Shown here: positions 1 through 64,000 of the stretch, one piece after another
How the letters are laid out: every line of letters begins with the position of its first letter
Position numbering within the stretch: the stretch's first letter is position 1
Source: Eledone cirrhosa
Lineage: Eukaryota
Assembly: GCA_964016885.1 (NCBI GenBank)
Contig: OZ024745.1
Span: 39,556,001-39,620,000 of the forward strand
Length of the DNA: 64,000 nucleotides
Direction of reading: 5' to 3'
Translations under genes and position numbers: made by a program
Notes under the pieces: generated by a model
Seen by the model: the letters and a program-made list of their open reading frames with translations, nothing else
Databases searched by the model: none
Told to the model about the DNA's origin: nothing

Positions 1-58
1 TCGATAAAATAAAGTACCAGTAATGCACGGGGATAATTGCTGGCCTTGTGTCATTATT
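1..58 (+). mobile_element. tRNA-derived SINE, 3' part
   Basis: TCGATAAAATAAAGTACCAGTAATGCAC...AATTGCTGGCCTTGTG matches the 3' half of the full copy at 42101-42284. Confidence 0.8.
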
Positions 59-1185
59 ATTACAAACTATAATACTTGCCAATCCTTATACCCTATTGTG
101 ACTTGGATTATAATAATTTATATTGATTGCTTATAGTGATATAATTTATGAATTTCTAAGATTGAACAATGCTCGCTACTCTTCTCTTGTTAAAATTGTT
201 ATTTTCCTTCTCCAGAAGAAATTATTACAACGACAAGCTCCGGCTTTATATGAAATCAAAGCTCAATAATGTATTATCTAAATATAGAAAGAAAGAGCAT
301 GACTATCATTCCTTGGATGATTTGTCTTTTGGTCACTAAATACTATTGTCGATCCATATGTTTAGTGTTAAAATTGTTAGCATAGGCCCAAAGCAAGAAG
401 ATGTTGTAGAAAGAGAACAGTTGATTAAATTGATTCCAGTACTTGAATTGTAATTTATATTATCGACGCTTGCATTTTGAAAGACGGATTTGTTCGGAGA
501 TATGACATAAACTGTTATGCAGGACAAATAATTCAATGTATTTGTGTGATATTCATGATTTTGCCAATACAACGAAATAACAATAGCTAACAATGTTTAT
601 ACATATAATGATTTAATTGTTCCCATGAACAATGTAACATAAAAATCTGTTTCTAAATCAATCAAAGTGTTGTCAATTGCTTTAGTGAGAGGTTTAATTC
701 AATCAGCTATAACCCGAAATAATAATGAATTTTAACTGTATGTTTAGAATAATCTTATCGACATCGTAATGACAAAGGACACCTAAGGAATATGCATCCA
801 GTACATAGAATGTCATAAATCATTTAATTGCAAATCATTTAATCACACATATTTCATTACGTTCAACACAACACTTTCAAGAAAATTAAAGTTTATTTCT
901 TAATCAAAGAACAGTAATTCAATTAAAAGTATTGTGACGAAATACGCCCTCAAAGTTTGCTTGTAAAGTTCGAAATTTGGAGGAGATTTTATTACAAGTC
1001 AATGTTTGGTACGTGGTATTTAAAGCAAATCGTTTCATAGTAAAAAGAAAAAAGGGTTCAAAGGTTATTTGTTTTGTGTATACATAAGTTCGTGAATTTG
1101 AAGACATGGCTCCGCCACCACGGGGTTCTGTCTCTGCATAATGTTATTGCTCAGGATTTGGCTTAGTGTATATAGTGGCGTTTGC

Positions 1186-1239
<54 letters not shown>

Positions 1240-2645
1240 GATGTAATGTGATTGTGACATAACTTACTTTTTCCATGAAACTGTATTTGAAAATATAAAT
1301 ATTGAACTCGCTAACTCGGATAAATGCGCTTGTCTTAATCAGAGCTGCTCACGCTATTGCGACAGTCTAATGATTGAAAACACTTAAAGAATATATATCT
1401 GAATAAAGAAATGTACCATATAATGCCAAGTCTCGAGAAATTCAACTGGTTGACTGACACATTACATATATCAGATATACGAAAGATACACAAACTCTCT
1501 CTCACAGACGAACACAGAAAGAGACATACACGTTCACACTCACACGCATATATATATATATAGATAGATAGATAGATAGATAGATAGACAGATAGATAAC
1601 ATAAAGTGTTATGTGTATTTATAAAGAGTGTAACCGCCACTGCAATAATACATACATTAATATACACAGCTTTAATATGTAGACATGTTAACATGCTACA
1701 ACATACGATTTTTCGTATAAATTGAAAAAAATGAAATACACATTTAATCGAAATGTGTTCCTAGTTGAGCCTTGATTAGAAGGCGCGTATATCATCTAAA
1801 CAATTGCGATGAAATATGTACTAGATGGGCTTTCCTACCCATTTACTTTTAGTTGTATTCTGAAATGGACGTTCTAATTTGAATATTAGCGTTCGTGTTG
1901 ATAGTTAAATATGATATATATTACGAAGTAGATAAAAAAGACAAAGTACAGGATCAAATGTTATCTGTATACATGGTATATTTGACCTAGACGGCGTCAA
2001 TGTGTATATAACTAAATGTACATATTCTTAATATGTAGTCACCTAAATATGCCAGACAATGCAAATGACCATGTAAATTGAAAAATTGTAAGCAACTTTA
2101 ATCGATTTGGGGACTAGTTGCGTCTTCATCAGAAGGCGTCTACATGTTTATGCACATCAATAAAGCAGTGTCTGTCCACAATTAAAATCCCTTAACATAT
2201 ATCATAAACAGGCTGTATTTGACGGAGGAACGGTTATTTTTGAGGCTGATAGATTCTCGACAACATTATTTGGGATAATATAATTCCAGATGTGATATTG
2301 CTATTTATCAGGGACATTATCTTTGTTTCAAATATATGATGTGGTATGAATATAATCTAATGATGTCTACCGTCGAGAATACGTTTATAAATATAAGTGA
2401 GATAACTGAAAATGCATGTGCTGGTAAAATTGACTCATGAATGAAAAAAATAGAGTAAAAACTCTCTGGTTCAAAATCACCGTTGTAATGGACATTGTTC
2501 AATTTCCGTTGCGTCCAGGTGACGTTGGATATATATGTATATATATATATATAACGAAGGAGTTGTGGTAAGGAACCAGATGCACCATAACGCACCAGAG
2601 AACTCAATACTTACGGTAGTAACGTAGGTAATAGGAAAATGTATG

Positions 2646-2742
2646 ACCCCGACGGTAGAGCTCAAGCCGTTTCGACGGCTATTTCTGGACTAAATTAGAA
2701 TGTTTAACCTGGTCAATAAATAGCTGAACTTTTCAAGGGGGT
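2646..2742 (-). ncRNA. Type I hammerhead motif (U3-A8 variant) in the 3' pseudo-LTR of the Penelope element
   Basis: Minus strand: CCCC-TTGAAAA-long stem II (GCTATTT/AAATAGC)-GAAA-CGG..CCG-TC-GGGG. Confidence 0.65.
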
Positions 2743-3459
2743 ACTTCCTTATATGGGAAGATTGTAGTTGTCAAGTGGATTGGTTTAAATTTGTTGTAAA
2801 CCCAAATAAGTCTATCATGGCATTTGGTGGGAGGTAGGGGTGACTGAACTTGCCTGTAGGGGAGTGAGTGGAGCGGTCAAGCGTTGAAAGAGATATGTAT
2901 ACAGCAGATTCTAAGGAAGTGTATGAAGTGGAGGAGGGAGATTATAGAATAGGTAAATCGAAAGAGAGTAGGAGACTTTAACAGATAATAGAATGAAATA
3001 AAAAAAATATATAAAATTAGATAATGAGAAATTAATAAAAAATATCACAACGCTATCTTACAATAACAGGTTAATAAGTTGTGAATAGAAAAAAACTTGT
3101 AGAAATTGAGTAGTACCAGAACTGATACATAATTAAAGGGGTTTAACACGTCTGCTATAAGTAGTTAGTCAAACGTATACGGCCAATTCTATCTTAAAAT
3201 TACATTGATGCCACAGAGGCCCGATGGGTTGCCTCGGAGTAGGCGAAGGGGAAAAGCAGACGAGGAAGAAAATAGGGGGTGGAAGGAAGTGATAGGATGA
3301 GACAGGGGAAGAAGACAAAGAGGAAAATAAAATAAAAGAGATACATCTACCTAGGTAAGCTGGGGTTTCCTCAAAATTAATTGGCAAATGGGGGGGGGGG
3401 GTATCAGCCCTTGTCTACCCACCCGGGTCGTTATAGGGTCTGAGGACGATGTAAGTCCT

Positions 3460-5100
3460 ACGCAAGCTGTGTTTGCTTGCGCTTACCAGTTCCTCTTTCT
3501 TGTTTAGGAGTTGGTCCTTCGAAAACGGCATCTGTAATGTTTCCTCCGAGCATAAGTTTCACGGACGTCATCCTCCCGTGTAAGAGTTAGCTTTGGACAG
3601 TAAGCTCCAAGTGAGATTGTAGGTTATATTATTATCTTGGAGGTCCCAGATGTGGCCTGAAAGTGCCTGCTGGATCCGCTAAGGGAAGCTGGATAAAAGG
3701 ATATTTCCTCCCGGAAGCCGCTCTGCTTGAGGGCCTGGTTGTAATGAGGCGCGTTTTTGTCGAAAATCGGCTCATTAGCGGACAAACGAGATATGCAGAG
3801 GGAGATGTTTTTAACCAGGTTATTGGTGATGTTTCTAGGATGGTTAGAACGGCGGTGGATGTAGTGCAACTTGTCGTTTGGTTTCCTGTATGGGTAGTAC
3901 AGATCATTTTCGAGGTTAAGGGTAACGTTCAGGAAATTGACCTGGATTAGGGACGTCTGTAGGGTGATTTTAAATCCCCAGTCCCGGAAGTTGTTGATTA
4001 GTTGTTTACGGACCCGGTCTGTACTACTGGGGTTGTACCCTTTGAGGGTGAAGAGCCCATCATCCCGGTGCAATCCACCGCCGAATGCAGGAAACATTTC
4101 GGTGAGTTTAAATAGTCGGAATAATCCTAAAAGATCTGTGACCTTCGCCGATCCGTCGCGCCCAGGTGGAGTCGTGACCTCTCTTTATCCACTTAGAGTT
4201 GTCGAAAAGTAGGACTGTCTTCCTGGCGTGGAGAATGATATTTCTTTCCTGCTCAGTGATGGGTGTGATTGTTTCGGCAAAGTCCAAGGCGGCTGTAAGG
4301 AGCAGTAAGGTAATAGATGCACACTAACTCTCTTTGTCAAACTGGATGAATTTTGAGTCTCGTTTGTCCTCCATATTCCTGAACCATGAGATTACTTCCT
4401 GGGTGCTGACCCATAGGCTAAGTCTCACGTTTTGCTTAACTTTTGGTATAACTCCGTCTAGGATCTGTTTACTGTATCTCCCTATGTCCGACTTCGTTGG
4501 GTTTATAAGCCTAATGGGTGGTTTGCGGTTGAAATCGGATTTGTGGTCCTTCAGTGAGAAGTTGGGAGTCCCTGGGTCTAGGGGTTCAGTGCGGTCGGCG
4601 ACCCGGAGGTTGGAGATAATTTGTTGTCCATCTCGATTTATGTCCTCGATAATTGAATGGTTAGCCTTTTTATAGGTGGAGTTTAGGCTGCTCCTGATCA
4701 GTGTGTGGTATCTGTCAGGGTTGACGAAGTAGATGTTTCCTGTTTTGTCTGAGTGCACCATGATGTCGTTGATGTTTTCATACTCTGTTATTTTGCTACG
4801 GAGTTGTTGTAGGAATCAGTTGTATCTGGGTTTGCATTTAATGCTCTTGACCAGGTGGAACAGGTCGTTCTCGAACGTTGAGAGCATAGGGTTCGGGTGG
4901 GGAGATTTGTAGGTATTGAATCCGAATCTCTCCTTGGTGTCGAGGTCCTGATTGTCGCGGTAACTATCGTTGAAAAAAGTTCTCCATCTTAGTCTTTTCG
5001 CAAAAAGGTCGATTTTTTGCGTGAGCATCCGAAGCTAATGTTTTCTCGGTGGAACTGGGATGTTCTTGCTGGAGAAGTCGATGTTGCGTTTCCGCATCAT
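3460..5100 (-). pseudogene. Penelope-like RT ORF, fragmented; most of the endonuclease deleted, C-terminal remnant at 3460-3620
   Basis: ORFs 3624-4097, 4324-4761, 4816-5028 are collinear with the intact ORF at 53230-55052; remnant LTWSLLSKANSY...NLCSEE...LLNKKEEL. Confidence 0.88.
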
Positions 5101-5253
5101 ACGGGTGAAGAAACTTGATCTGGGTGGAAAAGTCGGGATATGGCGTGGTAGAGTCGGAAAGTGCTCTACTACAGAGATAGGAGCTAAATAACAAAAGAAT
5201 TGTGGTAAGGAACCAGATGGACCATAACGCACCAGAGTACTCAATACTTAGGG

Positions 5254-5296
<43 letters not shown>

Positions 5297-5352
5297 TATA
5301 TATATATATATATATTTATATAAAAGTATTTCCACAACAGTTCGTTCACAAT

Positions 5353-5395
5353 ACCGAGAACAAATGTTTCACCTTATGCGGATCCACAGCTCGGT
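5353..5395 (-). ncRNA. Hammerhead motif with one core mutation, inside a short fold-back element (~5323-5500) between (TA)n runs
   Basis: Minus: ACCGAG-CTGTGGA-TCC GCATAA GGT-GAAA-CA TT TG-TT-CTCGGT (6-bp stem I; A6 mutated). Confidence 0.55.
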
Positions 5396-5500
5396 CTGTT
5401 CTCGGTATGGCGAACTAGCTGGTTGTGGTACTACTTCTACCAACCTCGTCCCATGGACTGAGCTCTCTACCACTACAGATATAAGCCTACAGTGTTCTAC

Positions 5501-5555
<55 letters not shown>

Positions 5556-5676
5556 AAATGTAATCTGAGCTTTTCGAAATTAATAATAACATTGGATTCG
5601 TTTGCAATTATGCAAATAAGCCTCATTTTTAAAGCCATGTCTGTAGAATGAACCCTTCATTATTGAATGTGACAAA

Positions 5677-5731
5677 GGGAACCCGGGCCGCCTGGGTGAA
5701 AGCCAGGAATCCTGACCACTAGACAACATAT
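5677..5731 (-). pseudogene. tRNA-Glu(TTC) fragment lacking acceptor ends
   Basis: Minus: GTCTAGTGGTCAGGATTCCTGGCTTTCACCCAGGCGGCCCGGGTTC, matching the D arm, TTC anticodon arm and start of the T arm of metazoan tRNA-Glu. Confidence 0.85.
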
Positions 5732-5733
5732 AA

Positions 5734-5831
5734 ATGGCTTCTCGGCCTTTTGGCTAAGATCAAAGTGTAGTATCTGTTCTCATCAGCTTAATATCTGATA
5801 CGGTCCCTATATGGGACCATCGATATTAAAT
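5734..5831 (+). pseudogene. U2: U2 snRNA 5'-portion retropseudogene with A-rich tail
   Basis: ATGGCTTCTCGGCCTTTTGGCTAAGATCAAAGTGTAGTATCTGTTC... includes the branch-point recognition sequence GTAGTA; ends before the Sm site; A-rich tail 5832-5847; 18-bp direct repeat ATTATTGAATGTGACAAA at 5659-5676 and 5850-5867. Confidence 0.92.
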
Positions 5832-6328
5832 AAAAAAAATAAAGAAATGATTATTGAATGTGACAAAACGACCACTTACTGCTCGTATACAGGAAACTGA
5901 CTGGCCAGTCTGCTGATATGCAAATATGGCTGATCAGTGGATCTGCTAATATGCAGATCTGACTGACTGCCAGTCTGCTAATATGGAAATCAGGCCGATA
6001 GTATGTGTATATGTTAGATAATAGCATATATTTTCACTAGCTCTGAAAGTTGGCAGGTGAACAGTGAGCTGTACTGATGGAGGGTGATACCCAGAATCAT
6101 TAGTGTCTGGAGTTCTGTTTACCTGCCAACACAAGAGCAAGAATGAAGGGTTCATTCTACTGACATGACTTAAAAAATGAGGTTTATTTGCATAATTGCA
6201 AACGAATCGAACGCTATATTATTAATATTCGAAAAGCTCACACTACATTTATACATATTTTAATGTATGACGCTGGATGTATATTTTAGTATACTGTAGT
6301 AGTTTTTTTGTTATTGATGTGTATGTGT

Positions 6329-6369
<41 letters not shown>

Positions 6370-6871
6370 TACACACATATATATATGTGGGTGTGTATGT
6401 GTGTGTGTGTATATATATGTGCGTATGTATATACATATGTGTGTGTATATATATGTGTGTATATGCATGTATGTGTATATATGTGTGCGTATATGTGTAT
6501 TTATATGTATGCGTGCGTGTATGTGTATGTGGGAGGGTGTGTATCTATATATATGTGTGTGTATATATTTATATATATACTTTGATGTATTTATTTATTT
6601 ATTTTTCTATTTACTTATTTATTTATATGTGTGTATGCACGCATGCATGTATGTATTTGGTTACATTGTTTATACTCGTGCATGTATAACAGGATGCAAC
6701 CTTTAATGGATGACCCTATCTGTTCTTTTGTGCAGATTTATATGACTATAGTATATAACATTTGAGTACGGACAGAGATATGTGTGTGCGTGTACGTATT
6801 TTTGAAGATGTATGTGGGCACGGAGGTATTTGGGCGCGTATTTGTTTGAATGTATATGAGCCAGTGTGTGT

Positions 6872-6948
<77 letters not shown>

Positions 6949-8707
6949 TGCGAGTGCACCTAAAACAGGCTGAGGGATTACTGATGACTACGCTTATTTG
7001 TGTGTACATATACACATGTGTGTATATATATATATGTGAGTATGTATATATAGATGTATATGTGTGTCTGTGTATGTGTGTGTTTGGAAGCGTGTCTGTC
7101 TGTGTGCATCTCTGCAAGGACAGGGATGGGTATATATATATACACGAGCTTATCTACACGTATGTAGTACCATACACTGATTACATGTATCAGCTCATGA
7201 GTTTTCTGTTTTATAGAGTGAAAATTAGGTTACTGACGCCCGCTGTTTTAAACCTCAAACCGATTCAAATACTCAACACATTGACACCGTATGTTTACTT
7301 TGGAAGATAATGAAAGCGTCGATGACGTAGCACGTTAACTAAATAAATATATTTTTATCACCATCTATTGGGGAAAATCGATACGAAATGTAACGATCAT
7401 TAGACAAAATACATCTGAGAGAAATGTAATATTAAGTTAAGTGCAAAATAATATGCTGCAATTTTAGAAGGCAATCAGTGTACAGGCGGTGCAGATATAT
7501 CAGGAGTATGTTTAATGTTTTCGCTTGTCTGTGTTTGTTTTTATTTTGTTTTCTGATCTGTTTTGTATTTCAAATGGATTTTGCTGCTGCTTTCTTGTTG
7601 TTGTTTTTTTTTTTGTCATGGTATTGGTGGTGGTGGTGGTGGTGGTGGTGTTGCTTTTGAAGTGAAGACGTGCTGCAAATATGTTTATAGAAATATTTGT
7701 TTACAGATATGTAGCAAGAAAAAGAAAGGAAACAAAGCAATGAGACAACGAACTTTGCCACGTAATGCATTTTCTTTAGTAACATTACATATATTTATCT
7801 CATATTGTTACGTTATTTTCCTGTTATAAAAAAAAATCACTCATTATCTATTTAAATAGAAAGAACTCAATAAATATGTAAACTATTTAAAACAACCGTT
7901 ATCTCACTAAATAACATATATTCGAAATAGATTTTTAAAATATTGAATGCAGTGACAGAACAGTGCACCTTATTTATTACAGATATTAGAAGATTAGTTT
8001 GCAGCTGCATATTATCTGCACACAATGCACATATTGTTTATACGACGTATACATAGCTTTCGGGGCCATATTACATTATATATCTGTTAACCTTAGCTTT
8101 TCATTGTAGTTCTACAGACAGTAGAATATATACACATATTACAGATTTGTAATATGTGTATATATTTGACAAAGTGACTATAATTTCATAAACATCTCTG
8201 ATACTACCTTTTGATTAGGAGTTACACTGTCCTGTTTAAAACTCATAAAAGGGTATCAAATGTATTATATTCAACTGGAAATAAAGACCCAAGAGCAGCG
8301 TTAACAACAGCCAGTTCAGAGATATTTAGCGTTTGGAATTATACCTCAATTGACGTTTTATACACTCATGGTATTTAGATGTACGGATGCACGCGGTGTT
8401 CAAATGAGAAATATATCAGTTTATGATTAGGGTGAACATAATGCTTTCATAAAACAAAATAGCAATTTAAAATCAATCTTACAATCCACTTAATTGGATT
8501 TGCAAATGTGTGCTAATTACGAAATATCACATAATAGCATGCAAATAACATTTTTTTTACTGTATTCTACTTTGCATAATTGCATTTCTAATTTGTATTG
8601 TATCGGCTTCCCTTACATTGCCAAAGCTACATAGATCATAATGCATCATGTAAACTAAAAACAAGTACGACACATGAGATATCAGCGAATATTGTGCGGT
8701 GGATGCA

Positions 8708-8806
8708 ATAACTGTTTCTACATTTGGCACAAGGCCAGCAATTTCCCCAGTGTATTACTGGTACTTTATGTTATCGACCCCATAAGGATGAAAGGCAAAG
8801 TTAACC
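8708..8806 (-). mobile_element. SINE, 5'-truncated
   Basis: Reverse complement of the SINE core/tail (GGCACAAGGCCAGCAATT...ATCGACCCC...GGATGAAAGGCAAAGTTAACC). Confidence 0.85.
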
Positions 8807-11406
8807 CTCTGTTTTACATTCTACGTTTAACTTCTGTTTTAAATTCTTAATTTTCTAAGATATTTGTGTTATATTTATCTCAGTATAAAATATTCATGCA
8901 CATATGAAAATGAAAAATAAGTTTGATGCAGGCAAGACAGGATTTATTAAATTACTAGATACGTCCTAGCGCGTGGTCCGTTGGGGCATCCCGACATAGT
9001 TCATGTTCTTGTAAGAGCATTCGCGTCAGAGGAAAAGAATTGAAGAAATTATTTTCGGCCTGTAGATTTGGCACACATGCTTGCAACAGTTTAGGAACTG
9101 CTATACACATTTAAGGAAGATAGGGTGTTAAATCATGTATCGGACTAAGTTTATCAGCGCAGAACACAATAACCAGGAATAAATGCCACAATGAATACTC
9201 GTTTGACGCTTTAACATTCCCAACCTAGATTAACAGTTTATTTTATCAAACTAGATAGCATGTAAAGTAAACTTTGCAAATATATGACAGAGAACTGTAA
9301 GAAATACAGCAGTTTGGCATTTTTATAATGATGCTTCCCACTGTCCTTCCATAAATAAATACTCACATGGTGAAAGTAGCTTAAAACATATAAAATAACT
9401 CCGGGTGCGAATAAATTACTGGGTGAGAACTTTAACGAATAACCAAGTTAAATGTTCCTCAATAATTCCACTCTGTTAAGCTAAAATCTAATATTATAAT
9501 AATTTGCTCCAGCAGCTATACGATTTCTCTGGTCGAAAGTTATTGGAACCATTTTGACTTACCCTGGTATATTTATTTGTGCTTCTCTATCTATTGATAT
9601 TTCTATGTTATACCCCCCCCCCCCATATATATATATATATATATATATGTATATTAATTCATTTGAACCCGCTCGCCGGCTGAGAACAAAATACCTGTTG
9701 ACGAAATGGCAGCCTTGTTCGATCGTTATAACATCAATTTCCAGGAGATCCAGGTAAATTCTTTAGTTAACCTGTTTAGCTTGCTTCATTTTTTTTGGCT
9801 CCGGTGGCTGATAACTTCACGACCGCCGTTTTCAATTTCTATGGCCTCTATAACGTATGTTAATTGCTCTGGTCTTCTTTTAGTCCATTGAGCGCTTGCC
9901 GCATATCTCGAAAATTGCGTTTCCTTTGCTTTTGACCACATCCGAAATACGTTCTCGCTGCAATTATATATATATATATGTGTGTATGTGTGTATGTGCG
10001 TGTGTGTGTTTGTGCGTGTGTGTGTGTATGTGTGTGTTTGCTGCATATTTCTTGTGTATAAACATATCATTTATGTTTACAGTTACTAGAAACGAAATTT
10101 AACCATGATAGTTTATATATAAATATGTGTACATGTGGGCATAAGTTTGTGTGTCCGTATTTATGTGTATGTGTATTTATGTGTGCGCGTGTGTCTGAGT
10201 GTAAGCATATTTGGTATGTGATGGGCAGTTACGAAAGAATTAGATATTTCAATTTCAAATTGAACAAATCTAAGTAAAGATACATAGGATGTTAAGGAAT
10301 ACATTCATTAAGATATAATAATGTGTTATATTTTAGTTCTACTCTACTTGTATATGTTCAAGCATTTTATAAAGCCAAACAAAAAAATGGGAACAAGAAC
10401 AATATTGTGAGAATCTATCATTCCTTTGTAATTTATTTTAGCGACATCTGATTTGTTTCACGACTATTATGATTTGCTAAATCAATTTCAAAAGAATACC
10501 ACACTATATTAAATATGAAATAATGAACGTATAATTGATTCAAGATTATATTTCTATTTGTTTTTTCAACAAATGTAATATATTTTTACCTTTTGCCAAT
10601 TTCAAATATGTTTGATTAATGATGTATATTGGAATGATTTATGGCTTACACACTTGAAAATGACGCTTGAGTTGAAATTAAGTTATAATATCTGTAGAAC
10701 CTCTAAAAAGTCAAATATAATAACTAACAATAGTTTCACAGAATATGTGTGTTTAAATAACTACATATTCAAGACAAAGATATTTTTAATGATTAAGGAA
10801 ATATTTAACAATGAGTCAATCGGTATGATTAGTGTCCTTACAATTCTAATTATTCGCCTTGAATCTAGAACCGGAACAGAATTTTAAACAAAAAGTAGTG
10901 TGGTCGTAAAATAATTCATTTTCCAGAAAGGAAACTATAAATCATATAAAGGTATGAGTAAAGAAATAAATCAAACCCGAACACATGCATGCATATATAT
11001 ATGCAAGTATATATATAAATACACTTACACTGATATACATACTTATACCGACTTATATATATACTGTTCATATATTATGTAAATAAAAAATAGAGAGAGC
11101 GTTTCAATCTATTTTTTTCTTTTTCATTTCTTTGTTATATACTTTACTAATTGGAAAACTGCTCTATAATCATTCTGGCCTAATAATCATGACTTGCAAA
11201 ATGCAACGAAAGCTATTACCATGTGCTTATATAGGTTTCGTTAGATCACATTCATTCTAGATTTTAAAGTCGTAATCTACTCTGGTTTATGTGATAGACG
11301 TAACCCATTGCGCGGCGAATAAGCCATATCGATCGACAGTCATTTGTGAAGTATAAATAAATACTTTAATACATACCCACGAATATATATACATATACAT
11401 AAAACA

Positions 11407-11459
<53 letters not shown>

Positions 11460-11460
<1 letters not shown>

Positions 11461-11635
11461 ATATTAATAAATGGAAAGTATATATATAAAACCATATTTA
11501 TTTTATTATATATATTTCAAGGGCAACAAAGGCTAATTATGGTGCGCTTTCATCAGATAAAATACAGATTTGTTTTATAAATAAATATTGACATACCCGG
11601 AAAAAGACAACCTTAACGGTTGGACCTTCCTGGAT

Positions 11636-11693
<58 letters not shown>

Positions 11694-11790
11694 AGGAAGC
11701 TCCAACCGTTAAGGGGTTGTCTTTTGTCCGGGTATGTCAATATTTATTCATAAAACAAATCTGTATCTTATCTGATGAAAGCGCCCCATA
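11460..11790. repeat. Inverted pair of an HHR-bearing element arranged around a central (TA)n
   Basis: 11538-11635 is the reverse complement of 11690-11790, with (TA)n at 11639-11690 between them. Confidence 0.85.
11499..11564 (-). ncRNA. Type I hammerhead ribozyme motif
   Basis: Minus: TATTTTAT-CTGATGA-AAG..CTT-GAAA-TATATA-TA-ATAAAATA; perfect 8-bp stem I, palindromic stem III. Confidence 0.8.
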
Positions 11791-12082
11791 AATTCCTGCC
11801 AATGTGTATGGATGAAACACTGTTAGCTAATAAAATAATGTATTTCTAAGTACACTTAGGTTATTCCTATAACTATAACGGCTCTGTAGTATACGATTTA
11901 TTCTACATTGAGCAAAAAATACACTGTTATACCAAGGGCAATATATTTGCATGTCTGGGCATATTGATATATTTATCAACGAAATATAACTGCTCCCATT
12001 AGGTTGAGTTTAAAAATATCACCACTATGTATTAATAGATGTATACAACTATAGTCGCACACTGGTGTATAAACCTGGCAGT

Positions 12083-13500
12083 ATGCTAACCAAAGACCAT
12101 GTACCTCTGTCACTCAAGAACATTCCCATCCCATCTAGGAATACCTACGAAAGGTTGCTCATAACAAGCGTAAATTATTTTGTTAAAACATTAATGCGGC
12201 GTGCTTTCCACTACGATGGGAACCGGGATAACCCTCAGCAAACAACCCGGGTTAATAGGTATGGATTCAAGACATACACGAGCCCACCGCACAATAGTGG
12301 TCTGGATGGCTTTAAAAGCGACCTTCTAAACCTTGTGAAGGGTATTAGATATAGGACTAAAATCCATAGCACGAACCCTTTCCGTAGAGATCTTAGCTCT
12401 ATTATTAAGGGCTTCGAGGAAAATGCTAACATCCTCATCCCCTCAGATAAAATAAAAAACTTCATATACAGGGAACTCCACAGAAATTATAAGAAAACTA
12501 CTTATGGAAACCTAGACAAGATAAGTAAGAAAGGGCTAGAAATCGTTGAGACACTGAACCTGGAAAAGTACACCCAGCCTTTCACCCCTAAGCAATCCAG
12601 ATTCACACTGAAGGATCACAAAGAGTACTTCCTTAATAACCCCTCAATTAGGCTAATTAGCCCCTCTAAGTCTGACTTAGGGATAATAAGTAATACAATC
12701 TTGGACGCCGTCAATCCTGTTATACGAAGTAAAATTTACCTTGACCTATCGGGGAATACTAAGGAGGTCTTTAAATGATTCTTAAGCATTAGTAACCATA
12801 AGTCCCTGAAGTTCATCCACTTCGATATCAACTCATGCTATACCTCGATCTCTCCCATCCTTCTAAATAAGACCCTTATATTAGCTATGCAAAATAGTGA
12901 CCTGACTAGATCCCAAATTGACATCATCATTGCTGCCCGGAGAACTATCATCCTCTTCGAAGACCAACTTTGGACCCGGAAGAACACGCCGAATAACTTT
13001 GATGCCACAATGGGGTCCAGCGATGCGGCGCAAGTCACTGACTTGGTTGGACTTTATCTCCTACATGAACTGCATAAAAGATTCCCGCATTTCAAAGGCG
13101 AGCTATACCGTGACGACGCCCTGTTCACTATTGAATATAAAAAATATAATATAGAAAGGACGAGAAAAGAACTACATAAATTCTTCAAAAGCTTTAACCT
13201 TAGCATAACAATAGACATAAATAATAAAACGGTTAACTTTCTAGACGTAACCATAGACTTGGAAAATAAATATTTCGCACCCTATCACAAACCAGATGAA
13301 ACACTAACATACGTGAATGCAAATTCCAACCATCCTATACCCGTCCTAAATGCCATAATTAAAGGGGTATCTAACAGGATTAGCAGACTATCACATAATT
13401 AGCATGCATTTAGGTCTAATGCAATATACTATAATAAAGTACTTGTAAAGTCCGGTTTTAGAGAAAACAATATACTACATACATAATAATGCCTAAACCA
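12083..13500 (+). pseudogene. Penelope-like RT ORF with in-frame stops (12776, 13400); endonuclease not recognisable
   Basis: ORFs 12065-12778 and 12887-13402 are in the same frame, separated by TGA where the paralogues have Trp. Confidence 0.88.
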
Positions 13501-13923
13501 CCAGGGCCGGCCAATATATTGTAATCACACACAATATGGTTTTGCCTAATAGAAGCGGACACAAAAATAAGAACTACACGGGTAATGTAGGTGGCTCTGA
13601 CCAACCCCAAGGGACTCCATTTAACACGCCTCATGGGTATGGCAATAACACTAACACTAGGATAAAAGCTAGAAAATTGAAGTGTAATAGGAAAGACAGG
13701 GAAGCCTGTGAACCCCTCCGGGTAAGTTTACCACCCCAGGTTCTCTCTACCACAGAAGATGGGGTGTCTATGCCCAGGGCCAACTCTTTCCCTAGTACGA
13801 AAAATAAGAAAAATAGACGATGATCCAATTCCTACTTTAATCCACCTTACAACCAATGTACCAAAGGATTTTTCTCGATCTTGGACCCCCCCGGTAGTAA
13901 ATACCATAGTATCATCAATTGTA

Positions 13924-13975
<52 letters not shown>

Positions 13976-14439
13976 TACATATGGTACAATGCAAACATAT
14001 AAATATGCTGTGCTTTGATGCATCTATGATTTGCATTGTCTTATATTTCTTTGGGGTCTCCGGGCTTTTTGTTCCTTTATTGTTTTGTATTTTTATATTT
14101 ATCTCTTTTATTATCCCTGTATTTTTGAACTTTTTTATTTATTTTTTTATTATTATTTTCTTATTGTTTCTGATCATGCTGAGTAATGCCCTCACTCTTC
14201 CCTTGTTACCCTCTCCCAACCTCTTTATCATCTATTGCACCATTTAAGTGATACATTTTTGGTGTAATTTTTAATTTTTAATTTTTAAATTTTTAAGATA
14301 ATTTATGACGTCATGTGAATCATGTATACTGCCCTTTTCCATATAGCGCTGGCCTCGGGACCCCCTTGCTGGTCCTTTAACATTGTTCTGGTGAAGCAGC
14401 TCGATGGAGCATGCAACTACTGATATACTCATGTTTATA

Positions 14440-14486
14440 GGCTCTGATGATTCCTGCCATGGTGTATGGATGAAACATTGTTAGCT
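14440..14486 (+). ncRNA. Type I hammerhead motif at the start of the 3' pseudo-LTR
   Basis: GGCT-CTGATGA-T TCC..GGA T-GAAA-CA T TG-TT-AGCT. Confidence 0.65.
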
Positions 14487-17260
14487 AATAACACAATGTA
14501 TTTCTCAGTACTCTTTGGTTATTCCTATAACTATAACGGCTCTGTAGTATACTAGTTATCCTACGTTGAGCTAAAACCGCACTGTCATACCAAGGGCAAT
14601 ATATCTGCATGTCTGGGCATATGGATATATTTGTCAACGAAATATATATATTTATATATATTTATATGTTAACACTCAAGCTTTTGGTGATTCTGAAATC
14701 AATTACTGAAACGAAATAAATTTTGTTTGCACATAATTATTTAATAGAACCCTATGTAGATATTTATCCACTATCTATTTTAGTCACCATGACTGAAATA
14801 TTGTCAGAATGACATCTTTAATACAAACGTAATCGATTGGTAGCATTATAATGGTTCGCAATTTACTGTTCTTCTCTTATAGACTTATTACAAAGAGAAA
14901 ATGGAATAATAACAAATATTTTTGCTTATTTGGTTTGACCGAATGTGCAAAGAAAGTATCCATGACTGCATATTTAAATGATATATCAGTTTGATGAATT
15001 CCCGCATTTTCAATGCTATAAATAAAAGCAGAGTATCAAGTATGGTGATTATAAAACGATTTAATAGCCCAGCTATAACGTTTAGCGGTAGTACTGACTG
15101 AACAATAAGTGGAGGTATCTCGAACTGTTGCTAGTTTATTCACGTTCATCACCGGCTGTGGAATATTCAATATGTAAGTAATAACATATCACTATTCCTT
15201 TCAAACTCAGCTTTGGGACATAGGAACATCCCTTAGGTGCCGAAATATTTGAATGCTCTACCATTCCTTCTCTGACTATGTCATCAACTTTAGTATTACA
15301 CATAATTTTCGTAGACTACCGTATTCTAAATAACAATTACTTAAGAACCTGAAATTACTAATGTCATTATATCGCGCCGGCTAACTGAAAATAAAACAAG
15401 AATATAAATCGTTGTCTTTCGTGATATACATAACAAAAGAAAATTAATATTAAATATTAATGATTTTAGTAAGAAATGAAAATAACGAGAGTTTCAATTA
15501 AGGCCGTTTGCTTTTATCAATATTCCATTGGACCCTGAAATCCTGCCAGGTTTAATAGTGGGATGGGTATAGATATAATTACGATTTAAACCTAGGGGAA
15601 ACCAGTTTTGAACACAAACAAATTCTGCTACAGTAACTGAGTGCAACACAAGGGAAAGTAGAAAGCCTCTTGAAGGATGTAACGTTTTAATTACAGGCGT
15701 GTTACTACATTTATCGACTTGGAATGTGGATTGAGTAATTTAAGAATTATATGGGCTAGAAACCTATTACGATATATAGAAAATCAATATGAATATCTCT
15801 CTGTGCACTCTTTTTCTGGATGAACTTAATATAAATGTGGTATATAAACTACTTTTACCTTAAGATTAATTAAATATTATTTTACATAACGAAGAAGTAG
15901 AATGCAGCAAACAACTAATTCTGAGAAATATAATCCACGTTATGCAAAGTTTATTTTAATTATCATTAGAGAGAACCCTTTCCTATCTACTCCTACCCAA
16001 ATATAAACCATTTTTTTATCGTGAATATTCACATACATTAAATTACAAAACTTATGAAACTGATCAAAACTGCAAAAATATACCGTGACATGTCTTAAGG
16101 TATTATCCAAGTGTTTACTTAAATGTACATGTAGCCAAAGACGTTTTCAATTGAAGGGGGTTGTTTTTCTTTCCCGATGGAACAACAATACAAATAACTC
16201 AAGAAGTAATTCTTCACAGGCAACCTATTGTTGTAAATTTTTTGCATGTTCTAATAATCATTTTAATTACAGAAACCTTTTCCAAATATTCCATTATTTG
16301 TTATGTCATTGTCACAAGAAATTTACGTTTAACAGTAACGTTATTTTGAAATCTCAATAAGTTGTCAATTTTCAGTATTATATTAATTGTTTACGTAGAA
16401 ATACATTGGATTAATCTCGAGTAGGTTAACTTAATCACCATAGTCGTATATTCTACAAACAAGAGACTTTCATAGCACATTTAGGCTTTAAAGGAAATCG
16501 GATTAGTTCATTCACTACCACACCCTGTGATATAGTCCGGGAGACAAGTAGTTTGAATCTCCGCTTAACTGATTGTAGTGTTAACATATATAACATATAT
16601 TCAATGCAACTAAAAATTAGACGGAATATCCGAGATATTAGATCTTTGTTGAGATGTCATCAATTATTTACTTCGAAATAGTATGCAACACAAAAGCAAA
16701 CTTAAGAACCAACATATATATATCCAGTATCGTTTATTTTACATAAGCTTTAAAACAAAACCTCTTCAAAGATTTTGGATCTATAAGTAGAGTTATGTTG
16801 TATATGTAAGTAAAAACGTTCACGTATGTTCGGTAGCTCTGGATAAGGGCCCAGTGTTCATGTTCTTCACAGGCACTTAAAAACCATAAATAATATTTCT
16901 GTTGATCTTCCACTTAAATCCTTGGAGCGCTATTTTTGTTGAGAAGATTCGAGAAGGGAATAAGTTCAAGACGTGTTCTCAGAGTGATAATATGTTGTTT
17001 GATAGTGTGCTTGTCATATCTATATTTTATATACAAATATAACTTATGCATCCATATACAAACGCTCTCTGAATATATATATATATATATTTTATCTTAG
17101 GAACGGCTCCTAGAGGTCTAGAATTGTTTCATTCTTGCGAATGCATAGTTCTCCTTCAATAGAAATTATGTCTATAATTAAATGAATAGACCTACCCTCT
17201 GCTAACATATTGCTTAACTTTGTGACAGTGGTCGCCTACTGATTCACTTCAGTATCGTTC

Positions 17261-17342
<82 letters not shown>

Positions 17343-17519
17343 ATAAAAATGGTGTACAATAGGAGGCAACATGATAGTAGTACCACTGATGATGTTGCAG
17401 ATGTGCTACGAAAGGACTTTGATATATATATATATTTATATCTGTATTTTTAACCATTGATCAATCAATGATAAACATTGATTGCCAAATAAATTAACTA
17501 TGGAGATATAAAAGATACA

Positions 17520-17625
17520 TAAGCGAAAGCCAACCAAACAGTGAGTGTGGTTTGTTATTTCTGGCAATATTATTACAACAATATGACCCTCCCCAAGTAT
17601 AACAATATTTGTTTCAACACACTAT
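17520..17625 (-). repeat. Short interspersed repeat family L (other copies 34783-34870, 41370-41448, inverted pair 44761-44823/45027-45100, 55920-55980)
   Basis: Shared ATTGTTATA..TGGGGAGGGTCATATTGT..TAAT..TGCCAGAA..AACAG..CACACTCACTGTTTGG, usually next to TA runs. Confidence 0.65.
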
Positions 17626-18447
17626 TATATATATATATTTCTATTGTTTATGTCAACGGGAGACCTAATATGAAAGGCATCTTAGATTTACCAATCACGT
17701 CAGCCAGATCTCAGAAGAATAAATTTTCTAATGATTCTTTTTAACTCTTAAAAGAATTGTGTATACTGCGATGGAGATTCGTATGCTATTTTTAGCCATT
17801 CGAGCAATTCTATAGACCGGCTGTTATCAGTGATTTGAATTTATTTCTGAACATTTAAATATTAAACACGTATATTTGTTTTTGTGTTGTAAATCAATAT
17901 CCATATAAAAGAAATACGGTAAACATTTTAGAAGAAAAAAATTAAAGCATAACACGTATCTAATTAACTTATATCGTTTTGTGTGAATATTCAAAATAAA
18001 AGTGCAATAATACTATATTTATCGCATCTGGAGTATTTTTCTGTCACTAGATAATACGCAGCGCGGTCATACACATTCCCTCAATCTAGAAATACTCACC
18101 TTGTTATGTAGAACATTCAATGCTAATTGCTGATATAGAAAAGTATATCAACATCACCCCTGGAAGATGTTTTATTAAATAAGTTTTAAAAAAGTGAAAA
18201 GTGAAACAGTTAGGCAAATGCAATCTGATATAAAAACGAAAAATGATATTTAGATTGACCTTTTTGACAGAGGACAATACAATACTTAATGGTAAAATAT
18301 ATATATTACATGTTAATGTATCAATACATATTTAATATGCAAATTAATCATGATTTTCAATAAATAAGCTCAAATGGACCTTTGCTCAGCGTATCAATAA
18401 TTCGAATAATAAGATAGGTGTAGAACAGAGAGAGAGAGAGATAAATC

Positions 18448-18492
<45 letters not shown>

Positions 18493-18749
18493 CATACACT
18501 AACACACACACACGCATATATATATATATATATAATTAAGTTAAAGTGTACATCTATATATGTATACGGAAGTATTAGTATGCATATAAATACACATATG
18601 TATACATATGTACATGTACCGAGTTTTTCACTAGACACTTTACAGTGAGTGTCCAGCTAGTCTGTATGTAAACAGACGAACCGGGTTTTAAAGTCATACG
18701 AGTTTTCAAGGAAACACATTTCCTCTATTCTCTAGAGAGCCAGACAGGA

Positions 18750-18792
18750 ATATTGGACTAGTTTCGATGTTATTACATCTCATCAGCAATAT
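18750..18792 (-). ncRNA. Minimal type I hammerhead ribozyme
   Basis: Exact reverse complement of 19712-19754. Confidence 0.9.
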
Positions 18793-19216
18793 ATACCTAT
18801 CTTTCCGGCTTCTCTGGAGAATTGTAAAAGCACATATCGTTATATGCTTTTTCTATGAAAATCAGTAGTGGGCAGACTAATTTGCATAGAACGTGAGTCA
18901 TTGTACGCACCAGTTCAGCGGAAACGATAAAAACGAATAACGAAACGAAATTAAATTTCGTTTCGCTTCTAACTCACTTTTGTATGACTGACGCTTAAAC
19001 AATTAAGTTAAAGTGTACATCTATATATGTATACGGAAGTATTAGTATGCATATAAATACACATATGTATACATATGTACATGTACCGAGTTTTTCACTA
19101 GACACTTTACAGTGAGTGTCCAGCTAGTCTGTATGTAAACAGACGAACCGGGTTTTAAAGTCATACGAGTTTTCAAGGAAACACATTTCCTCTATTCCCC
19201 AGAGAGCCAGACAGGA

Positions 19217-19259
19217 ATATTGGACTAGTTTCGATGTTATTACATCTCATCAGCAATAT
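19217..19259 (-). ncRNA. Minimal type I hammerhead ribozyme
   Basis: Exact reverse complement of 19712-19754. Confidence 0.9.
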
Positions 19260-19603
19260 ATACCTATCATCGAAACTAGTCCAATATTCCAGTCTGGCTC
19301 TCTGGAGAATAGAGGAAATGTGTTTCCTTGAAAACTCGTATGACTTTAAAACCCGGTTCGTCTGTTTACATACAGACTAGCTGGACACTCACTGTAAAGT
19401 GTCTAGTGAAAAACTCGGTACATGTACATATGTATACATATGTGTATTTATATGCATACTAATACTTCCGTATACATATATAGATGTACACTTTAACTTA
19501 ATTGTTTAAGCGTCAGTCATACAAAAGTGAGTTAGAAGCGAAACGAAATTTAATTTCGTTTCGTTATTCGTTTTTATCGTTTCCGCTGAACTGGTGCGTA
19601 CAA

Positions 19604-19698
19604 TGACTCACGTTCTATGCAAATTAGTCTGCCCACTACTGATTTTCATAGAAAAAGCATATAACGATATGTGCTTTTACAATTCTCCAGAGAAGCCG
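19604..19698 (+). promoter_or_regulatory. Candidate internal promoter: TGACTCA, octamer ATGCAAAT (19617-19624), SPH/ZNF143-like TTACAATTCTCCAGAGAAGCC
   Basis: Motifs read directly; the octamer context ACTCAC..TATGCAAATTAG is conserved in the sister family (26678-26700, minus). Confidence 0.4.
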
Positions 19699-19711
19699 GA
19701 AAGATAGGTAT

Positions 19712-19754
19712 ATATTGCTGATGAGATGTAATAACATCGAAACTAGTCCAATAT
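19712..19754 (+). ncRNA. Minimal type I hammerhead ribozyme, predicted cleavage after GUC (19748)
   Basis: ATATTG-CTGATGA-GATG TAATAA CATC-GAAA-CTAG-TC-CAATAT: full canonical core, 6-bp stem I, 4-bp stem II, palindromic stem III. Confidence 0.92.
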
Positions 19755-20036
19755 TCCTGTCTGGCTCTCTGAAGAATAGAGGAAATGTGTTTCCTTGAAA
19801 ACTCGTATGACTTTAAAACCCGGTTCGTCTGTTTACATACAGACTAGCTGGACACTCACTGTAAAGTGCCTAGTGAAAAACTCGGTACATGTACATATGT
19901 ATACATATGTGTATTTATATGCATACTAATACTTCCGTATACATATATAGATGTACACTTTAACTTAATTGTTTAAGCGTCAGTCATACAAAAGTGAGTT
20001 AGAAGCGAAACGAAATTTAATTTCGTTTCGTTATTC

Positions 20037-20128
<92 letters not shown>

Positions 20129-20134
20129 CATATA

Positions 20135-20218
<84 letters not shown>

Positions 20219-20222
<4 letters not shown>

Positions 20223-20340
20223 GAAGTGGTATGGTAAGGAACCAGATGGACCATAACGCACCAGAGTACTCGATGCTTAGGGTAGTAGAGTGGGTGATAG
20301 GAAAATGTTTAACACCGTTTCGACGGCTATTTCTGGACTG
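20219..20340 (-). mobile_element. Solo truncated Penelope pseudo-LTR (family F)
   Basis: Homologous to 2553-2691, abuts (TA)n, truncated within HHR stem II. Confidence 0.85.
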
Positions 20341-20427
20341 ATAAAGCGTAAAACATGCCCTTCACATTATAAGAGACAGCGTGATTTTCTGAGATATTTT
20401 TTTCTGTTAAATAAAGTGCATTATATT

Positions 20428-20474
<47 letters not shown>

Positions 20475-20758
20475 TTTCAGCCCCATGGAATGTATTCCTT
20501 TGTTATATTTTGAATACCTGATGATGTCATCGGATTCATACTGAACCCGGTCATTGAAGTGATCATAATATAATAAACCTTTCAAGGATTTACACCAGTC
20601 CAGCCCCCTGTTATTTTATAATAATTAACTCCGTACTCGCACCATCAACTACCAAACGAAGACGGGTGTGTTGCATTACGTTGAGTGCTCTCCATAATAT
20701 TACATCGAGGTTGACCATACGGAATGACCAGTTCTATCCAGTGCTGAACTAACAGACC

Positions 20759-20824
<66 letters not shown>

Positions 20825-23044
20825 TTAATATAAGGCACTTTATTTATTTTTTTTAATATCCCAGAAAATCACAGCTGTCTCTAATAACGTTAACGTCCTG
20901 TTTGGACAAGCCTACTGACTAGTAGAATTATCTTGCTGCAGTGATCCTTAAATTAAACAGCTAACATCTCAATGGTAAACATGGTGGTGATTGCTACCAC
21001 ACCGCCTATTTTCGAAGATAACAATATATCATGGTAGTACTTACCGGTACTTCATATAAAGAAACACAAGACATGGAGAACATTTTGTGACGACGCTTAA
21101 CGATGCATGTGTAGCGACATCAAACATTTATCCCAGAACTGCGACAGCATTATCATGACTATCACAAATGATTTACAGACCTGTGACCAGGAAGTGATAA
21201 ATACAAGTTCTTTGTTCATGACCGCACATCATGTTAATGAATTTACTGCTTAAATTTATTTCACTATCATTTGCTTTAAAAGTGTAAAAAATATTTCAAC
21301 AACCACGATGTATAGAATGAAGTAAATTTATTTAGACATTTCCTTATGTTTTAATAATTTACAATCAGGTTTGCGATGTAGAATGAAAATAAAAAAAGAC
21401 GATGTATAAACTGTATAACCTTCACTGGACATTTGAAGTGTAAATCCATTTATTTTTTTTTTTTTGCCTGCCCAAATTATGAGACCATGCGTTTCATAAG
21501 ACATCAAATACAGTAGTTTAAGATTAAAAGCTCAAAGAATCACAAAAGTAGAATTACCCAAATTGTTAGTATATATCATGAAAGAGGGGAGGAGATGTCT
21601 CAACGTATCGGACGGAAAAAATACGTGAGGGTGGATGTGGGGATAGCTGAAAAAAAAAAAGAGAAACAGCTGTTTATCAGGATGGGTAAGTATTCGGGTC
21701 TGCTGGTTGGTTTTCCGAGTATGTGATACGCATCCAGACAAATCATTGACACTGATATGTGCATTCGCATGAGGTCGATTTTCTAGGAGTGTATGCTGTA
21801 TTTATTTTTGTTTGATTGTGTGTGTGCAAGAATCTGTGTTGTAGTGGTATGTATTTGGTTCACGAAGGGTATATATCGGAGAGTAGTAAATGTCTCAATT
21901 TTCGTGTATTAATTTATGCGTGTATGTGGCTGTGTGTGTGTTTGTGTTTTTGTGTGTGTGAGTTTAACATAAGTAGAGAACAATTTTCCAATAAATAAAG
22001 ACAATGAAAAAATATAATAAATAACATGTAATCTAGCCAGCACTCGGAAGAAATAGTTTGACACAATTTATACAATTCTGTGCTAAAGTCCGGGAAAGTT
22101 TACTAATAAAATCAATAGTTCATTCCGCATAACTTCATTTTGCTAATGTTTATGAAAAAATCGACCATAAATCTGCAGATGTTCATGTTGATTTTCTCCA
22201 TACACACCTTTTTTACCCTCCTATTAACGTTGGTATATTCTTCTTATTTCATCCCCCTCATCATTTACACTTCAATGATAATTTCTTCTCTTGTCATTTT
22301 ATATAGCACCTAGTAGATATTTAAACTTTCTCCAACTAATTAGTCTGCCCCAAAATTATATTTCTCTCTTCTCTCCTGAGTAAAATACAGTTATTCCATT
22401 CTGTGAACTATTTAAAATTAATATTGTAAGACAAAAATAAACATTATATCCCTCATATATTGCACTTTCACTATTGTAATATTATTGGCATGCAGAAAGG
22501 TAATTCTTCAATTTCCTGATTAAAGGATTTTGTCTTTGTTGTTGTTACCATTTTGTTGATTGGTTCAATTTTATTCCTGATATTGTAGACATTTAATTTT
22601 TTTTTAATGAACTCTACCTAGTTGCTTAATTTGCAAGAAAATGCAGTCAGGTTCCCTCATATTTTAGCTCTTGTTGTATTAATGATGGCTGTATTAACTA
22701 ATGAAGTCCTTGATATAATAAAAGATGGCATTGGATGATCATGACTGGAAAGTGTTTAATAATAGGTTTCTTTTGCGAATATGTCATTGTAGTAAATAAC
22801 TATACCGCATATTCTAGTGTGAAAGTTGAAAGCATATCTTATGACTTCAATAACACACATGTATTATATAAAAAATAATATATTTTTGTATGTAGTGAAA
22901 TAGCAATTCTATTATTATGGGGAGAAATCACGTAACGAACTGTTTTGTCTTGGTTCGAGTCTACTGGTTATTTCCATATTTGGACAAGTAGAAATATAAT
23001 CAAGGTCATTCCAGCCGTGAGAATTTCTATCTGTATTGTATTAT

Positions 23045-23132
23045 TGCCTTTCATCCTTACGGGGTCGATAAAATAAAGTACCAGTAATGTACTGAATAAT
23101 TACTGGCTTTGTGCCAAAAGTAGAAACAATTA
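23045..23132 (+). mobile_element. SINE, 5'-truncated
   Basis: TGCCTTTCATCCTTACGGGGTCGATAAAATAAAGTACCAG...GTAGAAACAATTATT. Confidence 0.85.
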
Positions 23133-23430
23133 TTTTAAGCATGTTTAGTTTAATATACATGATGTTTTTTTAAATTATTTTATATTTCTAAGAATTTGAT
23201 CAATAGAGTACAAGAGAATATCTGATTATGACAATGATTCCCCCAATTCATGTTTCTACAAACACTTCCGCAGATTGTAAACCATTTGCTGTCCGTGAAA
23301 TTAAAAGACACGTTTCTTTACGAGAAACATATGGAAATGATTTATTTCTTCTAGATTATCCTAAAGCTAAATATTCTAGGCTACCCGTCTTTGCACGACA
23401 GATGAATATACTACATCTAAATAGTATGTA

Positions 23431-24584
23431 CTAGCAGCAAGACCCGGCGTTGCACGAGGTGGGAAACGTAAGATCGCAACACTATATGCAAAGATTGAGG
23501 AATGTAGCTGTTTAGATTTTGAATTTCCTTATTCTCCGGGAATGATTGTTCATCTACTGGAAACGTAGAACACCTGATGGCCGAATCCAGTAGTAGCACT
23601 GTCAGTGGGCTGATTGCGGAACTTCTGTATGCGAAAGGAGTAAGTAAGGGTTGTGGGGCAACGTATGTCGTAAGTCTGTTTACGAATTACGTTACGGTTG
23701 GGGAACACACGTCAGTCTGAAGGAGCGACGTAGTTAATTGTGTGAAAACGGAGTAGGGGTGTACGTTTAAGTAGGGATATTGAAATGACGAAATAAGAGT
23801 GGCAACGCAGCTGCAGCAGAAAGGAGTAAGAGTGAAATTAGCACAAACGCTGGGCGGCAATGGTTGCACTGCGTTTACCCAGCAACAAAGTTGCGACAAA
23901 AGGAGTCTCCGCGGAATTAACACAACCACTGTTCAGCATACTTGCGCAGGGCGTTCATTCTGCGTGTAAGTGCAACAAAATGGGGTCTTAGTAGAAGTAG
24001 CAGAGACGTGAGTGTTACGGTGTCAATAAAACGGCAACGTACGCAGGGCCCGGATTTGCGCATGATGAAAGCACGAAACGTCAACAGGTCGCCGACAAAC
24101 ATTTTAAGGTTCTCCTCATTTCCTCAATCCTGCTTAAAAATAAGTAAGTGCTGTGTCCTCTGTTAAATAAACCAAATTGTTAACGAAATATTATACGCTA
24201 TTTACGATGTTTAAGTAGCGATTATATTGAAATTGAAAATGGCATGTAATTTCCAAAGCTAATTCGTACATTACCCAGAACCCATTAATAGAATCGGAAA
24301 TTGTTTTTGTCCACAACAATGCGAGGGGACTAACTAATGTGTGCTGTAAATTTTGAGGAAATCGGCTGGATTATTTTTAAGTTACGCCTACAAAAAGCAT
24401 AAGAATGCGGGTTTTCGCCTAATGCGCGCCCTAGGGCACAAAGTTAAATGTATTTAGCTCATTGCACTTGAAGAATTATCAGTAACGCATGTCTAAAGTT
24501 TGAGAAAAATCGATCGGGTACTTCTCGGGATTCAGGGATTTACACAGACATACAGACAGACATCCTCTGTTTCATATATATAGA
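23431..24584 (-). mobile_element. Non-autonomous Helitron
   Basis: Minus strand begins A|TCTATATATAT with (CTGT)n near the 5' end and ends in a subterminal hairpin (CCTCGTGCAACGCCGGG) then CTAG|T; related partial copy at 28968-29341. Confidence 0.75.
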
Positions 24585-24647
24585 TATTTGGTACAAATGG
24601 GTTATATGCATCTGTCAAATCAATTTGTGGTAAAGGTGGTGTATATA

Positions 24648-24950
24648 TGTATTGGTAAAAGGAAAAGGAAATACTGACAAATTGTTCCCAGTGAAAAATA
24701 GTTTAATTAGGAATAAGTAAAAATTAGTAATAAGTTTTGGTTAGTATTCAGTTTTAGTTATAAGTTTTTACCGGCTGCGCATTTCTAATGCTTTTCAAAA
24801 ATAATTGTGGGATAGAGCGCCCGTGATGTTTGCTCTAATCTCAGATTAGAAACCGAATACTAACCAATACTTATTACTAATTTTTGCTTATTCCTAATTA
24901 AACTATTTTTCACTGGGAACAATTTGTATTTTTTTTTTCTTTTACCAATA
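24648..24950. mobile_element. Fold-back copy of family G
   Basis: Arms are reverse complements; homologous to 27933-28310. Confidence 0.8.
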
Positions 24951-25203
24951 TATCACAACTCGTGTGTTACACCTCTATTCTCTTAAATATATATATGTGT
25001 GTGTGTGTGTGTATATATATATGTATATATAATATATATTTATATATGTATATATATATATATATATACACATACATACATACATACATACATACACACA
25101 TACATATACATACATACATAGTATATATATATATATCAAATAAAAAGTTCGCTCTACATGGCTAAATACAATGAATGTAATCTGAGTTTTTGAATATTAA
25201 TAA

Positions 25204-25382
25204 TTGTTTCTACTTTAGGCACAAGGCCAGCAATTACCCAGTGCATTACTGGTACTTTATTTTATCGACCCCGTAAGGATGAAAGGCAAAGTCAACCTCG
25301 GCGGGATTTGAACTCAGATCGTAAAGGGACGTAACTATGCTGGAAAGCATGGCGTCCGACCCTCTACTGATACTGCCAATCC
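25204..25382 (-). mobile_element. SINE, near full length, with TSD AATATTAATAAT
   Basis: Reverse complement of the 42101-42284 family; flanking direct repeat. Confidence 0.88.
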
Positions 25383-25833
25383 AATATTAATAATAACATT
25401 CGATTCGTTTGCAATTATGCAAACAAGCCACAATTTTATAGCCATGTCAGTAGAATGAACCCTTCATTCTTACTCTTGTGTTGGCATGTGAACAGAACTG
25501 CAGATACTAATGTTTCTGGGTATCACCCTTCATTAGTACAGCTCACTGTTCACCTGCCAACTGTCAAAGCTAGTGAAAATATACGCTATTTTCAAAAATA
25601 CACTGTGAGTGATAGGCCTTATTTGCGTATTAGCTGACTGGCTGATCAGTCAGATCTGCATATTAGCAGATCTACTGATCAGCCAGATTTGCATATCAGT
25701 AGACTGGCCAGTCAGTTTCGTGTATACAAGAGAACAAATGGCCGGCTTTGCCAAATTCAAATAAAAAAGAAAATTGTCGCTCTACAAGGCTGAATACAAT
25801 AAATGTGATCTGAGGTTTTCGAATATTAATAAT

Positions 25834-26010
25834 CGTTTCTACTGTTGGCACAAGGCCAGCAATTACCCAGTGCATTACTGGTACTTTATTGTATCGACCC
25901 TGTAAGGATGAAAGGCAAAGTTAACCCCAGCAGGATTTGAACTCAGATCATAACGGACCGTAACACTTTGCTGCAAAGCATGGCGTCCGATCCTCTACCG
26001 ATACTACCAA
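25834..26010 (-). mobile_element. SINE, near full length
   Basis: Same family, at the homologous site of the second family-K unit. Confidence 0.88.
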
Positions 26011-26288
26011 TAATAATAGCATTCGATTCGTTTGCAATTATGCAAACAAGCCACACTTTTATACCCATGTCAGTAGAATGAACCCTTCATTCTTGCTCTT
26101 GTGTTGGCATGTGAACAGAACTGCAGTCTCTACAGTTCTCTTCACATGCCAATACAAGAGCAAGAATGAAGGGTTCATTCTATTGACATGGGTATAAAAG
26201 TGTGGCTTGTTTGCAAAATTGCAAACGAATCGAATGTTATTATTAATATTCGAAAAACTCGGATTATATTTAGTATATATATATATAT

Positions 26289-26860
26289 GGAAAAGAATGA
26301 AACGAAATTTCGTTTCTCACTCTTAGTACGGCTGATACTTAAATGTAAGTATGTATGTATACGTACATACCTATATGTATACAGACGTACAGTAGTATGT
26401 ATATATATACATAGATGCACAGATATATATATGTACGCATTGGTTTACCGAACATTTATTATAATGTTTGGTTTCTTTGTTTGTAAACAAAAAAACAGCC
26501 CGAATTACGCCGTACAGTGTTTAGGCAAACATCGTCGCCCTTTTGTTCAACACTGACACAGGTAGGATGTACTAGTTTCAAGCGTATTAGCTATCGTCAG
26601 CATCGTATACCTGCCTGCCAGATGATTGAACGTCTGAAAGTATATACTTTCCTTATGCATATTAACGGCTGAGCAGCCTAATTTGCATATCGAGTGAGTT
26701 AGTCGGCCGGGCGCACCGAAAACGATAAATGGAAAATTATGAAACGAAATTTCATTTCTCACTCTTAGTACGGCTGATACTTAAATGTAAGTATGTATGT
26801 ATACGTACATACATATATGTATACAGACGTGCAGTAGTATGTATATATATGCATACATGC
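26289..26860 (-). mobile_element. Second retrozyme-like family, ~441-bp tandem unit (about 1.3 copies)
   Basis: ATGAAACGAAATTTC.TTTCTCACTCTTAGTACGGCTGATAC occurs at 26298 and 26739; HHR and octamer inside; microsatellites on both sides. Confidence 0.8.
26559..26613 (-). ncRNA. Type I hammerhead ribozyme motif
   Basis: Minus: CAGGTA..GATG-CTGACGA-T AGC TAATAC GCT T-GAAA-CTAG-TA-CATC..TACCTG. Confidence 0.8.
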
Positions 26861-26879
26861 ACACACACACACACACACA

Positions 26880-27016
<137 letters not shown>

Positions 27017-27107
27017 TAAATATGCATATAATACACCCACACATATATAAAAATACACATATATATACAATGTCAGTTACACCCCTAGGAATGGAAAATA
27101 TGTTTTG

Positions 27108-27142
<35 letters not shown>

Positions 27143-27148
<6 letters not shown>

Positions 27149-27330
27149 GTTTGTATATGTATAATAAATCCAAAACAATGCAGGTATGGACATAGAATAA
27201 AGAATGCAAATGCAAAAGATATTGTTGACAATTAGTCGTTTACCTTAGATTTATTTAAATGTCCTTAATTTTCGAGATAATATCTCTTCTTCGGTTAAAC
27301 CATTGTTCTAAATAGCTTGCCAAGTCATGC
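27143..27330 (-). mobile_element. Family H single arm
   Basis: Homologous to 35277-35475; abuts (TA)n. Confidence 0.8.
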
Positions 27331-27609
27331 TGACAGGAAATGGTATAGAGTATCTGTTCTATCACTAATGTCAAAGAGTTAAGGTTAGGTGGATAACGAG
27401 TAGTCTCCCTTTAAAAGGTTTTTTTTTGTACATGCCTGTTTAAGTGTGTGGGAGAATGCATGAAGGTGTAAGTATGTGAGTGTGTGTGTGTGTAAGTGTG
27501 AGAAGATATGTCTATACGTTAATGTGGGGGTTAGACGTCATCTCGTGTTAGAACTGGTCTTTGTGTGTGTATGTGCGTGTGTAAGAGAGAATAAGTGGAG
27601 GTATATATA

Positions 27610-27692
<83 letters not shown>

Positions 27693-27846
27693 CAACATCA
27701 ACACTATCAACACAGAGCTGGCATATCTGAGAACTGACTAACTGCTTGATGAGGTCATACCAATTCAATGGCTATCATCGAAACATATATAGCAGGAAAT
27801 AAAGGATTATGAGTTCATGCAATTGACTTATGTTTCGTCACTATAC

Positions 27847-27901
<55 letters not shown>

Positions 27902-27932
27902 AAAGAATAGATGTGTAACACACGAGATATGA

Positions 27933-28310
27933 TATATTGGTAAAAGGAAAAGAAAATGCTGACTAATTGTTCCCAGTGAAAAATAGTTTAATTAGGAATA
28001 AGTAAAAATGAGTAATAGTATTGTTTAGTATTCAGTTTTGGTTTTAAGTTTTACCGGTTGCGCATTAATAATGCTTTTCAAAAATAACTTTGAGATAGAG
28101 CGCCCGTGATGTTTGTTCTTAACGGATTAGAGCAAACATCACGGGCGCTCTATCTCAAAATTATTTTTGAAAAGCATTAGAAATGCGCAACCGGTAAAAC
28201 TTAAAACCAAAACTGAATTCTAACCAATACTATTACAAATTTTTACTTATTCCTAATTAAACTATTTTTCACTGGTAACAATTTGTCAGCATTTTCTTTT
28301 CCTTTTACAT
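27933..28310. mobile_element. Family G fold-back palindrome (~180-bp arms) with variant HHR-like motif in each arm (28164-28199 plus; 28049-28084 minus)
   Basis: TTT-TTGAAAA-GCAT TAGAA ATGC-GCAA-CCGG-TA-AAA; arms are reverse complements around ~28122. Confidence 0.8.
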
Positions 28311-28421
28311 ATATATATATATATATATATACATTCACACATATACATGCACACATATATATGCACACATATACATGCTCTCCAATATATATATATATTT
28401 ATATATATACATATATATATA

Positions 28422-28468
<47 letters not shown>

Positions 28469-28967
28469 GTGTGTGTGTGTGTGTGTGCGTTTGTGTGCTT
28501 GTATGCATGTGTGTGCGTGTGTGTGCGTGCGTGTGTGCATCCTGCCTGATATACAGAGTGAATAGTTAAAGCCAGAAGGTGGATATATTAATATAAATGA
28601 TTTGAATAAATATTTCCCAGTTATAATAAGAATATTTTCTTCTGTAAAACGTATAAATATATCGATGATGTTTTATAATTTCAAATAAAATAGGGATAAA
28701 ATGAATATATAATTTATTACTTTTTATACATCGCAGTATAGAATTTTAGATAACTGATTATTATTAATATCATAATTAGAAGAAATTTCAAACTATTATC
28801 ACATAATTAAATAATCAATATTTTAGTAGTTCTACATTGCGATACTTTAATAGTCATATTATATAGCTCACATATTCCTTCTACGTAACTAACCGGATCT
28901 TGATGATTAATCATCAACATAGTTTCATTCGAATAGGCAACTAATACGCAGAGCATACATATGCTTA

Positions 28968-29341
28968 AAAGTAAGTAAGTGTTGTGTCCTCTGTTAAATA
29001 AACCAATTTGTTTACGAAATAGTATTGAAAATGAAAATTGCATGTAATGCCCAATGCTAATTCGTAAATTTCCTAACGTGTGATGAAAATTTCGAAGAAA
29101 TTGGCTATATTATCTTTAAGTTACATCTCAAAAAAGCCTAAAAATGCCTTTTAGATACGGTGTTTCGCCTAACGTGGGCCCTAGATCAGAAACAGTTAAA
29201 TAGTTTTAGCCCGTTACACTTCAAGAAATTTAATTAACGCATGTATAAAGTTTGAAAAAATCGGTCGGGCATTGCTCGAGTTTTAGGGATTTACACAGAC
29301 AGACACAGACAGGCATACACCCTCTGTTTTATATATATAGA
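28968..29341 (-). mobile_element. Helitron 5' part
   Basis: Homologous to 24140-24584 including the CAGA repeats and TATATATATAGAT end. Confidence 0.7.
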
Positions 29342-31148
29342 TAATATTTTATTGGTTTTGTTTCTAGAACAATTTTCCTTGGCGATTGCAGATCTTCAAG
29401 GATTGATGACATCAACTCTAAAAATATCCCTACCCATCAGATTACTATATTTATTCAGATATTATTTGTTACATGAAATACTGTAATTTGTTTCTTTTAG
29501 TATACATATTGACTTTATACATGTTATGTCTTAATTATATATTACTTAAATTATATATTACACAGAAAATATTGGTATTGTAAAATTACCTAAATATTCA
29601 ATTGGTATTCTAATGAAAATTGTTTATCTTAAATTCAAACTTATAAATTTAAACTGTATAACCTCTAAGCCACTGTTGTGCAATATTATATAAATACGTT
29701 CATACAACTAATTTTTCGAATATAAGATGTTTTATTATCAACTGTTTTAGTCAACAAGTGTTTCTCTATTTGCCATAGTAACAGTAAATATTAAACTTAT
29801 TCATCTCACCAAAATGTTATTCTCTATCTTAAATTATTCAAAATGTTATTCATTTATATATTTACATTTATGTGTTTATCTAAGTAATTTAGGGGATATC
29901 TCATATATACTTATACAAGATTTTTTAATATATATATATATATATATACACTTACATTTTTACATCTAATATAAATCAATTTCTTGGAAGAGTCTGATGT
30001 GTATTTTCTTCAAGTGTATATTTATTTGTTTACCTAACCACGCATACACAACCTATAGACAGGTAGAAGATTTTCATTACATATTTAATCCCACGTAACA
30101 CCACTCATTATGTGACGATGTTAGATAAACATATTTATAATGTTTAATTCCATTCTACAAATAGTTCCACACAAGAGACATTTTTTCTCATTCATCACAC
30201 ACGTTTTTATATTAATATTTCTTCATATAGTTACCATGATGAACATGTAGGAAATTAAAGGAAAGTTTTGCAAAATTTAAAATAATAGATTATATATCAC
30301 TTTCTATTCTTTCTTCGAGGCCAAAAAATTACAGATCTCTTCCTGAAATATTGGTACAGTGATTCAGTAGTGTTTAAATAGAACATAGATTGCCATTATA
30401 GCTTCGAATATACATTAACGACAGCGACAAATAACGAGTTTAGTTTTACGATATTTAAAAAAAAGGTTAGTTGCGGACAATTTGGTGTGAGAATTTGCAT
30501 TCATATGCCTGAGTGTTATGTCAGTTCTGTTATGGAAAATTAGGGATTTTTTTCCGTTGTAAACTTATGTATAGGCGAGAAGTAAAAGAAAAAAGAATAA
30601 ATGACTTTTCTTATAGTATCCAAAAAATAAACAACCAACTGCTTTCTGTTTAAAAAGCAAATTAATGTTGGTAGGTAACTGGACCTGATTTGCTAAAATA
30701 TCCTACGCGTCAAAATGCTGGAAGTGAAATATCACAAAAATATAGAGAGGTTATGGATTTGTCTTTCTCCATGTGCACATAAGAATGAAGCTTCAGTTAT
30801 ATTGGCTTATCAGTGCGGTATAATAATCTTAAGGATGTATTGTAGTTCTTAGAAAACTAATTTAAGATGTTAAACCTTACAATTCCATATTTATCCCTGC
30901 AGTCATACGAAAACACACATCACGCGAAAAAGCGTTTTATACACATGTGTGAGGCGTCAACAGAAGGAAAATATTAAGTTTCTCTGTCTTTTTAAGTATA
31001 TATATAAAATATGGAAAAGTTAAAGGAAGAATACTAAAAGAGAATTTAGGAAATGAATCAAAAGGCACGAAATATAAGGCTGCACAGCCAGCACAAGCGG
31101 AATACTGCAGCTTCGACTTGCATATAAAATACCGAAGGCATTGCCACA

Positions 31149-31200
31149 ATGAGTGGTCAGCGACGATGGAGATCCATTCTCAGGCGGGCTGCAATCTTCT
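31149..31200 (+). CDS. Candidate first coding exon MSGQRRWRSILRRAAIF (phase 1)
   Basis: CACAATG start context, GC-richer sequence not repeated in this window, followed directly by donor T|GTAAGA; no downstream exon identified. Confidence 0.3.
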
Positions 31201-31507
31201 GTAAGATTCAAGGCATGCTTTTAGCTATTCAGTACAGAATCTATTTCCCTTGAAACAGAAAATATATTTTACAGTGTTACATATGGGGCGCTAACTTACA
31301 TGTAGCCTATAGACGCTTGCCAATTGCACGACGTCCCACTGCATTAATTTGTCACTCTCCAGGAGCTTATATACTCATAAACGAACATTGATGCTTCTAC
31401 ATAGAGGTTAGATTTAAGTAATTTCATAGCTGCTCAACTGTACTATAAATAGACCATATACATACATATATATATATATATATTTATACACATACACACA
31501 CTCACAC

Positions 31508-31543
<36 letters not shown>

Positions 31544-31571
31544 ATGCATATAAACGTACATGTCTGTAAAC

Positions 31572-31681
<110 letters not shown>

Positions 31682-32115
31682 TATTCTATTATTTCAGCAT
31701 GAGCCAATCGTTTGAATTAGGAGGCTCCGGTTGTTACTAATATCTTTGTTTTCAGCAGAACTGGTTTGCTTCAGCAATATATATTTGTCTGGCGGACAAT
31801 AAACTTTTAGATGTCAGTGTAATCAATTTTGCAACATTGCAATTCACCACTGTTCTCATACTGCGTATTATAAAGCAGAACATACATGCTTGTCTGCACT
31901 TGACACATACCTATGTACACGCGATCCCAATAATATACAACATAGAAACGAAGCAGGGCCACGAATTTTGGGTTGTAGGGGCATAGTTTATTTGTTCATC
32001 TCTGTTTAAATTAATCTAGCAATATATCGATACATATAATCATAGAAGGTCAGACATCTGACACACACGCACACACACACACCCACACATACAGTCGCAC
32101 GCACACACATACATG

Positions 32116-32156
<41 letters not shown>

Positions 32157-32813
32157 ATGTGTGTAACTGATATTCTAAAACATAATGGGGTGCAAGCTTT
32201 GCAGTCATACACCGTAACTCTTTCCAGGCTTGACCACAGCCGATTTGTTCAGAGAAATGGAAAAATAGAGAGAAGGGGGGGGGGGGGGGGGCAGACAACT
32301 AAAACATGAGAAAGTTAATCGCAGCCTAGGCTAGACTGGTATATTATTTAATGACTTCAAAATAGGAAAGACCGATAGAGGAGAGCGGGAAGGAACAATT
32401 CATACCATTTTATCTCACACTCCAACGACTCTATCAGATCAATATAAATATACATACACAAAGACGCACCAACGGAAGCATATGTATATATGTATATTTA
32501 TATATATATGTGTGCGTCTGTGTGGGTGTGTGTGTGTGAGTCTATGTTCATTATAAGTGCTTTTGGTAAATATAGAAAGCTTTCAACATTCGTAGTTTGT
32601 AGTTACGATGGCGATTCAGTATATGAATAACACACGAGCAGAAGGACGTGCTTTTTGCTTGCGGCAATATCACAGAATCTGATTTTCATCAAAACATACC
32701 GATCTTAGAAGAACAACAAATGCATAAATTATAACATGTTTTGCATAAAGAACCGTTGAAATAATTACTATGATAAAACGGTTTATGTAACATCAGCATC
32801 TTTCTTAAAGTTA

Positions 32814-33018
<205 letters not shown>

Positions 33019-33132
33019 ATAGTTTAATACACATAACATGTATGCAACACCATAGGTCTCGGGTGTAATTCGGGCTGCTATTTGTTTACAAACAAACCGA
33101 CCATTATAATAAATGATCGGTAAACCCATACG

Positions 33133-33184
<52 letters not shown>

Positions 33185-33224
33185 TATATGTATGTATATA
33201 CATACTATTGTAGGTCTTCATACA

Positions 33225-33295
33225 TAAATGTATGTACGTATACATACTTATATTTAAGTATCAGCCGTACTAAGAGTGAGAAATGAAATTTCATG

Positions 33296-33335
<40 letters not shown>

Positions 33336-33430
33336 GGAAATTGCATTTCTCACTCTTAGTTCGGCTGTCACTTAAATATAAGTATGTATACGTACATACA
33401 TATATGTATGTACATATATATATGTACAGA
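33225..33430. repeat. Two 3' ends of the 441-bp family facing each other across one (TA)n
   Basis: TTAAGTATCAGCCGTACTAAGAGTGAGAAATG (TA)n CATTTCTCACTCTTAGTTCGGCTGTCACTTAA. Confidence 0.8.
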
Positions 33431-33456
33431 CGTACATACTTATATATATTTATATA

Positions 33457-33535
<79 letters not shown>

Positions 33536-33578
33536 GTGTATATATTTATATACTTATATATATATATATGTGTGTGTG

Positions 33579-33625
<47 letters not shown>

Positions 33626-33682
33626 ATATGTGTATGTGTATATGTATATGTGTATATATATATATGTGTATATATATATGTA

Positions 33683-33724
<42 letters not shown>

Positions 33725-33750
33725 CTTATTTATATATATCTGTGTATATA

Positions 33751-33828
<78 letters not shown>

Positions 33829-33836
33829 TATGTGTG

Positions 33837-33868
<32 letters not shown>

Positions 33869-33869
<1 letters not shown>

Positions 33870-34033
33870 GGACCAGAACACACGAAAGTACTCAATACTT
33901 ATGGTAGTAGAGTGGGTAATAGGAATAAGTATGACCCCGACGGCAGAGCTCACTCCGGTTCGACGGCTATTTCTGGAACAAGAAATAGCCGTCGAAACGG
34001 CTTGAGCTCTGCGGTCGAGGTCATACTTGTTCA
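33869..34033. mobile_element. Family F fold-back solo pseudo-LTR
   Basis: Homologous to 2553-2690; inverts at ~33979, within HHR stem II. Confidence 0.85.
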
Positions 34034-34035
34034 TA

Positions 34036-34304
<269 letters not shown>

Positions 34305-34315
34305 ATATATATATG

Positions 34316-34410
<95 letters not shown>

Positions 34411-35128
34411 TGTTTGGTCATATGTGTGTTTGTGTGTACTTGTGTATTTACTTATATTTATACATGTATGTATGTGTGTATGTATGTATTTGTATGTGTC
34501 TGTATATACTGTATGTATGTTTATGTATATGTGTATATGTATTCCATGTGTATGTATATGTGTGTATATGTGTATGTGTGTGCACGCGTATGTGTATATA
34601 TATTTGTATATATGTATATATATATATATATATGTGTGTATATATATATATGTCTATGTGTTTATTTATATATATATTTGTTTGAGTGTATGTATGTACG
34701 TTAGTATATGTATTTGTATACACACACACACACAAACATATATATTTATATATATTTATATATATTTATTTATATATATATGTTGTTATATTTGGGGAGT
34801 GTCATATTTGCGTAATATTGCCAGAATTAATAACAGAACACACTCACTGTTTGGTGGGTTTTCGCTTCTCGCTGTCTTTTATATCTGCGATCTAACTTGC
34901 TCTGTCCTCAATGTTGCCATGGACTGACCGGCGGTCAAAAATAATACAGATACAATATAGACTCAAACACATATATATAGTTTACATAATTTACATAAAT
35001 CTTTCGTTGCTCTTCTGCAACATCGTCAGTGGTGTTATATATATGTATATGTATGTATATATATATATATATATATACATATATGTATGTGTATATGTGT
35101 GTATATGTATGTATATGTATACGTTTGT

Positions 35129-35160
<32 letters not shown>

Positions 35161-35215
35161 ACGTGTGTGTGTGTACGTGTGTATATATATATGTGTGTAT
35201 AGTTGTACGTATGTG

Positions 35216-35269
<54 letters not shown>

Positions 35270-35276
35270 CATATGG

Positions 35277-35665
35277 TATAAACGTTTGTATTTGTAAAGA
35301 CAAAACAATGCAGGTATGGACACAGAATAAAAATACAAATGCAAAAGATATTGTTGACAATTAGTCTTTTAACTTAGACTTATTTAAATGTCCTTAATTC
35401 TCGAGATAATATCTCTTCTTTGGGGGAATTAATGAGGTTAAACCAGTGTTCAAAATAGCTTGCCAAGTTATGACTTATCAAGCTATTTAGAACACTGGTT
35501 TAACCGCTTTCCTTCCCTCCGAAGAAGAGATATTATCTCGAAAATTAAGGACATTTAAATAAATCTAAGGTAAAAGACTAATTGTCAACAATATCTTTTG
35601 CATTTGCATATTTATTCTATGTCCATACCTGCATTGTTGTGGCTTAACAAATACATACGTTTATA
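35277..35665. mobile_element. Family H fold-back palindrome with HHR-like motif (35516-35550 plus)
   Basis: Arms invert at ~35471; CCT-CCGAAGA-A GAGAT ATT ATCTC-GAAA-AT-TA-AGG. Confidence 0.8.
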
Positions 35666-35706
35666 CCTCATTACACAATGCTTCAAAGTGAACTATAACT
35701 TCCTCC

Positions 35707-35752
<46 letters not shown>

Positions 35753-35927
35753 GTATATATATACAAGTTATATATTAATATATATGATAAACACAAAACG
35801 TGTTTGTATTGTAACAGACAAAGTTAGCTAGCATGAAATAAACTAATTAAAGTGAATACAATTTGTCTGTCTCGATATAAGTCAATAAAGACAAGCTTAT
35901 ATTGGCAAAAGCCGTGATTCCTGGACA

Positions 35928-36362
35928 AATTTAAATTTCAAAATCCAAACCCGCTCCGTAGATGAATTTGAACTTCAGAAATGCCTCTTTCTTTGAGCTG
36001 ATTAATTGTAAGTGACTATGAGTTTAATCTCTAAATATAATATAGTATATTGCTCCTTAACTGTAGAGCTGATATTTAATCCCGTATAAACGGCTGTTAT
36101 TTCTAGCACCGGGAATACGGAATGGCTAGTATAGCTGGTTACACCACGTGTAATCAGACCTGCAACATTTTTGAAGGTGGAATGTACTAATTTTACTGGA
36201 TTCCTGTTGATAAGCACTGAAGATTTGGATATTTCACTTTTTATTTCAATTCCATTTCGATTCTCTTTATTTTTCAATTCATGTACCATCGTTGCGAAAC
36301 ATATTTGGGTTTCGAAGTTCAAATTCATCTACGGAGCGGGTTTGGATTTTGAAATTTAAATT
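35928..36362. repeat. 49-bp perfect inverted repeats with ~340-bp spacer (MITE-like or fold-back)
   Basis: 35928-35976 equals the reverse complement of 36314-36362. Confidence 0.75.
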
Positions 36363-36364
36363 GT

Positions 36365-36880
36365 GTGATTTTTAGCCCAGCCAGCGACTTGAAAACTCTG
36401 GTACAAACACTACACTTGTGACAATTATTGACACATAGTGCTGGGCCCATGGTACCATGTGACGACAAGTGTAGAGAGATCAGAGATCTCCAGATATGAA
36501 GCAATGCCTGTGCCTTGAAGCTTTTATAGTGAGCAAAGGCACTGCACAAAGCCAGTCCCACTCTCTTAACCAAGATGATATTTACCAAAAAGAAGAACAA
36601 GTCAACATCATTGGATACCATCAGGGTTGCAGGTGTTATATCAGAGTTTTCTTTCTCCTTGAATCCTGCCTTGACAAAGGCTAAGGGGTTATCCCTCCCG
36701 GTGATTTTGGATGGCCATTGACTCTTAAGAGCTCCTTTGCCCTTTGACAGGTTTTGTTTTTAGTCCTGCAGGATGTCCAAAGTCACCCTCCTCACCAAGA
36801 AACCTTGGTGGGGTTGCCAGTTTAGTCGCCAACGACCCGACCATGAGACAGGTTGTACTGGGATACATGTTACCAGTAGC
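36365..36880 (-). mobile_element. Probable internally deleted RTE-like LINE
   Basis: Minus ORF ends HKCSVCTRVFKSLAGLKI, like the C-terminal C2H2 finger of RTE-type ORFs; no RT retained. Confidence 0.45.
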
Positions 36881-37069
36881 ACCAACATACATACATACAT
36901 ACATACATACATACATACATACATACATACATACATACATACATACATACATACATACACACACATATATATATATATATACATAAATATGTGTGTGTGT
37001 GTATGGGTGCGTGTGTGTGTGTGTTGCTTCTAATATACCCAAAATGTTCTTTTGTTTACTGCTTTTGTT

Positions 37070-37640
37070 ACTGCTTTCCCCAAATACACATTTATCATAA
37101 CTACCTAAATAAAACTACGATCAAACTATCTTTTTCAGCCGCCACCAACATAAGTGACTACTTCACCTCTCATAATAACACAAAACATAACAGATATACT
37201 AGAAGATCAGACAATATCAATGACGCAAACCGAGTAAATACAACGATGAGCTCGAATTGGGCTAACCCTGATCGGGTTGAATTATTTTTGATTAACCAAC
37301 ATACAATTTATAATGCTGGTAGTAACCTAATTGTTAACCCTAACTGCAACTGTAGACATTTGGAAACATTTCCCTCTTACGGGTAATTTCCGTATGATAA
37401 TGTAGTTTATAGAAGTTCCGTTTCCACGCCATATTGTTCGATATTGGAGAAACTTACTACATGCAACCACATTAATTTAAGTAAAAAAAAAAAAAAATCC
37501 ATATGGCGTTTAAAGAAACTCTAGCATAGATAACACCCGCACATTGAATAGTTTGAAAGTTGCCCAAGCGTACAATACTGGCAAACACAAATGTAAAGTG
37601 TGTTTTACAATGTATTTCCAAATAATCAAGTCTGACTTGC
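37070..37640 (+). pseudogene. Penelope-like (Naiad-like) linker/endonuclease remnant
   Basis: FPQIHIYHNYLNKTTIKLSFS and NCNCRHLETFP..DNVVY align with HFPTSHKYHKILNPTTIRLSYS and NCNCTYPDNCP..KNIIY in the ORF at 53230-55052. Confidence 0.75.
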
Positions 37641-38251
37641 CAGTCTTAAATTGAATATCTGAATCTTTTCACATATACTTTCAGTGGAATTTCCACTCAT
37701 TCTTATATAGCTTATACGACCCAAACCTATTTAAGGCTACCATTGTATAGCTGCTACTACTACTACCTAATTATATAATTTTAAGGTGATAATAAACACT
37801 TGATTAAGTTTCATTTACATTAATAATTGCAGGATAAACTTACAGAAATAGTTTAATTATAAATTAGATGACTAAATACCAATTCCCACACGTCCACTAC
37901 CATCTCGCAGGGGTATACTTATTGACTCTGAAAATAGTTGGGCCTATAATTGGCACATAGTCGAGCAAACCTACCTTTGTCTTTGTCGTATATATTAAAC
38001 CCAATCACTGTACAAGTGTACACTAACACTGGCGGGGCTGAAGGCGTATTACCTGGTGACTGTACCACGGACGTTTGATTAACATTCTTATACCAGAGTA
38101 AATACGTTGACTTAATATCAATTACCTCGTGTTTCCATTAACAACATATTTATGACTATCCACGTGGTTGGAATTTAAAGAAAATGTCAGTGTTCAGTTA
38201 GCAAGCGAGTTAGTATAAGTATATGATTAAATATTATGCATGAATATATAC

Positions 38252-38281
<30 letters not shown>

Positions 38282-38286
<5 letters not shown>

Positions 38287-38441
38287 ATTAGTATATTTAC
38301 GAACATATGCGTACAGATGTACACCTCTGCTAGCAAATACATAAGTTATGTCATAGTACCTAGGTACTATGACATAACTTATGTATTTGCTAGCATAGGT
38401 GTACATCTGTACGCATATGTTCTTAAATATACTAATTCTCT
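38282..38441. repeat. 160-bp spacerless palindrome
   Basis: Centre CCT|AGG at 38361/38362; about 2 mismatches. Confidence 0.92.
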
Positions 38442-38852
38442 ATATGTATCTCCAAATTATTTATTTGTTGAGCAAACCTGCCAAATCCACTACTAAATTA
38501 TTGTAGTGGTAGTAGGCGTTGTCATTTTACTACCCCACTCCTTCCGACTAGCCTCAGTGTCACGTGATTGATTCTTTAGAATCTGCCATTTCACCAGAAG
38601 CAGTGAACTTTTTCAGTGCTTTGGAAACCAGTCCTCGCTAGCTGTTCCATCCACCGAATTATTATTTTTATATGAGTCCCTAGTGTCCGCGCATTTCCTG
38701 GAGACTTAACTGAGAATAGACTCCCTGATGACGTAATGAATTCTCGAAGTTACATTACGTAACTATATTTATCCCATTACAGAAACTAATTAGTTGGAGT
38801 GAAAATTTTAGTAAGTTAATTTTTAATTTTTAAAATTTTCTTATTTTACGTC

Positions 38853-38900
<48 letters not shown>

Positions 38901-38902
<2 letters not shown>

Positions 38903-39072
38903 CGAAGAAGGGTTTGTAAGGAACCAGGTGGACCATAACGCACGAGAGTACTCAGTACTTAAGGTAGTAGAGTGGGTAATGGGAAAATGTTCAAGACCCC
39001 GACTGCAGAGCTCAAGCCGTTTCGAGGTCGAAACGGCTTGAGCAGCCGTCGGGGTCTTGAACATTTACCTAT
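38901..39072. mobile_element. Family F fold-back solo pseudo-LTR
   Basis: Inverts at GTTTCGA-GG-TCGAAAC (~39025); TA on both sides. Confidence 0.88.
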
Positions 39073-39091
39073 GTATATATATATATATAGT

Positions 39092-39606
39092 AATAATAAT
39101 AAATTCGAAGACTAAAATCCAAAGAAGGCTCGATAAGGATAAATATATATCAAATATATAAGAACCGTAGAGCAAATATTTATTAAAATAACAGATTAAA
39201 GTTTAAGCAAAAAATCGCTGCTTTCACCCTTAACGGGATCTTCTGAAACTAAAAAAATCAATCTGTGAACGCAGAAGTAAATATATCAAAAACCGTTCAA
39301 ACCGAAGGAAGAGAGGAGCGCGATATTTTGGTTCGTGGAAACGTTCCCTGGCAAAGATCGGATAAAGACAAAGATAATACGTTATAATTTGGAGCGGTGA
39401 AAACAATTACACGAAAAGACAAAACCACGTTAATTGTAGAAATGAAGTCGTAGACTAATATTCTATTAGGTAGTTCGTGGAGACGGTCTCTGGCAATGAA
39501 CGGAAAAAACGAAGATAAATTGTCATTTGAGTTCACAGATTGATTTTTTTTAGTTTCAAAATATCCCGTTAAGGTTGAAAGCAGCGATTCTTTGCTTAAA
39601 CTTTAA
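39092..39606. mobile_element. Family I element with inverted arms (39092-39270 and 39530-39606); further copies 48532-48670, 58598-58798 (fold-back), 59005-59080
   Basis: Shared GAAGACTAAAATCCAAAGA.GGCTCGATAAGGATAAA...; degenerate core CAGAAGA-TCCC GTTAA GGGT-GAAA on the minus strand at ~39222-39245. Confidence 0.75.
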
Positions 39607-40222
39607 ATATACATCCGTGTGCGTGTGTGTATTTGTGTTTGTTCTTGTCTGCATGAGGATATTTACCCCAGAAGTGCGAAATATTAAGATATGCCCCGTT
39701 TCCACGTTGATTTCAATTATTGTAAGATGACCAATGTTTCCGAGCGATGTTATATAATTTAATCGTAGTTTTAGGTTACTACCAATAGACAACTAGATAC
39801 ATTCATGCTTTCCTTTGGTGATTAATCTTCATCCTGATCATAATGACTCCCTGTGACGTGTTTCATGCTCTAAACTTATAAAATAAGAATAGAATATGTA
39901 TATGTGACTGTACATATGTGCATACGGTTATGTTTATGCGTTTCTCTGAGAATCAGCTTATACATGTCTTTCTGAATAGATGAGTATAACAGTTTATGAG
40001 CGCGTCTATACTAAAGGGTTAAAAGCAGGTTCTCAAGAATTTAACGTTTCGAATGATTTATATGCAATAATATTATTGAATACCATCATGATGAATTTGA
40101 TTGTGTAGTGGAAAAGTTCTAAATCGTAAATCTGAACAACATTGAAATAAAATTGCTTTGTCCGCAGATATGCTAATATATATTAGGGGAAATTTGTTAT
40201 GAATAACTATATGTAACGGTAC

Positions 40223-40289
<67 letters not shown>

Positions 40290-40666
40290 ACTTGTTGAAG
40301 AAGTAAATCCTTTGTTCTGTGGTCAAAGACCCCTGCAAGCGGAATTTGTCGGTCTTGGATTTGCAGAAACCTAGCGCTGATGTTTTGTGCTGTATGTGAT
40401 GTATATCGTATGCTATACGATATGCATTATATGTTACATTCGTCTCACCGTTATGTCCAGGTCAGTCTAAAATCTTTTCCTGAGTCCAACCATTCTCGTT
40501 GCTGTGGTAATACGGCTGGACTGCTGATCGCTATATTTGATTTGCTAAGCTGTCTAAACGTATTGTTATTACTCTGGGGTACTATTCCAATTCGAGTGCT
40601 AAAGCTACATACCGAATTTGCATTCGTTAGCTTGGCCGCAAACTAAAGCTTCGTTAATGCTGTACT

Positions 40667-40728
<62 letters not shown>

Positions 40729-41446
40729 ATATATATATATATATATATATATTCCCTGTTATTTCTGTATTCTTACTTGCATAGTGCTTATTACTCTACT
40801 CTTAGTTTCTGTTATTAACTGCCTACTAGGAAATATTTTTTCACATTTGATATTGTTTTAGAAATTTCTATTATAACACATCAGAACTCCGTACAATGGA
40901 ACGTGAATTATGGCTGATTTAATCAAACACCACACTTGCCACACTCTGTTCCATGTGTTACAGCTGACGTGGCAGATTATTATTACATAATTATTGTAAA
41001 CGAAAAAAATTGTTTATCTTTGTTATGAAGTTATCAAGCATTAAGTAAATGAAAATATATGCATGCATTTTAGAGAACAAAAATGAATGAAATACTGGCG
41101 TGTCTCCAACCTAAACACTCAACAACAGAAACTGAGATAGAATGTAGGTGTGTATTAAACAATGTATACTTATATATGGCGATTTGAATGTGTGTGTCTA
41201 TAGCTTTATATATGTATAAACAAACACCAACACACACACAGACATATATACATATATATAGATGTATATACATATTATGTATTGTATATATATATATATA
41301 TATATATATAAATATACAAATATGAGAAATATATATAGATGTAAATATATATTATAAATAAATCTGTAACCAACCAAACAGTGAGTGTGTTCTGTTATTA
41401 ATTCTGGCAACATTATTACAACAATATGACCCTCCCCAAGTAAAAC

Positions 41447-41497
<51 letters not shown>

Positions 41498-41500
<3 letters not shown>

Positions 41501-41820
41501 ATCAAGGTTTAGCAAATAAGAAAAAGTTTCAAAATAAATTTTAAAAAATTAACTCTACTTACTATAGTTACCTTTACCGAATCGGTTTCGAATCTTAAAA
41601 ATAAACGGAGTCCATACGGCCTTCGTTGCAAAGAAAGATTCTCGTCAGAAGGATCTTCTAATTCGAAGAATATAAAATTCTCGAATTCAAATTACGAACT
41701 GGTGCTATTCAAAATTGTTTGAGATTGGAAACCGATTCGGTAAAGGTAACTATAGTAAGTAAAGTTAATTTTTTAAAATTTATTTTGAAACTTTTTCTTA
41801 TTTGCTAAACCTTGATTATA
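41498..41820. mobile_element. Family J fold-back element
   Basis: 41498-41596 is the reverse complement of ~41722-41820. Confidence 0.85.
41571..41652 (-). ncRNA. Type I hammerhead ribozyme with enlarged loop II
   Basis: Minus: CCTT-CTGACGA-GAATCTT (large loop) AAGATTC-GAAA-CCG ATT CGG-TA-AAGG; canonical core. Confidence 0.82.
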
Positions 41821-41922
41821 TATGTTCTGGCTCGTTAATTTATTAACCTGCCATTGAACCACATTGGCATTTGGTTGGACAATACATGTGTACCTTAGCG
41901 CCTTGTGCGTGTAGGAACACAT

Positions 41923-41957
<35 letters not shown>

Positions 41958-42100
41958 CGAGAGAGAAAGAGAGAGATGGGGGAGAGACTGAGAGAGAGAT
42001 CAGATTATACATATACTATGCTTATGTGCATAGACCTGCTTGTATGGATCGAGTAAAAAATATCGGAATTGAATTAAAAACATTATTTTAATATCATTTT

Positions 42101-42284
42101 AGGGCGGTGGATTGCCAGTATCGGTACAGGGTCGGACGCTATGCTTTGACGCATTGAGTTACGGCCATTCTGAGTTCAAATCCCGCCGAAGTTAACTTTG
42201 CCTTTCATTCTTACGGGGTCGATAAAATAAAGTACCAGTAATACACTGGGTAATTGCTGGCCTTGTGCCAAAAAAGTAGAAACA
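42101..42284 (+). mobile_element. Full-length tRNA-derived SINE with 19-bp TSD
   Basis: B-box GAGTTCAAATCC, core ACTTTGCCTTTCAT.CTTACGGGGTCGATAAAAT; TSD ATTATTTTAATATCATTTT at 42082-42100 and 42285-42303. Confidence 0.92.
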
Positions 42285-43710
42285 ATTATTTTAATATCAT
42301 TTTTTTTATTGAATACCATATGCCAGGTAAGATGCTTAAAATCTTGATTTTCATCGATCCTCTCCATAACCCTCCATCGCCGTTTGCCATTTATTATTTA
42401 CACACAATTAGTGGATTTATATTTTCTTTCAGTATTACAAAGCAGATGTCCATTAATTTACGATGGCATTGTTTAACCCGGCTACATTTCTGCGTACAAA
42501 TCTTCTTTACCGATCTATCCTCCTCCCTACCAGCATATATATCTCCCTACTCTTCGTTTCAATTATAGAGTATAGAAGGACATGAATATAGACATATATA
42601 TAGATAGAGAGAGTATGGAATATATAGATAGACATGGAAAGATAGATTAGAAAAAAATGTATTGGGAAGATCTCCCATAGTCAACATCGAATTGGTCAGT
42701 CATTTTTTCTATAGCCTGTATCACATTAGGAATGATACATAAGAAGTGTTTTACTTAAGATGTTGTCTGCTGAAGTTACGTTAATGGTTGCTGATGGAAG
42801 CATTGCTTAATCGTGACCCCACATGTATATACACTACGACAAAATGAAATTTAAAATGAATTATGAACATCTACATATGACATTCGATATTATTATTATT
42901 GTATATATATATATATATATACGGGGTAACAAATAATAGTTATATGCAGTCCACTTAGGTGCAGTCCAGTTATGGTATTCAGGGTAGTGGATGATATCAA
43001 CGCTTGGCTTGGTTTGACTCAATAAGGCGTTTTCATAGTGATGTTGCGAGTATGCTGTAATTCCTATGTTGTAAACACTTGCAGTAATAATAAATCAGGA
43101 AAGAAGATTGACATGGTTTGCTATACAAAAAAGGTTTTTAATCTCATTGCTGACTATTGTTTCTCTGAACTGGTAGGTCTAGAGATCGCTATTCGCTTGT
43201 TTTCACGTTACTCGATCGCCAATACAAAATTATAACCACTCAGTTCTTCGGAGCATGCGAGAATGAAGAGGATAAACAGGCATGAAAGGAATATACAGGC
43301 TACTATATGAAGAAGTAATGGCATTCAGTTAGAACAATAACAACAATTACAACAATGCTAGTAATAAATTATTTGAGGAGATCCTGACATTACATTAGGT
43401 GGGGGGTATAGTGTATCTAAGATTTCGGCGTGTAAAACTAGCTGACATGAAGCAGAATTATAATGTAAGGAGTGTCGTAGGGTGTATTATATCAATTTTA
43501 AAGATAAGCCGGTGTTTATCAACATTGTAGGTCAGGTGGCCGTAATGTTCAGTATTTATCTGACCGACGAAGTATTTATCATTGAGTAGAATTTGTGTGG
43601 TCTACATTAGATGAGAATACAGTCTTTCTTTTCATCTTCAATAACATACATGTATGGGACAACACTGTCAAAGCTAAATAATGGGCAAGTTAATACAGAG
43701 GTTAAGGAGG

Positions 43711-43755
<45 letters not shown>

Positions 43756-44112
43756 TATACACACATATATATATATATACACATGCACGTGTACATAGAC
43801 ACATACATACACATCAATATACACTCGTACAAATACATACATACATGCAAAGAGATAAACATGCTGACTGTAATTATGGCAAAAGGAAGGTAAAGTTACA
43901 TCTCCAGACCTGCCAGTTCAGAGAAACAATTGTCAGCAATGAGATTAAAAACCTTTTTTGTATAGCAAACCATGTCAAACTTCTTTCCTGATGTATTATA
44001 TATATATATATAATATATATGATCAAAGATTAATATGGTTCATTGATTACTCAATGAATATACTTTTACAATAGATTAAAAGCACTCTACAAAGAGTTTT
44101 TCTGGAGTTATT

Positions 44113-44362
44113 AATATTATTCAAAATATTAATAAAGGAAGACGTTCACATAATCAAAATATATGTTTTATTATATATATTTCGGAGGTACTGTGCTGTT
44201 TTTTCAGTACATCCTCATCAGTATGTCATACATCAATTAATGTATTTAATCTGATGAGGACGTACTGAAAAAAAACAGCACAGTACCTCCGAAATATATA
44301 TAATAAAACATATATTTTGATTAGGTGAACGTTTTCATTTATTAATATTTTGAATAATATAA
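44113..44362. mobile_element. Fold-back element with HHR core in both arms (plus copy 44240-44311)
   Basis: CTGATGA-GGA.GTACTG..CAGTAC.TCC-GAAA-TATATA-TA-ATAAAACAT; arms 44113-44221 and 44251-44360. Confidence 0.82.
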
Positions 44363-44437
44363 ATATATATATATATTTTGCCGTCGGGGTCCTGACCCTT
44401 TTCCTATATATATATGATTACATATATATATATATAT

Positions 44438-44594
44438 AACAAAGGAAATGTGGTAAGGAACCAGGTGACCCATAACGCACCAAAGTACTCAATACTCTGG
44501 GTAGTAGAGTGGGCAATAGGAACGAGTAGGACCCCGACGGCTGAGCTCAAGCCGTCGAAACGGCTTGAGCTCAGCCGTCGGGGTCCTACTCGTT

Positions 44595-44598
<4 letters not shown>
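44438..44598. mobile_element. Family F fold-back solo pseudo-LTR (extra fragment at 44380-44405)
   Basis: Inverts at AGCCGT-CGAA-ACGGCT; TA on both sides. Confidence 0.88.
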
Positions 44599-44658
<60 letters not shown>

Positions 44659-45207
44659 TATTTCCACCCTCTAATCTCAAGTGTGAACGTAATACCAACA
44701 CTGTTCGTAGTGCACTTTTGTTATTGTTTTGTTTTTGTTTGTTACTTATATATATATATATATTGTTATACTTTTGGAGGGTCATGTTGCAATAATAAAC
44801 ACACGCAGCAGTTGCATTCACTTGTGTGTTGACAACACACACTCAAACAAGATGGCGTTGCACAGAACAAAGGTGGGGCACAACAAAAGAAAAGTATCCC
44901 CAGTCATTGATGATGTCACATATTGTGTGACGAAAGAACTTTGACAATATATGAACAACTGTCCGGTTGTGGAACCAACCAACCCGACATTTATAAATTT
45001 TTAAATTTATAATTTATATAAAATTGAAGTGAATGCAACTGGTGCGTGTGTTTCTTATTGTCAACATGACCCTCCCAATGTATAACAATATCCGTTTCAA
45101 CACACGTTTGCAGATAAAGAATCTTGCTAAACAAATTCAGAAACGAAATATATATATATATATATATAGGGAGAGATAGATAGATAGATAGAGAGAGAGA
45201 AAGAGTG

Positions 45208-45294
<87 letters not shown>

Positions 45295-45461
45295 AGAGAG
45301 AGAGAGAGAGAGAGAGATAGTTTGAAGAAGACAGCAGATAGAAACAAACATCCAGACAGACAGAAAATCAGCTATATATAAAGAGTGATGGAATGTTATA
45401 GATATAGATATATAAATATAGATATATAATTAAATCGAGAGATAGGTAGAAAGATAGATAT

Positions 45462-46355
45462 CTTTCTTTATTTGGCACAGGGTCGTACACAAATGGGACA
45501 TTACAAGACGTGGCAGCGCGGGTTTTACATTAAAATCGTATAACTTTAACATTAATAAATAACAATAAACCATATACAATAAAGTAACAATTGAAAACGC
45601 CAATAGGGCAGAACGTTACTGCAGGGATGTTTTAAACCCCGTGGATAGAACAACCCTCAACACCAGGAACACGCTGTGTAGGTATTCCTGTCTTCCCTCT
45701 GTTTATCTTCCTCAACCTCCAGGTTTATATACAGAGAAAGCCCATTCACTCGGGCCATTTTCACCACATTCACCCACCTTTCAGCGAATTTACTGGGGTG
45801 TAACACCTCTCTCTCCACTCTCACCTTCCTTCTGAAGTGGTACGTCAAGAAGGGGATAAGTTGTTTTCCGGAGAGAAAGGTGTTTGTCCTCAATCCTTTT
45901 AACCTCGTCTACCATATTACCTCTTTCGCCATAGCCACAGAGACAGAGGAAAATCGCCTCTCCTTCATTCTTAAATGAAGGCGACAGGGTGATCCTCACG
46001 ATGGACTCGGCTGACAATTAGATGCGTGCCAGACATGACAGTAGCTGTTTGACATAATTTCACAGGTTGGTCACCGCTGGGCACTGAATACTTTCCTGCA
46101 GAACGGTTTCGATGTCCTGCGCGCATATTGGACAGATCCTCTTGGACAGATCCTTTTTGGCAGTATCTCTGCCAAGGCGTCCGTCCCTGTAGATTTTGTC
46201 TCGAACTGTTAGAGCTCCTCGGTAGCACTTCCAGGCCAGAGACCTCTGGAAGTTATACATAGGCCATGGACGGAAAGTCTTCCCGAACAGACTGGTCAGT
46301 TCGTCCACGATGCCTAGAGTTTCTCCGAGAACGTCATCGCACTTATCCTCCACTA
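45462..46355 (-). mobile_element. 3' fragment of an L1/Tx1-like LINE (ORF2 C-terminal zinc knuckle plus 3' UTR)
   Basis: AWKCYRGALTVRDK...CPICAQDIETVLQ..QCP resembles the zf-RVT region; AATAAA and A-rich tail at the 3' end; inserted in GATA-type microsatellite. Confidence 0.75.
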
Positions 46356-46422
46356 AAGATAGATATATAGATGGATTGATACTTAGATGTATAGATAGAT
46401 AGGTAGATAGATAGATAGATAT

Positions 46423-46458
<36 letters not shown>

Positions 46459-47051
46459 GTAAGTAGACAGATAGCTAGATAGATAATCAATGAAATATAA
46501 GATTGATCGTAATATATAGAGACATCTAGAGCAAAAGTGTTATATTTATTAAATCGTATGTCAGGAGCAGCACTATGCACTTCTTTTGTTCCCGAGTAAA
46601 ATATAAAAAGTCGTGAAGGTGTGATTGATTAAATGTTAAATCATACAGAAACGGCTTTTCAAACTATTCTGACGTGATTGCCATAAAAGTTTCCAAAAGT
46701 AACATGTGTTGCGAGGTAAACTGTAGCAGGAAACAATAGAATAGAAAGATTTAGCGTCAGCTAATTCTTGAACATGGCACATGAAATTATTTTCAAATGA
46801 TTTAGCATATAAGTTAACAAACACTATTAGCATGGTACACATAAGTTTCACATATATGTATATGTGTGAAGACATGCTGCACTGTGGTTAGGGATTTCGC
46901 CTCAACAGTCGCCTGCTCTGTCGAAATTATCGAGTGGAAGATTCATCGACAGAAGAGACGTGGAAGGGGATGGGGCAGCAATATCATCATATACATACAC
47001 AGACAGAGAGACAGACGCATACACACAAATACACACATAATCCCCCCCCCC

Positions 47052-47097
<46 letters not shown>

Positions 47098-48380
47098 TAA
47101 ACATTCATACACTTAACATGTATGTGCGACCATTGCGTTCGGTTTTCAGTTATGGCGACCTGTATATTGGAGTAGGCGGATTTTAAATTGGCAATTCATT
47201 CGACGAGTCGGCAGTTACGTGTATGAAACTATGGTTATACTAAATTAGCTCTCTTGCCACATATTGAGAATTGCTTTCCTTGATCTTTCTTTTACGGCTT
47301 TCTGCACACACACACACACACACACACATACACACACACACGCGCGCGCGCGCACGCACACGCACATATACATACACGCATATACACACACACAGACACA
47401 CACACAGACGCACACTCACTCACTCACACACACACTAACTCACACACATACATATATATCGAGAGTTAACCTAATATATCCCTTCCACATACTATACCGA
47501 TTGTGTTGTTATTGCTGTTTAACTTTTACATACATATATATATATATATATTTGCGCAAGCTGAGAGAAAATCGTAGACATAACAGGAACTGGATTTATT
47601 GGGCAAGAGAGATAACTTCATTCGTATTGTTATATCTTAATATAGATGTTTATATATTATGACAGCTCTGTAGAAACGAACAGGGACATTGCAGTTGAAA
47701 ATCATGTAGGTCGTAACCAATTAAGACTTGAGGTCAGATAGAGAAATTTAAAGAAGGACTACCAGAATTGGTGACAATCTATCACGAAGAACAACTGTTT
47801 ATCTACCAGTAACAACTGTCATTTGATCTTATTTATACAAGTGTCCCTTCTACTTGCACTTCTTAACTAACTATTTTCCTATCACTGTGAAATTCCATTC
47901 AACCAATGCCTCCTTTATTAGTGGCTATTCATAGAGAGTTCACGCACGTAATTTAGAAAAAGTATAATAAAAAAGGGGTTATTTAAAAAAAATAGGGTAA
48001 TATCTGAGGGAGGTAATTCTTGAGAGATCACACTCAATCCAGAATGGAAATTGAAGCACAATAATTTCTTCTAGTTGACTCCAGGGATCACATTTCACTG
48101 AAATACAATATAGACAGTAACTCGAAAAATACTTCTGGAATTGTAAGTCAGGCCTAAACCATTAATCCAAATTACCTGCCCTACGTGAACTCTCTTGTTA
48201 TATCCCCATAGGGAAAGCACACTCAACAATAGGCGGCTATCTTTGTTTTTCATTTTTCTCATGACAGGCTGAAGAAATTGTGGCCAACGTGTTATGTCAC
48301 TGTTGTAATTACTTATACTGAACTCGTCTTATGGATTGAGTGATCTTACTCTTGGATATTTGCGCTTAACCTTTACTTCA

Positions 48381-48468
<88 letters not shown>

Positions 48469-48494
48469 ATGTGTGTGTGTGGGGGGGGTATGTA

Positions 48495-48539
<45 letters not shown>

Positions 48540-49751
48540 ATGTGAAGACTAAAATCCAAAGAGGGCTCGATAAGGATAAATATATATCAAATATATAAGG
48601 AAGCTAGACCAAATATTTATTAAAATAACAGATTAAAGTTTAAGCAAATAATCGCTGCTTTCACCCTTAATTATATATATATTACCATGTAGCACACGCT
48701 TTATTTTACTCCTCCTGTTTTTTATCTTATAGATTTGCGTATATCTGTATTTCTGTTTTATTACCGTTCGAAGATTAATTGTGTAATTCATTTCAATAAT
48801 TATTTGGTCCTCATTTGTAGTAAACAAAGGGAATTGGGAATTGAATGTAGATATTTACCCATGCGTTTCCTATAAAGGAAATTTGCCCTATGGTATTTCT
48901 TTAAATATTCTACTGTAAATTTAACAGTTGAATATTCAGATATCTTGGGGATCTGTTTGTAAAACAAACATACATTATTTGTTTTTTTCCATATGTCAGA
49001 TGTTCACTTATGATGTTGGTGTTCTAATTCTTTAGTGTATGAAACAGCCTACTGCTAAATGTAACGTGAACATTATTGGGTAGTCCGCACATATGTGTGC
49101 CCTAAATGAATATTTCAGGGAAATTCAGCGTGATACTTCATATAACATTTTGAATCAAAGATACACCTGATTTGTTTTCTATGTGTGAAATAGGGATAGG
49201 TGTAATAAATTGTCTTGTCGAAACCACACTACCCTACGATTGCAACGCTCCATCCCATCAATTTCAATTCTCATCGTATTTTTGATTACTGCAATATCCA
49301 CTACTCTTAGACCTATGTGCACACTTGAGTACCGGAAGCAATTTTTTTACCTAGGAACAGAATATATTTATAAGAATTTATAACAGAATTGTGTTTAATT
49401 TTTTTTTTATTTTCATTTAAATAAAGAATATTCATTTATATATCATGTTATATAATATAGCTCTAGATCCGATTGTCTTTTCTTGTGCTTTCTTGCAAAT
49501 CTTGTCACACAAAATATGATTTTGATAGAACTACGAAATATCGATTCCTATTTTGTACTGGAAAACACATTTCCTTAAGTTATTTAACAAATTATATTTT
49601 AAATTCGTAATTTCGTGGTACAAATTGAACGTATTTCAGCAGGTTCCATCCCCCATTGAATGTTCTACTAGTTTGTATTAAAACGGTTGTCATATTTACG
49701 ATATTCATTTTGTCCATCTACTGACAGAAAAGAAGAGATACACAATCTTGA

Positions 49752-49816
<65 letters not shown>

Positions 49817-49823
49817 TATATAC

Positions 49824-49920
<97 letters not shown>

Positions 49921-49957
49921 TATATACATATATATATATACATATATATATATATAC

Positions 49958-50019
<62 letters not shown>

Positions 50020-50020
<1 letters not shown>

Positions 50021-50181
50021 ACGAAGGAAATGTGGTAAGGAACCAGGTGGACCATAACGCACCAAAGTACTCAATACTTGAGGTAGTAGAGTGGGTAATA
50101 GGAACCAGTAAGACCCCGACAGCTGAGCTCAAGCCGTTTCGACGAAACGGCTTGAGCTCAGCTGTCGGGGTCTTACTGGTT

Positions 50182-50185
<4 letters not shown>
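50020..50185. mobile_element. Family F fold-back solo pseudo-LTR
   Basis: Inverts at GTTTCG-A-CGAAAC (50142); TA on both sides. Confidence 0.9.
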
Positions 50186-50239
<54 letters not shown>

Positions 50240-51696
50240 GAGAGAGAGGGAGAGAGAGAGAAAATGTGTATATATATATAATATTTAGAAATATAAGGAA
50301 AACACTAAAAAGGACAGATCCCTTATTCAGTTGTCTGTTGTGGGTCTCGGACGTTTCGACGCATCAAAGAGAGTTCGTCAGTAACAGTGAAGGTATTCGG
50401 AAAAGGAAAGACGAGGAGACGATGGAGGAGAGAAAGAAAATAAATAAACAGAAGAAAAAAAGGAGAAAAAACACAGTCAAAATCCCGATAGAGAGCGGGA
50501 AACACGAGGAATATCACATGCATGTAGCAGTAACCAAACGCAGAGAGGGGGAAGAAGGTAAACCGGCGGGCGTGCATAAGCCCTGGGACCTATTAATAGC
50601 AAGATGGAGAGCGAAAATAAATACGTCTGTTCGTGGCGAGATCAGGCGTAAAAACGGAGAGGCGAAGGAAATCGGATGTAGTGTAAGAAGCAGAGAGAAA
50701 GAGGATAAGTGAGTGCGTGTGAGAAAGAGAGATTACGTGAGTGGGTGAGAGGGAGAAAGAGAGAGAGAGGAAGGAAGACAGAAAGAGGGGAAGAAAAGGA
50801 AGGTGCAAATCGTAGAAACAAAAATTGAAGAATGCATAAATACGAGCAGCAGTAGAACGAAGTAATATATATGACAGTTGGCAAATATAGGATTCGTGCG
50901 TGTTGTTGGTAACAGTAAATTATATGTCATATGAAAAGGAGATCAACCACGAAAACATTGAAGTACATTTAGAGAAAATATTAGTATTCCCGGTTCGTCG
51001 ATAAGAGACATAATAATCTCGGTTTTCCTTGAACGATAGAACTCTGAAAAACAATGGAAACCGTGTATTTGTCTATGCATGAAAAGCAAACATACAAATT
51101 GGTGGAAGACAGCAAAAAAGATCAAAGCAATCGAACAAATTGACCCATTTCAGCTGATGTTGTATCATGACAGAAACAAACTAACGAAAGTCTTAGGTAA
51201 GAGATATACAAGAGTGTTAGATGGAAATTTATATTGAATCATGATAAACATATCACTCTCACTTCTTCCAAACACTTATTGAAAATCATCTGTAGTAAGA
51301 TGTTGTATATTTCCTCTATTACAAATTGATTAAGCAATAAAGCATATGGAAGATTTGAATGCCATACGTTTCAGCATAAGGGCGCTTAGGAATCATGTCT
51401 CTTAAGTACATTGAAGTGCGAAGCTTCTGATCCTTGAGTCACTGATATCACTTCAACTCTCATAATATTTTTTTTTTATATATCCCACTATACATGTATT
51501 CAATGTGTTGTTCTCCCACTTCCACTCACAATAACCCGAAGGCGCACAGGTTCAGAAACGATATTCACACGAAGTTATATAGGATGGTAATGTCCAGTTA
51601 CTGTAGGTTCACCTAGAGTGAGCACTTGATGCGTAGTTTCCAGTAAGTATAGCTGTAGTACTAAGCAGGGTGTAATAATAATTGCGTTTATTGAGT

Positions 51697-51780
51697 AGTA
51701 ACGTGCGTTTCGCTAGTGATCAGCTGAAGGTTCGATATGTATCGATCTAGGCCGAATATAAAACAAAAGCTCGTCGGACC
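51697..51780 (-). ncRNA. Candidate hammerhead variant
   Basis: Minus: GGT-CCGACGA-GCT..AGC-GAAA-CG CA CG-TT-ACT, next to (TA)n; stems are short. Confidence 0.4.
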
Positions 51781-51793
51781 TCTGTGTGGTAAT

Positions 51794-51855
<62 letters not shown>

Positions 51856-51867
51856 TGTATATGTAAA

Positions 51868-51918
<51 letters not shown>

Positions 51919-51929
51919 GTATATGTAAA

Positions 51930-51991
<62 letters not shown>

Positions 51992-52001
51992 CATGGATAG
52001 G

Positions 52002-52036
<35 letters not shown>

Positions 52037-52038
<2 letters not shown>

Positions 52039-52868
52039 TATTTTCCGTTGTGTTGTAATATAAATATTACACACAGTAGATTATCAGCTCACGTAGAGTT
52101 TGCTCGACGGTTTCAGTTGTAGTTCCAAAAGTAATCCGGAGAAAAATAGAAAGATTTGAATGGATACAGTTTAGTTGAAAGGAATTTATTGACACGTGTT
52201 TCTATAACAGTTACATAACCTAAAACAGCTGCTATCTACAAACTTTTAGTTATGCAGACATTCAATATTTCAATGTTATTATTTACTGTCATTTCATCAG
52301 AATAATATTACTGAGGACCTATTTAGTTTTTATAGAGAATATTAGGAGGAAGGGGTGAAGTTGTTAGAAGAATAGTTGAAGGAGTGGTTTTTCGATAGCA
52401 GTGAGAATTCTTGGTGGCAGTGAGTAATTAGATTCCCATCTGTTGTTTTGACATTTTTTATAGAATATATTATTGGTTATTTTTCTAAATCTATAGAAGG
52501 ATTAGAGATAGTAAAGATATGCGTGGTTGGTTTTGTGTTTGCACTTAATTAACATTCAGACTTAAATTTTTCTTTCAAGTGTACGTATCCTTTCACCCAC
52601 GCATTCACACACTAATATTTTTGCACACCTCTACAAAATACGTATACTCACAATTCACATATTCATACTTACATATATATACACATGCATACACATATAT
52701 ATACACACATGTATTCATGTACATACATACGCGCTCATGTGTATACATTTTCATACTCAACTTATCTTTATATACACACGTATAGACACACACATATATA
52801 CATACATACTCTAGTCCATGTGTACACACATACACATACATACACATCCATATACACATATATACATA

Positions 52869-52902
<34 letters not shown>

Positions 52903-52917
52903 TACACATATATATAC

Positions 52918-52962
<45 letters not shown>

Positions 52963-55052
52963 CACTTTAATACATTAATACACTTACATCTAACTATACA
53001 CATCAAACATATGTATATATTTACTTATTTATATACATTTTCACATATATATACATACTTATGGACGTTTTTAGACACATTCATTATCGCATATTTGTAC
53101 CTATTCTCATCAGCATATCTTTCCATTATTAGTATGGTAATTTAAGGTTATTAATATATGTTGAGAAGAGATTGTTTTTATATTTTTCTAACTAGATTAA
53201 GGTTTATATAGTTGGGGGATGTCCCTCTTTTATGTAATATTCGGCTTGTAGTGGGAAAAAAGGGTTTTAGTTTTGTGACGGCAGAATAATGTTCGTTCAA
53301 TTCTGTTATTCAGCAGTTTCTTCTTGTGTGTGATTATGTAATAAATCTCAAGATTACACAATTTGCAGAAATGTTGGCTCCTGGAAAAGCTTTGGGTTTT
53401 AGCTAATTTTTCCCATTTTAGGGTAAACTTTTGGTCGCTATCCCTGAGCGTCCAAGCTTTTTCTGCTAAAGTTGTTACATTTCTTTGGCTCTGGTGTTTT
53501 ATTGAGTAAGAATGCCTATACAATCGAAATTTAAACGATGTTGCCGTTGATCCCACGTAATACCACTCGTTGCCTCCGGATTTAATGGTACACTTATAAA
53601 TAATATTTTTTTCCAGGCAGTTATTGCCGAGGGGGCAGTTGTCAGGATAGGTGCAGTTACAGTTGTGTACGTTGGGTTTTCTCTGGAGTAGTATTGCGGA
53701 CGAACTTAGGTGTGGTTTATTTATGTTCTGTAGTGTATTGTCTACTGTTTTTTTTGTGTTCTTTGTACTTAAGTTCTTAGTGTTTTCGTTTAACCTTCTA
53801 GTATTGATCTTTTTTATGTGTTGTTCAAGGTTTAACGCTGTAGAGTATGACAGTCTTATAGTGGTAGGGTTTAGGATTTTGTGGTATTTGTGTGATGTGG
53901 GAAAATGTCTTTTAATTATTTTAAAGAAGAGTACTGGTAAATTTGTACTAATGGAGCTATTGTATTCGGGGTTATACCATAAGTACTCTTTGCATCGCTT
54001 TCTATTAGTTTTGTTTGTTGGTTTACTGGTGTGCATACTATGGTAGTAAGTGTGGTTTGGTGTTGTGTTATTATATCTACCTATATGGGATTTATTTTGG
54101 GTGTTTTGATTGTTCCCATCTATGTACTCTATTTTGTTGAGGTAGCCTGCTTTACTAAGGGCGTTATCGTAGTACTCGGCGTGTTCCTTAAATACTTGTA
54201 TGTTAGAAGATAGACCCGAGATTCTAAGGGAAATATTTTTAGGGATAGATTTAATTATAGAGATGGGGTGGTTAGACCCAACATTTACGTATTTGAGATT
54301 TTCATTCAATTTATGAAACGGTTTAATCAAACTAGAGTTTAAATTGAGTGTGACATCCAGGAAGTTAACTACTTTAAGGTTGTATTCATATGTTATAGTT
54401 AGTCCTATTTCGAGTAGTAGTTTTCTTATATCTTTGCGTAGTTTTTCTAGTTTTTGGTTATTAAGGTTTTTAGCTAGGAGGAGAACATCGTCGCGGTATA
54501 TTCCGCCGTGGAGATTGCTGAATTTTTCCTGGAGTCTAAAGGCGATAAATAACCCCACAATATCAGTTATTTCCGCCGAATCGTTAGAGCCCATTGTTAT
54601 GTCAAAGTTAGAGGGTCTATCTTTACGTACCCAATAACTGTTCTCAAATTTGACTATAGTTTTCCTAGCTTCTAATATAATCTTAATTTCATCGTTTGTA
54701 AGGTCAGAGTTATCCTTAGCAAACTTAATGGCTCTATTCAAAGTTTCAGGTGATATCGATGAGTAATATTCATCGATATCAAACTGGATAAACTTAGATT
54801 TATTCTTATTGCTAATGCTATTAAACCATCTTATTGCTTCTTGGGTCTTCCCCCAGAGTTTAATGTTAACCTTAGCCTTAATTTGGGGGATGATTCTATC
54901 TAAGATATATTTGCTTATTTTACCTATATCTGATTTAGAGGGGCAGATTAATCTAATTTTAGGGTCATTATCAAAGTTTACCTTGTGGTCCTTAAGATTG
55001 AAGGTGGGTACCGCCGGTAAGAGTGGTCCTGTCCTATCTTCGATTCCGAGAT
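52037..55052 (-). mobile_element. Penelope-like retroelement (Naiad-like), 5'-truncated, with HHR core in the 3' region (52250-52305)
   Basis: ORF below; minus CTGATGA-AATG..CATT-GAAA-TATT G AATG-TC about 210 bp from the (TA)n-bounded 3' end; 3' boundary inferred. Confidence 0.8.
53230..55052 (-). CDS. Penelope-like reverse transcriptase plus GIY-YIG endonuclease, uninterrupted ~607 codons, N-terminus missing
   Basis: NLKDHK, FIQFDI..YYSSI, TMGSNDSAE, GIYRDD, VNFLDVTLNL, SNHP, LWYNP, CNC..CP...C, IIY..YVG, CKLC, LLN, CRH; the listed ORF start (55152) runs in from microsatellite sequence. Confidence 0.93.
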
Positions 55053-56348
55053 TTATATATATATATACACACACACACATGTATATCTGAATATATGTAT
55101 ATATATAAAGGTCATGTACATGTTCCGCAAGATTCATGTTGTGTGAAATCATGTTTGAAACAGATGTTTTATTTGGGGATTGTCATATTGACAATTTTGC
55201 CATCAGAGATACATGCATCATGCAATTTTTATTTCATCCCTATTGTTCATTATTCATTGTATATATTTTTTCCATCACGCATTATGCATCCTCTTCAAAG
55301 ATTATATTTGTTGCGTCTTAAACTTCTACCCCGTCTTCTCCGTGCTTGTTTTGTGATGCGGATTTTGTTTTATGTCTCTTGATGCGCTTGGGTATGCGTC
55401 TCTAAGTGTGTGTACGCGTGTGTATGTACGCCTGTTTGTGATTGCCACCTCTATGTCAATTTTATGTGTGTGTGGATTTGTATTGTTTTCTGTTTTGCTG
55501 TTAGGGACTCTTTATATTTGTGTCTTTATTCTATCTCCACTTATTTAATTGCAGTCTCTTACCCGCCCATACTATTCTTTTCTGTTCATGCTAGCACTAT
55601 CTTATAATATGTATGATTTGGCATTAAGTGCCAGCAATGACTGAAGGCGGGATAATGGCACAAACAACATAAAGCACACTTATGACAAACACAACACGTG
55701 CAGGAACAGTCGTAGACGAAAATTTAAGGACTTACACGAAACACAAAATACGCACCACAAAAAGAAAAAAGACAGGAGGGATTAGAATTTTAAAACCAGG
55801 AAAAATAGGGGGCACCAAAGTGATAACCATTGAAGAGGTCATAGTATGCGGGACGAATTTCTTTTTTTAATAATCAAATGAATAACAAACAATAAATAAA
55901 GTTAAAATGAAAATGATATGGTGCGTATGATTATTTCTATTAGCAATATTGGCAACATGATCACCCCCAAATATAACAATGTATATTATATGCATGTACA
56001 ATATCGGAGAGTAGAGTAAATGAAATGCATAAACAATGTCGACAATCCCGTAAGCATTCAATAAAGGTGTAATTGTTGATTGCTGAAAATAGTAGCATAG
56101 AATATTCATTAGAATACACTTACACTTACACACTATCAAATGATGCGATATCTATGTGTCATAAAACACAAATAAAAATTGATTTAAGTATATGTAGGTT
56201 TAATGTGTTTTTTCGCAACCAGATGTTTCTGGCTTCAGTCTCTCTCGGTGATACCTTGGTATATTGTCTTTTGCTATCACTCATAGTATAACAAATATTT
56301 GTGTGTGGGATTATGTAAATGTTGTAGTCATAAAATGCAGAAAATGAT

Positions 56349-56389
<41 letters not shown>

Positions 56390-56611
56390 GGAATTACAGC
56401 ATATTGAAGCTAGAGCCGCAGCTAAGCCAACGAATGCAATCAGAAGTGCAGCCAAGTACTCGATAAGGTATAAAACATTAGAGTAATAACATACCGTGTA
56501 AAGGGCTTTGCAAATTAAAGATAGCAACCTGTAATTCAGCCGCGGGGACCGTAGCAACGAAAGTACTGACTTACGAGAAAAAATACACACAGACACACAC
56601 ATATATATATA

Positions 56612-56725
<114 letters not shown>

Positions 56726-56919
56726 TTTCAACAATGTTAGTTTTCCGTGTGTCATAATTCTCGATTATCATTGGTTCATAGGTTTCAAACGACTCCGCCC
56801 ACCTCAACAACGCCAAACTTAGATTAATATGCATAATGCCAATGAGGGAGTGAGATGGGAGAGTAAGAAACAGAGAGGAAAGTGAACGCTGATACAATTA
56901 ACATGTGTGCGTGTGTATG

Positions 56920-57530
56920 TACGTGCGCCTATGTTTATGTGTGTGTGCGTGCGTGCAGCGTTCCACAGAAAGTAAAAGCAATTCGACTTTATCAAACAGT
57001 GAACTACAGCGGTGACGGCGTGCAGCCAGGAATGAAGAAAACGGGCCGAATAGCGCCATCGGAACGCCGAACTTCAGAGGTGAAGACATGCCGCCATGAA
57101 TGAAGAGGAGCTGGCTGAACAAAGCCAACGAAACACTGGAGCCAAGCAGCGACAACGTGCTTCGATGGTTGAAGACGAACAGGCTGAGCATCATCTTTTA
57201 TATTAATTATCTATATCTATATCTACATATAATATAAAAGATTGGAACTTCCATCATCCTTTTGAGAAACGTGGAACAACGACGTCTATGCAATGATACA
57301 CGCTTTACAGTCAAGCAGAAGATGAACCATCTGATAGAGGTCACTATTCTAGGTGAGAGCACCTAGGATTGTTCATATACTATGCACAAACGGTACAACG
57401 AAGAATCTGTTATATCTGGAAGACTGTTTTACACCACGGACTCGCCTCATACTGTAACGAGACAAACATCCAATACAGACATCTTCTCTTTTACCTGTTT
57501 ACCCGGGCGAAGTTGGGTACGTTAGCTCGT
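56920..57530 (+). mobile_element. Helitron remnant with Pif1-like helicase fragment (57238-57360) and 3' hairpin
   Basis: KIGTSIILLRNVEQRRLCNDTRFTVKQKMNHLIEVTIL matches the Helitron helicase motif LLRN...LCNGTR; ACCCGGGCGAAGTTGGGT then CTCG|T (decayed CTAG); left boundary uncertain. Confidence 0.7.
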
Positions 57531-57664
57531 ATATATATATATATATTTGTTTTAATAAATATATATATATATATATGCAAAGTTTTATTTAAATTGTTGG
57601 GTTAACAACGAGTAAATATTTATAACTGATATAAAAGCACTCAACAAGTATTTGGAGTATATTT

Positions 57665-58128
57665 ACGATATTAAATAAATGGAAACTATATTTATAAAAC
57701 CATATTTATTTCATTATATATATTTCAGGGATATCATATTAAAAATATGCTCTCTCCTCTAATATAAACCTATGAATTTTAAACTAGACATATGATCATT
57801 ATTTTTCACACATTATTGATACGTGTCTCATTCATGAATACTGATATTTACATTATAGTGCCTGTTTTATACGAATTGGTATTTTTTACATTGATGAAAC
57901 ATAGTGTTTTAAATCTGCCTCGTTTTTGTCTGGATATTTTTCTTTTCTTTTCTCTCTATGTAACGGCTCTTTTCTCTCTTAACCATATATATCTCTCTCT
58001 ACATTAATACTAGAGCTAAATAAATAAATAAATAAATATATCATTGATACGTCATTCAACTGGTGCACAACTACCTATTTTCTTTCTCTCTATCTCTATC
58101 TATATCTATCTCTCTATATTTTCTCTCT

Positions 58129-58196
<68 letters not shown>

Positions 58197-58585
58197 CTTC
58201 TCTCTCCCTCTCTCTCTCTCTATCTATCTCCCTCCGTGTTTTTCCTCTCTCTATATATCTCTCTCTGTTTCTTTACATGAATTTCTTCTCTCTATATATC
58301 TCTCTATATCTATCTCTCTCTATTTAGTTGCATGCATTTCTTCTTTTTCTTCGTTTTTCTTTCTTTCTTTTTATAACTGTCCCTAATATTTTTTCCACTA
58401 CCAAATCAACTTTTCAAATAGAAGTCGAAGTTGAAAGGTATGTCGAATCTATCTATTTATAAGACTGTTTATATTGTATTTTGTCTGAAGAAGGCATAAC
58501 ATATTTTTAATATGATATCCCTGAAATATATATAATGAAATAAATATGGTTTTATAAATATAGTTTCCATTTATTTAATATCGTA
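57665..58585. mobile_element. Element with ~85-bp inverted ends (57665-57749 and 58499-58585), related to the 11460-11565 family
   Basis: Arms are reverse complements; shared tail GAAATATATATAAT.AAATAAATATGGTTTTATA. Confidence 0.75.
58477..58542 (+). ncRNA. Type I hammerhead ribozyme motif
   Basis: TATTTTGT-CTGAAGA-AGG..CCT-GAAA-TATATA-TA-ATGAAATA; 8-bp stem I with two GU pairs. Confidence 0.78.
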
Positions 58586-58867
58586 TATATATATATATTT
58601 ATTAAATAACAGATTAAAGTTTAAGCAGAGAATCGCTTCTTTCACCCTTAACATGGATCTTCCGAAAGCAGAGATTCTTTGCTTAAACTGTAATCTGTTA
58701 TTTTAATAAATATTTGCTCTACGGTTCTTATATATTTGATATATATTTATCCTTATCGAGCCCTCTTTGGATTTTAGTCTTCAAATTTTTATTATAACTA
58801 TATATATATATATATAAAATAATTAAGTCAAATATTTACTCCGGAGTAATCAACCAACATATCCTCA

Positions 58868-58935
<68 letters not shown>

Positions 58936-61900
58936 ATATATGTGTGTGTGTGTGTGTATATATGCATGTGTGCGTGTGTGTGTATTTGTTTATGAAAATA
59001 ATAGGGTTCTTATATATTTGATATATATATTTATCCTTATCAAGCCCTCTTTGGATTTTAGTCTTCACATTTATTACTATATATATATATATTATTTCTG
59101 TCATTATATTGTATTTTTACTTTCCAACATCCCTCCTTAGAACTCACCTTACTACCTCTCGGAGTTCCTGTTCTACCCCATCCGAACTTTCCTGATGAAA
59201 GATATATATTACCGCGATGTTGAAATCCCCTCCACTTCCACCAAACGTAAGCCTAATATAACACTGTACAATTGCCTCCAGTGTTTTCATCTTTCACTCT
59301 CAACTATACATGAGTGTGCACGCCAGTGCGACTCCGTGACTGGCTGTGCCTGTGTATACGTCCCTTAACCTAGAATTTCGACGAAATGTAATCGATAGAA
59401 TAAGTTCAAGACTTGAAAAACTAAGTTCTGTGGCTCATATGGCCGCATGCTAAGGCTTGGAAATAGTAAATTATTAAAATAATCAAGAATATATTTACGA
59501 AACAATAACGTGATTCTCTCCATCGATGTCGGGAAACACTACGATTATTATTGTGCCTGTACAGCGTTTGTCTCTCCTTGTTTAATAAATCTAATGTGAC
59601 CTTATAAACACTTAACGAATGTAATCCTACTAGAGTGTATTTCTTGTAGAATGTAAACATCTATTGGCAAGTGTTTCAATTCAACCAAGTGATAAATTTC
59701 TATCAAATAGTTAATAAGTTATTTCACAACAAATAAAATGAGAAGTATTTCACTTACAAATCGCTTAATTACTCGGAAATTATCTTTCATGTATTAAAAA
59801 AAAGAAATGTGGAATATCAAACGCTGGTGCAAGAGAGACACATTTGAAAACTATCAAGGTGTAAATAACATAAAGTTGCTGTAGAAACATAAAAGTTTGA
59901 CACCAAAAGCCTTGTGGTATTTAGTTACTTCCTTTTAAGTTTCCAAGTCTAATTTCACCCTTTGATATTTTATTTCCCCCAGGGCCTAATGTTTCGAGCG
60001 ATTTTTTTCAAAATTAACTACATTTTCCTTCAGATGCTTTATATCATTTAGCCTGTAAAAACGAAAGGCAAAACTGACATCGGAAGAATTTGAACTCTGA
60101 ATCTAAAGGATCGAAATCCTCTTGCAAATAATACTATACAAGATTAATTAATTTAAATTGTAGTAATTATTGATAATATTCAAAGAAGAAAGGTCATCTG
60201 AGCCATTGCTGTAAACTCTTGATTAAATATTTACAAATCAAGTGGATGTGTTCGCTATTTATTATGGCAGATTGCTGTATAGGATGTTTGTTTTGTGTTT
60301 AATAGAAAGAAAGATATGATATACGTGAGCAAGACTCTAATGTAAGTCACATTAAAATGTTATTGATATTTATTAATTGAACATAGCTGAAGTATATTTA
60401 GAATATAAGAGGTGTTTTACATTTTTACGAAAGAGGCTTGGTGAGTTTTAATAAAGACTATCAAGATTTTAGATGTGTTAGGTTCACAATATCATCCGGT
60501 CACCAATTCTCCAAATAGCAGAAAGACTGGTGATGGTCTAGCGACATGTCCTGGGATGTGTGAGATAGATACACGAAGGATTTGTGAGCAAATATCAACT
60601 GGCAACTGAGAAGTTACAGACCAAATAAGTAAAGAACCAGAATTAATGGATGATATCAAAGGTTATTGGCTAGATATAACCATATATCCCTCAACGAATA
60701 CCCTTTCCTCTTGATGGCAGAAAGAACTCAACACATTATTTTGCAACTGATTCGAAAATACCGAATTAAACAGCCGCCATATTGTTACACTGTTATTAGT
60801 TTATTAGAAAATTCCTCTAAAGTTGAATGCAAGTGCACCTGCATACCCAGACTTCATCCTTCAGACACTGATCCCGGATGGAGGAGCAGTATCGTCGGTA
60901 GTGGGAAAACTGCCAGAAGATACATGTCTTTCGTTTGTCTTATCATTTTCCAAAAACTTTATTATGGTATCCCTTTCAAAAAGTTATTTTTAGTTTTGCC
61001 TTTGTTTCGCTCATTGTCCTCTCGGTTTATTTTCCTAATTCTATTATCATAAACTGTGACCAAATTGTTCTTTCTTCTCCCCAACAGATATATATTTTTT
61101 AATACGATATGTTAATTGATGCTTCTTGCCTTTTTCCTATCTTTTTTCTTTCTTTACCTCCCTTTATTAAAGCGACTTCGTTATAAAAATCACAATAAAA
61201 ATCACAATACCTTCTCCTAATCATAACCTAAAATTCAATCTGTATCTGTTATGGTTTAATTGATAGAAATGTTTGTTCTGTATAGTCTGTTACTCTGCGG
61301 ACAGAGCATTGACCTGTGTCAGATGATGTGTCCCCGGCTGGAACAGCAGTACCGTCGTTAGGGGTCGAAACTGCCAGAAAGTGCATCTCAACGGTTGAAG
61401 ACCTTGGAGATATATACCGTTGTTTGTCTTTTATTTTATAAATACATAAGTTTAATGTTTCCCCTTCAAAATACTTTTTTGCGATTTGCCTTGTTTTTGC
61501 TCATTGTATACGCTTTGTATATTTTCCTAATTTTATATAAATTACCTGTATATGTATTGCAAATAATAGACAATAGTAGCACGGACATCCATGTTAAAGC
61601 GAGTGGCATGAGAAAGAACTGCAATACTTCTCAGCAACGAAAATAATTCACTTACCAACAGGCTTACCTTCAAATAATTGCGTGTTGCTTGAATGACAAT
61701 TAAACTTTGATGATGTCAGGATATGTTATTGGCGTTGTTTAACATACCCATATCGAACGAATTGCTCCTGAGTTTTATTGTCTTCTATGCCAGTAATAAT
61801 TCCAACTCGCATTGTAGGAATCAGTTTTTATATTTACGTTTTAATATATTTGCAATTTCGTAAATGCCATAACGTAACTGGTATTTCATACAATTGGGTT

Positions 61901-63869
61901 TCGTTTTCACTGCCCCACTTCTTATGTGTTGAGATTTACAGCCTTTGGTACTAAAATAAATTATTGCGCCTGTTCACCGAACCAATTGTGTCCCTTCCAC
62001 TGAATGTTTCTTTCCAAATTGATATCTTGATTGTCAAACACTATAGGCATCAAACCTCAACGCGAAAACCTTATGTATGTCAATACATTGCCAGTCATTG
62101 CATTTGTATGGTTAAAACCATTTTATAAAAGTCTTCGTTTGAATCTTAAAGAGAAACACTGAAGTTTAGAAAAGCAGATTTGAAATTATACCGGCAAATG
62201 TAATTGTCTTGCTTGAATTTAATCAGTTTCCTTGGTATCAGATAGTATAGAGTATCTCTATTATATAATAGCTTTTAACCACATTGTCTAAATCTTCATT
62301 GCGTTTTCACAAATCAACAAATGTTATTAAAAGCATTTAAAATATCGAAGTTTGAAAGGCATGTAATATCAAATTACAAGAGCTTTCTCGGTAGTCAACT
62401 GTAAATAATAACGAAAATCAATTCACTTGTTGTGTCTGTGGTGCTCATTTTAAATCCCATTGATTTTAATTTACTATTATTGATAGCGATCTAGATACAT
62501 ACATTTTTAAAATGTCCGCATGTGTACGTGTACGCACATACATAAATATTTACATACATACATATATACATACATACATACGTACATACGTACGTATATA
62601 CATACATACAACCATGCTTCCATGCATACTAACATACATAAATACATGCATATATTGATTTCGAGGAGCAGCATTAATCTGTTCTATCAAATGATTATCC
62701 AATTCGAGAATGAACCTGTAAATGGTTGCATGGTCCACAGCCAAGTGCAACCTCAAATTAAATCCCAGCACAAATCAAATTGACAGATTATATGACTGGT
62801 CCCGTCCTCTGCATTATAGGCAGCATTCTTCTGAAGGTTTCAGATCATGCTCTGTGTCCTCAACTTCATTCAAAGTACTTGTGATGTGAAACTTCCTCTA
62901 TGATAAAGACATTTGCTCATGTTATATTACAACATTTGTATAAAGGCAAAATAAGTCAGTAAACTTGTGGGAAAGATTTGGAGATTGAAATCGCACAAAA
63001 AATAAATTGTGCAATGTTTTAGTGTGGATTGACCGGAGGAAAATATTTGTTATTCTAAAGAAAATATTTGTTAAAATAACACGTGTGCGATAGCTAAATT
63101 ATTTAATTTATTTAATCTGATCTGTTTGGCATTACCAAAATAATAACTCTTACATGCAGATGTGGTGACATTTGGAAATAAATCCAGACCTTAGATTATT
63201 ACGGCAAATGTTGATTCTATACAAGTTATGTATTCTTCAGCGAAATATAAGATTCATTTAAAATATTGTAGAATTGTTTAGTCGAGCGAACATCAGAGTC
63301 ATATTCGTTAACAAACGCGGAACACCGTGTCCTGTATAAATGTGGTTGTATTCATCTTGCCTCAAATCAGCTTATATCCAAAAAATGTAATGTTTCTTAA
63401 TCAGCCTATTGTATTCCCACTCATTCTGTATTAGAAATAACCCTAATAAACTTAGTTTCTATCACACAATATATGGTCTATAACATTGGTTTAGAAGAGT
63501 TGAAATCTGCTTCAAATATCATAATTGCATTTAATGTCATTATGTCTGTACAAGCAATCTAATACACGAAGGCGAGATAAAAAACACCACTTCAGAATTA
63601 GCAAAAAATTGTGAATGTCTTTTAACCGTATAGTGGGTGTTACCCTGTTATATATTTATACAGCACAAATCCATACATAAACTAATGAAAATGCACTTGA
63701 TCTCAACTTCTTTATTTACCTCTAGGTTATTTGTATCTGTCACCCAAAAGTTAAACATGCAAATATTTGTTTACGAATTAACCTATTTACCAAATAGTGT
63801 ACGACAGTTCTAAAGGATTCGTAAGATGAAATAACAGTAAATCTGTAATTCAGAGCTGTTTCATTTATA

Positions 63870-63927
63870 TAAAGTACCAGTAATACACTGGGAAAATGCT
63901 GGCCTTGTGCCTAACGTAGAAACAATT
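63870..63927 (+). mobile_element. SINE 3' fragment
   Basis: TAAAGTACCAGTAATACACTGGG..TGCTGGCCTTGTGCC..GTAGAAACAATTA. Confidence 0.8.
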
Positions 63928-64000
63928 ATATAAAATATCAATAACAGAAACATTAATACATGTGTGAGTGTATGCGTGTGTGTGTGAGGGAAAGAGAGCG

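Follow-up and report, generated by a model that had tools for sequence, protein, structure and literature searches.

The inverted repeat at 18534-20041 of the analysed window, by which we mean the whole 64,000-nucleotide stretch of Eledone cirrhosa DNA, belongs to a dispersed, non-coding retrozyme family with a 467-bp unit that numbers more than a thousand young insertions. Its palindromic shape is normal for the family and corresponds to the standard insertion of Penelope-type elements, two-armed and with two fixed ends. The insertion was probably made by a Penelope-type reverse transcriptase (RT)-endonuclease that copied a 467-nt RNA, itself probably circular, from both sides of a cut in a (TA)n tract. 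An earlier note on this DNA had proposed a recently active non-LTR retrozyme family; dispersed young copies lacking any tie to an open reading frame (ORF) support that reading at the sequence level.

Locus anatomy and predicted ribozymes

The insertion consists of two arms arranged head-to-head, with their 5' ends meeting in a 1-nt overlap. The left arm spans 735 nt, or 1.57 units as read from direct repeats spaced 467 nt apart, and the right arm spans 774 nt, or 1.66 units; they differ at 5 of 702 aligned sites (99.3% identity), and (TA)n forms both flanks, a sequence in which a target-site duplication would be hidden. These values agree with the initial description of a non-coding 467-bp unit in about 1.6 copies per strand, placed head-to-head in (TA)n. 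The same description spoke of a 1.5-kb palindrome, of which the inverted arms stand and perfect symmetry does not, as inverted arms of 711 nt enclose a 25-nt spacer and the right arm extends about 70 nt further at its outer end. No stop-to-stop frame of at least 150 amino acids in the window's ORF list overlaps the insertion, and the longest frame in the circularised monomer is 65 amino acids, which marks the unit as non-coding. The features of the locus are as follows, with monomer positions counted from c1, the first base 3' of the predicted cleavage site.

18450..18533, no strand: (TA)n/(CA)n target, left side
18534..19268, minus strand: left arm, running from c422 over a complete monomer to the 'short' fixed end at c222
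18751..18791, minus strand: type I hammerhead, predicted cleavage between 18756 and 18755
18756..19222, minus strand: 467-nt monomer bounded by two whole hammerheads, predicted to be the piece that can be excised and circularised
19218..19258, minus strand: type I hammerhead, predicted cleavage between 19223 and 19222
19268..20041, plus strand: right arm, running from c454 over a complete monomer to the 'long' fixed end at c293
19268..19287, plus strand: 3' half-hammerhead, where the right arm is truncated at its 5' end
19616..19650, plus strand: hairpin whose 12-nt 5' strand contains ATGCAAAT, invariant in families A, B and C
19713..19753, plus strand: type I hammerhead, predicted cleavage after 19748 (C of GUC)
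19971..20041, plus strand: Penelope-type 'tail' of about 70 nt between the short and long ends, restricted to the right arm, at its outer end, and containing a 13-bp hairpin
20042..20218, no strand: (TA)n target, right side

All three complete type I hammerheads were recovered with the sequence originally quoted for them, as was a half ribozyme marking the inversion point, and the cleavage position formerly placed after 19748 coincides with the predicted site. At this insertion, two whole ribozymes occur in the minus arm only. The hammerhead core (CUGANGA and GAAA), an NUH site and stems I-III are all present, and the core is invariant in nine related sequences from families A to D. In the same alignment, 95.8% of 144 stem cells are paired, compared with 31-52% in slid controls, and 7 of 16 pairs have changed on both sides, although the relatedness of the nine sequences means that these pair changes are not independent. 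The Rfam comparison suggested in the earlier note gave no match to hammerhead models at gathering thresholds in the window.

The term 'minimal', previously applied to these hammerheads, suits stem III, which comprises A-U and C-G around two bases or, alternatively, one pair with a CUAG loop; it does not suit stem I, which extends beyond an internal loop, or stem II, which has 4-5 pairs. By computation, a one-pair stem III would cost the monomer about 6 kcal/mol, and self-pairing of the six-base palindrome amounts to -4.8. The axolotl ribozyme HHR_Amex1 has the same stem III arrangement and is reported to cleave efficiently as a dimer only (PMC7229834); by this analogy, the 1-2 pairs around CUAG are consistent with the dimeric cleavage already proposed from the palindromic stem III. 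A point against the model is that, for Xenopus retrozyme dimers, a lack of cleavage is reported in 8 of 9.

Variation among copies indicates constraint on the ribozyme. When the haplotypes of different loci are compared, 2 of the 43 ribozyme sites are variable, compared with 57 of 349 sites elsewhere (p = 0.04), and the tail shows 6 variable sites of 75 against the same background (p = 0.07), four loci being left out of both comparisons; post-insertion mutation is even over the monomer regions (0.29-0.38%). The monomer has a folding energy of -147.6 kcal/mol (z = -8.4), which none of 100 shuffles equalled, and the alignment of its fold (seven rows, one out of phase) contains compensatory pairs. 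The active hammerhead is absent from the predicted minimum-energy folds, in which the active core is masked.

Family size and paired insertion ends

The exact 43-nt ribozyme motif matches the genome 1,317 times, compared with 0 matches for its reversed control, and a looser ribozyme pattern, which takes in older sister families, matches 23,086 times. A whole-unit search returned 1,087 candidates, of which 40 were scored, the best whole-unit matches being 96-100% identical. Sister family B is 84-90% identical to family A, the present 467-nt family, and family C about 66% in the alignable part, as read from loci. The junction of the long end with (TA)n, common to families A and B, has 2,238 exact genome matches, and a short-end pattern has 779 forward and 1,617 reverse matches, the latter including overlapping ones. 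Median divergence is near 1% within a locus compared with 3.4% to other loci, and the flanks of different family A loci are unrelated; the genome-wide check of copies and flanks recommended at the outset therefore comes out in favour of dispersal.

It had also been foreseen that copies always flanking an RT ORF would reduce the unit to a tandem pseudo-LTR. No ORF-linked arm occurs in the 65 family A loci, for which a tblastn screen gave no sense continuation of the arms into an RT or endonuclease frame, and no such continuation was found in 20 sister-family loci. These 20 loci, chosen for lone or divergent ribozymes, contained sister retrozymes only and no parent element, and a profile search for a parent element over the sampled loci gave no ORF-linked match among the matches listed.

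Several further repeats were encountered in the same material. One retrozyme insertion is present twice, 17.7 kb apart and with an identical flank (L079 and L080), which represents a segmental duplication. Within the window, older copies of family C lie at 26296-26858 (minus strand) and 33118-33499, the second being two-armed. An unrelated hammerhead-like repeat with 310-bp spacing begins at 5947 of L139 and has 8 matches in the sampled loci.

The word ATGCAAAT has a role in a newt repeat, for which an snRNA-type promoter has been reported. An snRNA-type promoter in the 467-bp unit, suggested by this word, found no support, as the words shared upstream of U1 and U2 genes are absent from the unit; the octamer is lacking in 13 of 13 U1/U2 upstream regions. 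The upstream regions themselves (L141-L159) share words near -258 (ACCTCCCTT-like) and -57 (TCAGT), which by their look are the lineage's snRNA promoter elements. A retrozyme piece at 107-602 of L151 lies within the spacer of a tandem U1 gene array and may have amplified with the array. In the window, positions 5734-5842 hold the start of U2 snRNA (~100 bases) with an A-rich run behind it, and look like a truncated U2 retrocopy.

Insertion ends were mapped in 65 distinct loci, 37 drawn from the best whole-unit matches, 28 from those exact matches that come first on C1, with overlapping loci and one segmental duplicate removed; the set, consisting of best hits and the start of C1, is non-random. 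The outer ends occupy two zones, c221-228 (short) and c284-297 (long), and mostly pass into (TA)n. All 38 two-armed loci with regular ends pair a short end with a long end, and the remaining loci comprise 17 with a long arm only, 5 with a short arm only and 5 with an irregular second piece. On inspection, a short-end arm is also present in L025, L112 and L118, which stand outside the 38-locus count, and several 'single' arms keep a 7-13 nt vestige of the other end. A coordinate test over the first 97 Mb of C1, a set overlapping the 65 loci, yielded 42 short-long pairs, one long-long and one short-short pair from 87 long and 65 short ends, and each of the two exceptions consists of two neighbouring insertions. 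Among 70 loci chosen by one end, 32 were new and had two complete arms, and the other end was present in every one of these (32/32). Family C has homologous ends, 59 nt apart.

The inner 5' ends are scattered over the monomer, and the inversion point is different at every locus. The 43 arm junctions comprise 28 with an overlap of 1-8 nt, 2 blunt ones, 7 with 1-3 added nt and 6 larger ones. The central half ribozyme at 19268 is where random 5' truncation fell. The insertions display hallmarks of non-autonomous Penelope-like elements, namely an inverted 5'-truncated copy, a tail at one end and a microsatellite target.

Candidate helpers, RNA template and rival explanations

Two candidate helper families are represented in the window, outside the insertion:

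44760..45151, no strand: older two-armed fragment, pseudo-LTR of the Neptune-type family 'Z', 83-92% identical
52028..55054, minus strand: Hydra-clade Penelope-like element, 5'-truncated young copy with RT, CxCx5C linker, C-terminal GIY-YIG and a hammerhead core at 52305

The window ORF at 53230-55182 combines a Penelope-like RT with a C-terminal GIY-YIG and CxCx5C, CxxC, CxH and RWK motifs, and the target is (TA)n. Pfam gave no match on 8 window ORFs, which were read by motif; on such inspection the local elements are of the Hydra clade, and the 'Naiad-like' label given to them at first is not supported, on account of the C-terminal GIY-YIG with CxCx5C, CxxC and CxH. The young Hydra family is very abundant (60,147 candidates, 150 scored), has frames of 782-785 amino acids in 10 loci chosen for such frames, and possesses two ends 118 nt apart; those of family Z are 60 nt apart. 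In 60 sequences screened for the two families, Hydra end pairs were short-long in 16 cases (15 distinct) and short-short in one, which includes a duplicated flank, and family Z pairs were short-long in 5 of 5, so that together the autonomous families show short-long pairing in 20 of 21 distinct pairs. The window also contains older broken Hydra-type RT fragments at 12014-13459 (plus strand) and 3696-5106 (minus strand), with ~40% protein identity to the young family, and end pieces of a second Hydra-type family at 39153-39606, 48590-48670 and 58595-58736, two of them two-armed.

Two chimeric loci join retrozyme arms to arms of autonomous elements. At 1600-2865 of L107, a long-end retrozyme arm stands head-to-head with a short-end family Z arm that is 99% identical to its closest copies; the junction is a short overlap with no TA between, and both outer ends lie in (TA)n. 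In L130, a family C arm stands head-to-head with a Hydra endonuclease 3' end, and the fusion occurs twice (3723-4574 and 5996-6846) in inverted orientation at 96.8% identity. Each could be a deletion between neighbouring insertions. Both chimeras join arms of two different RNAs, which makes the use of two templates possible. No second chimera of the L107 type was found among 40 scored candidates of a junction search or in 70 more loci. The unit has no significant sequence homology to the three candidate helper families, and the best word shared with the Neptune-type Z tail is 10 nt long and was equalled by 16 of 300 shuffles. L027 and L087 were considered as helper evidence and dismissed, the adjoining Penelope-like copies being old and broken (L027: 87% to the young family). 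We regard the helper as a Penelope-like element with a C-terminal endonuclease, Neptune-type or Hydra at about even odds.

Regarding the template, 93 of 101 arms run across the cleavage site, 39 cross two sites and none starts at the cleavage site. As the crossings are seamless, with indels in 0 of 150, the template was continuous at this site. Nor do 5' ends pile up there, 14 of 101 falling within c448-c20 where ~9 are expected. The distribution of variants is informative as well. L077 is star-like, with 21 variable sites over ~7 units and none shared between units. In 53 loci (the 12 long or irregular ones set aside), 126 variants are found within loci, and 10 of them are seen again in a second locus, one of the ten in the same subfamily and at the same offset, and the 46 loci compared fall into 15-20 haplotype clusters, each haplotype being common to all copies of a locus. 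This pattern suggests that short arrays begin from identical units and favours rolling-circle reverse transcription of a circle, since such copying predicts repeated passage through a single monomer, from which multimers are then synthesised. In only 18 of the 36 loci compared do the two arms differ less from each other than from their closest relative at another locus, so that both arms need not come from a single RNA molecule; in the same-molecule comparison of private alleles, 3 are fixed across both arms compared with 68 single-copy and 8 partial ones. In four longer arrays, shared variants are grouped in blocks, which points to duplication of the DNA at a later stage. The array L073-L075 and L105, on C1 from ~95.62 Mb, exceeds 36 kb and keeps a short fixed end at one side; with its multi-unit block duplications it is a satellite grown from one insertion.

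In the proposed mechanism, a tandem transcript would cleave itself, probably as a double hammerhead formed through the palindromic stem III, and the released monomer would be ligated into a circle. An enzyme dimer would then nick both strands of the target, and each nicked end would prime at one of two start sites. Both cDNAs would be extended along the circle, over anything from 0.1 to about 6 turns, before their ends are joined, and very long arrays would reflect later growth by block duplication in DNA. The assignment of one start site to each strand is proposed from the paired ends of retrozyme and autonomous families, the two RT start sites and the extension of both strands. Tentatively, and with slightly less than even confidence, we suggest that an enzyme dimer grips a single ribozyme-made circle at two set sites and copies it repeatedly from both ends of a double-strand cut. 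If true, this would explain the inverted arms, one-sided tail and tandem arrays of Penelope-like elements together. It would also provide the first complete, reconstitutable retrozyme-helper pair, in which a 467-nt circle is combined with an intact young ORF, Neptune-type or Hydra, encoded in the same genome, and possibly one parasite RNA exploiting helpers of two clades.

The principal rival to copying of a circle retains the same enzyme, start sites and two-sided priming and takes an uncleaved linear multimer from a tandem source as the template, the ribozyme having another role or none in insertion. We judge it unlikely, while giving it more weight than any other alternative. For an anole Penelope element in vitro, the ribozyme is reported to be dispensable for insertion and uncleaved RNA to be the main template (PMC11167929); long arrays able to supply multimers exist in this genome (L073_105, >36 kb), and seamless crossings and uniform 5' ends fit a multimer equally well. 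However, these long arrays are internally mixed (2.6%, block-duplicated), in contrast to the star-like short insertions, which seldom have variants in common. Many haplotypes, each extending over all copies of a locus, would require the repeated passage through one monomer, and hence many freshly homogenised sources, and the constraint on the ribozyme likewise argues against this reading.

The other alternatives are far less probable. Template jumping is performed by some non-LTR RTs, and a linear cleaved monomer copied end to end in this manner would also give unit-homogeneous multimers; yet none of 101 arms starts at c1 and none of 150 crossings carries an indel, which leaves this route very little room. 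About equally improbable, or marginally more so, is an origin of the palindrome in DNA, through fold-back or inverted duplication of a satellite, or as an assembly artefact, with no RNA step. Block duplication at the DNA level does occur in the long arrays, and the Hydra locus L063 has an inverted duplication that includes its flank, but inversion points vary by locus, in contrast to fixed outer ends that differ between the two arms, flanks are unrelated between loci, and the pairing rule also holds in autonomous retroelements. We give as little credence to the unit being merely the pseudo-LTR of an autonomous element, or being mobilised by Naiad elements. A parent element could sit among copies outside the sample, yet no arm in the 65 family A or the 20 sister-family loci runs in sense into an RT or endonuclease frame. 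Naiads likewise insert in (TA)n and form inverted structures, but they are unlikely helpers, as the local ORFs are Hydra and as Naiads are described with an N-terminal endonuclease, without canonical hammerheads and, in the part of the literature covered, as remnants in cephalopods. Copying of a probably circular RNA by a Penelope-type enzyme is thus the explanation that we prefer.

Comparison with known systems

Non-LTR retrozymes of metazoans have been described from coral, mussel, axolotl (Rtz331 and Rtz353) and newt (satellite 2) (PMC7229834; preprint 10.64898/2026.07.22.740005). As far as these sources were available, they resemble the 467-nt family in having GC-poor, non-coding tandem units that each contain a single type I hammerhead, a highly self-paired monomer, a weak stem III with a palindromic loop, many copies and Penelope-like elements alongside. 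By its sequence, the family falls within the definition of a non-LTR retrozyme (tandem hammerhead units with at least two consecutive ribozymes, non-coding and dispersed). Its unit of 467 nt compares with 170-400 nt (PMC7229834) and 51-972 bp (10.64898/2026.07.22.740005). Two-armed insertions with two fixed ends are a feature of the 467-nt family for which no description was met in the accessible parts of these two sources. Homology to pseudo-LTRs is reported for Xenopus families (10.64898/2026.07.22.740005) and was not found for the 467-nt unit; the U1/U2-like internal promoter of newt satellite 2 has no counterpart in the unit, as judged against 13 upstream regions. Expression and circles, which the model predicts for the present family, have been demonstrated for metazoan retrozymes.

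Insertions of endonuclease-containing (EN+) Penelope-like elements, as described in the available part of PMC8557442, resemble the present ones in that they form partial tandems, include a 5'-truncated copy in inverted orientation and often carry a tail at just one of their ends; (TA)n targeting is reported there for Hydra, Neptune and Naiad. The 467-nt family differs in having no ORF, in a tail of about 70 nt rather than 30-40, and in a short-with-long pairing that has been counted and is close to strict. The window ORF at 53230-55182 resembles Hydra-1_Obim (PMC8557442 supplement) in its RT motif series, as compared by eye, and in the common CxCx5C, CxxC and CxH motifs; also by eye, the two appear to be distinct families. 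The green anole Poseidon element PAc has two internal RT start sites downstream of a hammerhead with the tail between them, an AT-rich target, cutting and extension of both strands and a predicted dimer (PMC11167929). In the portion of that study covered, the start sites are not tied to the two arms of inverted insertions and circular templates are unmentioned; the start site is equal between strands, in contrast to one site per arm in the 467-nt family.

A literature search in which subscription journals were mostly uncovered found no published description of the 467-nt family or of the paired-end rule as a mechanism. The retrozyme class, the suspected Penelope-like helper superfamily and the two start sites are, according to the sources available, already in print. 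Mobilisation of retrozymes by a Penelope-like RT, with rolling-circle copying of circular RNA, has so far been a proposal in the sources covered (PMC7229834; 10.64898/2026.07.22.740005), and the origin of tandem and inverted Penelope-like insertions has been named an open problem (PMC8557442). To these systems the present family adds young insertions in the thousands, with nearly strict start-site pairing, and intact candidate enzymes in the same genome, which makes the model testable in vitro with the 467-nt RNA. Judged from its sequence features, it is a further animal non-LTR retrozyme, with a clean Penelope footprint.
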